Positions 1 to 64,000 of a stretch of 64,000 nt of DNA are shown piece after piece. Made by a program: the position numbers and the translations under genes. Within the stretch, counting starts at the first letter, position 1. Every line of letters starts with the position of its first letter. Below the pieces are notes generated by a model. The model was not told the DNA's origin, did no database searches, and saw only the letters and a list, made by a program, of their open reading frames with translations. This DNA comes from Mobula hypostoma (taxonomy: Eukaryota), in assembly GCF_963921235.1 (NCBI RefSeq), contig NC_086097.1, forward strand, positions 55,492,001 to 55,556,000, read 5' to 3'.

Positions 1-1494
1 CATGTGCCTATCTGAGAGCCTCTTAAATCTTTCTATCATATTTCTTGCTGATTTCTTGTCATAATCTATTTCCTCTATGATTCTTTAATTAAACTTGTTT
101 CTAAAGATTTCCTAATCCTCAGGATCACCAACTCTGGGAGCATATTTTTCACTCTCATGCCATCCTTAAATTCTTGGATGAATCACTTTTTCAACAGAGC
201 TTTATTTCTCAGTGAAATACATTTTCATTGAGAACCAGGAAATTACTTTAAACCTCTGCCATATTTTTAACTAACTTCTTGATTTATCTTGTCTCTAATT
301 CCTTTATTTAAGCTTAAGATTTCTAAGTTTTGAACTTAATATTTCACATCTATTTTGGGACAGATTATCATATTATCAACATTCTTTCTTTGAGGATCCT
401 TCATATAGATTATTAAATAATCTTGCATAATTACACATGACTAAATCTAAAATAAGCTTTTTCTTATTTGGGTCCACTGCATTTTGTTCCATTTATTTCA
501 TTTCCAAAACTTGTTGCTTATTTTGATGAGGATATAAATTTATCACTTAATTATTTCCAATAATGCATTTCTTTGCATTTCAAAATAGTGGTTCAGAGGA
601 TAGAACGTATACTGGAAAAAGGGCAAAAATTGTCTTAATTTATTGTGAAGTTCTCCACTTATTCAGTGTTATTTTACAATGACAAATATAGAGATGCATT
701 TTCTACAATTAACTAATGAATTATGAAATTCATTATTGTCATTTTATTGCTCTGGAACTAACAAGGTATTCAAAAGTTCCCTTTTTTAAGCATTTTTGAA
801 ATTTACAATACTGAAGTAATCCGGGCAAATGCTGGATAATCTTCTGAATCTTTGTTCGTAGTAGAAAATCTTCCTTGCTAGCAGTGTATTTGAAAATTTT
901 AGGCACGCTATATACTGTTGCTCAATTGCTAAAATCAGTAGTCTAATACTTACAACAAAGCATGTGTGAGCAAAGAATAGTCTGCTGGAGGAACAGCATC
1001 TGTGCAAGAAGCATCCGTGGGAGGAAAGGAACTACCAATGTTTCAGGCTGAAATCCTGCATCAGGATAGAGTGAAGAGGCAAAATGGACAGTATAAAGCG
1101 AAAGAAGGGAGTGATGAGAAAACCCAAGGTGCTTTGTGGACTGAGGTGATACTGGGAGCTGGAGTTGTAGGACTCGGTCTGGGATACAGTGGCAGCTGAA
1201 TTAGAGGTGGACGCAAAGAGAGAGAGGGGAAAAATGTTGAGAGGCAGATGGAGCAAGGTAGAGGGATGTGAGTGTTAAGGTCAGGTATTACTGCAGGAAC
1301 AAAACAGGGCTACTCAGCACTGGACTCTGATAAGTAAAGGAGGTGAAAATGGGAACCGTTAGGGAAGAGGTATGGAACCAGAATGAGATTGGAGAGGAGG
1401 CAGAGCAGAGATGACGGGGGGGCTGCTGGGGGGAGGGGGGGGGGATCAAGAGCCACTTGACGCCATTTTTGACAACATGACTTTCCTGAAATAC

Positions 1495-1828
1495 TATACT
1501 CAGTGGCCACTTTATTAGGTACTTCCTATACCTAGTAAATAGGCCACTGAATATATGTTCATGGTCTTCTGCTGCTGTAACCCAGCCACTTCAAGGTTTG
1601 ACATTTTGTGCATTCGGTGGTGCTCTTCTGCGGAACACTGTTGTAATATGTGGTTATTTGAGTTATTGTTGCCTTCCTGTCAACAAGAACTAGTCTCGCC
1701 ATCCTCTTCTGACCTCTCATCAAAACAAGGCATTTTTGCCTACAGAACTGCTGTTCACTTTTTCGTTTCTGACATGTTTCTCTGTAGACTCTGGAGTGTG
1801 TGAATATCCCAGGTGATCAGCAGTTTTT
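1495..1828 (-). mobile_element. Tc1-derived non-autonomous DNA transposon fragment with palindromic end
   Basis: Starts TATACTCAGTGGCCACTTTATTAGGTAC (Tc1-type terminus), with its inverted copy immediately after (1495-1555 hairpin). The rest reads as degenerate Tc1 transposase N-terminal sequence on the minus strand and is cut off by the neighbouring CR1. Confidence 0.65.
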
Positions 1829-1829
1829 C

Positions 1830-4002
1830 ATCGTGGCTGATCCATTTTCCCTCTTAGCCCCGATCTCCTGCCTTCTCCCCGTATCTCTTCATGCCCTGAC
1901 CAACCAAGAATCTATCATCCTCTGCCTTAAATATACCCAATGTCTTGGCCTTCAAAGCCGCCTATGATAACCAATTCCACAGATTCAACACTCACTAGCT
2001 AAAGAAATTCCTCCTCATTTCCATTCTAAAAGATTGTCTCTCTATTGTGAGACTGAGTCTTCTGGTCTTAGGCTCTCCTGCTATAGGAAACAACCTCTCC
2101 ATATCCACTCTTTTGAGACTTTTCAACATTTGATAGGTTTCAATTCTTCTGAATTCCAGTGAATACAGGCCTAGAGCTAGCAAACGGTCTTCAATCCCAG
2201 AATCATTTTTGTGAGCCTCCTTTGAACCTTCTCCATTATCAGCACATCCTTTCTTAGCTCAAGGGCCCCAAACTGCTCACAACATTCCAGGTGAGGCCTC
2301 ACCACAGCTTTATAAAACTTCAACGTAACGTTTTTGCTTTTATATTCTACTCCTCTTGAAAAGAATGCTAACATTGCATTTGCCTTCCCCACTACTGTCT
2401 CAACCTGCAAATTAGCCTTTAGGGAATCCTGCACAAGGACTCCCAAGTCCCTTTGCACCTCAGATCTTTGAATTTTTTCTCCATTTTGAAAACAGTCTAC
2501 TCTTTTATACCTTCTACCAAAGTACATGACCATACACTTCCAGACACTGTATTCCATCTGATACTTCTTTGCCAGTTCTCCTGCTCTAAGTCCTTCATTA
2601 GCTTATTTCCTCAAAAGTACCTGCCCCTCCACCTATCTTCATATCACCTGAAAACTTGGCCACAAAACCATCAATTCTGTCATCCAAGTCATTGACATAT
2701 AACATAGAAAAGAAACAGTCCAAACACAGGCCCCTGTGTAACACCACTAGTTGCCAGCAGCCAACCAGAAAAGGCTCCCTTTATTCTCACTCTTTGCCTC
2801 TTTCCAATCAGCCACTGCTTTATTCATGCTAGAATCTTTCCAATAATACTACGGGTTCTTATCTTGCTCAGCAGCCTTGTGTGTGGAACTATGTCAAAGG
2901 CCTTCTGAAAATCCAAGTATACACCACCCACCAATTCTCCTTTGTCTTTCCTGCTTGTTATTTCTTCAAAGAATTCTAACAGATTTGTCAGGCAAGATTT
3001 TCCCTTGCGGAAACCATGCTGACTATTTTATCATGTGCCTCCAAGTACCCCGAAACCACATCGTTAACAATCGACTCCAACAGTTTCCCAACCACTGAGG
3101 GCAGACTAAATGGCCTATAATTTCTGCCACTCTCACTTCTTGAAGAATGGAATGACATTTACAATTTACCTCCAGAACTATGCCAGAATTAATTGGTTCT
3201 TGAAAGATCATTGCTAATGCCTCCACAATCTCTTCAGCCACCTTCTTCTGAACCCTGGGATGTACACCATCTGATCCAGGTGACTTACTTCCCTTCAGAC
3301 CTATCAGTTTCCCAAGAACCTTTTCCTTAATAATGGCAATTTCACACACGTTTGCCCCCTGACACTTTGGAACTTCTGGCATACTGCTAGTATCTTCCAC
3401 AGTGAAGATTGATGCTAAATTCTTATTCAGTTCATCCACCATTTCCCTGTTCCCCCATTGCTACCTCTCCAGCATCATTTTCCAATTGCCACTCTCTCCT
3501 CTCTTTTACACTTTATGTATCTGAAGAAAATTTTGATATCCTTTTTTATATTATTGGCTAGCTTACCTTCGTATTCCATCTTTTACATTCTTAATGACTT
3601 TTTTAGTTGCCTTCTGTTGGTTTTTAAAAGCTTCCCAATTCTCTAACTTCCCACTATTTTTTTTCTCTATTATATGCCTTTTCTTTGGCTTTTATGTTGG
3701 CTTTGACTGCTCTTGTTAGTCATAGTTGTGTCAGCTTGCCTTTAGAATACTTCTTCCTCTTTGGGATGTATATATGTTGTGCCTTCCGAATTGCTTCCAG
3801 AAATCCCAGCCATTGCTGCTTTGCTGTCAACCCAGCCAGTGTTCTTTTCCAATCAATTTTGGCCAATTCCTCTCTTGTACCTCTGTAAATCCCTTTACAC
3901 CACTGTAAGACTGATAAATCTGACTTTAGCTTCTTCTTCTCAAATTTCTGGGTGAATTCTATCATACTGTGATCACTTGCTCTTAAGGGTTCCTGTACCT
4001 AC
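1830..4002 (-). mobile_element. CR1 LINE, degenerate ORF2 (end of endonuclease to RT and 3' end)
   Basis: Minus-strand ORF fragments 3720-3965, 3023-3442 (KSPGSDGVHPRV), 2177-2557 (QRDLGVLV, VRPHLECC) and 1995-2183 (LGLYSLEFRR) are collinear with the CR1 ORF2 at 7022-9088. Confidence 0.9.
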
Positions 4003-4115
4003 ATTCCATGGTGAGGACATGTAGACTCCTTACAGATGACGTCGGAACTGAACTCCAAACACTGATGCCCCAAGCTGTAACAGTGTTGTGCTCACTCCTA
4101 TGCTGTGCTATTGTG
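4003..4115 (-). mobile_element. 5' fragment of tRNA-derived SINE (same family as 31530-31822)
   Basis: Reverse complement resembles the head of the SINE at 31530 (TTACAGCTT...GGAGTTCA...CTGTAAGGAG). Confidence 0.5.
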
Positions 4116-4124
4116 GTATGCTTG

Positions 4125-5007
4125 TGTCATCTTGTCATCTTCAGAAGTTTTCTGATGACTCTCCCATAGTTAGATGCATCAGCGAGGGAGATGAGGCTGA
4201 GTACAAGACTATGGTAGGAAACTTTGTCACATGGTGTGAACAGAATTATCTGCAGCTTAATGTGAAAAAGACTAAGGAGCTGGTGGTGGACCTGAGGAGG
4301 GCTAAGGCACCGGTGACCCCTGTTTCCATCCAGGGGGTCAGTGTGGACATGGTGGAGGATTACAAATACCTGGGGATACGAATTGACAATAAACTGGACT
4401 GGTCAAAGAACACTGAGGCTGTCTACAAGAAGGGTCAGAGCCGTCTCTGTTTCCTGAGGAGACTGAGGTCCTTTAACATCTGCCGGACGATGCTGAGGAT
4501 GTTCTACGAGTCTGTGGTGGCCAGTGCTATCATGTTTGCTGTTGTGAGCTGGGGCAGCAGGCTGAGGGTAGCAGACACCAACAGAATCAACAAACTCATT
4601 TGTAAGGCCAGTGATGTTGTGGGGATGGAACTGGACTCTCTGAAGGTGGTGTCTGAAAAGAGGATGCTGTCCAAGTTGCATGCCATCTTGGACAATGTCT
4701 CCCATCCACTACATAATGTACTGGTTGGGCACAGGAGTACATTCAGCCAGAGACTCATTCCACGGAGATGCAACACTGAGCGTCATAGGAAGTCATTCCT
4801 GCCTGTGGCCATCAAACTTTCCAACTCCTCCCTTGGAGGGTCAGACACCCTGAGCCAATAGGCTGGTCCTGGACCTATTTCCTGGCATTTACATATTACT
4901 ATTTAATTATTTATGGTTTTATATTGCTTTATTTATACTCTATTCTTGGTGCAACTGTAACAAAAACCACTTTCCCTCGGGATCAATAAAGTATGACTAT
5001 GACTATG
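4125..5007 (+). mobile_element. Rex1/Babar-type non-LTR retrotransposon, 5'-truncated (RT C-terminal half)
   Basis: ORF 4088-4861 has HLQKFSDD (RT catalytic motif), LQLNVKKTKELVVD, YKYLG and KKGQSRLCFLRRLRSF. It ends in AATAAA plus a (TATGAC)n tail at about 4986-5007. Confidence 0.88.
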
Positions 5008-5100
5008 AAATACATCTTTATTGAAAGGACAGACAGGTGGGGAGAGGGATTGGATTGGCTTTGTTGATTAGGAAAATGAAATCAAATCTCTAGAAAGAAA

Positions 5101-5410
5101 TAACCATAGAAACCATAGAAACTACAGCACAGAAACAGGCCTTTTAGCTCTTCCTGGCTGTGCCGAACCATTTTCTGCCTAGTCCCACTGACCTGCACAT
5201 GGACCATATCCCTCCATACACCTCCCATCCATGTATCTGTCCAATTTATTCTTAAATGTTAAAAAAGAACCCGCATTTACCACCTCGTCTGGCAGCTCAT
5301 TCCATACTCCCACCACTCTCTGTGTGAAGAAGCCCCCTCTAATGTTCCCTTTAAACTTTTCCCCCCTCACCCTTAACCCATGTCCTCTGGTTTTTTCTTC
5401 CCTTGCTTCA
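5101..5410 (-). mobile_element. CR1 3' end fragment
   Basis: ORF 5179-5454 (TRGHGLRV...FFTQRVVGVWNELP); (AACCATAGA)-type tail at 5102-5122. Confidence 0.88.
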
Positions 5411-5413
5411 GTG

Positions 5414-5784
5414 GACACCAAATTCAGCTCAGGTTGTGCAGGGGGCGGGGACATGATCCTATTGCTTGTCAGTGATGTTAACAGGTTGGGCCTTATTAAG
5501 ACAGTGTACCTGAGCAGACACCAAATTCAGCTCAGGTTGTGCAGGGGGCTGGGAGATGATTCTATTGCTTGTCAGTGATGTTAACCAGTTGGGCCTTGTT
5601 AAGACAGTGCACCCGAACAGACACCAAATTCAGATCAGGTTGTGCAGGGGGCAGGGAGATGATTCTATTGCTTGTCAGTGATGTTAACCAGTTGGGCCTT
5701 GTTAAGACAGTGTACCTGAGCAGACACCAAATTCAGCTCAGGTTGTGCAGGGGGCAGGGAGATGATCCTATTGCTTGTCAGTGA
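5414..5784. repeat. Tandem repeat, 103-bp unit, about 3.6 copies
   Basis: GACACCAAATTCAG recurs at 5414, 5517, 5620 and 5723 (period 103); units differ by only a few substitutions. Confidence 0.95.
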
Positions 5785-6199
5785 AGTTCTACATTTCATT
5801 CCTAATTTGGCCTATCCACCTGCAGCCTCCTGCACTGTTAGTTTAAATAACAACAATACTTCATTTCCTTCTGGGCACATTGCACTTTCTCAATTTCAAA
5901 TTCTATAACTTCAAGAACTCTATTCCTCTGTCTATATCCAAACTGGCTTATCCATCCGTGCTTTTAGCTCAGATGCTCCCTCTACAATGGCACACCTGAT
6001 CTTCTTGGTGTGATATAGTCCTCCTGGCCCACAAGCAGGTCAAATAGAAGCCTATTTCTTACGATTAATATAGCATCCTTTGAGTACTCACCACGCCCTG
6101 CAGTAGTGCTGTTGTAGGACAGCATACACTTATGTGATAGCCCTCATTAAACTGTGGTGTCCAGTGAAAAGTACAGAATGTTCCCTGCTTACTATCAGC

Positions 6200-6500
6200 T
6201 ATTGTGTTCAATTTGCTATTTTAAAATTCTGTCCAGCAGCACAGTGGCACGGCGTACAAGGTGGAGTCAGTGCTGCCTGTGTTTGCTCGGCAGAAGACAA
6301 GCTGCATTGTGTTTGAATGCAGATTTCTGCATCATTCATTGACTCAGAGTCTTGGACGATATATTTTTTTTTGTAATTGTATTTTACTGATATCTTATAT
6401 GTGCCTTGTGCTGTGTGTGACTGTTGGCCCTGGAGTAACGCTGTTTCATTTGTCTGTATTCATGTATAGTGGAATGACAATTAAACTTGAACTTGAACTC
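6200..6500 (+). repeat. Non-autonomous retroelement 3' portion ending in (CTTGAA)n
   Basis: Ends GACAATTAAACTTGAACTTGAACT; a similar tail occurs at about 53190-53216. Confidence 0.5.
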
Positions 6501-6639
6501 GAACAAGGCCATTTAATTATAACTCATGTTCTGCTCCCACTGGGCATGGAGGGAGAAGATGGATCTCTTAAAAAAATCTTCCATTCCACTGGGAATGGAG
6601 GTGTCAGAAAAATTGTGTTTTGCCTGATTTTGAGGGTCA

Positions 6640-9193
6640 TTATCAGGAAATTAGAAATGTGTGCAATAAAGGAACAGCAGTTATAATGGGTGACTTCAAT
6701 CTACATGTAGACTGGGTAAACCGAATTGGTAAAGGTGCTGAGGAAGAGGTTTTCTTGGAATGTATGCGGGATGGTTTTTTGAACCAACATGTCGAGGAAC
6801 CAACTAGAGAGCAGGCTATTCTGGACTGGGTTTTGAGCAATGAGGAAGGGTTAATTAGCAATCTTGTCGTGAGAGGCCTCTTGGGTAAGAGTGACCATAA
6901 TATGGTGGAATTCTTCATTAAGATGGAGAGTGACATAGTTAATTCAGAAACAAAGGTTCTGAACTTAAAGAGGGGTAACTTTGAAGGTATGAGACGTGAA
7001 TTAGCTAAGATAGACTGGTAAATGACACTTAAAGGATTGACGGTGGATATGCAATGGCAAGCATTTAAAGGTTGCATGGATGAACTACAACAATTGTTCA
7101 TCCCAGTTTGGCAAAAGAATAAATCAAGGAAGGTAGTGCACCCGCGGCTGACAAGAGAAATTAGGGATAGTATCAATTCCAAAGAAGAAGCATACAAATT
7201 AGCCAGAGAAAGTGGCTCACCTGAGGACTGGGAGAAATTCAGAGTTCAGCAGAGGAGGACAAAGGGCTTAATTAGGAAGGGGAAAAAAGATTATGAGAGA
7301 AAACTGGCAGGGAACATAAAAACGGACTGTAAAAGCTTTTATAGATATGTAAAAAGGAAAAGACTGGTAAAGACAAATGTAAGTCCCCTGCAGACAGAAA
7401 CAGGTGAATTGATTATGGGGAGCAAGGACATGGCAGACGAATTGAATAATTACTTTGGTTCTGTCTTCACTAAGGAGGACATAAATAATCTTCCAGAAAT
7501 AGTAAGGGACAGAGGGTCCAGTGAGATGGAGGAACTGAGCGAAATACATGTTAGTAGGGAAGTGGTGTTAGGTAAATTGAAGGGATTGAAGGCAGATAAA
7601 TCCCCAGGGCCAGATGGTCTGCATCCTAGAGTGCTTAAGGAAGTAGCCCAAGAAATAGTGGATGCATTAGTGATAATTTTTCAAAACTCGTTAGATTCTG
7701 GACTAGTTCCTGAGGATTGGAGGGTGGCTAATGTAACCCCACTTTTTAAAAAAGGAGGGAGAGAGAAACCAGGGAATTATAGACCGGTTAGCCTAACGTC
7801 GGTGGTGGGGAAACTGCTAGAGTCAGTTATCAAGGATGTGATAACAGCACATTTGGAAAGCGGTGAAATGATCGGACAAAGTCAGCATGGATTTGTGAAA
7901 GGAAAATCATGTCTGACGAATCTCATAGAATTTTTTGAGGATGTAACTAGTAGAGTGGATAGGGGAGAACCAGTGGATGTGGTATATTTGGATTTCCAAA
8001 AGGCTTTTGACAAGGTCCCACACAGGAGATTAGTGTGCAAACTTAAAGCACACGGTATTGGGGGTAAGGTATTGGTGTGGGTGGAGAATTGGTTAGCAGA
8101 CAGGAAGCAAAGAGTGGGAATAAACGGGACCTTTTCAGAATGGCAGGCGGTGACTAGTGGGGTACCGCAAGGCTCAGTGCTGGGACCCCAGTTGTTTACA
8201 ATATATATTAATGACTTGGATGAGGGAATTAAATGCAGCATCTCCAAGTTTGCGGATGACACGAAGCTGGGTGGCAGTGTTAGCAGTGAGGAGGATGCTA
8301 AGAGGATGCAGGGTGACTTGGATAGGTTGGGTGAGTGGGCAAATTCATGGCAGATGCAATTTAATGTGGATAAATGTGAAGTTATCCACTTTGGTGGCAA
8401 AAATAGGAAAACAGATTATTATCTGAATGGTGGCCGATTAGGAAAAGGGGAGGTGCAACGAGACCTGGGTGTCATTATACACCAGTCATTGAAAGTGGGC
8501 ATGCAGGTACAGCAGGTGGTGAAAAAGGCGAATGGTATGCTGGCATTTATAGCGAAAGGATTCGAGTACAGGAGCAGGGAGGTACTACTGCAGTTGTACA
8601 AGGCCTTGGTGAGACCACACCTGGAGTATTGTGTGCAGTTTTGGTCCCCTAATCTGAGGAAAGACATCTTTGCCATAGAGGGAGTACAAAGAAGGTTCAC
8701 CAGATTGATTCCTGGGATGGCAGGACTTTCATATGAAGAAAGACTGGATGAATTGGGCTTGTACTCGGTGGAATTTAGAAGATTGAGGGGGGATCTGATT
8801 GAAATGTATAAGATCCTAAAAGGATTGGACAGGCTAGATGCAGGAAGATTGTTCCTGATGTTGGGGAAGTCCAGAACGAGGGGTCACAGTTTGAGGATAG
8901 AGGGGAAGCCTTTTAGGACCGAGATTAGGAAAAACTTCTTCACACAGAGAGTGGTGAATCTGTGGAATTCTCTGCCACAGAAAACTGTTGAGGCCAGTTC
9001 ATTGGCTATATTTAAGAGGGAGTTAGATATGGCCCTTGTGGCTACGGGGGTCAGGGGGTATGGAGGGAAGGCTGGGGCGGGGTTCTGAGTTGGATGATCA
9101 GCCATGATCATAATAAATGGCAGTGCAGGCTCGAAGGGCCGAATGGCCTACTCCTGCACCTATTTTCTATGTTTCTATGTTTCTATGTTTCTA
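6640..9193 (+). mobile_element. Young 5'-truncated CR1 LINE with nearly intact ORF2
   Basis: ORF 6620-7021 (APE endonuclease C-terminal part: GDFN, ILDWVL, SDH) continues in frame, after one TAA, into ORF 7022-9088. 3' tail (TTTCTATG)x3 at 9163-9193. Confidence 0.96.
7022..9088 (+). pseudogene. CR1 ORF2 reverse transcriptase region, 688 aa open
   Basis: Motifs KSPGPDG, NYRPVSLTS, YLDFQKAFDKV, GVPQGSVLGP, KFADD, RDLGV, RPHLEYC. Confidence 0.93.
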
Positions 9194-9790
9194 AAGAAAG
9201 GTTTTAGCACATTGGCCCTCATAAATAAAAGTATTGAGTGCAGGAGTTGGGATGATACGTTGAAGTTGTCGAAGATGTATTGTGTGTAGGTTTCCTGTAT
9301 CTACAGGAGAGATGTCAATAAGATTGAAAGAGTGCAGAGAATGTAGCCAGGACTTTAGGACTTGAGTATTACAAAAGGTTGATTAGATTAGGACTTTATT
9401 TCCGAGAACATAGGAGAATGAGGGGAGATTTGATAGAGTACACAAAATTGAGGGGTGTAGACAAGGTAAATACTAGCACTGAGCTTCAATGAGACTAGAA
9501 CTGGAAGTCATGGGTTAAGTTGGAAGGTGAAGTGTTTAAGGGGAACATGAGGAGAAACCTGTTCACTCAGAGGGTGGTGAGAGTGTCGAACGAGTGACAT
9601 CAGAATTGGTGGATGCAGATTTTATTTCAACATTTAAGAGAACATTGGATAGGTACTTGAATGGGGGAGGGGGGTTATGGAGGGCTCTGGTCCCAGTGCA
9701 GTTTGATAGGACTAGGCACATTAATAGTTTGGCATGGACTAGATGGGCCAAAGGTCCTGTTTCTGTGCTGTAGTGCTCTATGACTCTATG
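9194..9790 (+). mobile_element. Older CR1 3' fragment
   Basis: Degenerate ALINKSIECRSWD and GAATGAGGGGAGATTTGATAGAG; tail CTCTATGACTCTATG. Confidence 0.8.
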
Positions 9791-12700
9791 ATGTACAGAT
9801 TATAAGGTAAAAAAATTATTAAAAAAACTATGGTGCCAAAGGAGTTCTGGGAAATGTTAAGATTTGAAAAGTCATATTTGATTGTGAGCTTTTAAGATAT
9901 CCTCCCACAGTAGAATCAAACAAAAGTCAAATTATTGTACATATTTTACAGAAAATAAACAGACAAAAGATGTTCTCAAGAGAAGAGGAACAGTTCTACT
10001 ACTGTCTCAGTTACTATAGAAACTCTATCTGCTGTGCCTCAAAGTGTAAGTTTGCAGTTTTAAACAACTGAGCATTGTCTAATACAGCTTTTGCCACAGG
10101 CATTAGGAATGTTTCCCATTTAGGGAGGCTGCAGCTCATTTGTTTATGATAGTTGTGGAATTTGGGGACAATACAGAAATATAAGTACTGTGTAAATTAT
10201 ACATTCCACAAACTGTAAAACATCATATCTGTCTAACACACTTGGAAGAAACAATAAGAGTAGCAAGCATACAGAATGTAGTCTGAATGGGGCACTTTTC
10301 ATGTCCATTACCAAGAATGACATGACCATTGGCCTCACTCCTACGGGACACAGCCATCAGACAGGGTGTGAGATTCAGTATGAGAGATAAGTCCACTTGC
10401 ACTCATCATTGCCAATCAGCATGTTGCAGAGTGCATCCGCCCTTGACAAGAGGTAGAAGGATCCAGCATGTAATTGTCATGTGCACCGGCCTTCATGTTG
10501 TACAGCACTACGGCCATTCACAAGGGTACCAGGGCCATCAGCCTCTTAACAAAATGGTATTCAACCAAAATCTGTAACATCAGATCCTCAGATTATTCAT
10601 TCTACCATCGTCGTCTAGCCAGGAGATTAGCTTCAGGCATACTTAAAAATGAGACACCAACCTGATGAAGTCATAGAATTGCATGCCTGCTACAGGGAAA
10701 AAGCAGCATGTGAGAAAGCTAAATATTCTCACAACAAAAGCAATCCTTCTACATACGGGTGTGAAGAATAGTGCACAATTAAACTAACGAGAAGAGGTGG
10801 CTTAAAAGTACCTACTGTCAATGATGGCAGAGCCAGCTAACTGTGCTAAAGGCAATTGCAGCATTCGTAAGCATCCTCATCAGAAGAGCCAAGTAAACTA
10901 TGCAGCTCAGACTGCTCCAAAGATTCCCGGCTTCAATAAGTATGGCATGCAAGCCCTGAATGAACGCTCATTTTGGCACTCATTTGCCACAATATATTTG
11001 ATAGACTATTTAATTGCAAACGTTCAACTTTTTAAATTTTCCATTAATTCCCACCAGAAATAGCAACACAACTGATAGAAGGTTCAAACCAATATGTGAG
11101 ATACCAGGCAAAAAAAAAGCTGAATCAGACTCAACATAATTTTATTGCATGTTTAAATATTAATCAGCATTCCTGGCATATAACAGGAACATAACATTTT
11201 AAGATCTGTGATCATTTATTTTGCAAAAGTACTTTGAAGAACTGTTTCTGTCTTTCTCAAAATGCTAGTAGTAACAAAATGAAACAAGCCTCATATTAAG
11301 AGAAGATTAGTTGTGTGTTGAAGAAAATAATTAACTCTGGACTATGCTCAGTAGTAATTGTTGGTGTTCTTTACTTTCCAGTCTCTTTCATTCTTATTTT
11401 ATTTTTATAATATCTTATCTGGTCATAATGGCAGAGCTTTCAGTGCTGTCAGGGGATCACTTATGTCACTTTTAAAGTAAACTGGAGGTCTTTAAGACGT
11501 GAGTCATTCATTTATGGGGAATTAGCTATTAGAGACTATTTTTCTCCATACTTGCTTTATTCAAGCATAATAAGCTATCTACAGTACGTAATGGTAGTTG
11601 ACAGATTACCTCTTGAAATATGAAGGAAAGCCCCTGGGCACAGATGTTGCCATTTTGAGAGCAAAAGGAAGTTTGATAGTAACTGAAATTGCAATAGAGA
11701 TCAAACAAGAGTTCAAACCCATCCTGCCGAAGGGTCTTGGCCTTAAAACGTCGGCTGTACTTTTTCCGTGGGCACTGTCTGGCCTGCTGAGTTCCACCAG
11801 CATTTTGTGCATGTTGCTCACAATAGTGATACTATATGTTTGGAACAAGGGATGAGCCACATATGCGCTAAGCACTAGGCTGCATATAGGGCAAACCTGA
11901 ACTATTTTCAATTGATGGGTAAAAGTATGTAACCACCATTTTCAGATACTTCTTTCGTGTGATGGGTGGGATAATGGGATAAATATAGTATTTCACATTC
12001 TTTCCAACATGGTATTTAAATATCAAGACAGTCACATGAATATTTTTCACCCAAATACAGATAACTAGATGTAGGATTATTTTTAATTTGTTTTCTAAAT
12101 GAATTTGAGCTGACTTGCACCATTTACCAATAAATAAATACCAACAATATTATTTTGCCGGCAAATTTTGTTACACAAAAATCAATTTTATTACTGCTAC
12201 GTGGAAAAACTAGAAGTGCTTTCCATATGATCAGAATTGTTTGGCAAAAGTAAGTTCAGGTAAGGCAGGGCAAGTGGAGTGGCCATCATTGAGTGGTCAG
12301 AGTAAGAGTGGGGATTTTAAGGCTTTACCTCTTCAAGGCTTCAGCGAGGAAGAGGGCTGAGTGAGAGAAGGCAAAATAATTATAAGTAGAGTTCCCCTCA
12401 TAACAGTTTATTGTTTTTCCCTCTTTACATTTGCTCAGTTAGAACAGTAGAGATGCCTGGTAGGAGTGTGGAATGCTTCTCTTGTGGGTTATGGGAAGGC
12501 AGGGAGACCTCCAGTATCCCTGATGACTACACCTGTGAGAAGAGCATCCAGCTGCAGCTTCTAACACTCCACGTTAAGGAGTTGGAGCTGGAATTGGATG
12601 AAGTCTGAATCACTCAGGAGACTGAGGGGGTGATGATAGGACATCTAGAGAGGTAGCTACACCCAAGGTGCAGGACACAGGAAACTGGGTGACAGTCAGG

Positions 12701-13858
12701 ATGGGGAAAGGGGTGAAGAAGTCAGTGCAGAGTACCCTTGAGGCCATCCCCCTCAATAACAGATATACCACTTTGAATACTGTTGGGGAGTATGATCTAG
12801 CAGAGGAAAGTCACAGCAGTCAGGCCTTTGGCACTGAGACCGGCTCTGTGACTCAGGCGGGAAGGGGGAGAAGAGGCTAGCTGTGGTGATAGGGGATTCA
12901 TTAGTTGGGGGAACAAAAAGGAGTTTCTGTGGATGAGATTGAGATTCCCAGATGGTATGTTACCTCCCGGGTGCTAGGGCCTAAGACATCTCAGATAAAG
13001 TCCTCAGTGTTGTCAAGCGGGAGGGTGAACAGCCAGAGGTCGGGTCCATGTAGGCACCAATGACATGGGTAGGGTGAGTGATGTGGTTCTGCAAAGGGAG
13101 ATCAGGAAGTTAGGCGCTAAATTAAAGGGCAGAACCTCCAGGGTTGTGATCTCAGGATTGCTACCTATGCCACATGCTATTGAGGCCAGGAATAGGAAGA
13201 TTATGCAGTTTAACACATGGCTAAGGAGTTGGTGTAGGAGGGAGGGCATAAGATTTTTAGATCCCTGGGCTCTCTTCCAGGGAAGGTGGGACCTGTACAG
13301 AAGAGACTGTTTGCACTTGAACTGGAGAAGAACTAATATCCTAGTGGAAAGGTTTGCTAGTACTGCATGGTGGGGTTTAAACTAGAGTTGAAAGGGGATG
13401 AAAACTAGAGTGCTGGAACAGTTAGTGGAGAGGCTGTGTAGACAGATGTTGGTAAGATCTCAGACATAGGAACCAAAAGGTTGAGCATGGTGCAACTAAT
13501 GGCCTGAGCTGCTTATATTTCAATGCAAAAAGAATTGTAGGAAAAGCAGATGAGCTCAAGGCATGGATCAACACCTGGAATTATGACATTGTAGCCAATA
13601 GCAAGACTTGGTTGCAGGAGGGGCAGGACTGGCAGCTCCATATACCAGGGTTCCTTTGTCTTAGACATGACAGAGCAGGAAGGATTAAAGGTGGAGGGGT
13701 GCTGTTACTAGTCAGGGAAAATGTCCCAGCAGTATTCCATCAGGACAGACTGAAGAACTCGTCTAGTTAGTTGTTATGGGTGGAACTGAGAAATAAGAAA
13801 GGTATGGCTACATTAATAGGCCTGTATTACAGACCATAAAACAGTCCGAGGGATTTAG

Positions 13859-14413
13859 TTGACTTGAGTCACATAACACATAATAACTTATGAAAGTAAG
13901 GATGAAATCTATAGATGGATTACACATAAATAAAAAAACTAAAGTGCATAAATTAAATATCGTAAGGTACGGAACAGATTAACCAGTGACCCTTTGAAGG
14001 TGATGTGACAGGGAGTTCAGAAGCCAAATAGCCTGAGGGAAGAAACTGTTTCCCATTCTGACCAGTCTTGTTTTCATGCATTGGAGTCTCCTGTCTGATG
14101 AATGAAAGTCAAAGAAGATGCTGGATGGATGGGTGGGAACCAACTAATACTAAACACCCTGCATGCGCAGCACTCCTGATAAGTGTCCCCGATGGATCGT
14201 GGGGAGACCCCTATCATTCTCTCAGCCATTCTCAGAGCCCTTTGTAGGGACTTCCAGTCCGATGCTTGTCTGCTCCCATACCAGATGGAGATGCAGCTTG
14301 CCAGAATGCTCTCAATGGTGCTCCTATAAAATGCATTTAAGATGGAGGGTGTGGGGGGAGCCTTGCTTTCCTCGATCTCCTTGGGAAATGGAGACACCGC
14401 TGTGTCTCTTGTT
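13859..14413 (-). mobile_element. Rex1/Babar-like 3' fragment inserted in CR1
   Basis: ORF 14074-14397 has FYRSTIESILASCISIWYG...LQRALRMAERMIG; CR1 endonuclease sequence resumes after it. Confidence 0.75.
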
Positions 14414-16194
14414 CAGGGAAATGATATTAAAGGAACAAGTGAGAAACAAATTTGCAGCGAGATTGCAGACTGTTGTAAGAAACATAAGGCTGTTATAGTT
14501 GGTGATTTTAACTTTCCACATATTGACTGAGACCTCCATACTGTAAAAGGACAAGATGGGATAGAGTCTGTCAAATGTGTTCGGGGAAGTTTCCATAATA
14601 AGTACGTAGAAGTGCCAATGAGAGAGTGTACAATGCTTGATCTGCTACTCGGGAGTGAGACAGGGCAGGTGACAGGAGTTTGTGTAGGGAAACACTTTGC
14701 ATCTAGTGATCGCAATGCCATTCATTTCAAAGTAAATATGCAAAAAAGATAGGTCTGGTCCGCTGCTTGAGATTCTAAATTGGAGAAAGGCCAATTTTAA
14801 TGGTATCAGAAAGTATCTGGCAAGTGTGGATTGGGACAGGCGGTTTTCTAGCAAAGGTGTACTTGGTAAGTGACATTTTGAGAATACAAAGCTTATATGT
14901 ACCTGACAGAATAAAAGATAAAGAAGTATAGGGAACCTTGTTTTTCAAGAGATATTGAGGCCCTCGTTAAAAGAAAAGGAAATGCGTAGCAGGTATGGGT
15001 TGATAGGAACAAATGAGCTCCTTATGGAGTATTAAGAATGTGAGAGAACACTTAAGAAATTAATCGAGGGGACTAAAAGAAGGTGTGAGGTTGCCCTCGC
15101 AGACAAGGTGAAGGAGAATTCCAAGGGATTCTACAGATATTTTAAAAGCAAGAGAATTGCAAAGGATAAAATTGGTATTCTGGAAGACCAGGATGATAAT
15201 CTATATCTGGAGCCAAAAGAGATGGGGGAGATCTTAAATGATTTTTTTGCATCTGCATTTACTCAGGAGATGGACACTGAGTCTATAGAAGTGAGGAAAA
15301 GCAACATCAACTTCATGGACCCTATACAGTTTACAGTGGAATAGGTGTTTGCTGTCCTGAGGCAAATGAGGGTGGAAAACTCCCCCAGGCCTGACAAGGT
15401 GTTCCCTCAGACCCCGTGGAGGGCAAGTGCAGCCGTTTCTGGGGCACTAGCAGAGAAATGTACATCATTCTTAACGACAGATGAGAAACCAGAGGATTGG
15501 AGGATAGCCAATGTTGTTCTGCTGTTCAAGAAAGTCTAAAAACAAACAGGGAAATTATAGGCTGGTGAGTCTGACATCAGTCATGTGAAAGTTATTGGAA
15601 GGTATTCTGAAAGACTGGAAGTGCAAGTATTTGGATAGACATGGACTGATTAAGGATAGTCAGCATGGCAGGTCATGTTTAACGAATCTTATAGAGTTTT
15701 TTGAGGAAGTTACCAGGAAGGCAGTGGTAGTTGTTTACATGGACTTTAGTATGGCATTTGACAAGGTCCCACATGGGAGGTTGGTCAAGAAAGTTCAGTC
15801 ACTTGGCATTCAAGATGATGTAGTGAATTGGATTAGACTTTGGCTTTGTGGAGAATCTAGAGAGTGGTTGGAGGCCTGTGACTAGTGGTGTGTCGCAGGG
15901 ATTGTTGCTGTTTGTCATCTATACCAACAATCTGGATGATAATGTGGTTAACTGGATCACCAGATCGGTAGATGACACCAAGACTGGGGGTGTCATTGAT
16001 AGCGAGGAAGGCTACCATGGCTTGCAGAAGGATCTGCATCAGCTGGATAAGGACCAACCAGGGTATATATTATACAGTGAACATGAGGGCACTGAGGAGT
16101 GTGGTAGAACAAAGGGATCTGGGATTACAGGTCCATAATTCATTGAAAGTAGTGTCATAGTTAGATAGGGTTGTAAAGAAAGCTTCAGCACATT

Positions 16195-16970
16195 GGAAGG
16201 ACAAACCAAGGTAGAACATACAGGGTTAATGGTAGGGCACTGAGGAGTGCAGTGGAACAGAGGGATCTGGGAATACAGATACAAAATTCCCTAAAAGTGG
16301 CGTCACAGGTAGATAGGGTCGTAAAGAGAGCTTTTGGTACATTGGCCTTTATAAATCAAAGTATTGAGTATAAGAGTTGGAATGTTATGGTGAGGTGGTA
16401 TAAGCCAATGTTGAGGCCAAATTTGGAGTATTGTGTGCAGTATTGGTCCAAATTACAGGAAGTATATTAATAAGGTTAAAAAAGTGCAGAGAAGGTTTAC
16501 AAGGATGTTGCCGGGACTTGAGAAACTGAGTTACAGAGAAAGGTTGAATAGGTTAGGACTTTATTCCCTGGAGCGTAGAAGAATGAGGGGAGATTTGATA
16601 GAGGTATATAAAATTATGATGGGTATAGATAGAGTGAATGCAAGCAGGCTTTTTCCACCGAGGCAAGGGGAGAAAAAACCAGAGGATGTGGGTTAAGGGT
16701 GAAGGGAAAAAGTTTAAAGGGAACATTGGTGGGAGGGGGGCTTCTTCACACAGAGAGTGGTGGGAGTGTGGGAGTTTGGAATGAACTGCCAGATGGTGAA
16801 TGCGGGCTCACTTTTAACATTTAAGAAACACTTGGACAGATACACGGATGAGATGTGTATGGAGGGATATGGTTGAAGTGCAGGTCAGTGGGACTAGGCA
16901 GAAAAATGGTTCGGCACAGCCAAGAAGGGCCAAAAGGCCTGTTTCTGTGCTGTAATGTTCTATGGTTCTA
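16195..16970 (+). mobile_element. Second CR1 3' fragment nested in the older CR1
   Basis: Repeats the QRDLG to LGLYSLERRR region (ORFs 16252-16470, 16433-16696) and has its own tail ATGTTCTATGGTTCTA; the host CR1 resumes at 16971. Confidence 0.85.
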
Positions 16971-17869
16971 TTAGCCTTCATTAATCAAAATACAAGAGAT
17001 GGGATGTTATGTTGAAGTTGTATGAGACATTGGTAAGGCCTAATATGGAGTATCGTGTGCTGTTTTGGTCACCTACCTCCTTGAAAGATGTAAATAAGGT
17101 GAAGCAGTACAGAGAAAATTTGCAAGGATGTTGCCAGATCAGGAAGACCTGAGATACATGGATGGTTGGGGCATGGAGAGCTATGGTCCGGTGCGGGTCG
17201 ATGGGAGTAATCAGATTAAATGGTTTGGCGTGGGCCAAAGCATCTGTTTCTGTGCTGTACTTTTCTATGACTCTGTGACTCTATATATAGATGTCAGGAA
17301 ACTCAGCACCTTCATTCAAGCATGTGCAAATGTGCTGTGGCCAAAGGTACTAAAAGATACTCCCTATACTTAAATGTTTAATTCTTCATAAGAGTCTAAG
17401 AATCTTAAAATTCTTTGGTATTAATGTTGGGAAGACAGTTTACTGAACATTTACTACCTTACCCCTGACACAGGTTTCAATGGAGAGAGACAACTACAAA
17501 TTTTCAGGTAATCTCTCTTTCTTAAGCTTAAGTACATACATAAGTTTTCCATTTAAAGTAAACGTAATTGAAAATTAATTAATTGTTAAATTGTGTAGGA
17601 GTGTTTTGAATGACAAATGCATTCACGTATTTGCAAATTATTGGAGAGCATTGGCAGTTTGTTAAGGTTAAGTCCATAGCTTTGCTGCCAGTCAAAATAT
17701 TTCTGTGGGTGGTGTATATTCAGTCCTTGCTTTGAGTTGGCGTTTATGCCAGAAGGTAGTGAACTGGGCAGGGCTTCAGCAACTAGGAAATGGCTGCTTG
17801 CAAATCCACTAAAGCTAGTTACTCACCTAACAGGTAGTGTGCTGTGAGCAAAGTTGGTTTATTAGTGTC

Positions 17870-17996
17870 TGACGAAGGGTCTCGGCCTGAAACGTCGACT
17901 GCACCTCTTCCTACAGATGCTGCTTGGCCTGTTGCGTTCACCAGCAACTTTGATGTGTGTTGCTTGAATTTCCAGCATCTGCAGAATTCCGTTTGT
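17870..17996 (+). mobile_element. Penelope-derived mini-element with hammerhead core and 16-bp TSD
   Basis: TTGGTTTATTAGTGTC at 17854-17869 and 17997-18012; insert begins (C)TGACGAAGGGTCTCGGCCTGAAACGTCGAC and matches the 3' end of the GIY-YIG-bearing element at about 62 kb. Confidence 0.85.
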
Positions 17997-19639
17997 TTGG
18001 TTTATTAGTGTCAGGGTTATTTCCATTTTTATCCACTTTGTCTTGTAATTGTTCGTATCAGCATATCTTCTGACTTGTAGATGTGTGCGCCATTTGCTGG
18101 TCCTCCAATCTTTTACTGGCTAATCACTACAACACCTTGCAAAAATTGTGCTTGGACTGCGGCTAGTGGATACCTTCCATTACTGGAAATCCAGAGAGTG
18201 CTGACATTTTTGTCATTCCTGGACTGTTGAATAGGAGGAGGTCTCTGACTTAGTGAAACCCCAGTGAAGAATAGTGTCTCTGGCTCAGAATTTATTTAAT
18301 ATATTTATTTAAGAGACATGAACTTCTGAAAATCACCTTTAGTGTGATTTAAAAAAAAATCCTGGTATATATCTTATTAATACTCCTCCTAGATAGTATC
18401 ATTAGCTATATTTAAGTATGGTTATCATTATGTAATGTCCCTCTACTTTTACTTCTGTGATCTGCTGTGGTTCTTTATTTGTCAAAAGCTTAAAAGGGGA
18501 ATTTTGCTTGTCAAGATTCTTGCATCTGGTTTAGAAAATCTAAATCTGGTTCCTCACAATATTTTATTGACTGCATATTCGAAACAAATCTAAGGATTTT
18601 AGATTAAGAACTATGCTATGGAAGGTATCTTTACATAAATAAATTACTTCCATTCAGTGTTCCAATCTGGACGAGTCAAGAGTTCAGCTCTTTGGGGTCA
18701 ATTATCACACACAGACAGGGTGCTATTTCTTTTCGTATGCACTTCAAGGAAGCATCAACACCTGGACAGGTCAATTCATTGGTTTTCTAACAAGGTCTTT
18801 GTACACAAAGGGTTTTAAACTGAACGTAGAGCATCTTTGTCTTACAGTGTTTCCACTGGCCTGAACTCTCTTTCCAATTTTCAGTGGGAGGACTTAACAA
18901 TAAAAAAATCACTTCAACGAGGTGAAGTATTGCAAGGCAATTCACAGGAATGTTGTCAGAAAAGAAAACCATACCAGGATATATTAGGATTGGAAAGATA
19001 TTGTTTTTAGAACAATATCATTCATAATAATATTGTTTTAAAAGAGGGAGAAATGGAAAGCTTTAGGAAAGGAATTCGGATGGTCCTGCTGCCAAGATAA
19101 AGAATTTTGCGTACAGAACCGCCAGAATGTATAGCTTTAGGAGATCTAAAGACTGGAGATTGTTTGGTGCAAGGCTGTGGAGGAATTTAAATATAATCAT
19201 GATCATTTTAATTTTGTAGTGTAGGGTTGCTGAATTGGTTCTGGAGTAATGGAAGAACAAGACTTGATATGTCTTGGGCAGTCCCACAGGAATAGTATGA
19301 CTTAATGTGCCTGTGGGTCTAATGTGACTGATAAGGCCAAAGTGAAAATCATAAGCTCCTTTGTAGTTGAGGTTGGAAGTGCCCAATGCAGTAGTTTGTG
19401 GGTGGTGGTATTCTTCACTATTTGCTCTGGATGTCCATGTGCTCCTGATACATAGACTCAGGACCATGCCAACCACCTCTTTTCCACTTTGACCAAGGAT
19501 GCCTAGGAGTTAAAAGGTTGTTCCACTTGATAATCTCTTTCCTTGACAGAGCTTGGAATAGAGTGTCTCAGAAGTCTGGCGTTGGGCCTATGAAGAATAT
19601 GGTCTGTCCAACAGAGTGGCTGAGGGAAGGCCATAGTAG

Positions 19640-19790
19640 TGGCATAGAACATAGAACATTACAGCACAATACAGGCCTCCTGGCCTATGATGTTGTGCTG
19701 ACCTTTTAACCTACTCTAAGATCAATCTAACCCTCTCCCCCCAGCCCGCACACAACCCTCCTTTTTCTATCCTGCGTGTGCCTTTCTAAG
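19640..19790 (-). mobile_element. CR1 3' terminal fragment
   Basis: CATAGAACATAGAACATTACAGCACAATACAGGCC tail, similar to 63468 onward. Confidence 0.7.
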
Positions 19791-20901
19791 AGATATTCCA
19801 TTGCCAGCAGTTAAGAGATGTTGGCAGTGTAAAGGATATATGTTGATTGTTTATTTTGCTGGTGAATGAAGAGGAGATAGCATTAGTGATATTATTACAA
19901 TATCTTGGAAGTTCCTATTGTTATAAATCCTGATTTCGTAAGCATTTGGAGGCAGAACTCACTCCTGCATTGTAGACCATGAACTGTGTAGTAGACCTTG
20001 ATTTGCAGACGTCCTTTCCTTCAGTTGATCAAAGGCTGACCTGGCCGCAGTAAATTTCAACAGTACTCCACATGGAAATATGCCATGAACCATTACTGTA
20101 GGAGCGCAGCATTGAACAATGGCAGCAGGTCATTAGAGGGCCTTTGTCTTGTGAGATCCATTGTCTTGTCCGTTTCAATGAATAATTAGATTCTGAGTTT
20201 AGCTTACAAGTGTGCACAAGTACAAGCATTATATGCCTACTGTAGCTTGGCTACTGAGGTGTGGGCAATATTTGGTTCTAGATTGCTTAACCCACTATTG
20301 CTACAGTTTCTTATAGTTCTGAAATATCTTACAGGTGATGTGCAGCATCATGGTGAGAATAGTTAAACAAAATGTCTCGACAATGACACAGTCTTGTTTG
20401 ACACTCATCTTCACTGACAGTTGCTGCGTTTTATAGGCACGTTTAGGATCATGACTTGCATGTCTTCAGGAAGCAAACATAAGATGGAGAAGAATTTCTA
20501 TGGGCAGCTGAAGATAACCAGTCTGAAGCAACATTTGAGGCAGGCTCTGTTAGGGGGGTTATTAATTAAGCAGTCTTCTTAATGGAAGGAATACAGCAAT
20601 TGAAGCTATTCAGGGTCAGTTAGGATGCTAAGATGAATGGACCAAAGGAAGTATCTGGGGAATTTCCATCTCATGTCAGACAAAGAGCATGATAAACTAA
20701 TTGAACTCATGGGGCAACTTTCTTACAGTATGAGTTATGCCATGCCATTATTCAGTATACCATGTCAATTCAATAATTACAGATTACAACATAATCAAAA
20801 AGAAAACAACAGGAATTCTGCAGATGCTGGAAATTCAAGCAACACACATCAAAGTTGCTGGTGAACGCAGCAGGCCAAGCAGCATCTGTAGGAAGAGGTG
20901 C

Positions 20902-20937
20902 AGTCGACGTTTCAGGCCGAGACCCTTCGTCAGGACT
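20902..20937 (-). ncRNA. Minimal type I hammerhead ribozyme motif, copy 1
   Basis: Minus strand AGUC-CUGACGA-A-GGGU(CUCG)GCCU-GAAAC-GUC-GACU: conserved core, stem I AGUC/GACU, stem II, palindromic ACGU in place of stem III, GUC cleavage triplet. Confidence 0.8.
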
Positions 20938-20959
20938 AACTGTCTGTAGGAAGAGGTGC

Positions 20960-20995
20960 AGTCGACGTTTCAGGCCGAGACCCTTCGTCAGGACT
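20960..20995 (-). ncRNA. Minimal type I hammerhead ribozyme motif, copy 2
   Basis: Identical to 20902-20937. Confidence 0.8.
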
Positions 20996-23900
20996 AACGA
21001 ATCTAATAATCAATTAGACTAATAATAATAATCAAAAAGATTAACAAAAAGACTAATAATCAAAAAGAGATTTGTTGCTGATGACATCCCGACCAAAAGA
21101 TGTTACTTGAGGTTCAAACAAAATCCCTTAAATTTGATTAATAACTGAATGGCACAGTCACACAGCTTTTCTTGTGCACCAGCTTTGAAAGGTATTAGTG
21201 CTCAGAATCCCGGACTATTCAGCCTATGGATATAGTTTAGTTGAGTATTCATAGACAGCTATCAGTCAGCTCGGTGAAAGTAATGCAATCTGACAATGCA
21301 CTAGATACAATGGTTGGTGAATTATTTTTGTCTTGTGACAAAAGCTATATGACTGTAATTTTTCAGATTAAAAATTCATCACTGCCAAGAGAACAGCATT
21401 TCATTTTACATATCTAACAGTTTGGTATTCAGAAAATGCTTATTGCTTTGAACAACTAGTTAAGACAGTGTGTGTTTGACAGCTGAAAAGATGTGGTACT
21501 TCCCTGCCAGGCTTCTTCATAGTTTCTTGCCAGCTGACACTTTATAAAGTGTGCCTTACTGCTGGAATTACTAGGCGATTCAAAACTAAGTTCTTCTGCC
21601 AATCAACAGCATTTCAGATACTACTGTCTCGCAGAATGGTTTATGGATCATATAAAGCATAATACAATTTCCACACTTCAAATTTTATTTATAGCAGTGG
21701 TAGCAATTTTAAGAGCTTGGTAGGAGAACACTACTTGGCATGATTTACATAGAATTAAAATCCTTTGAGCAGATATATTCGTTGCAATCTATTTCTCAAT
21801 GCCATATTGCAAATTAATAAACTGCATTGTACGATGCATTGCTTCATAAAATTTGCAGTTGGATAAAACTTAAACTTACTTTTTATTTATTTTATTATAA
21901 CACTTAACTGGGAATGGACCTTGTAAAGGTCAAGTGTCACTTTAAATTTTAATAAATCCTGCCAATATCCATGACTGTTTTATCCTTTAAGACTTAGCTA
22001 AAATAGAATGTCAGTCATTCCTTTGACATAGAGTATTCTACTCTTCCAATTTTTAACACCTTGGCTGAGCACAGACAGTGATAATAATTTACTGTTCCTG
22101 GTAGATTTAAGAGGTTTTTACAGGTAGAAAACATTTCTTATTATACATTATAAAATACCTTTAGGCTTTGAAATATGGAAATATGCATTTGAAATCTTAT
22201 TTTACTGCTCAATTTTAATAGAAAGTATCAAATAGCTTGTATTTGCATACAATTATACTAAAATTAGAGTACAGAAATATTTTATTCAGACTGCATTGGG
22301 GAAACATGTTTGAAATGGGAAAAATCAAGAAATATTTGATGGATCCAAAAATTTGCTGAAGTCAATCATCTCAGAATAACTTACTAATTGTTGCAGTAGG
22401 TTTCCCATCTCCAGCTCTTTAAATTAACACATAGCCTCTGTGAGGTGGGGATGCTGCTAGATGTAATATTAGTGAGAATGGTTGGACTTTATCAAGGGGA
22501 AATAAGTGTGGGGTGAAGAACAGTGGTTTATTTCACATTTGCTTCTTGTGATGGGATGGGGAATTACAGGTGTCAATCAATCACGCTAGGAGGAAACTAC
22601 TCCATACTTCCCACCGCAGAGTGCTAATTGCCCACCTCATGAATCTGACTCTTCTTTTTACAATGATTGATACACTGGATAAATAATGTGACTTCTTTTA
22701 AATGAGCTCTCAGATTTGGAATACTGCCGAAATATTTTTGCTCATGCATAATGCGAATATCACAGCATCATTTATAAAGTTACAACATCATGCAAATTCA
22801 CGGCACAAACATGGATCAAGTCAGTTTCTGTTTACGTGCACTTGTGTTTTCCCTAGTGGGACGTTGGCAAGGAAGGGAAAATTACTCGTAGGAGCTGCCA
22901 CCTCTGTTTCTAGTTAAATGAGCCTTGGGCTGACAAAGGAGTGACTGGAAGCTGAAGTTGTAACACAGTCCGTTACAGTTTCTACTGAAGTGACACCATT
23001 TTCGTACTGGTTGCTTAGAATTACTGTATGCAATAATCATAAATGCTTGAAAAATGCCTTTGGCATGCAGTAATTAGGAAAGAACTGGATAAAGTTAGAC
23101 ATTAAATATGTTGAAATATTACCCTTGGTAACGAGGAATGTAATTATTTCTATCCATTATATTCAGATAATCCTTATCGAATGATGCAATACCTATTTAT
23201 AAAAAATTTAACAAATGGCATAATGTGTCAGCAATTAAATTTTACATTTGCTACATGCACTTTCTCTAACAGTAGTTTAAATATCTGACAACAATAGACT
23301 TTGATATTAACTCTGAAAACTATAAAAAAGATTGGAGCTCAGCTGAACTAAATATATTTTCAAAGTAAGTTATGCATTTTAAAAGTAATTTTATTGATAC
23401 AGTGCAGAACAATTCTGATGTGATCCAATGTGCACATGGACTTCTGTCACCATTGTTTTAAGAGAACGAAAGCCTGTTTTACTCAAAGCTTAAAGTGATG
23501 TTTTCAAATAATACTAGAGAATAAGTGATGAATTGTTAATTTTTTTTTAAATTTCCTTTCTGCTGAATTACTCTTCTGCTGATCATTCTCCATGTCCTAG
23601 ATTGACATGTGTCCTACTGCCTGACATCTACCAATAATTCTAAAAATATCTGATGATTAGATTGCTTGCCTTGATAGTTAACTCCTTTTGCCTTCTTCCC
23701 TTGCCTTAGTTGCTAGTGCCATTGCCCCTCACTTCCTTCTTTCTTGATGGTTATAAGAGCATGTACTTCAGTCTATGATTCTAGCAGACTGTATTTGATA
23801 TACAAAGTCAGCATGCAGAACCTTTACATTATTTTACACATTCTTTTGATCTTTTATTCTGTTACAGATTCTTAGCTGTGGGATTTCCTGAATGTCAGCT

Positions 23901-24323
23901 AAGGCATGTTAGAACTTGTTTTCAAGTCCTTCTACACTTAAGTAGTTTGTCAATTGATTCTATTAAGTCTAAAGAATGGGTGATATGTGAGAGGTTGGTG
24001 ATGTTGAGGTCACGAGTGAATAATTTTATAAATAAGTTTATTCAAAGCAGTGAATATTGAAACCATCTTATTAATTTACTGATTTTTAAATCGGAGTTTC
24101 TCAGAATGTACATCTCCAAAGACACCTATACTGATTAACCTCCAGTAATGTGCTAAAGTTCCCAAGGCTTAACCAAAACAAATCTGCTCAGTATGACAGA
24201 AGCTGAAAAGTGAATGAAGATTCCAGCAGCCAAAAACTAAACGTTACATTGACTACGACCAGGAGATTAAAAAAAAGCATTGGCTTAAGTTCAGATAGTA
24301 ATTTCTCTAAACAATAGTAAAAG

Positions 24324-24800
24324 GTTCAAAGGTTAATTTTATTATCAAAGTATGTATGCAGGATACAACTCTGAAATGTGTATTTTCCAGATAGCCATTG
24401 AATACAGAAAACCATAGAGGTAGTTGAAAGAAAGGCATCAATTTTCACCCCCCCCACCACATGAAAAGATAAAAAAGCAAAAACTCCCAAACCCCAAACA
24501 CCCACAACCCCTCCCTTGCACAAAAACTAACAGATCACCCAAACCCCCTGCCCCCCAATCAGCAACAAGAAAGAATGGGCCAGAACATGACAAAAATAGA
24601 ACTGAAAGAGGCCAATATGATCTACAGTTCAATCCATAAATCACAGAATTTTAATAACGTCTCCAGGAGCATCAGCTCCCCTCAGATGGCAGGGAACTGA
24701 ACCAGCAGCTCCTCCGAGGGAAACAACATGAACTAGGGGCCCCTCTGAGGAAAGCAACTCGAAACAGCAGCCCCTCCGAGGGCAGCAGCTCAGAGCAGAG
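24324..24800 (-). repeat. Unclassified non-autonomous repeat with internal CCTCCGAGGG reiterations
   Basis: Begins TTCAAAGGTTAATTTTATTATCAAAG (reverse of an AATAAA plus tail end); three CCTC(C/T)GAGG motifs at 24710-24783. Confidence 0.45.
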
Positions 24801-24999
24801 GCCTTATATTGCCTTAAATAAATCTGTTCATAATAAAAACGTACTCTAGAAATCAAGTGCAAACTTTAATTGCTCCACTCAGCTAGGCAAATAGAATTAA
24901 GTGCAGTATCAATGCATTCTTTATCAACCATTTTACATTCTGTTTCGATCCTAATCCCTCTGTGCAGCTCCCGGATGAGCTCCCTTGCTGATAGGGATA

Positions 25000-25590
25000 C
25001 TGATCAGGTGGTGGCCTCTCACAAGTCTGCTTTCAAGAGTCCTGTCAGAAAACTAACTTTGACTTCTCCATATTTTCAAATTATCGCCCTCATCTCTGTC
25101 TGCTTATCTTCTGAAGTCCATGCTCGTTCTCCTAAAACCCTAGATATCAATTCACATTAGAGAAACTACTCGCCAAAGTTGGAAATGTGAGTGTAATTAT
25201 CAGTAACTTGCTCTTCATTCATCTTAACCTGCTTGTAAATCCTGACACGATGCACCAGAACACCCTCCAAAAATTTTCTACTATTATTCAGCAATTCAAC
25301 TGATCTCTTTTCATTCTATTCTAATCTATCCTATAGTCACAATATAATCACAAACAATAGCAGTCCTTCATGTTCTCACTTTGTTTCCACCAGTGTTTCT
25401 CAAGGATTGATCCTAGTCTCACCACTTTTGTTGTCATTTGAAAAGATCTTTAAATTTTACTGCATTGGGTTCTGCGGGCAAGCAGGAGGTGATTCCTACT
25501 CTACTTTGCCACTTTTCCTACTACTCTACAGTATCTAGGCTGTCAGACTGCTTGTCTGATATCCAATCATGCATGAGTTGAAATTTCCTT
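25000..25590 (+). mobile_element. Ancient L2-like LINE RT relic
   Basis: Degenerate NYRP.S motif (about 25078), VSQG..L motif (about 25394) and SDCLSDIQS (about 25543). Confidence 0.55.
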
Positions 25591-25697
25591 TCACCAGTTC
25601 TGATGAAGGGCCTTGGCCCAAAACGTTGACTATTTACTCTTTTCCGTAGATGCTGCCTGACCTTCTGAGTTCCTCCAGCATTTCATGTGTGTTGCTA
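25591..25697 (+). mobile_element. Penelope-derived 3' fragment with decayed hammerhead
   Basis: CTGATGAAGGGCCTTGGCCCAAAACGTTGAC followed by AGATGCTGCCTGACC...GAGTTCCTCCAGCA. Confidence 0.75.
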
Positions 25698-25699
25698 AG

Positions 25700-26003
25700 A
25701 TACATAGAGTATTTTTTCCAGGACAGGGGGAATCTGGAACTGAAGGAAACGGGTTTAAGGTGAGAGGGGTGAAATGTAAAGGAGATCAGGGGATAAGTTT
25801 TCACTCAGAGTTGAGGATATCTGGAATGAGCTAAAGTGATGGAGGCAGATAAATTGAAATGTTTAAAAGGTGTTTGGACAGGTTCTTACAGGGAAATGTG
25901 TGGAGGGAAACAGGCCTAACGTGGGCAAATGGTATTAACATAAATAGACATCATAGTTAACATGGATGAAGTGGGCCAATGTGCTGTACATTTCTATGAT
26001 TCC
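25700..26003 (+). mobile_element. Old CR1 3' fragment
   Basis: GGTTTAAGGTGAGAGGGG...TGGAATGAGCT...TTCTATGATTC. Confidence 0.65.
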
Positions 26004-27439
26004 TTTTTCTGCTTTCACATGATTTTTAAAACCTAACTTTCAGATAACTTTATCAGATGAAATTTTGTTTGATAATATTCCCATGAATCATCTTGTGGGT
26101 GTTTTACTATGCTACTGGCAATATATAAATTAAAACTGAAAGCTAGAAAAAGGCTAGCGGAGTGCATAGATCAGATAGGGTTGTTAGGTGAGGACTAGGT
26201 TGGGTTTGGCTCTCCTGTGTTGTGTGGTCAAGTGGCCTCAGGTCCTGACTGGCCTTCATGTGGCTAAGGGATGAAATATAAACAGTATCCTATATTAGAG
26301 GAATCGCCACATCAAGGATAAAAGAAAAGAAAGACTGAAGAAAAAAATGAAAACCATGGAAAATTAAGTATTTTTAAAAAAAGCTAAAGTAAAACATACC
26401 TAAAAACAGTCCTTTGGATTAATGCCGCCAACAACTTTTCCATACTACTTCACGGTACCAATTTAATCAACTTCTCAATCTCTCTTTGCCTTCCTGCCTG
26501 TGGGCATTCTTGGCCTTTTCCTCATTGTACGGGTCATGCTACCCAATGAAATGCTTTGCGTTGTAAAGGTTTAACCATGCTACCATAATGCCCAAAGGTG
26601 GTGTCAACATGAAGGGATTGCTTGAATTAAGTCCTTCCACTACTTCACACTATTTCCCTGGGGAAGAATGTAACATTAGAAAACAACAACAGTCTTCATC
26701 TTCCACACAATAAATTCCAGATGTCAGCTGAGAATGCACACGAGGCACACTACTGGAGAGCAGCTGTTTGACAGTGAAATCCAACCATGGTGTTTTCTCC
26801 CAGCTCTCGATGATTGTCATAGCAGAAGTGACAGATGTTAGCCTGTGCTTTGAGAGTATAATGAAAATGCCTAAAACAGAGAGGAGTGACTCATTCAAAA
26901 TGGTGGGGAGTGGGAACTAAATAAGAATAGTTTTTCAGAACGATATATGAGATTGATAGGCAACTTCAAAGTTTGAGCATTGGAGAAATAACTGGAATTC
27001 TTTCATGTTTCTTGGCACAAAACACTATTTATCTTACAATATTTTGTGCTTTGGCACTCTTCAGATGAGTTTAAGGACTCTGTGTACCAAACAAATGCAT
27101 TCTGCAATATTTTTGCAACATTGCCATCTCAAGGGAGGAACTTTCCTATGTTATGCCATATACCTTCAGAGTATAAAGAACAGTGAGTACCAGTGATTAT
27201 TTCAGACTTTCTTGGTCATTATTGTATTAGGCTAGAAGTCAAAAGTTTGGAAAATGAAAATATTTGTACAAAGGCACAAGTGGTCAAATTTATAATATTA
27301 TGAAAGGATGAATCCAGATTTAGACTTCATTCCCATTGGCTTAGTACCAAGAGAGAAGTTCAAAACAATACAGTTCTAATGTGTAAATATATCACAAATG
27401 TACTGAACCAAAACCAGTTATATACGTCCATCAAGATGT

Positions 27440-27980
27440 CAACATTTCAAAGTATCTATCCTGGATCCAGCACATTGATGCAATCATAATGAAGGCATGC
27501 CTGTGGCTCTGCTTTGTTCAGTTCACCAAAGGCTTACAAATTTCTATAGATGAATGGTGGGGAGCATTCTGACTGGTTTCATTACAGCCTGGAATGGAAA
27601 TTCCAATGCACAGGATTGCAAGAGGCTGTAGAGGGATGTTGCCTCAGCCAGCTCCATCACAGGTACAAGCCTCCTCACCATTGAGGACAAATTCACTAGG
27701 TGTTTCCTCAGAAAGATAGCATTCATTTTTCAAACACCTGGGAAATGCCTTTTTCTTGTGAGGAAAGAACTACAGGGATCTAAAGAAATATACTCAACAA
27801 TTTAGGGCAGCTTCTTCACCTCTGTCATTGGTTCTCTGAACCCATGAACATTATCTCAATATGATTCTTTTTGACACTATTTGTTTTCCTAAATTTTTTA
27901 TTTATTTGCACTGAAAAGCTGCGGCAAAACAACAAAAATTTCATTCACATGTTGGTGTTAATAAATTGAATTCCTATTCT
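27440..27980 (+). mobile_element. Degenerate Rex1/L2-like 3' fragment
   Basis: GAGAGCATTCTGACTGG...GCCTGGAATGG...CTGTAGAGG (ESILTG..AWNG..LQR); ends AATAAATTGAATTC. Confidence 0.6.
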
Positions 27981-28825
27981 GAGTGTACATGTGACTGTTT
28001 CATACACATTGTCTGTGCCTCAACCTTTCATATAAAATGTTATTGTGTTGCAGATTAGGGTGGAATGATTCATGTTGCAATTGTGGGAAACAGACCTGGC
28101 ATTTATGAAGCATTCAGAGTGCATGCTAAACATTATACTGCAGATCTTGCTAAAAGATATAACAAATTAAATTTCTTTACTATCTCTGTTACACCTGTTC
28201 TAATAGCCATGATTTCCCAAGTAAATATTTCAATGGCCATCTCCAAAGTGCATTTAAAACATATACCTAACCTACTGAGAAGATCCAATGGGAGCAGATT
28301 TTCTGAGCTGTTGGTCAATGTGAGCCCAGTTTAATGCCAGCTGGCCACGCTTAGTTGAAAAACCCAGGTAGTAATACTGTGCTGTGTCCCCGTCTCACTC
28401 CACACACCCAAACATGAAACTACTGATTTGACCGATATCCTCACCTCATGTGGATGCACATTCTGGGAACAGTTGTTGATCTTCTGCTTGGATTCACCCA
28501 ATTGCAGGCAGGGCTGAGATCTGGGGAATATATTTACAAGGGAACAATTCTGCAGGCTTCCCACCAGGCACTCAAGCCTCCAGTAATTTTCTCAGGAAGT
28601 GACAGCTGTTAAATACAGGAGTTCATATTAGATCAAGGAAAAAATCTTAATCAACTGCAAATATAACAGCAGTGAACTTTAATCGTTTGCATTGGACAAT
28701 GAATTAGAATCAGAATCAGGTTTATTATCACTGACATATGTGGTTAAATTTGTTGTTTTGTGGCAGCAGTACAGTCCAAGACAAAATATACAGAAGTCCA
28801 AAGTAAATTTATCAAAGTACACATA

Positions 28826-29528
28826 CAGTGCCTATAAAAAGTATTCACTCCCCCCAACCCCTGGTATTTTTCACGTTTTATTGTTTTACAACATTGATTT
28901 ACACAATGGATTTAATTTGGCTTTTTGATCCTGATCAAAAGAAAAGTACTCTTTTTTTTTATGTCAAAATGAAAATAGGTCCCTACAAAGTGATCTAAAT
29001 TAATTACAAATATAAAACACAAAATAATTGATTGCATAAGTATTCACCCCTCTTTAATATGACACACCTAATCATCACTAGTGCAGCCAATTGGTTTTAG
29101 AAGACACATAGTTAAATGGATATCTGTTTTTGGATCACTGTATGCAGTCAAGGTGTTTCAATTGATTGCAGCAGAACTACACCCGTATCTGGAAGGTCCA
29201 ACTGCTGGTGAGTCAGTATCCTGACAAAAACTATACCATGAAGACAAACGAACACTCCAAACAACTCTGTGAAAAGCACAACTCGAGATGGAGACCAGAA
29301 AATTTCCCAGTCCCTTGGAGTACAGTTAAATCAATCATCAAGAAATGGAAAGAATATGGCACAGTTGTAAATCTGCCTAGAGCAGGCCACCCTCAAAAAC
29401 TGAGTGACTGTGCAAGAAGGGGACTAGTGCGGGAGGCCACCAAGAGACCTATGACAACTCTGGAGGAGTTACAAGCTTCAGTGGCTGAGACGGGAGAGAC
29501 TGCGCTTACAGAAACTGTGGCCCGGGTG
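28826..29528 (+). mobile_element. Tc1 transposon left end with transposase N-terminal fragment
   Basis: TA|CAGTGCCTATAAAAAGTATTCAC terminus; inner direct repeat AAGTATTCACCCC at 29038-29050 (IR/DR layout); ORF 29166-29546 has paired-like HTH STVKSIIKKWKEYG, a GRPR-like motif (PRAGHPQKLS) and LVREATKRPMTTLEELQ. No DDE domain or right TIR seen. Confidence 0.88.
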
Positions 29529-29636
29529 CCGAAACGTCAACTGTAATTTTTTCCATAGATGCTGCCTGGCCTGCTGAGTTCTTCCAGTGTTTTGTGCGTG
29601 TTGCTCAGATTTCCAGTATCCGCAGGTTTTCTCTTG
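29529..29636 (+). mobile_element. Penelope-derived 3' fragment truncating the Tc1
   Basis: CCGAAACGTCAACTG...AGATGCTGCCTGGCCTGCTGAGTTC. Confidence 0.7.
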
Positions 29637-30167
29637 TTAGGTATTTTGAGGGAAGGTCAGAAATAAAGCTTTCCTAAACATACTGCAGAAAATGACCACA
29701 GAAAAGCTTTTAAATCTATTTGTTTCCAGCATGTTTGCTGCCTCTCTGCTTGTTTGCCAATTAAGAGTGTAATGACATTTTTTCCACTTCCCTGGACGAG
29801 TGCAGCTCCAATAAGTCAATAAGCTCTGTTTAATCAGCTTCCGTTTTCATTAATCCTCTCCTGCAAGGCATCCTGAGTATTGAATGTACCATCCATGCAG
29901 CTTACACCTCCATTCATTAGTATTGGTCATAACATTTTATCCACCCTGACCATTAGCACCAGTGCTCCCTGGAGTTCTGCGCTCAGTTCCCTGCTTTATT
30001 CCTTGTATACTCATAACTGTCTGCCCAAGTATCGAACTCAATCTTCGAGCTTGCCAATGACACCTTTGTTGGAGGCTAATCCAGAACAATTTGAGATGGA
30101 GTATAAGAAAGAGATCGCAAACCTTGTACATTGATGTCAGGCCCTTAGTGTCAGAATCTCTTTTGGA

Positions 30168-30715
30168 CACGAGATTCTGCAGATGCTGAAAATCTTGAGT
30201 TACACACCCAAAATGCTGGAGGAACTCAGCAAATCAGTCAGCATCTATGGAGGGGAATAAATAGTCAATGTTTTGTGCTGAGACCCTTCATCAGGACTGG
30301 AAAAGAAGGGGCAGAAGCCAGAATAAAAAGGTGAGGTGAGGGGATGGAGTACAAGCTGGCAGGTGATAGGTGAAACCAGGAAGAAGAGGGAATCTAAGAG
30401 GAGAGGACAGTGGACCATGATAGAAAGGGAAAGAGGAGGGACATCAGAGGGAAGAACTAGGCTGGTGAGGAGAAGAAAAGGGATAAGAGGGAACCAGAAT
30501 GGGATGTGGAAAAAGAGAGAAGGGGGAAAGGGTAAAAATTGGAGGTAATGCCATCAGGTTGAACGCTACTCAGATGGAATATGAGGTGCTGTTCTGTCAG
30601 CTTGAGTGTGGCCTTATTGTAGCAGTAGAGGAGGTCATGGACAGACATGTCAGAATGGGAATGGAAAGTTGAGGTGAAATGGGTGGCCACCAGGAGATTC
30701 TGCCTATGCGGTTGA
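30168..30715 (-). mobile_element. Penelope-like (Neptune-type) element 3' part with GIY-YIG C-terminus
   Basis: ORF 30457-30834 LLVATHFTS...HSHSDMSV...LKLTEQHLIFHLSSVQPDG is homologous to 62389-62628; decayed hammerhead at 30263-30298. Confidence 0.85.
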
Positions 30716-30849
30716 TGGAGGGTTGAACACAACCCTGTCCTCATCATTGTAGTTACTGTAGAGATGGCCAGTGGCTTCTTGGAATCCATATCACTAGCCA
30801 CCACTCCTGGCTGGTGATGTACTTTTTTAGACATCAGTAAAGATTTGAC

Positions 30850-31442
30850 TTGTCCACAAGGATTTTCTCGAATTTCTCGAATTTGTCTGGATGTGCTATA
30901 CAGAGTATCCTGATGTCTTGCATTTTAGCCTGGTATGGCAAATGCTTAGACCATTGGAATCTACTGAATGTCATAAACACTGCTGTCTGTCACAGGCTCA
31001 GCACATCCTTCCATCCAGTCCATCTTCACAGCCTGCTGCATTAGGAAGTCTATCAGTATTGTCCAGGATACTTGTCACCCTGGCTATTCCCTTTTCTTTC
31101 TTCTACCTACTGTGAAAAGATATAGCAACTTAAAAGCCAGCATGACCAAATTCAAGAACAGCTTCTTCCCCATTGCAATTAGGCCCCTGAACCATCTACA
31201 TCTTTCATACCTCCTTCCGATTGGTGCTGCCATATTCTCAAACCCTCAATTCTACAGACTCCATTATTGTCACTTCAGCATCTGTTTACACTGCTATATT
31301 TTGCACTATTCCACTGTGCTTAAGCTTGTCTCTGCATTGATTGTTGTATTTATGATTACTGTGTATTCTGTTTACTCTCTCAGTAGTGGTAGGAATTTCA
31401 TTACACCCTAGTGTGTATTGACAATACAATAATATGAATCTG
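30850..31442 (+). mobile_element. Rex1/L2-like relic 3' part (probably continuous with 29900-30140)
   Basis: AIQSILMSCILAWYG; KFKNSFFPIAIR; upstream piece LTISTSAPW.SALSSLLYSLYTHNC. Confidence 0.65.
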
Positions 31443-31529
31443 AAGCACCGAAACTTCTCAACAGCATGCTCCAGATCTGCTACCATTTGAAAGAGAGGAC
31501 CAATGAGTAGAATGGAATGGCACCTGGTC

Positions 31530-31822
31530 CAAGTAGCATAACGGTTACCGCGATAATATTACAGCTTAGAGCATTCTAGAATTCGAAGTTCAATTTTGGC
31601 GCCGTTCTGTAGGGAGTGTCTGTACGTTCTCCCCTTGAAATGCCTGGGTTTTCCCTGGGTGCTTCAGTTTCCTCCCACAGTCCAAAGGTGTATTGGGTAG
31701 GTAAATTAGTCATTGTAAATTGTCCCATGGTTAGGTTAGGGTTAATCGGGGTTGTGGTGTTGCTGAGGTGGTGTGGCTGGAAGGGTCTACTTTGTGCTGA
31801 ACCACTAAATGAATAAATAAAG
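31530..31822 (+). mobile_element. tRNA-derived V-SINE-like element
   Basis: A/B-box-like head (GTAGCATAACGG; GAAGTTCAATT); V-domain-like GTTCTCCCC...GGGTTTTCCCTGGGTGCTTCAGTTTCCTCCCACAGTCCAAAG; (AATA)n tail. Confidence 0.75.
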
Positions 31823-34019
31823 TCCCCTCCCCCAGTGTGTATTATCCTGACTTGGAAATACACTGCTGTCTCTTCATTATCAACATTTAGGTTGTGTATT
31901 GTGCCAAAACCCCTCACTATTCTTAGCATTTTGTCTTGGCCTGAAAGGTTTGGCTCTGAGGACTACAAGAAGTAATCATTTACATTTTGCATATCAAATT
32001 TAACTTCAATGAAATGACCACCTAATACAGCTTATCATCAGAACTAGAAAGTAGTAGAAAATACGAAGAGGAAAAATATCTGATGTACCACTCATCACCA
32101 CAAAATACAGCAACATTTTAGAGATAGACATGAGCAGTAAATGTTGCATGAAGACAACATAAAAATAGGATAAGAACTGAAAGCTAACAAGAGTAAAGAC
32201 ACTATGGATTGTTTGGAAAATTCTTTTGTTGTAGGTTCTTTGATTTTACTAATTCAAATGAAAAGTAGTAAAGACATAAGTTGGGGTGTTCGATGTATTG
32301 ATGATAAGCAGCTCATTTGGGTAAAAACAATTTGTTGCTAGTGATCTCAACGACCATTACTCATGTCAATTATTAGTAAAAAGGGAGAAAATTTTCACTG
32401 TGACAGTTGCCATGGTGTCTTCTTTCTCCCAGTCACCGAAATCAGATTACACTCCCTCATTTACAGTCACTCTGTGAATGGCACATTGCTCAAAAAAAAA
32501 CAATGCTGTCCTTGTGTAGCCCAGAGGGGAATCAATGTGATTTCACAGCCTAACAGATCTAGAAGGTCCTGGAACATTCATTGACATTATAAAAACCTTT
32601 GACATAATTTCCAGAGAAAGTCTATAGAAGCTGCTGAGTAAGTCTCTGTCCGTAAGGTAATTAGCATAATCAGTGAACCACATGTCTTTTGGATTCAAAA
32701 CTACCCAAATGTAATGAATTTAACGTGTACCCTTTTATAAATTCTGTGATTAAAGGTCATGTAGTTACCCTGAACCTTTCCTGGGTGTTTAGCACAGCTA
32801 CTTAGGGTGATGGCACAATGTGTTTATAAAGGGAATTTATTGACACTCATTGATGGATGGGTACACTTGCATTGATTATTGGTCAAAGTGTAGATAACGT
32901 TAGGTGACTTTGCAAAGCTTGTGCACAAAAATCACAAGCTGTTCCATTTTCACAAAAACATGTTGGATTAGCTACACATAACAACTAAAACCATAAAATT
33001 CCATAGCTAACAATTTTACTAACCGAGATTCTGAATCCATCTTGGACCATGAATTCAAGACACTCAGGAATTTAAAGCTGCTTACTCTTTCCACTACAGA
33101 GGATCAACCACTATCTTACTCAGTTTCAGAGTAGACTCAGGAGGCTCTTTGGTTTAATATGAATTCTAAACACAATCTTCAAATGCTCTTGTCATCCTTG
33201 TGGAACATTTGGTTGAACGTGGTTGCAAATGTTTCATCCTTTTCTTTGTACTTCACCATGGTAGAGAATGAAGATGTTCTTAAGGTCTCCTCTTTCTGTT
33301 AGCTGTTTAATTTATTGCCAATATTCATATTGTAGGATCTGAACCATTGATTGTTTTTGGATTGTCAACCTGTGCCTTTTGCATCTATATTTACTCTTTT
33401 GCATGCTTGTATTCTTATGTGTCAGTTTTTCCAGTTTACCATTTTATTTTCATCTATCTTTGGTGCTATTCCCAGACATTCTCTCTCTCTGCTGAAAAAC
33501 TGTGTTGATTCCTTGGTTTGACTGCAATGATAGAACTTGAGATATTCCAGGCAATGAAAAAATGTGGACCCTTAAATTTCTGCTGGTGATAAAGACCTCA
33601 GCACCCCCCGGATTCCCAATTCTGAATTGTCAGATTTAGTCTGAATCTTTTACACATAATGGGATGGTGGGTATCATTAGTGCCCAATGGATTGTGCATT
33701 GGTCAGTCTTTTTTATTAATAGCTGAGGGTGAGATCAACTAAGTTCATCTTTTGTCATTTATCACAAACTCAGTAAGGTATCTATGTCTTTCAAGGTTCT
33801 GCCAGACTAGTCCAGGTCAGTATCACTGAGCAACTTTAGGCAATCTAAGACAAAACAATGATACCCCTCCCAAGCCCTGATATTCTCTGAGTTCTTATTC
33901 CTTACATTTCTTCCATCATGTTATTGACAACATCGAGGATCTTCTTATTAGCTGTGGGGGGGGGGAGTTGGCAGGTAACAATTAGAAATTAGGAAGAGGG
34001 CACCTCCTCCTTCCCTATC

Positions 34020-34246
34020 TCCCATGGTCCACTCTCCTGTCCTACCAGATTCCTTCTTGACCTTTCCCACCCACCTGGCTTCACCTCTCACCTTTCAGCT
34101 TGTCGCTTTCTCCTCCTCCCACCTGTATATTCTGCCATCTTCCCCCCTCCTTCTCAGTCCTGAAGAAGAGTCTCAGTCCAAAAACATTGACTATTTATTA
34201 ATTTCCAAAGATGCTGCCTGACCTGCCGAGTTTTCTGTGTGTGGCT
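34020..34246 (+). mobile_element. Penelope-derived 3' fragment with decayed hammerhead
   Basis: CAGTCCTGAAGAAGAGTCTCAGTCCAAAAACATTGACT...AGATGCTGCCTGACC. Confidence 0.7.
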
Positions 34247-34454
34247 AACAATTAGCAAAGGTTTCCTTGCTTATGTCTGACTCAGAGTGATGGGGTTTGG
34301 AAACTTTCAATTTGCAGGTAACCCACTCCTGGCTACATACTATTGTTAAGCGACCTCTGTCCTATAAGTGGGACAAAATACACCTGGGAATGATAACAGA
34401 GTAGTCTGGGACATTGGCTACAAGGTTCTGTGAATATAACTATATCACACTATT

Positions 34455-36335
34455 AGACCATAAGACATAGGAGCAGAATTAGGCCATTCAGCCCATCAAG
34501 GCTGCTCCACCATTCCATTATGGCTGATCCCAGATCCCACTTAACCCCATATGCCTGCCTTCTCGCCATGTCCTTAATCTCTGATCGATCGGGAAATGAT
34601 CAACTTCTGCCTTAAATATACCCATGGACTTGGCCTCCATGGCAGCCTGTGTCAGAGCATTCCATAGATTTGCTACTGTCTGGCTAAAAAGAGTTCTCTT
34701 TACCTCTGTTCTAAAGGGTTGCCCCTCAATTTTGAGGCTGTGTCCTCTAGTTCTGGATATCACACCAGAGGAAACATCCTCTCCACGTCCACCTTATCTA
34801 AGCCTATCAACATTCATTAGGTTTCAATGAGATCCCCACACATTCTTTCAAATTCCAGTGAGTACAGACCCCAAACTGCCAAATGCTGCTCATTCCCGGA
34901 ATCATTCTCCTGAGCCTCCTCTTACACTCTCCAATGACAACACATCCTTTCTGAAATATGGGGACCAAAACTGTGGACAATACTCCAAATGCAGCCTGAC
35001 TAGTGTCTTATAAAGGCTCAGCATTATCTCTTTGCTTTTATATTCTATTTCCCTTGAAATAAATGGCAATGTTGCCTTTGCCTTCTTTACTATAGACTCA
35101 ACCTGTAAATTAACCTTCTGGGAGTCTTGCAAGAGGACTCCTAAGTCTCTCTGCACCACCGATGTTTGAACCTTCTCCCCATTTAGATAATATTCTACAC
35201 TATTGTTCCTTTTACCAAAATGCATTTTCGTACATTTCCCAACAGTATTCCATCTGCCACTTTTTTTGCCCATTCTTCCAATCACATTGCTTCCTCAGCA
35301 TTACCTGCCCCTCCACCTATCATCATATCATCCACAAGCTTTGTCATAAAACCATTATCCAAATCATTGACGAACAATATGGAAAGCAATGGTCCCTGAG
35401 GAACATCACGAGTCACCATGCAGCCAACCAGAAAAGGCCCCTTTTATTCCCACTTGCTATCTCCTGCCAATCAGTCATTCTATTATCCATGCCAGTATCT
35501 TTCCTATAATGTCATAGGATTTTATCTCGTTAAGCAGCCTCATATGGGGCACCTTATCAATTGCCTTCTGAAAATCCAAGTTAATGACATCCACGGCCTC
35601 TCCCTTTTCCACCCTGCTTGTTACTACCTTGAAGAACTTCAATAGATTTGTCAGGTAAGATTTCCATTTACGGAAACCACGCTGACTTTGACTTATTTTA
35701 TCATTAGTCTTCAAGTACCCCTAAACCTCATCCTTAATAATAGACTCCCAACACTTTCCCAAACCCTGAGGTTTGGCTAAGTGGCCTATAATTTCCTTTC
35801 TTTTGCCTTCCTCCCTTCTTAAAGAGTGTAGTAACATTTGCAATCTTCCAGTCCTCCGGGACCAAGCCAGAATTGAGTGATTCTTGAAAGATCATAAACA
35901 ATGCATCTGTTATCTCTTCAGCAACTTCTCTCAGGATTCTGGGCTGTAGTCCATATGGTCCAGGTGACTTATCCATCTTATGACCTTTGAGTTTACCTCA
36001 CACTTTTTCCTTTGTAATAGCAATGACACTCACTTCTGCTCCCTGAGACCCACGGACCTGTGGCACACTGCTTGTGTCTTTAACAGTGAAGACTGATGCA
36101 AAATACCCATTAAGTTCATCTGCCATTTCTTTGTCCCCCATTACTACCTCACCAGCATTGTTTTCTAGTGATCCAATATCAACGTTCACCTCCCTTTTAC
36201 CCTTTATATAACTGAAAAATCTTTTGGTATCCTGCTTTATACTATTGGCTAGTCTGCCCTCATATTTCATCTTTTCCCTTCTTATAGCTTTTCAGTTGCC
36301 TTTTTTTGGATTTTAAAAGCTTCCCAGTCACTTTT
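34455..36335 (-). mobile_element. CR1 LINE, 5'-truncated and frameshifted
   Basis: Collinear minus-strand ORF fragments 35998-36270, 35734-35976, 35475-35714, 34902-35285 and 34518-34763; tail AGACCATAAGACATAGG. Same subfamily as 57400-58770. Confidence 0.92.
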
Positions 36336-37339
36336 GCTTGACTGGTCAATGGGCATCTCTCTGATTTCGATAGCAGTCTTCAGATATTGTTAAGTGGGCT
36401 TGTATCCTTGGTTAATGCCAGGTGATCTTTTAAATTTTAATTTTGAGAAAATTTAGCAGTATGCTCAAGGTGAGGAACTTTCCGGGTCATTACAGCCGAC
36501 CTTTAAGAACCACGTTAAGGCCAGACTGGGTGAAGGTACACTTCCTTTCCCAACTAACCAAACCAATCAGATGGGTTTTAAAACAATCTTGTAGCTTATG
36601 ATCAGAATTACTAAAACTATTTTCATGAAAATTCTTAATATTTAATTAACTGAAATTAAACTCTGCTGTGCAGTGGTGAGAGCCAGGTCTCTGGATCATT
36701 AAGTCAAACTCTATATTATTAATTCAACCACTTAAACACAGACTAACTGTATGCTGCTTGGACCATTGCAGACAGGAGACAATGGGATGGTTAATTATAA
36801 TGTTCCAAGTGCAGCCTTTAGATAAAAACCTGTCAATAAATGATTGACGCACCACTTGTGCTGGCTTCACAACAGCTTCAGTCATCATAATATCTTCCTC
36901 TTCTGTCATCTGCCAAGGCAGCAGAATAGCCTTCATCATTGGCTTGGTCTATCTGTATTAGGAAAAAAAGGAAAAACTATGCGAACAATAGCTTGCATCG
37001 GCTTTCAGGTTTTTTGTTTTCTTTCTTGTGACACCTTCAAGTGATGATGGATTTCTAATGACAGCATCTGTATTTGGTGGTTTATCACTGATACCCAACC
37101 AGCTACCATGGTATCCCTGCAATCTTCCTTCCAATTTGTGTACTTCTTGACACGATGCTAGCATTATGACCCGAGACCACTCTGTTGTTGCTGGGCTTTA
37201 TTCTGTTTTGACTTAATGGGGTGAAAACATTGTCTTCAGAACACCGGGTCAGAAAGTAGAGGGACTGAGAAGATGATAGATGTCATGACCAGTAATAACT
37301 GGCAGGAGTAAGGTAATTGATATACTATAAAAGGATGAA

Positions 37340-38810
37340 CAGGTTGAAGTGTGTATATTTTGATGCTGGAATATTATAGGCAAGGGTAATGAATCTAGAG
37401 CATGGAACTATATATGGAACTAGGATGGTGTGGTCATTACAGAGACTTGGTTGAGAGATGGAGAAGAACAATGCTCAATTATCCAGGGTTTTGCTGTTTC
37501 AGAAAAGATAGAGTGTTGGTGCATGACCAAGTGGTTAAGGCATCGGTTTAGTGATCTGAAGGTCGCTAGTTCAAGCCTCAGCTGAGGCAGCGTGTTGTGT
37601 CCTTGAGCAAGGCACTTAACCATACATTGCTCTGTGACGACACTGGTGCCAAGCTGTATCCGTCCTAGTGCGCTTCCCTTGGACAACATCGGTGGTTTGG
37701 AGAGGGGAGACTTGCAGCATGGGCAACTGCCAGTCTTCCATACAACCTTGCCCAGGCCTGCGCCCTGGAAACCTTCCAAGGTGCAATTCCATAGTCTCAT
37801 GAGACTAACGGATGCCTATTATTAGAAAAGATAGAGAAGGAGGTAAAAAGGGTTGGGGGTTTGTACGATTAATCAAGGACAATATCACAGCTGTACTTGG
37901 AGGGGACATAATGGAGGGCTCATCCATTTGAATCCATACAGGCAAAGGAATGGATACACAGGCAGATTAGGGACGGGTGTAAAAACAACAGGGTTGCTGT
38001 ATGGGTGACTTTGACTTCCCTAAAATAGACCAGGATCTCCTTTGTGTAAGAGGTTCAGATGGGATTGGTTAGGTGCGTCTAAAAGGGTTTCTTAAATCAA
38101 TGTGTATTTAGTCCAACAAGAGGAGGGGCCATTGTAGACCAGGTCTTGGGTGATGAGCCAGGCCGGGTGACTGAATTTTTAGTGGGAGAACAATTAGGGG
38201 ATAGAGATCACAGCTCTTTAAGCTTTAAAATAACTACAACTAAGGATAAGTATGGACCTTGTGGGAGAGTATTAAGTTGGAGTAGGCCATGTTATGACAG
38301 TATTGGGCTGGAACTAGCGAGAGTTAATTGGGAACAATTATTTTTGGGCAAGTCCACATCTGATATGTGGAAGGTTTTTAAAGACCAAATGCACAAAGTA
38401 TAGGACATGTATATTCCAGTGAGAAGGGAGGACAAGGATAGCTAGATAAGGGAACATTAGATGTCAAAAGAGGTGGTGAATTTAGTCAAGAACAAAAAGG
38501 AATTGTATGTTAGGCTTAGGAAGCTAAAATCAAACAGAGTCTTTGACTTAGAAGTTATAAAGAAGCTAGAAAAGAACTCGAGAAGGAAATTAGGAGAGCC
38601 TAGAGGGATCCTGAAAAACCCTTGTCAAGTAGGATTAAAGTGAATTCCAAGGCATTCTATACATACATCAAGGGCAACAGGATAACTAGGGAGCAGGTAG
38701 GATTGCTCAAGAGTGAAGGAGAGAACATGTACTTGGAGGGTGGAGGTTATGGGTGGTCCTAAATGAGTACTTTGCATTGTGTTTACCAAGAAGGACATGG
38801 AGGATAGGGA
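37340..38810 (+). mobile_element. Old CR1 endonuclease-region fragment, interrupted by a SINE
   Basis: GTGACTTTGACTTCCC (GDF.F), LGDRDHSSLSF, LARVNWEQLF. Confidence 0.7.
37514..37823 (+). mobile_element. Full-length tRNA-derived CORE-type SINE with 13-bp TSD
   Basis: TSD AGAAAAGATAGAG at 37501-37513 and 37824-37836; A box TGACCAAGTGG, B box AGTTCAAGCC; CORE-like GTGTCCTTGAGCAAGGCACTTAACC; (TAT)n tail. Confidence 0.88.
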
Positions 38811-39284
38811 ATGAATGTAGAACTTGCTAATTTCTACCGTAGGTAGGATTGTGTCTCCTAATGAACCTGTTACTGTGCTGTGTTATTATATTTTCTTTGG
38901 CATTATTGTTACCTATTGAATGGCTGGACAATGTCTGGCACTTAGTAATAGAACTTCAATATCTTGTATTATTTACTATTTTTTCCAGGAGAAATTGACA
39001 ACTGTGTTCCCCTGGCAAACAAGACTTTGGTGGCTTACTTGATACACGATCAGATTGAAGTTTGCCGAGACAAGTGCTATTGGTAGTGGCTTGAAATAGG
39101 ATTAAAGTAAATTCCTTCATGGCATAAAAGGTCAGCACTGCATTGGTATTCATTGTTGATCTAAAAGAAACAACAACTTAAAAAACAGGCTTGTGAAACC
39201 AATGTTAAGTTTTCTGCTGTAGTCTATGTTGATTAACTGAGTGAACTGAGCAATATTCAGAGGTGGGAACAGTCAGGAAATTCT

Positions 39285-39480
39285 ACCCACCTAGCTTCAC
39301 CTATTACCTTCTAGCTATTCTCCTTCTCCTCACCTCCCCCCCCCGTCTTTTTATTCTGGCATCTACCCCCTTCCTTTCCAGTCTTGAAGAAGGGTCTTGG
39401 CCCAAAATGTTGACTGTTTACTCATTTCTATAGATGTTGCCTGACTTGTTGAGTTCCTCCAGCATTTTGTGTGCACTGCT
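39285..39480 (+). mobile_element. Penelope-derived 3' fragment with decayed hammerhead
   Basis: CAGTCTTGAAGAAGGGTCTTGGCCCAAAATGTTGACTG...GAGTTCCTCCAGCATTTTGTG. Confidence 0.72.
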
Positions 39481-40559
39481 TAGGAAATTCTCTGTAGGTC
39501 TTTACATTAATGAGCTTAACTCTCATTTGTCCTGATCATTGTGGCAAGTCTTCCTTTAAGAGATCCTTCTGCTTGTTTTGTCTTTTTAAGACTATAACTC
39601 TCCAAACGGGTTATCTTAATCAGCCATAATTAACTGGAATAACTAATTCATTTGAATGAAGCACATAAGAAGCAGCTATGGTTCCTGTTTGGGCCTCTTG
39701 AAATCCCATTCAGATTTGTTTAAACTTTTCATACTTTAACTTGGTTCTCATTATAGCTATGGGCTACAATTCTCTTCTGTCGTGTGTCACAAGAAAAGTT
39801 TGTTTTTCTTCATTTCTGTTGACTTTTTAATAACTTTAAACAATGCAATCGGAAGACTTGTACAAGATCATTTGAAGGAACCCCCTAGGACCTCTTTTAA
39901 GAATAAACATAAGATAGGTATAACGTTTTAGAACTGAAGCTAATTCTATTTGAAAGGTAGTGCTTGAAGGATATGTCAAATTCTTCAGGTCAGTTTATTT
40001 ACATCATAAGACACAGATCCATGTTCAGCCACTGGCAAAGTAAATGTAAAAGTGTAGACCCGTTATATGAAATGAAACTCAAATGTAAGTGACTTTTAAA
40101 GGGGGAAGAAATGATAAGCAGTCGTGAAACAAAGAAAAGCACAGATAAAACTGAGAATGGGTCAGGAGTCACCATAAGGTATTTGATAAGAATGAGGTTT
40201 AGGAATAAGTCAAAAAAAATGTTGAGATTTTTACAATGTTGAAATGACAGCTGAGTTCTGTCACTTGGACTCTGTGGTCATAATCCAGTGGAGACTGGTG
40301 GATGTCTGACTGGTGATTAGGTCGATGAATGCAAATCATCATGTGACATCAGCAAATATTGTTGGCAGCTTTAGGAAATCTGGTTGCTTATGATTCTAGC
40401 AGTACTTCCTTCACTGAAATGTGTAATACTAAGTTTTGTTGCTTCCGAAGGATATCTAGCGAAATAATAAGTAAGACTTGCACAACTTTGTCTTTGGAGA
40501 ACTGAGCAAATAGAAGAGAATCCTTAAAGGAGATGGAATAGGAAGACAAGATTGCTGTG

Positions 40560-40980
40560 GAGAACAGTGGGATTGTAATGTATGTTTGTTGCTTGCCAGT
40601 CTATTGAGATGGGAGGTAAAGGGCCAGAGAGGGAAGGGAAGTTTTTGAGGTGGCTGATACTAAAGTGGAAATGGGGTGAAACCTGCTAACAAAAATAACA
40701 ATTTGAAGTTTTGCATGATTGCAGGAAGTAGTACCAATACCATTAATGATGTACTTTAAAAAGAGTTAGGGGAAAGGCCCAAGTAAGACTGAAACAGACT
40801 GTTCAACTGTGGCTTAAAGTCTTTAAATGGCTTAAAGAAAGACAGGCATAACTTGGGCGCACTTAAGTTTATTGTCACACCTTTGATCTGGAGATAGTGA
40901 ATGCAGCAGAATGAACTTGTGCAGTGTTAGTACAGTTGAATACATGATTTAAGAGCTGGTGTAGGAGGGAGAACCTCAGA
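40560..40980 (-). mobile_element. Ancient Penelope-like RT relic
   Basis: Minus strand reads, across frameshifts, HYLQIKGV...PSYACL...VEQSLFQSY, resembling the PLE RT QxxGxAMG region. Confidence 0.55.
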
Positions 40981-40984
40981 GACA

Positions 40985-41620
40985 TGGATCATTGGGATCT
41001 CTTCCAGGGCAAGAGGAACCCGTTCAAGAAGGATGGGGTGCACCTGAACTGAAGGGACACAAATTTAATTGCAGGGAGGTTTGTTAGTGCTACTGAAGAG
41101 AGATTAAACAAGTATCTCTGAGAGCTAGGAACCAGTGCAGAAGGTCAGCAGACTGAGTGATTGAGGAGAATGTAGAGGTTAAGTCAAAGGAGTTTAATAG
41201 GAAAAAAACATGCAGGGACAGTATAATGAACATGACAGGAATGAAAGCCTGACGTATACTTATTTTAATGCAAGAAGTGTAACAGATAAAGCAGGTGATC
41301 TTAGTTCCTGGATTGGAACAGGAGCAACCATATTGTAGCCATTACCAAAATTTACTTGCGTGAAGGGCAGGAATTGCAGTTCAGAATTTCAGGGTATAAA
41401 TATTTCAGATATGACAGAAAGGGATGTAAAACACGTAGAGAAATCGCATTATTCTTTAAGGAGCATGTCATGACTGCACTAAACAGCACTTTATAAAGGC
41501 CAGGAGGATAGAGTTCAGGAATAATAAAGGTGCAATCATTATGATGGGGCTCTACAGTAGGAGTTGGAGGAACAAATATGCAGGTAGATCATGGAAAGAT
41601 GGAATAACAACAGGGGTTAA
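40985..41620 (+). mobile_element. Old CR1 fragment (ORF1 end and endonuclease), resuming at about 49430-49720
   Basis: GATGGGGTGCACCTGAAC (DGVHLN), TATTTTAATGCAAGAAGT (YFNARS); resumes with GGAGATCTTAAC (GD.N) at about 49446. Confidence 0.7.
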
Positions 41621-41668
41621 GACACTAAATGCTGGAGGAACTCAGCAGGTCAGGAAGAGTCTGGAGGG

Positions 41669-41801
41669 CTAATATTGATGTGACTCGGACACCGCTGTAG
41701 ATTGAACAACCACGTTTATTCAACAGACTTCCATTTTTCCCTGTCTACGTCCTGGCGCCATACACACTCTGACACTATGAATACTCACACAATACATTAT
41801 A
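41669..41801 (-). repeat. 3' LTR (about 133 bp)
   Basis: Direct repeat of 49098-49231 (14 mismatches in 131 aligned bp by my count); AATAAA on the minus strand. Confidence 0.93.
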
Positions 41802-41812
41802 TCCCCCTTCTC
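41802..41812 (-). other. Polypurine tract
   Basis: Minus strand GAGAAGGGGGA directly abuts the 3' LTR. Confidence 0.85.
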
Positions 41813-42059
41813 AAGATTTTTTTTACAACACTGTGAATTACCAAAACAATGCCTCCAGGTATGCCCTTCTTACAGTGCAACAACCATGACATAAACTAAA
41901 ACATCTTAACTTCTTATACTGTATTCTGTATTGTAACTTACAATACTAATAGCAGTGTATTTTCTTTTACTAACACAGACTAATAAACCGTTTATTTCAC
42001 ACCTTGGAACTTATGACATGCGTGACTTTGCCTCAAACTGTGTGAGACTGTAAGTATGT

Positions 42060-44185
42060 CTAGTCTCTGTATCTAGCTGGAAGTTTGACTTGTCTCCCAG
42101 ACCGTGTGTGATACAACTGTGACTGTGCTTGTCCTTCATCCGTGTCAGTCTCTCGAGTGGCCTCTGTGTCTTTGCGGTCTGCATCACTCTTGGTGTTGTT
42201 TGTTTCCATGTCTGTATATGTGGAAATGTCCTGTGCATCTGTACGTGGAAACTCCCTCTCGCCTGTCTTCAGCAGATGCTTCCTGTTCCTCCTGTAGACT
42301 CTTCCATCCGGCGTGTGAACTATGAAGGACCTTGGTTGCTGATGTCTGTTCACAACCACAGCTGGTTGCCAAGTGTCTCCTCTCCGTATTCTGACATTTT
42401 CACCTGTATGCAGATCTGGCAACTGTCTTGTATGTCTGTCATAGTAGCTCTTTTGCTTTATTTGCTTGTACTTTTGCTTGTCATGTACTTGAGCATTACC
42501 TCCAGGAGTCAGTAGAGTTGTGGATGTTGGCAGTTTGGACTTCAGACAACGTCCCATCAACAGCTGCGCAGGAGAGAACCCCACACCCTCAATCGGTGTG
42601 TTGTGATATTCAAGCAGAGCGATGTAAGGGTCACCGTTGCTGCTTTGTGCCTTCTTGAGCATGTTCTTGACAGTTTGTACAGCTCTCTCTGCTTGTCCAT
42701 TAGACTGAGCGTGCCCTGGGCTGGAAGTAACATGTTGAAATTCCCAGCTTTCTGAGAACTCTCTGAACTTACCACTGGCATATTGTGGACCATTGTCACT
42801 GACGACAATATCTGGAATCCCATGTCTTGTGAATGTTGACTTCATTGCGGTAATGACACCTCGACTGGACGTGTCACTTAACTTGGTGATCTCCGGATAT
42901 TTTGAATAGTAGTCCACACAAAGCAGATATTCTGCACCATTGTAGTGAAAGAGATCTGTGTCAGTCTTCTCCCATGGTCTTCCTGGTAGTGGATGGGGAA
43001 GCAAAGGCTCTCTTGGTTTGCTGTTTTGGTTTTCATTACAGACAGCACACTGAGACACAATGTCTTCTATCTGAGTTGACATGCCTGGCCAATAGAGAAT
43101 GTCTCTTGCTCTTTCTTTATATTTCACTATCCCCAGGTGTGACTCATGAATCCTGTTGAGCATTTCCTGTCTCATTTGGTTTGGTACGATGAGTTTTGCC
43201 ATTTTGAACATTAGTCCTGATGCATAGCTGATTTCCTCTTTAAATGTCCAGTATTTCTGCATTTCCTTTGGAACATCTTTTCTTTCTGTTGGCCATCCAT
43301 TCATTGTAATGGCTCTTGGCATTTGCATTTCAGGATCAACTGCAGTTGCTTTCCTGAACATGTTCAATTTCTCCTCAGAGATGGGTAGCTGAGATGTAAC
43401 CCAGTTGACCTCCAGCTCTCTTCCTAGCAACTCTTGCTTTTGCTCTTTGAGGTAAGCACGGCTCAAAGCATCAGCGATGTACAGTTCTTTTCCTGGCTTA
43501 TAGGTGACTGTGAGAGTGTACCTCTGTAGCCTGAGAAGCATCCTTTGCAGCCTCATAGGAGCTTGGTAGAGTGGATTTTTGAAGATGCTCTCAAGTGGTT
43601 TGTGATCACTCTCAACCTGGATTTCTTTGCCATATACATATTGGTGGAACTTCTCACACCCATAAACTATGGTGAGTAAATCCTTCTCGATTTGAGCATA
43701 TCGGCATTGACAGTCCGTAAGTGCTCATGATCCATATGACACAGGCCTCCCATCCTGCAGTATAACAGCTCCTATTCCCTCCAAACTGGCATCAACAGAC
43801 ATCGCCACCGGTTTATTGACAACATAGAAATTGAGTGCTGGTGCATTGGTAACCAGCTGCTTTAATGTGTCAAAACTTTTCTTTTGTTCGCCTTCCCAAT
43901 GCCATTCAGTGTTGCTCTCTAGTAGCGTTCGGAGTGGAGCGCTGACCTCTGATAAGTTGGGAATGAATTTGGCAAGATACTGTATCATGCCCATGAACCT
44001 CAATAGTTCTTGCTTGTCTTTGGGTGGTGGTAGCTGTACCACAGCTCTGACCTTTTCATCATCTGGTTTTAGCCCATCAGCACTGAGTACATGACCTATG
44101 TATTTGATCTCTGTAGTTCTGATCTGACATTTACTTTTGTTCAGTTTTAGGTTGTACTCACGTGCTCTCTCCAGGACTGGACTCT
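42060..44185 (-). pseudogene. pol: Gypsy pol remnant: RT C-terminus, RNase H, integrase
   Basis: ORF 43725-44198 (LKLNKSKC, IKYIGH, VDAS) and ORF 42060-43556 are in the same frame, separated by one TGA. Integrase HHCC (HESHLG...CAVC) and DDE (TDLF, SDNGPQY, NGQAERAV). Confidence 0.92.
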
Positions 44186-44865
44186 CTCTTGAGTCCAACT
44201 ATCTTCATCCTCCATCTCTGCATTGTTGATATTCTTGATGCATACCTCCTGTTCCACTTCAACCGTGCCAATGAACATGTCACTGTTGCCCTCACTCTGT
44301 TTCACAGCATGCATTTTCCTCGCGTGCTCCTTCAATTTGCACATCTTTGCAAAGTGATTTCTTTTCTGGCATAACTTGCATGTCTGACCAAAGGCTGGAC
44401 ATTTTCTGTATCCATGTTTATAACCACATCTGTTGCAGTTAACTTCCTTTTGATCATCCTGTGGAGCTGTCTTTGTCCTACTCTTGTCAGATTTCATAGT
44501 TTTTATTTTGTGCACTTCAATCTCTTCATTGAGCACTTTAACCTGACTTGACATGATCTCTCTGGCACGGCAAACATCAATCACCTTTCCTAATGTAAGA
44601 TCCATCTCTCTCAATAGCCTGCCTCTCACCTGATCATCTTGTATGCCGCATACAATCCTGTCACGTATTAAAGAGTCATGCAGTTGTCTGAACTCACAGC
44701 CTCTTGCCTTGTTCTTCAAATCTGTTACATAGGTGTCTATGGTCTCTATTGGTCCTTGAGCCCTCATGAAAAACATATGTCAGATGTACAGTAGTTTTTT
44801 TCTCAGTTCACAGTAATCTTGAAACTTTTTCTTCAACACTTCAATTTTATCTTGCTCATCATCTT
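44186..44865 (-). pseudogene. gag: Gypsy gag C-terminal part with two zinc knuckles
   Basis: ORF 44147-44776: LIRDRIVCGI, CNRCGYKHGYRKC, CKLCQKRNHFAKMC. Confidence 0.88.
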
Positions 44866-47800
44866 AGACCATAAGACCATAAGACAAAGGAGCAGAAGTA
44901 GGCCATTCGGCCCATCGAGTCTGCTTCGCCATTTTATCATGAGCTGATCCATTTTATCCTATTTAGTCCCACTGCCCCGCCTTCTCACCATAACCTTTGA
45001 TGCCCTGGCTACGCAGATACCTATCAATCTCTGCCTTAAATAAACCCAATGACTTGGCCTTCACTGCTGCCCGTGGCAACAAATTCCATAGATTCACCAC
45101 CCAATGACTAAAAAAATTTTTTCGCATTTCTGTTCTGAAAGGGCGCCCTTCAATCCTGAAGTCATGCCCTCTCATACTAGACTCCCCCATCATGGGAAAC
45201 AACTTTGCCACATCCACTCTGTCCATGCCTTTTAACATTCGAAATGTTTCTATGAGGTCTCCCCTCATTCTTCTAAACTCCAAGGAATACAGTCCAAGAG
45301 CGGACAAACGTTCCTCATATGTTAACCCTCTCATTCCCAGAATCATTCTAGTGAATCTTCTCTGTACCCTCTCCAACGTCAGCACATCCTTTCTTAAATA
45401 AGGAGACCAAAACTGCCCACAGTACTCCAAGTGAGGTCTCACCAGCGCCTAATAGAGCCTCAACATCACATCCCTGCTCCTATACTCTATTCCTCTAGAA
45501 ATGAATGCCAACATTGCATTCGCCTTCTTCACTACTGACTCTACCTAGAGGTTAACTTTAAGGGAATCCTGTACGAGGACTCCCAAGTCCTGTTGCATCT
45601 CAGAACTTTGAATTCTTTCCCCATTTAAATAATAGTCTGCCCGTTTATTTTTTCTGCCAAAGTACATAACCATACACTTTCCAACATTGTACTTCATTTG
45701 CCACTTCTTTGCCCATTCTTCCAATCTATCCAAGTCTCTCTGCAGACTCTTCGTTTCCTCAGCACTACCGTCCCCTCCACCTATCTTCGTATCGTCAGCA
45801 AACTTAGCCACAAAGCCATCTATTCCATAATCCAAATCGTTGATGTACAATGTAAAAAGAAGCAGCCTCAACACTGATCCCTGTGGAACACCACTGGTAA
45901 CCGACAGCCAACCAGAATAGGATCCCTTTATTCCCACTCTCTGTTTCCTGCCAATCAGCCAACGCTCTATCCACGTATGTAACTTTCCTGTAATTCCATG
46001 GGCTCTTATCTTGTTAAGCAGCCTCATGTGTGGCACCTTGTCAAAGGCCTTCTGAAAATCCAAGTGTACAACATCCACTGCATCTCCCTTGTCTAGCCTA
46101 CTGGTAATTTCCTCAAAAAATTGTAATAGGTTTGTCAGGCAGGATTTTCTTTTAAGGAATCCATGCTGAGTTCTGCCTATCTTGTCATATGCCTCCAGGT
46201 ACTCTGTAACCTCATCCTTGACAATCGACTCCAACAACTTCCCAACCACCGACGTCAAGCTAACAGGTCTATAATTTCCTTTTTGCTTCCTTGCCCCCTT
46301 CTTAAATAGCGGAGTGACATTTGCAATCTTCCAGTCCTCCGGAACCATGCCAGAATCTATCGACTTTTGAAAGATCATCGCTAATGCCTCCACAAATTCC
46401 ACAGCTACTTCTTTCAGAACACGAGGGTGCATTCCATCTGGTCCAGGAGAGTTATCGACCTTTAGCCTATTCAGCTTCCTGAGTACTTTCTCTGTCGTAA
46501 TTGTGGCTGCGCACACTTCTCTTCCCTGCCACCCTTGAGTGTCCGGTATCCTGCTGTCTTCCTCAGTGAAGACTGATGCAAAATACTTGTTCATTTCCTC
46601 TGCCATCTCCTCATCTCCCATTACAATTTCTCCAGTATCATTTTCTATCGGTCCTATATCTACTCTCACCTGTCTTTTACTCTTTATATACTTGAAAAAG
46701 CTTTTAGTATCCTCTTCGATATTATTTGCTAGTTTCCTTTCATAGTTAATCTTTTCTCTCTTAATGACCTTCTTGGTTTCCTTTTGTAAGGTTTTAAAGA
46801 CTTCCCAATCCTCTGTCTTCCCACTAATTTTTGCTTCCTTGTATGCCCTCTCCTTAGCTTTAACTTTGGCTTTGACTTCTCTTGTCAACCACGGTTGCAT
46901 CCTTTTTCCACTCGAAAATTTCTTCTTTTTTGGAATATACCTGTCTTGCACATTCCTCATTTCTCACATAAACTTCAGCCACTGCTGCTCTGACGTCTTT
47001 CCCGCCAGTGTCTCTTTCCAGTCAACTTTGGCCAGTTCCTCTCTCATGCCACTGTAGTTTCCTTTACTCCACTGAAACACCGACACATCAGATTTCGGCT
47101 TCTCTTTTTCAAATTTCACAGTGAACTCAATCATGTTATGATCACTGCCTCCTAAGAGTTCCTTCACCTCAATCTCTCCAATCACCTCTGGTTCATTACA
47201 CATTACCCAATCCAGTACAGCCGATCCCCTAGTGGGCTCAACAACAAGCTGTTCTAAAAAGCCATCTCGCAGACATTCTACAAATTCTCTCTCTTGAGAT
47301 CCAGTGCCGACCTGATTTTTCCAATCTACTCGCATGTTAAAATCCCCCACAATTATCATAACACTGCCCTTCTGACAAGCCTTTTCTATTTCCAGTTGTA
47401 ATTTGTAGTCCACATCCCTGCAGCTGTTTGGAGGCCTATAAATAACTGCCATCAGGGTCCTTTTACCCCTGCTATTCCTTAGCTCAACCCATAAAGATTC
47501 TGCACCTTCCGATCCTATATCACCTCTTTGTAATGATTTAATATCACTTCTTACCAATAAAGCCACGCCTCCCCCTCTGCCTACCTTCCTATCCTTCCGA
47601 TACACTGTGTATCCTTGGACATTCAGCTCCCAGAGACATGCATCCTTTAGTCAGGTCTCAGTGATGGCCACAATATCATACCTGCCAATCTGTAGCTGTA
47701 CAACAAGATCATCCACCTTATTTCTTATGCTGCGTGCATTTAAGTACAACACCTTTAAGTACAAGACCAGTATTTGATACTTTTTGCTTTGATTTCACTA

Positions 47801-48843
47801 CAACTTTATTGCACTGCAACTCATCCCAATGGCTACACATTTGCCCCATCACCTGCCTGTCTTTCCTGACATCTTTACTGCTCACTATCTTAGATTTATT
47901 TCTGTTTTCCCCTTCCTCCGTTCTATCATTCCGGTTCCCATCCCCCTGCCAAATTAGTTTAAACCCTCCCTAACAGCTCTATTAAACTTTCCCGCCAGGA
48001 TATTGGTCCCCTTTGGGTTCAGGTGTAACCTGTCCTTTTTGAACAGGTCATACTTCCCCCAGAAGAGATCCCAATTATCCAAGAATCTGAAGCCCTGCCC
48101 CCTACACCAGTCTCTCAGCCACGCATTCATCTGCCTGATCTGACTACTCTTGCCCTCGCTAGCATGTGGCATAGGTAGCAATCCCGAGATTACTACCCTG
48201 GAGGTCCTGCTTCTCAGCTTCCTTCCTAACTCCTGGAAATCTCTCTTCAGGACCTCCTCCTTTGTCCTATCTATGTCATTGGTACCAACATGTACCAAGA
48301 CAGCTGGCTGCTCACCCTCCCCCTTTAGAATATTCAGGACCTGATCCGAGACATCCCGTACCCTGGCACCTGGGAGGCAACACACCATGCGGGTATCTCT
48401 ATCAGGCTCACAGAATCTCCTGTCCATTCCCCTGACTATGGAATCCCCCACGACTACCGCATTTCTCTTCACCCTCCTTCTCTCCTGCACAACAGCGCCA
48501 GGCTCAGTGCCAGAGACCCGGTCACCGTGGACGTCCCCTGTCGGATCATCCCCCTCAACAGCATCCAGAACAAGATATTTGTTGCTGAGGGGGACAGCCA
48601 CCGGTGTGCTCTCCACTATCCGGGCATTTCCCTTCCCTCTCTTGACAGTGACCCAGTGTTCTGACTCCTGTAGCCTAGGGATGACTACTGACTCCTGTAG
48701 CCTAGGGATGACTACCTCCCTGTAGCTCCTGTCTATCACCTCTTCACTTTCCCTGATAAGCACTAGGTCATCAAGCTGCAGCTGCAGATCCCTAACACGG
48801 TCTCTGAGGAGCTGCAACTCGGTGCACCTGGCGCAGATGTGGC
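44866..48843 (-). mobile_element. Near full-length CR1 (truncated within ORF1) inserted in Gypsy gag
   Basis: 6-bp TSD CATCTT at 44860-44865 and 48844-48849; (AGACCATA)n tail; ORF1 esterase; ORF2 segments 46964-47605, 45545-46960 and 44963-45442 share one frame and are broken only by stops. Confidence 0.95.
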
Positions 48844-49045
48844 CATCTTGGAAGACAAACGTGTTGCAAACCTTTATTGCCTCTTCCCCTGCCGCATGCA
48901 GAAACGTAGCACATTGCACTTCCTCCGTCTTTTCAGCTACGCTGGTAGTGGTGCAAAACAGCTCAAACCTCTGGATCCATATTTTCCAGTTCTCAGCAAG
49001 ATTACCTTGTAGGCTTAAACTTGACCGTGGCTGTAACTGTGACAC
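47954..49045 (-). CDS. Chimeric ORF: Gypsy Gag N-terminus fused in frame to CR1 ORF1 (zipper + SGNH esterase), 363 aa; expression unknown
   Basis: About residues 1-68 are Gag-like (GNLAENWKIWIQRFELF...ATFLHAAGEEA); the rest is CR1 ORF1 (HICARC, VVGDSIVR, HVGTND, DRLHLN). The annotated start is GTG, not ATG. Confidence 0.5.
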   Translation of the reverse strand: MSQLQPRSSLSLQGNLAENWKIWIQRFELFCTTTSVAEKTEEVQCATFLHAAGEEAIKVCNTFVFQDGHICARCTELQLLRDRVRDLQLQLDDLVLIRESEEVIDRSYREVVIPRLQESVVIPRLQESEHWVTVKRGKGNARIVESTPVAVPLSNKYLVLDAVEGDDPTGDVHGDRVSGTEPGAVVQERRRVKRNAVVVGDSIVRGMDRRFCEPDRDTRMVCCLPGARVRDVSDQVLNILKGEGEQPAVLVHVGTNDIDRTKEEVLKRDFQELGRKLRSRTSRVVISGLLPMPHASEGKSSQIRQMNAWLRDWCRGQGFRFLDNWDLFWGKYDLFKKDRLHLNPKGTNILAGKFNRAVREGLN

Positions 49046-49083
49046 CTTTTACGTGTCTTCTCTTCCTTTTTTTTCTTCGCGAT

Positions 49084-49097
49084 TTCTTCTGACATCA
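49084..49097 (-). other. Primer binding site (tRNA-Leu-like)
   Basis: Minus strand TGATGTCAGAAG directly after the 5' LTR, one mismatch from TGGTGTCAGAAG (complement of a tRNA-Leu 3' end). Confidence 0.75.
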
Positions 49098-49231
49098 CGT
49101 AATATTGATGTGACTTGGACACCGCTGTAGATTGAACTACCACGTTTATTCAACAGACTTCAATTTTTACCTCTCTACGTCCTGATGTCATATGCACTCT
49201 GATGCTATGAATACTCACACAATACACTACA
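49098..49231 (-). repeat. 5' LTR (134 bp)
   Basis: Begins TGTAG on the minus strand; direct repeat of 41669-41801. Confidence 0.93.
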
Positions 49232-49849
49232 GAGGGAAATGAACAACTGATATTTCAGGTTGGGATTTTTCCTCCTTCGTGATGAATGGTCCCAAGCGTT
49301 GAACTAGCATATTGTCGCCATTACAGAAACATTGTTTGTCCATTTCCCTCCAAAGATGCTGCCTGACTCATTGAATTCCTCAAACATTTTCCTTATTGCT
49401 CCATATTTCTAACAGTTTCTTTTGTCTACATGGACTATTGTACTGGGAGATCTTAACCTCTCCAACTTTGACTGGACTATCTTAGTGCTGGTAGTTTAGA
49501 TGGGTCAGAATGTGTTCCATGTATCCTGGAGGGTTTCTTGAAGCAACGTGTAGAAATTCTAACTAGGGATGGGATCATGCTGGACATTACGGTGATTAGT
49601 GGATTTAAATTTCAGAGGGGAAGCACTTGGGGAACAGAGACATAATTCTGGAAATTTTAAGATTGTTATGTGTAAGTCTGATTCTTGTTTGAAAGTGCTA
49701 TATTGGAAGGAGGGTAATTACAATCGCAAAATATAAACTGCTGGAAGAACTCAGCAGGTCAAGCAGTATTTGCAGTCTGTTGTGTCACATCCACAGATGC
49801 TGCTTGACTAACTGATTTCTTCCAGGAGTTTATTTTTTGATGGCAATGT

Positions 49850-50166
49850 TTATAGTTATGAAAGGCATAGACATGTCAGAATCTTTTTCTCCGAGTGGGA
49901 ATGTCAAATACTAGAGGGCATTGGTTTAAGGTATGGTGGTAAGTTCAAAGCAGAACTTTGAGGCAAGTATTTTTACATAGAGAGTGGTGCCTGGAAAATG
50001 ATGCCATAGGTTGTACTGGAAGTAGATACAGTAGTTTAAGTAGTATGTAGACAGAGGCAAGAACAGGCAGGAAATAGAGGGATATGGATCACATGCAGGA
50101 TTAGTTTACAGTGGTATCATGGTTAGCAGAGACATGATGGGCCAAAGGGTCTGTACTGTTCTATGT
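49850..50166 (+). mobile_element. Old CR1 3' fragment
   Basis: ACTAGAGGGCAT (TRGH), AGAGAGTGGT, CTGTTCTATG tail. Confidence 0.7.
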
Positions 50167-52044
50167 GAATGAACTTAGCCAGAGGAATGAATGCATTGAT
50201 GGAGGGGAATTCATTGGTCCTCCTTTCAAAGAAGAAGCAAAAGTCTTTCAGACCATACAGTGAGGAAATTTATATCCATGACAAAGATAATCTAGAATTG
50301 GGAACTTTCAAAATGAAGGCAGAAATCAGAATTAGCGTAGAGGCTTAGTGAGAACTCCTTGGTTCACCTCACTACATCCCTGAAAGTAGTTTAAAGAAAG
50401 ACTTACAATGGAGCAAGCCTTCACCTTTCTGCTAAATTCCGCTTCTGCACATGTGACCTATGTTCCTTCTTCAGCAACAAGGCATACTGTAAGTTTCCAG
50501 CAGCGATGCCTGCAGATTGCCTTACTGTGGCACTTCCAACGGTGTCCATATTTGAGTATATTGCACGCATGGAGCACTGCAGCAGAATTCCCCTAGCAGT
50601 GCCTATTAGGATTTACAGCCCACTGATACCCACATTTATTGGCATTGGCGCGAAGCAATAATTATTGTCTCGCTTTTACAACAATATTTTAAAACTATAA
50701 ATTGATTCAGAATTTATTTATCACTCACCCTGAAAATCCACTTTGAAAAGGCTGGCAGTAACAATGAAATGCCCTGCCATAACTCTCTCACTTCAGAATA
50801 AAGTCATAAATAATAGGGTCAAATCAATTTCTATAAATTGACTGTATGAAATTGCACATGTTTGCCCTTTGCAGTCTGTTAAATTTGAGGGCACTTTCAT
50901 TGTTCATACTCAACTGGCCAGTGCTACTTCAGTATGTGGACAGGTTATTTGACAGATACAGCCAGTTAGTTGATTATAGCAAAAAATTCCAATCAGATGA
51001 CATTTTGACATGGAAGAAAATTTGATTTTGTAGTCATGCACTGAAATCTTTGTGTCAAAGAAATTAGTGCCAAATGTTCAAAATAATGTGCACTGCCTCA
51101 TAAATGTATTCGGGCAGGTTGGTGGTGAAAGCAGGACAGGGAACTTAGGATAGAATAACAGTTTTCTGCAAATTTAATGAATTGTACATTTACTTTTATT
51201 TAAACAGTTTTCCCGCCCAATACCCTTTCAGCCAGACAGACTGACTAGTGTGCTGAAAAATGTCAGGCGGGTTGGATATCGAGGGAAGAGGGCAGGGGAG
51301 ATATTGTACATGGAGTCTATTGGTCATTGTGCAGTGGTGTTTGTTGGACAGTCTGAGGAGGATATAAGTGAGAGTCTGGGAGTTAGAGATGTTAAATATT
51401 GAAAGATAGTCATGGCTCAGCTCAGCTAACTAACTCGCTGATCCAAGGGGCTGTATTTTATGCCAACAGGCATTTTGGGCCTGTGAGAAACAGGTTTACT
51501 CCCCTTTGTGTCAGTTCAATTAAAACGCTCACCTGAAGTATTCTGCTCAGTTCATTTATTTTTACCTGTTGCTGACATCTGGAACAATAAAAAATAGCTT
51601 TATTATGGAGGTACAAAATTTAAACCATTTTAGTAACTAACCATCCTGAGAAGTCACCAGTTGCACCATCCAGCCCATCAGCCTCTTTGAAGACCACAAC
51701 TGATTTGGTTTTGAGTATGGTATTAAAATTTAGTACTAAAATAAACTTCTTCGATGGCAACATTGCTTGATTTATTTGGTAATGAATGTAAAATCTGCAG
51801 TTTAAAATCATAGGTTTCTCCCTAATGTGATTATAACAGACTTTATCTCCAGACCATTTACTAGTCTGAGATGGTAAGTAATATGCAAAAATGGCAGCAG
51901 AAATTTGTCAGACGTCTGTGAACCACGTGTGCAGGGTTATGACTTTGGTTTCAGAAGCATCTTGGAAGTTAGGCAGATTTGCATATATTGGCAAAATGAG
52001 AGGAATAGTGAAGTTGGGGGAAGCAGATCGGAAACTTATTAAGT

Positions 52045-53760
52045 GAATCCGAATCAGGCTTAATATCACTGATATATGTCAATATGTCACAAAATTTGCT
52101 GTTTTGTGGCAGCAGTACATTGCAATACACAATAACACAAAAACTATAAACTTTAATTATATGTATAAAATATATATATAAATAATTAAATATATAGTGC
52201 AAAAAGAGAAGAAAAGAGAAAAAACAAAACAAAAAGCATACATGAGTCTATTCAGAAATGAGATGGTGGAGGGGAAGAAGCTGTTCCTAAAACGCTGAGT
52301 GTGCGTCATCAGGCTCCTGTACTCCTGATTGATAGGAGCAATGAGAAGAAGCCGTGTCCTGATTGATGCAGATCCTTAACAGTGGATGCCACTTTCTTGA
52401 TGCATTGCTTTTTGAAGATGGAGCTGGCTGAGGTTACAAATTTCTGCAGCTTTTTCTGGTCCTGTGCAGTGGCCCCTCCATTCCAGATGGTGATACATCC
52501 AGTTAAGAATGCTCTTCATAGTATGTCTGTAGAAATTTGTTTGAGTCTTTGGTGACATATCAAGTCTCCTCAAAACTCCTAATGAAATATAGCCGCTGTC
52601 GCGCCACTTTAATAATTACGTCAATATGTTGGGCTCAGGATAAGATCAATCTCAGAGATGTTGACACCCAGGATTTTGAAACTGCTCATCTTCTGATCCC
52701 TCAACACTGACTGGTGTGTGTTCCCTTGACTTCCCCTTCCTGAAGTCCAAAATCACTCCCTTGGTCCTACTGACGTTGAGTGCAAGGTTGTTGATGCAGC
52801 ACCACTCATTCAATAGATTTATCTCATTGCTGTGTGCCTCCCTGTCACCATCTGAAATTCTGCCAGCCATAGTTGTGTTATTGGCATATGAGCTGTGGTG
52901 GTATTTGAGCTGTGCCTGGCCACACAGTCATCGGTGTAGAGAGAGTAGAGCCATGGGCTAAGCACCCATTCTTGAGGTGCGCCAGTGTTCATTGTCAATG
53001 AGGAGATGTTATTTCTGATCCCCACTGACTGCGGTCTCTCAGTGAGAAAGTCAAGGATCCAGGTACAGAGGGAGGTACAGGGGCCTAGTATTTAAAGCTT
53101 GTTGATTAGTAATGAGGATATAATGGTGCTAAACGGTGAGCTGCATGATGGTGAGGAACATAGCTTCATTTGGTTGTATATATGTAGTCAAATGACAATA
53201 AAACTGAACTTGAACTGTAATCAGTAAACACCAGCCTCGTGTAGTTGTTGCTATTGTCCAGGTGATCTAAGGCTGAGTGGAGAGCCAGTGAGATTGCATC
53301 TGCTGTAGACCTATTGTGGCGATTGGGAAATTGCAGGTCCATGATCAGGCAGGAGTTAATTCTGTCTGTGGTCAACCTCTCAAAGCACTTCCTCACAGTA
53401 GATGTGAGTGCCACTGGGCAATAGTTACTGAGGTAGCTCACTCTGCTCTTCTTGACATTGGTATGATTGTCAGCCTTTTGCAGCAGGTGGGAACTCTAAA
53501 TGCAGCAATGAGAGATTGAAGATGTCCTTGACCAGTTGGTTGGCACAGGTTTTCAGTGCCCTACCAGGTACACCATCAGGGCCTGGTGCCTTGCAAGGCT
53601 TCATCCTCATGAAAGATGTCTGGACGTTGACCTCTGAGACAGAAATTACAGGGTCACCAGATGCTGCAGGGATTAGCATAGATACAGTTTTATTCTCCAT
53701 TTCAAAGTCTGCATAAAAGGGATCGAGCTAATTTGGAAGTGAAGTGTCATGATGTTTGGT
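52045..53760 (-). mobile_element. Rex1/Babar-type LINE, degenerate RT to 3' end
   Basis: KAPGPDGVPGRALKTC, NYCPVALTSTVRKCFERL, RSTADAISLALH, NTGAPQ..VLSP.LYSLYT.DC, LALNVSRTK. Confidence 0.88.
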
Positions 53761-54119
53761 TTTATCTTGTAGAAAGTTAATCATTATTTAAAAGTGGAGC
53801 AGACTTAAAGGGACAACTGACATATACTTGCTCCAAATTTGTATGTTCCTATGATTAAGTTGGAGTGATTGTGGGTAAAACTAAAGATAAAACTTAATTG
53901 GAAAAAAATCTGCAAAGAAGCAAAGAGAAATTTCTTTCAACAAAGAAAATATCAGGCAAATAATTTAAATTAACTGACAAAGGAAAAACATCAGAGGTTC
54001 CACTTGTTAAAAGTATATTTAAGAAATAAGGAAGTCCTTCATCCTGTTAAAAATGATCTATATGTAGAGAGTGCTACATGGTTCTATCTGTAAAGAAGTC
54101 TGGAGTCTTCTCAGGTGCC

Positions 54120-54800
54120 AGTTCTGGCAGTCTTCATGGCAGCCAATAAACTATAGTCACACTGCAGTTTTGATGGTTTTGGAGTTGTCAAGTTGTCTGT
54201 GAAGCACTGTTTGAGAAGAGCGCCTTTGTTCGGTCCTTAAGAGATTTGAACTGATCTTTTTGATGCTGACATTTTGAGGCCATATTGAAAGAAATAATAA
54301 ATGGTTTAGGCAGTGGTTAGTCCAATAATCAATAGTGTCATTCATAGTACAGGTCCCTCACTTAGACAACACGATCAAACAGGTGCCAGCTCTTTGATAG
54401 GGCGTGGCAAAATTAAATGTTCATCATGTCAAGCCTAGCTCCAAGCATTTTGTCAAGAAAAGGATCTCATTGGAATTGCTCTTTCCTATTGTTTTTCCAT
54501 GCTGATCACACTTTATTAGAGCACTGAGTTCCTCCCCATTCTGGCATTGAAGTCAGACAAGATGATTAGTTTCTCCATTTTTGCATGGTGAGCAGGGTTT
54601 TTCAAGGTTGGTGAAAAAGTCCTTCTTGGTGTTGTTGGAAACTTCAGGGTTGGGGTATATGCACTGATGAATGTAACATTTTACTTCTGTGTAAATGAGC
54701 TGGAGGGTATGAGGTGTTTGCTCATTCTACAGGGGAAATCTCTGCAGTGCTGGACCAGTTCATTCTTGATGGCAACAACCACACCTAACTCCCTATAAAC
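54120..54800 (-). mobile_element. Ancient RTE-like endonuclease relic
   Basis: Minus strand reads GVVVAIKNEL (about 54760-54788) and TFISAYTPT (about 54648-54675). Confidence 0.5.
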
Positions 54801-55789
54801 CTCATTCTTTTCCTATTCCTTAATACATTTGGTTTTTAAAAATCTAACAATTTCTGATTTCCAGTCAATCATTGATCTAGTACCAATTTCATTTGTTGGT
54901 TCAAAACATCTACCACTTATTGCACTAAGATATGCTCCTTGTCTTCACTTCTGGAAGGCTGGGTTCTAATTTTTAGACTTGATTCTCTTGTATTATACTC
55001 CTCGGCCAGTAGAAATAGTTTTTATTTTTCTGCATCCACCCTAGGGGCTCCTAATAATATCTCTAAAACTTCAAACTAATCCTCAGCTTTTAAATTTCAT
55101 GGAATGCAATTGCAGTTCATGCAATTGAGTTATAACCCTTACTGTCCAAATAATATAGTGATAAATCTCTGTCTCAAATCATCCAAGGCCAATATAACCT
55201 CACAAAGGTGTGGTACCAGGAACAACTGACAGTAGTCAAGCTATAGACCAACAGGATCTTGTGAAATTGTGGCAAAACCTCTACGATCTTTCACTTCAAT
55301 GCTCCACATTTAAAGCAGACTGATGTATCGAAGCCTTTATTTTCTATAGCAGACTACCTCAACGATCTGTATAAATATTGCACACCTTAACCTCTTAATA
55401 ACCATCCACATACCCCACCCGCACCCCTCCAAAAAATCTCTGTTCAAAGTGGATTCACATTGTGTTCATTGAGATCTGTTTGCCAATTTTTTTCTCGTTT
55501 GCAATATCCATTTTGATTTCACTGTCACACTGTTTAGGACTTCAGGGATCAGGAGTCCTTAGAATGGAAGATTTTGTAAGGCCCTTCATCATGTGCTAGG
55601 CAAAATGTAATAAAGGGAAATCCAGGAATTATAGAGTAGTTAGACTAAAACGTCGTTGGAAAACAACCTATGTGAAATATTTTTCAATGGGAAACATGCA
55701 GATCTGGTAGTGGGAGATTAGTAAGTTTGGCTATATAGGAAGGTTTTTAAGAGGTTCTTTTAAAATAAGAGCTGAAGATAACAAAGAGC

Positions 55790-58771
55790 AGTAATAGGGG
55801 ACTCTATAGTCTAGGGGACAGGTAGGTGATTCTGTGGACACAAAAACTAAACACGGATGGTAATTTGCTGTCCAGGTGCCAGGGTCTGAGATGTTTCTGG
55901 AATCATCCACAATATCCTGAAAAGAGAGGGTGAGCAGCCAGAGAGGTACATATTGGTACCAATGACATAGGAAGAAAAAGGGAGGCGGTCCTGAAAAAGA
56001 ATTTAGGGAATTAGGAAGGAAGAAAGCTGAGAAGCAGCACCTCAAAGGTAGTAATCTCAGGATTGCTGCCTGTGCCACATGACAGTGAGGTTAGGAATAG
56101 AATGAGGTGGTTGAAAATGTGTGGCTGAAGAATTAGAGCAGGGGGCAGGGATTCAGATTTCTGGATAATTGGAACCTCTTCTGGGGCAGGTGGGATCTTT
56201 ACAAAAGGGATGGGTTGTACTTGAATCCAAGGGGGACCAATATTTTTGAGGGCAGATTTACTAGAACTGTTGGGAGCGGTTTAAACTAATATGGCAGGGG
56301 GATGGGAACCAGGATGATCGAGCTGAGGATGATCCAGTAGGTTTATAAGTAGATGATGGGTATTAACATGAATGTAAGGAAGGACAAGCCAATGATTGGA
56401 TACAAATGCGGACAGAGCAAAGAGTTAAATTGTACCACGGAGGCAAAATTCAAAAGAGCAAAGAATGCAGGACTGAAGGTGTTGTATTTAAATGTGCGTA
56501 ATATTCAGAATAAGGTGGACGAACTTGTGACGCAATTAGAGATGTTGTAGGCGTCACTGAGTTCTGGCTGAAAGAAAGCCATAATTGGGAGCTTAACTTC
56601 AAAGGATATGCTTTGTATTGAAAGGATAGGCAGGAAGGCATAGGTGGTGGTGTGGCTCTGTAGGGAAGAGGTGGAACTATATTTTTAGAAAGAGATGACA
56701 TAGGGTCAGAGAATGTTAAATCTTTGTGGGAGGAGTCAAGAAATTGCATGGGTAAAAAAACCATTATGGGAATCATATATAGCCCTCCACATGATAGCCA
56801 AGATATGTGGTTGAGATTGCAAAGGGAGCTGGAAAAGGCATGTAATAAGGGTAATGACACAATTGTAATGGGGGACTTTAATATGCAAGGGGATTGGGGA
56901 AATCAGGTTGGTGTTGGATCGCAAGAGAAGGAACTTGTTGAATGTCTACAAGATCACTTTTTAGAGCAGCTTGTGCTTGAGCCTACTCAGGGAAAGGCTA
57001 TCTTAGATTGGGTGTTGTGTAATAACCCAGATCTTATTAGGGAGCTTAACGTAAAGGAACTCTTAGGAGGCAGTGATCATAATATGATTGAATTTGAGAG
57101 GGAGAAACATAACTCACATGTATCTGTACCGCAGTGGAATAAAGGGAATTACAGAGGTATGAGAGAGGAGGTTGCCCAGCTGGATTGGAGGAGGAGACTG
57201 GCAGGGATGACAGTAGAGCAGAGATGGCTGAAGTTTCTGGAAATAGTTCACAAGGCACAGGATAGATATGTCCCACTGAGGACGAAGTTCTCAAATGGCA
57301 GGGGTAGGCAACCATAGCTGACAAAGGAAGTTAAGGAGTGTATAAAAGCCAGGCGTATAAAGCAGCAAAAGTGAATGGGAAGTTAAATGATTGGGAAGCT
57401 TTTAAAATCCAACAAAAGGCAACTAAAAAAGTTATAAGAAGGGAAAAGATGAGATATGAAGGTAAGCCAGCCAGTAATATTAAGCAGGATACCTAAAGTT
57501 TTGTTAGTTATATGAAGAGCAAAAAGGAGGTGAGGGTTTATATTGGACCACTGGAAAATGCTGCTGGTGAGGTAGTAATGGGGGATAAAGAAATGGTAGA
57601 TGACCTTAATGGGTACTTTGCCTCTGTCTTCACTGTAGAAGACACTAGCAGTGTACCACAGGTCTGTGAGTGTCAGGAAGCAGGAGTAAGTGCCATTGCT
57701 ATTACAAAGAAAAAAGTGCTAGGCAAACTCAAAGGTCTTAAGGTGGATAAGTCACCTGGACAAGATGGACTACATCCTAGAGTCCTGAGAGAGGTTGCTG
57801 AAGAGATAACGAATGCATTTGTCCTGACCTTTCAAGAATCACTTGATTCAGGTATGGTCCCGGAGCACTGGAAGATTGCAAATGTCACTCCACTCTTTAA
57901 GAAGGGAGGAAGGCAAAAGAAAGGAAGTTATTGGCCAGTTAGCTGAACCTCAGTGGTTGGGAATGTTTGAAGTCTATTATTATGTCATTTCAAGGTACTT
58001 GGAGACAAATGTTAAAATAAGTCAAAGTCAGCGTGGTTTCTGTAAACGGAAACCTTGCCTGACAAATCTGTTAAAGTTCTTCGTGGAAGTAACAAGCAGG
58101 GTGGACAAAGGAGAGGCAGTGGATGTCATTTATTTGAATTTTCAGAAGACATTTGTTAAGGTGCCACACATGAGGCTGCTTAACAAGATAAAATCCTATG
58201 GTGTTACAGGAAAGATATTGGCATGGATAGCAGAATGGCTGACAGGCAGGAGGCAGCCAGTGGGAATAGAAGGGGCCTTTTCTGGTTGGCTGCCAGTGAC
58301 TAGTGGTGTTCCTCAGAGATCATTATTTGGACCGCTACTTTTCACATAGTTTGTCAATGATTTAGATAGTGGAATTGATGGTGTTGTGGCAAAGTTTGCA
58401 GATGATATGAAAATACGTGGACAGGTAGATAGTGCTGAGGAAGCAATGCAATTACAGCAGGACTTAGACAAATTGGAAGATTGGGCAGATGGAATATGTG
58501 TTGGGAAATGTATGATAATGCATTTTGGTAAAAGGAACAACAGTGAGGATTATTATCTAAGCGGGGAGAAGGTTCAAGCATCAGAGGTGCAGAGGCACTT
58601 AGGAGTCCTCATGCAAGACTCCCAGAAGATTAATTAATTTACAGGTTGAGTCTATGGTAAAGAAGGCAAATGCAATGTTAGTTCTTATTTCAAGGGGAAT
58701 AGAATATAAAATCAATGAGATAATGCTGAGCCTTTATAAGACATTAGTCAGGCCACACTTAGAGTATTGTC
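55790..58771 (+). mobile_element. CR1 LINE (ORF1 esterase, ORF2), 5' part; split by the HERO/Penelope insertion
   Basis: Degenerate esterase, then ORFs 56353-56550 (LYLNVRNI), 56724-57317, 57512-57946, 57843-58349, 58386-58637 (KFADD), ending at RPHLEYC. Confidence 0.92.
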
Positions 58772-61700
58772 GCTGTGTACATACATCTATTGATGCTTCT
58801 GGACACACCTTCAGTGAAGTTCCTGGAATCATTGGGTGTTTCGGGTCTTCCAACATCATACAACCTCCTCCAGGTGACCCAGCCGGGGCTGATCAGACCC
58901 CAGCTTGTGTCCAGATGGCTAGCTGCTTATGACTCCATGGCTCCCCTCTTTTGAGCCACAGCCATCTTGAGGCCCTCTCTGCCGCATCGGTGGTACTGCG
59001 GATGGCTCTCCTCTTCCTCTCTCCCTCGATGCCCAAAATGCTAAAGGCTCTAACTAAAGAATGGGCTATGAATCCCCTACAACCAACCTCCACTGGGAGA
59101 CATCTCGCTCTCCATCCAGCCTGCTGACAGATGCTGACCAGTCCTGCGTACTTGGAGAGCTTCCTTTCAAAGGCCTCTTCCAAGCTATCTTCCCATGGGA
59201 CTGTCAGCTCCAGCAGGACCACTTGCTTAGTCGACTCAGACACTGGGACAATGTCTGGTCGCGGGGTGGTGGCTGCGATATGGTTGGGGAACTTCAGCTG
59301 CCCTTCGAGGTCCACCAACAGCTGCCAGTCCCTTGCAGAGGTCAGGATGCCTGCAGATGTTCTTTTGGCAGGTATTGGCTGCTCCCCAGCTCTGACAAAG
59401 GCAATGGTCTGCTTGGAGGGTCGGGACGACTTCGCCCACTCAACTCCTGCGCTGACGGCTTCAGCGATGGTCTTCAGGACCTGATCATGCCTCCACCTGT
59501 ACCGTCCCTCACCAAGTGCCCTTGCGCAGCCGCTGAGGATGTGCTCCAGGGTTCCTCGCTTGGAGCACAGTGGGCACGCAGATGACTCTGCCTTGCCCCA
59601 TGTGTGCAGGTTTGATGGGCTTGGAAGCACATCGTCCACTGCCTGGATGAGAAATTGAATGCGGCGTGGTTCGGCTTTCCAAAGATCAGCCCAGGTCACT
59701 TTCCTCTCAACCGCATTCTCCCATCTTGTCCAACCCTGTTGCTTCATTCCCACCGCCTTGCAGGCTCTCATCTCCTCCACTACTGCTGTCACCTCCTCCT
59801 GAACTAGACGACGCCTTTCCTTCCCTCTGGTGTCCATTTGGGGAATTGGAAAGGATCCTAGCCCAGCTCGGCCTCGTGTGACCACTCCCACCAGCCTCCT
59901 ATGACGCAGCCGTGCCTCTGACTCCTGAACAGCTTCCTCTGCCCTCCACTTCCTACCAGTACTTACTTGGATCCCTGCTCTAGCCACCTTCGGGTCACTT
60001 GAGTCCCTATACTGTAGCACTTCTCTGGCTCTTGTTACCTTGAATTCTTCCTCCAAGGATTTGAAGGGCAGTTGCAGTTTGTTGTGGTGTCCATAGAGTG
60101 CGATGCTGCTCAGGCTCTTTGGCAGCCCCAACCATCTCCTGAGGTGGTTGCTAACCCTCCTCTCTAAGGTTTCGACTGTCGAGATTGGAACTGCATAGAC
60201 GAGGAGGGGCCACAGGATTCTGGGAAGAATGCCATACTGATACACCCAGGCTTTAAACTTCCCAAGTAGGCCAGACTTGTCCACAGATTACAGCCAGCCA
60301 TCCAACTCGGTGCATGTTGCCTGAATGGATGTTGTGTCCCTTAAAGAGCTGTCAAAAACTTTGCCTAAGCTCTTGACTGGCTTTTCTGTGATGGTTGGGA
60401 TGGCTGTGCCTGCGATGCTGAACCGGAACTTGTTCTCCACCTTCCCTTTCCTCAGCACCATCCATCTTGATTTGGCAGGTTTGAACCACATTCGGGCCCA
60501 CTCCACCAGCTTTTCGAGCCCTTGCAGAATCCCCCGGCAGCCTGGGACTGATTCTGTGGTGACTGTGAGGTCATCCATGAATGCCCTGATAGGTGGTTGC
60601 CATTGAGCGGAATTCATTCTGGGTCCTCTGCACTCTAGTTCAGCAGACTTAGTGAGCATGTTCATGGCTAGGGAGAACAGTGTCACTGAGATAGTGCACC
60701 CTGAAATGATGCCCATCTCCACCTTGTGCCAGGTTGATGTAATTTCTCCTGAAGAGACCCTCATCCTGAAGTTGCTGTAATAATCAGCGATAAGGTCTCT
60801 GATTCTGCTGGGGACGTGATATTTGGTCAGAGTGAGCTGCACCAGCTCGTGCGGAATGGAGCCATATGCATTTGCCAGGTTGAGACACAACACTGACAGG
60901 TTGCCCTTGTTCTCTCTGGCCTCCCTGATGAGCTGTGTCACCACACCGATGTGCTCCAGACAGCCCAGCATCCCTGAAATGCCACCCTTCTGGACTGATG
61001 TATCAATATAGGTGTTCTTTGCTAGGTAGGTGCACAGCCGGTTAGAAACTTCACTGAAGAAGATCTTTGCCTCGACACACAGCAGGGAGATGATGCGACA
61101 CTGATCTATCTGGGTGGCGTTTTCCTCCTTCGGGATCCACACCCCTTCAGCCACTCTCCACTGTTCTGGGAATTTCCCCCTTCTCCAGAAGGTTCTCAGG
61201 ATCTTCCACAGATGCAGCAGGAGTTTGGGGCAGTTCTTGTACACTGTATACGAGGTGTTGCTTGGTCCTGGAGCCGAGCTTGCCCTTGCTTTGCGGACAA
61301 CCTCTCTGACTTCCTTTAGTTGCAGCTCTGACATGTCGAACTGCACATCCGGTTCAGGTGGGTCTATTGGGATGTCGCACTCTCCCAACTCCTGCTCTCT
61401 TTCAGGATCATTATATATCTTCCTCAGATGTTGGTCTATGTCTTCCTGCGAACAGGCCAGTTTCCCACTGCGCTTCTCCCCCAGCAACTCCTTGGTGAAC
61501 TTGAAGGGGTTGGTGATAAAGGCAGCACGTTTTCGAGCCCTTTCACGACGCCGCCTCCAATGCCACTCTGCCTGGCGGAGGACCCTGATCTTCTTTCGTA
61601 GTATGCACATCAGCTGGGCCAAGCCAATGCGCTCCTCTTCTCCTGCCTCCTTGTATTGGGACTTCAGCGCTTTCATCTCCTGCCTGATGTTGTGGATCCT

Positions 61701-61960
61701 CAATGCTCTTTGGTTCTTCGAGTAAGATGTTTTGGAGCCTTCCTTCTCCTCTTCTCCGAACCGTTCAGCGGCGATACTGACAATCATTGTTGTCATGGCT
61801 TGCAGCTTCCTATCAACCCCTCCCTTCACTGTTGCCTCCAGAATTTGGTTAACATCTTCATCAATCTGCTTCCACAGTGAAGTCATGTTAGCTGCAGGCC
61901 ATTTGATCCACCTCCTGTTAGACTTCATGTTAGAGGGATTAGTTTGCAACGCTTGGAGTC
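58772..61960 (-). mobile_element. HERO-like non-LTR retrotransposon (RT + restriction-like endonuclease), 5'-truncated
   Basis: ORFs 60288-61949 and 58893-60284 share one frame, separated by one TAA. RT motifs APGPS, LNLANAYGSIPH, IRAFMDDLTV; CCHC CPLC...EHILSGC; RWRHDQVL; RPDIV...LLELTVPWE; PVEVGCRG. RLE superfamily is secure; the HERO clade call is by motif recognition. Confidence 0.88.
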
Positions 61961-62883
61961 ACACACATCAAAGTTGCTGGTGAACGCAGCAGGCCAGGCA
62001 GCATCTCTAGGAAGAGGTGCAGTCGACGTTTCGGGCCGAGACCCTTCGTCAGGACTAACTGAAGGAAGAGCTCGTAAGAGATTTGAAAGTGGGAGGGGGA
62101 GGGGGAGATCCAAAATGATAGGAGAAGACAGGGGGGAGAGGGATGGAGCCAAGAGCTGGACAGGTGATTGTCCTTTTCCTTTTCCTTCTCCCTGGGTCTC
62201 CTGTCCCATGATCCTCTCATATCCCTTTTGCCAATCATTATATACACACATTCTTTCTCTCTCTCTCCTTTTTCTCCCTGTGTCCCTCTGACTATACCCC
62301 TTGCCCACCCTCTGGGTTCCCCCCGCCCCCTTTTCCTTCTCCCTGGGCCTCCTGTCCCATGATCCTCTCATATTCCTTTTGTCAATCACGATGCAGACTG
62401 GGAGATCGTTTTGCTGAACACCTATGCTCTGTCCGCCAGAGAAAGCAAGATCTCCCAGTGGCCACACATTTTAATTCCACATCCCATTCCCATTCTGATA
62501 TGTCTATCCACGGCCTCCTCTACTGTAAAGATGAAGCCACACTCAGGTTGGAGGAACAACACCTTATATTCCGTCTGGGTAGCCTCCAACCTGATGGCAT
62601 GAACATTGACTTCTCTAACTTCTGCTAATGCCCCACCTCCCCCTCGTATCCCATCCATTATTTATTTATATACACACATTCTTTCTCTCTCTCTCCTTTT
62701 TCTCCCTCTGTCCCTCTGACTATATCCCTTGCCCATCCTCTGGGTTTTTTCCCCCCCTCTCCCTTTTCCTTCTCCCTGGGCCTCCTGTCCCATGATCCTC
62801 TCGTATCCCTTTTGCCAAGCAGCGTTCACCAGCAACTTTGATGTGTTTTGCTTGAATTTCCAGCATCTGCAGAATCCCTTGTG
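61961..62883. mobile_element. Scrambled Penelope-like (Neptune-type) element 3' region
   Basis: GIY-YIG C-terminus RLGDRFAEH...VATHFN...LEEQHLIFRLGSLQPDGMN (62389-62628, +); inverted hammerhead-bearing segment 61961-62170; reiterated 3' UTR pieces. Confidence 0.88.
62021..62056 (-). ncRNA. Minimal type I hammerhead ribozyme motif
   Basis: AGUC-CUGACGA-A-GGGU(CUCG)GCCC-GAAAC-GUC-GACU; best-paired copy in the window. Confidence 0.82.
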
Positions 62884-63417
62884 TTAGAGTATCGTCAACA
62901 GTTTTGGGCCCCATATCTCAGAAAGGATGTGTTGTCATTGGAGCGAGTCCAGAGGAGGTTCACGAGGATGATTCTGGGAATGAAGGTATTAACATATGAG
63001 GAGATTTTGGCAGCTTTGGGCCTGTACTCACTGGAATTTAGAAGAATGTGTGGGAATTTCATTGAAATCTACTGAATGTTAGAAGGACAAGATAGGGTGG
63101 ATGTGGAGAGGATGTTTCCTCAGGTAGAGTATCCAGAACTAGAGGGCACAGCCTCAAAATTGAGGGTCGACCCTTTAGAACAGAGGTAAGGAGGAATTGT
63201 TTTAGCCAGAGAGTAATTAATCTGAGGAATACTCTGCCATAGACTGTGGTGGAGGCCAATTCCGTGCGCATATTTAAGGTGGAAGTCGATCGTTTCCTAA
63301 TTGGGTAACAGCATCAAAGGATATGGCAAGAAGGAAGGTGTATGGGGTTGAGTGGGACCCAGGATCAGCCATAATGGGCTGAATGGCCTAATTCTGCTCC
63401 TATGCCTTATGGTCTTA
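62884..63417 (+). mobile_element. CR1 3' part continuing from 58771
   Basis: LEYRQQFWAPYLRKDV resumes exactly where RPHLEYC stopped; tail TATGCCTTATGGTCTTA. Confidence 0.92.
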
Positions 63418-63467
63418 GAAGGATCTCTATATATTTTTAAAATAGCTCTCTCCTGGATTGAACTGCT

Positions 63468-64000
63468 TACATAGAATAGTACAGCACAGTGCAGGCCCTT
63501 CGGCCCACAATGTTGTGCCGACCCTCAAACCCTGCCTCCCATATAAGCCCCCACCTTAAATTCCTCCATATACCTGTCTAGTAGTCTCTTAAACTTCACT
63601 AGTGTATCTGCCTCCACCACTGACTCAGACAGTGCATTCCACGCACCAACCACTCTCTGAGTAAAAAACCTTCCTCTAATATCCCCCTTGAACTTCCCAC
63701 CCCTTACCTTAAAGCCATGTCCTCTTGTATTGAGCAGTGGTGCCCTGGAGAAGAGGCACTGGCTATCCACTCTATCTATTCCTCTTATTATCTTGTACAC
63801 CTCTATCATGTATCCTTTCATCCTCCTTCTCTCCAAAGAGTAAAGCCCTAGCTCCCTTAATCTCTGATCATAATGCATACTCTCTAAACCAGGCAGCATT
63901 CTGGTAAATTTCCTCTGTACCCTTCCAATGCTTCCACATCCTTCCTATAGTGAGGCGACCAGAACTGGACACAATATTCCTAGTGTGGCCCAAACAGAGT
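63468..64000 (-). mobile_element. CR1 3' end (runs off the window)
   Basis: ORF 63525-63899 LGLYSLERRR...TRGHGFKV...FFTQRVVGAWN. Confidence 0.92.

What the first reader, a model, noticed from the sequence alone, without database searches (positions are those of the whole stretch)
20885..20998. Exact head-to-tail dimer of a minimal hammerhead ribozyme (58-nt period)
Seen: two identical minus-strand motifs AGUC-CUGACGA-AGGGUCUCGGCCU-GAAAC-GUC-GACU, 58 nt apart, inside a TSD-flanked non-coding mini-element. Established: minimal type I hammerheads of Penelope-like elements have only a palindromic stub (here ACGU) for stem III and are thought to cleave best as dimers; tandem hammerheads in retrozymes release monomers that can circularise. 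Inference: this locus could fold a dimeric hammerhead in cis and excise a 58-nt RNA. It may be a very small retrozyme-like unit, or the trace of reverse transcription around a small circular template.
Basis: partly seen in the sequence, partly recalled or inferred. Interest (0 to 1): 0.72.

Follow-up and report, generated by a model that had tools for sequence, protein, structure and literature searches.

The report
Stuttered Penelope retrotransposon hammerhead end
The doubled ribozyme motif is real, but it is the shortened end of a very common jumping gene whose first 56 bases were likely copied twice during insertion, one of well over a hundred such stutters in this genome, and likely not a self-propagating 58-base RNA circle.

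Summary
The 58-nt tandem with two identical minimal hammerhead motifs is real. It lies in a 265-nt insertion with a 13-nt target duplication, absent in two related organisms. The insertion is the 5'-truncated end of a Penelope-like element (parent: RT + GIY-YIG; 45,139 exact hammerhead matches genome-wide). Tandems like it recur at over 150 loci with many periods. The exact junction occurs at 2 loci, with different alleles and targets. It lies 21 nt past the predicted cut, and the unrepeated PLE tail is present, so the template was likely linear. The double-hammerhead fold is predicted about 19 kcal/mol above the ground state. Best reading: the element's 5' end was copied twice during integration. 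The scan reached this reading before on other DNA. The family pattern is more interesting than the locus. Stutters are 7-27 times more frequent over the hammerhead than over neighbouring segments, both copies tend to share a 5' end, and seams pile up at hairpin-sized periods (38-40 nt) and at the cut site (20 loci, against 0-4 at four nearby positions). That may record in vivo cleavage, but microhomology confounds it.

The parts
20791..20803 (+). Target-site duplication, left copy (13 nt)
   Evidence: Sequence; empty site in two other organisms
20804..20942 (-). 5'-truncated 3' end of the Penelope-like element, family positions -9 to +129 (0 = C of CUGA): hammerhead plus tail
   Evidence: 96.6-98.6% identical over 138-145 nt to the ends of the RT/GIY-YIG parent in L121 and L122
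20902..20937 (-). Downstream minimal hammerhead motif; predicted cut after 20906
   Evidence: activity untested
20804..20889 (-). PLE tail with predicted stem-loop; family 3' ends cluster near +92..+100 and +129..+131, the likely RT start sites
   Evidence: role inferred from PMC11167929
20943..20998 (-). Second copy of the element's 5' end, positions -7 to +48 (56 nt); seam at 20942/20943
20960..20995 (-). Upstream minimal hammerhead motif; predicted cut after 20964
   Evidence: activity untested
20999..21055 (.). 57-nt filler made of short pieces of the target/TSD and of the element end (repeated abortive priming)
   Evidence: Greedy parse; part of the insertion by the empty site
21056..21068 (+). 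Target-site duplication, right copy (13 nt)

Best explanation
This is a 5'-truncated insertion of an abundant Penelope-like retrotransposon, and its hammerhead-bearing 5' end was likely copied twice while it was being integrated. Shown: parent element, TSD, empty site, tail, filler, and the genome-wide class of such tandems. Inferred: the element's endonuclease cut an AT-rich target; RT started in the tail and copied a linear RNA, intact across the cut site, to a 5' end or strong stop at -9 (likely near a transcription start at the hammerhead's 5' edge); synthesis then restarted, giving a second copy from +48 to -7, followed by several short false starts on target DNA (the filler). Sequence cannot tell a first-strand jump back on the RNA from a second-strand restart at the cDNA end. 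The RNA of this locus is predicted to fold mainly as an inactive rod, so little cleavage is expected without protein help.
For: Parent with HHR-ORF(RT, GIY-YIG)-HHR, 3.7 kb apart. 45,139 exact motif matches. Of 76 tandem loci with periods 35-72: 71 keep the tail, 52 have a 5' inversion, 54 have a TSD of 11 nt or more. Both copies share the +45 allele in 36 of 40 informative loci (about 41% expected from allele counts). The upstream copy's 5' end tracks the restart: within 3 nt in 60 of 110 loci, longer in only 9; 20 of 31 against 3 of 79, p 2e-11. Successive seams differ within L033, L034 and L132, which one circle would not give. In a tail-anchored sample 24 of 98 5' ends lie at -6..+7. Tandem rate is 124/45,139 over the hammerhead, 35/85,845 over the tail and 4/39,608 upstream. 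Active fold -13 against MFE -32 kcal/mol.
Against: Loci share junctions more than a shuffle predicts (18 pairs against 3.8), which could mean some tandems propagate; several sharing pairs differ in diagnostic alleles and none shares a 3' flank. The two copies here are identical, so a recent DNA-level duplication is not excluded. The energy model ignores tertiary contacts and Mg2+, and I had no known active dimer as a control. Pfam scores of the parent are below gathering. No read spans the seam.
Confidence: 0.7

Rival explanations
1. A single-copy insertion was duplicated later at the DNA level (replication slip or repair), helped by the imperfect 12-nt direct repeat that flanks the hammerhead.
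For: The repeat gives a 54-nt register seen at a few loci; ours is 54+4. Long arrays such as L127 carry alternating variants, which shows later DNA-level growth.
Against: The duplicated piece begins at the insertion's 5' end, here and across loci; filler from false starts abuts it; neighbouring segments are duplicated 7-27 times less often.
Confidence: 0.12
2. A working, very small retrozyme: the locus is transcribed on the minus strand, folds as a cis dimer, releases a 58-nt RNA that circularises and spreads.
For: Two complete motifs in tandem meet the operational definition of Li et al. 2026 (units 51-972 bp). A nested active fold can be drawn. Seams at the cut site in about 20 other loci suggest the family can cleave.
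Against: The junction is at 2 loci with different alleles; no tail-less dispersed 58-nt arrays among the 76 loci; active fold about 19 kcal/mol above MFE; position 11.1 is U, so the conserved G10.1-C11.1 pair is absent; min-HHR dimers cleave poorly in vitro (PMC4209133) and 1 of 9 dimers cleaved in Li et al.
Confidence: 0.06
3. RT ran round a pre-existing 58-nt circular RNA.
For: Exact repeats; one other locus has the same seam; some loci hold 4-8 copies with one seam.
Against: The tail lies outside the unit, so copying began on a linear template; the seam is not at the cut; the other locus has a different allele; seams vary within some loci.
Confidence: 0.05
4. Two separate PLE insertions, one into the other, as in the 130-nt class.
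For: Loci with a 130-nt period look like insertions into an older pLTR, some with different alleles in the two copies.
Against: No second tail, no inner TSD, identical alleles.
Confidence: 0.04
5. Assembly artefact.
For: No listed contig of the probable source run spans the seam.
Against: The class has a structured seam spectrum at over 150 loci, and the same seam recurs with another allele.
Confidence: 0.03

Closest known systems
EN+ Penelope-like element insertions, Neptune/Nematis type (PMC8557442, PMC3846280; passages read)
   Same: RT then GIY-YIG, CX2-5CxxC linker, pLTR with hammerhead, 5' truncation, partial tandems, inverted 5' pieces, optional 30-40-bp tail, TSD.
   Different: The repeat here is only 56-58 nt and ends inside the tail; I found no description of hammerhead-sized stutters.
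Minimal type I hammerheads of PLE pLTRs (Cervera and de la Pena 2014, PMC4209133; parts 1-2 of 4 read)
   Same: Core boxes, 4-5-bp stem I, unpaired base before stem II, palindromic stub for helix III, dimer requirement.
   Different: Partners are 58 nt apart, not about 3 kb; G.U or A-U in place of G10.1-C11.1.
Non-LTR retrozymes (PMC7229834, passages; Li et al. 2026, 10.64898/2026.07.22.740005, parts 1-3 of 5)
   Same: Tandem type I hammerheads derived from PLE pLTRs; Li et al. report units from 51 bp and one chondrichthyan genome, and propose local birth from a PLE end.
   Different: No family of the unit, PLE tail retained, no evidence of expression or circles; characterised retrozymes are 150-450 nt.
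PAc Poseidon element in vitro (PMC11167929; parts 1-2 of 4 and passages)
   Same: Two internal RT starts giving the tail; uncleaved RNA as main template; AT-rich targets.
   Different: No restarted products reported in the parts read; no RNA-seq reads ending at the cut were found there.
DRT2 and telomerase repeat synthesis (PMC12039810, passages): works-like comparison only
   Same: Tandem cDNA from a linear RNA by repeated jumps between fixed boundaries.
   Different: Here it is rare (about 0.3% of copies), imprecise and without known function; not a member.

Membership tests
EN+ Penelope-like element (derived insertion) | Parent ORF with RT and C-terminal GIY-YIG endonuclease | tested here: met
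   L122 2128-3726: RVT_1 E 0.0015, GIY-YIG E 0.0005, both below Pfam gathering; motifs located
EN+ Penelope-like element (derived insertion) | ORF flanked by direct pLTRs with a hammerhead | tested here: met
   HHR at 5549 and 1828 in L122, 7157 and 3656 in L121, same strand as the ORF
EN+ Penelope-like element (derived insertion) | Optional 30-40-nt tail, 5' truncation, inverted 5' pieces, TSD | tested here: met
   3' ends in two clusters about 35 nt apart, 31 of 100 with an inverted partner; 13-nt TSD
Neptune/Nematis clade | CX2-5CxxC linker between RT and EN | tested here: met
   Motif at residue 399 of the L122 frame; feature from PMC8557442
Neptune/Nematis clade | Placement in an RT phylogeny | not tested
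   No tree built
Minimal type I hammerhead | CUGANGA and GAAA cores, NUH site, stem I, palindromic stub | tested here: met
   Sequence
Minimal type I hammerhead | G10.1-C11.1 pair | tested here: not met
   U at 11.1 in both copies; the C variant exists in the family (62022-62056)
Minimal type I hammerhead | Dimeric active fold is accessible | tested here: inconclusive
   About 19 kcal/mol above MFE; model lacks tertiary energy and no active control was folded
Minimal type I hammerhead | Self-cleavage | not testable with these tools
   Indirect only: seams at the cut site in other loci
Non-LTR retrozyme | Two or more tandem units each with a complete type I HHR (Li et al. 2026 definition) | tested here: met
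Non-LTR retrozyme | Unit forms a dispersed family that moves on its own | tested here: not met
   2 loci with this seam, different alleles, own TSDs, tail kept
Non-LTR retrozyme | Expressed as linear and circular monomer RNA | not testable with these tools
   Only contigs available; no RNA holder listed

The most novel reading that the evidence does not exclude
The locus is one member of a genome-wide record showing that this PLE re-copies a short template bounded by its own hammerhead. The transcript starts, capped, at the ribozyme's 5' edge; the copying enzyme reaches that end and restarts at preferred points: the base of stem I (38-40-nt units), the base of the tail stem (this locus), or the RNA end made by hammerhead cleavage. 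That would be genomic evidence that minimal PLE hammerheads cut in vivo, a telomerase/DRT2-like repeat synthesis by telomerase's sister enzyme, and the route by which retrozyme seeds are born.
Probability: 0.35. Interest if true: 0.7.

Novelty: new member of a known kind. Interest (0 to 1): 0.35.

Why it matters
The locus itself is ordinary: a by-product of PLE integration. The class matters more. Whether PLE minimal hammerheads cut in vivo is open (PMC8557442 calls their function unclear; PMC11167929 found no reads ending at the cut), and how tandem retrozymes arise from PLE ends is proposed but not shown (Li et al. 2026). The seam spectrum gives a direct test: an in vitro TPRT assay with wild-type and core-mutant RNA should lose only the cut-site seams. 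It also warns that pipelines calling any two tandem hammerheads an active retrozyme will count integration stutters.

Tried and rejected
Rfam gave nothing useful. Expression: no RNA holder listed; four possible RNA runs gave contigs on repeats only and cannot show strand, ends or level; no verdict. Host gene: none identified; ORFs of 170 aa or more in the window are mostly retroelement-like by eye, short exons were not searched. Spliced templates: a splice-acceptor-like motif lies just 5' of stem I, but copies ending there share no upstream exon; back-splicing does not fit the seams (by inspection). Cap G in simple insertions: six copies flush with their TSD show no extra G, two of them ambiguous, so cap support comes from tandem seams only. 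My statement that no seam lies at the cut was a pattern artefact (the pattern required GAC after GUC); corrected. The TSD column was wrong (offset bug) and was redone; one search stopped before its last tally. The 130-nt class is not a retrozyme family but looks like insertion into an older pLTR. Lunse et al. 2017 is not held; I saw its title only. Supplements of Li et al. 2026 (bioRxiv) are closed and may list similar units.

Full report
Numbering. Family positions count from the C of CUGA (0) on the hammerhead strand; the predicted cut lies between +27 and +28. Counts marked 'by eye' were read from tool listings.

Observation. The tandem is exact: period 58, 20885-20998, with the 35-nt motif twice on the minus strand and none in 100 shuffles. 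Contigs of two other organisms join 20790 to 21056 with 13 shared letters, so the insertion is 265 nt with a 13-nt TSD. It holds 139 nt of element end (20804-20942, -9 to +129), a second copy of -7 to +48 (20943-20998) and 57 nt of filler made of short target and element-end pieces. No listed contig spans the seam, so reads do not confirm the duplication.

What the element is. The motif has 45,139 exact matches in the 3.48-Gb genome, the tail motif 85,845. Two fetched loci hold the parent: hammerhead, broken ORF with RT and GIY-YIG regions, hammerhead, 3.5-3.7 kb apart. Pfam matches are weak, below gathering, but the order, the CX2-5CxxC linker and the pLTR layout fit Neptune/Nematis-type PLEs (PMC8557442). 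The insertion is 96.6-98.6% identical to the parent's ends. In 100 tail-anchored copies from the start of contig C1 (98 resolved; both halves of inverted insertions counted, so not independent), 3' ends fall in two clusters about 35 nt apart, the PLE tail signature (PMC11167929). Of the 5' ends, 24 lie at -6..+7 and 2 at +28 (p 1.5e-8 against uniform over -60..+56).

Is the 58-nt unit a family? No. A gapped pattern found 88 tandem matches at 76 loci with periods from 35 to 72; 4 of 88 have period 58, and the exact seam occurs twice with one mismatch allowed. The other locus has a different allele and its own 14-nt TSD. I fetched all 76 loci: 71 keep the tail, 52 carry a 5' inversion, 17 have three or more copies, 54 have a TSD of 11 nt or more. 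Longer gaps add 42 and 51 matches, partly the same arrays counted across two units. Against this reading, loci share seams more often than a shuffle predicts (18 pairs against 3.8); none of 17 pairs compared shares a 3' flank and several differ in alleles, which points to preferred restart sites, though propagation of a few tandems is not excluded.

Folding. The MFE of the dimer is a rod (-32.1 kcal/mol, z 0.21) in which core GACG pairs with CGUC and the stem II arms swap between copies. The constrained double hammerhead scores -12.7 to -13.3; five other tandems show gaps of 17-29 kcal/mol. The model lacks tertiary and Mg2+ terms and I folded no known active dimer, so this lowers but does not exclude activity. 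Both copies have U at 11.1. Published min-HHR dimers cleave poorly (PMC4209133), 1 of 9 retrozyme dimers cleaved (Li et al. 2026), and the PAc hammerhead needed protein (PMC11167929).

Mechanism. Across 110 tandem loci (all fetched loci in which a chain was found; 25 of the 51 short-period loci and 12 of the 29 rows had been fetched, the short-period ones chosen by seam type), the upstream copy's 5' end lies within 3 nt of the downstream copy's in 60, is shorter in 41 and longer in 9. The copies share the +45 allele in 36 of 40 loci. Seams differ between successive units in three loci. This fits one template with a fixed 5' end copied more than once at integration. Here the ends are -9 and -7. 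The filler records further false starts. A first-strand jump and a second-strand restart give the same sequence and cannot be separated. The tail lies outside the repeated unit and the cut site is intact in both copies, so the template was likely linear.

Family pattern. With gaps of 0-30, tandems number 124 of 45,139 over the hammerhead, 35 of 85,845 over the tail and 4 of 39,608 over an upstream segment, ratios 6.7 and 27 (the denominators differ in pattern length). Of 57 short-gap matches, 45 have periods 38-40, the hammerhead hairpin plus 2-4 nt; 20 fetched examples are separate insertions whose seam follows the subfamily allele. Short untemplated inserts before restarts at -3..-10 end in G in 16 of 19 cases, 9 of them among loci picked for their seam type, and in 7 of 10 further loci (by eye). 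With initiator-like words placing an A at -8 and -4 (consensus recalled, not from a call), this suggests capped 5' ends there; simple insertions did not show the extra G. Seams by last base kept, in loci, by eye, after dropping point variants and one array: +24, 4 (27 of 32 rows dropped); +25, 2; +26, 10 (19 of 29 dropped); +27, 20 (9 of 29 dropped); +28, 0 (1 dropped); +29, 3 (2 of 7 dropped). The peak sits on the predicted cut. Confound: the upstream region is pyrimidine-rich, so 1-2-nt microhomology with UC draws seams to +27; 8 of the 20 restart at -4 or -5, where there is none. I rate this as suggestive. This locus is not in that class; its seam (+48) lies at the base of the predicted tail stem, another favoured zone.

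Known and new. Structure and parts are known PLE features; tandem hammerheads derived from pLTRs are described as retrozymes, with units from 51 bp (Li et al. 2026). By their operational rule this locus would be called a retrozyme, but it fails the test of an independently moving unit. Four searches found no paper on hammerhead-bounded stutters or cut-site seams; the library lacks most subscription journals. Earlier notes of this scan reached the same reading for other loci. Papers seen: PMC4209133 parts 1-2 of 4; Li et al. parts 1-3 of 5, supplements closed; PMC11167929 parts 1-2 of 4 and passages; passages of PMC7229834, PMC8557442, PMC6765202, PMC2377424, PMC12039810, PMC3846280.

Verdict. 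Real, explained, ordinary as a locus: a new member of a known kind. Interest 0.35, mainly for the testable family-level seam spectrum.

Noticed in passing
G000 loci (L280-L290 and others): About 20 loci whose tandem seam falls exactly at the predicted hammerhead cut, against 0-4 at four nearby positions and 10 one base before it; possible record of in vivo cleavage, confounded by microhomology.
   Followed up: partly
L260-L279, L240-L244: Recurrent 38-40-nt tandems equal to the hammerhead hairpin; seam depends on subfamily allele, often with an untemplated G; up to 5 copies in one insertion.
   Followed up: partly
G000:C67:45319296-45321446: About 2 kb array of 44-45-nt units made of a partial hammerhead (lacks the 3' strand of stem I); a minisatellite grown from such a stutter.
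   Followed up: no
L123 (8 x 62 nt), L042 (7 x 61 nt), L127 (7 x 61 nt): Longer arrays inside single insertions; L127 alternates two variants, showing later DNA-level expansion.
   Followed up: partly
L245-L251: 130-nt period class that looks like PLE insertion into an older pLTR about 33 nt upstream of the hammerhead core.
   Followed up: partly
L016 about 1480-1509 (family positions -30..-1): Branch-point-like word, pyrimidine tract and CAG just 5' of stem I, overlapping two initiator-like words; in D. virilis Penelope an intron ends at helix I (PMC4209133).
   Followed up: partly
window 17869-17990 (+): Simple truncated copy of the same PLE starting at the hammerhead core, flanked by a repeat of about 16 nt.
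   Followed up: no
window 58893-62470: PLE copy (hammerhead at 62022-62056, C variant at 11.1) next to broken ORFs of a non-LTR retrotransposon with a restriction-like endonuclease region, by eye.
   Followed up: no
window 42060-44779 (-); 7022-9088 (+); 45545-49048 (-): Gypsy-like gag/pol ORF pieces and CR1-like LINE ORFs, named by eye.
   Followed up: no
window 5414-5788; 48661-48715: 103-nt tandem of 3.6 copies and an exact 27-nt duplication.
   Followed up: no
window 21118: One related organism carries a 20-nt local duplication here.
   Followed up: no
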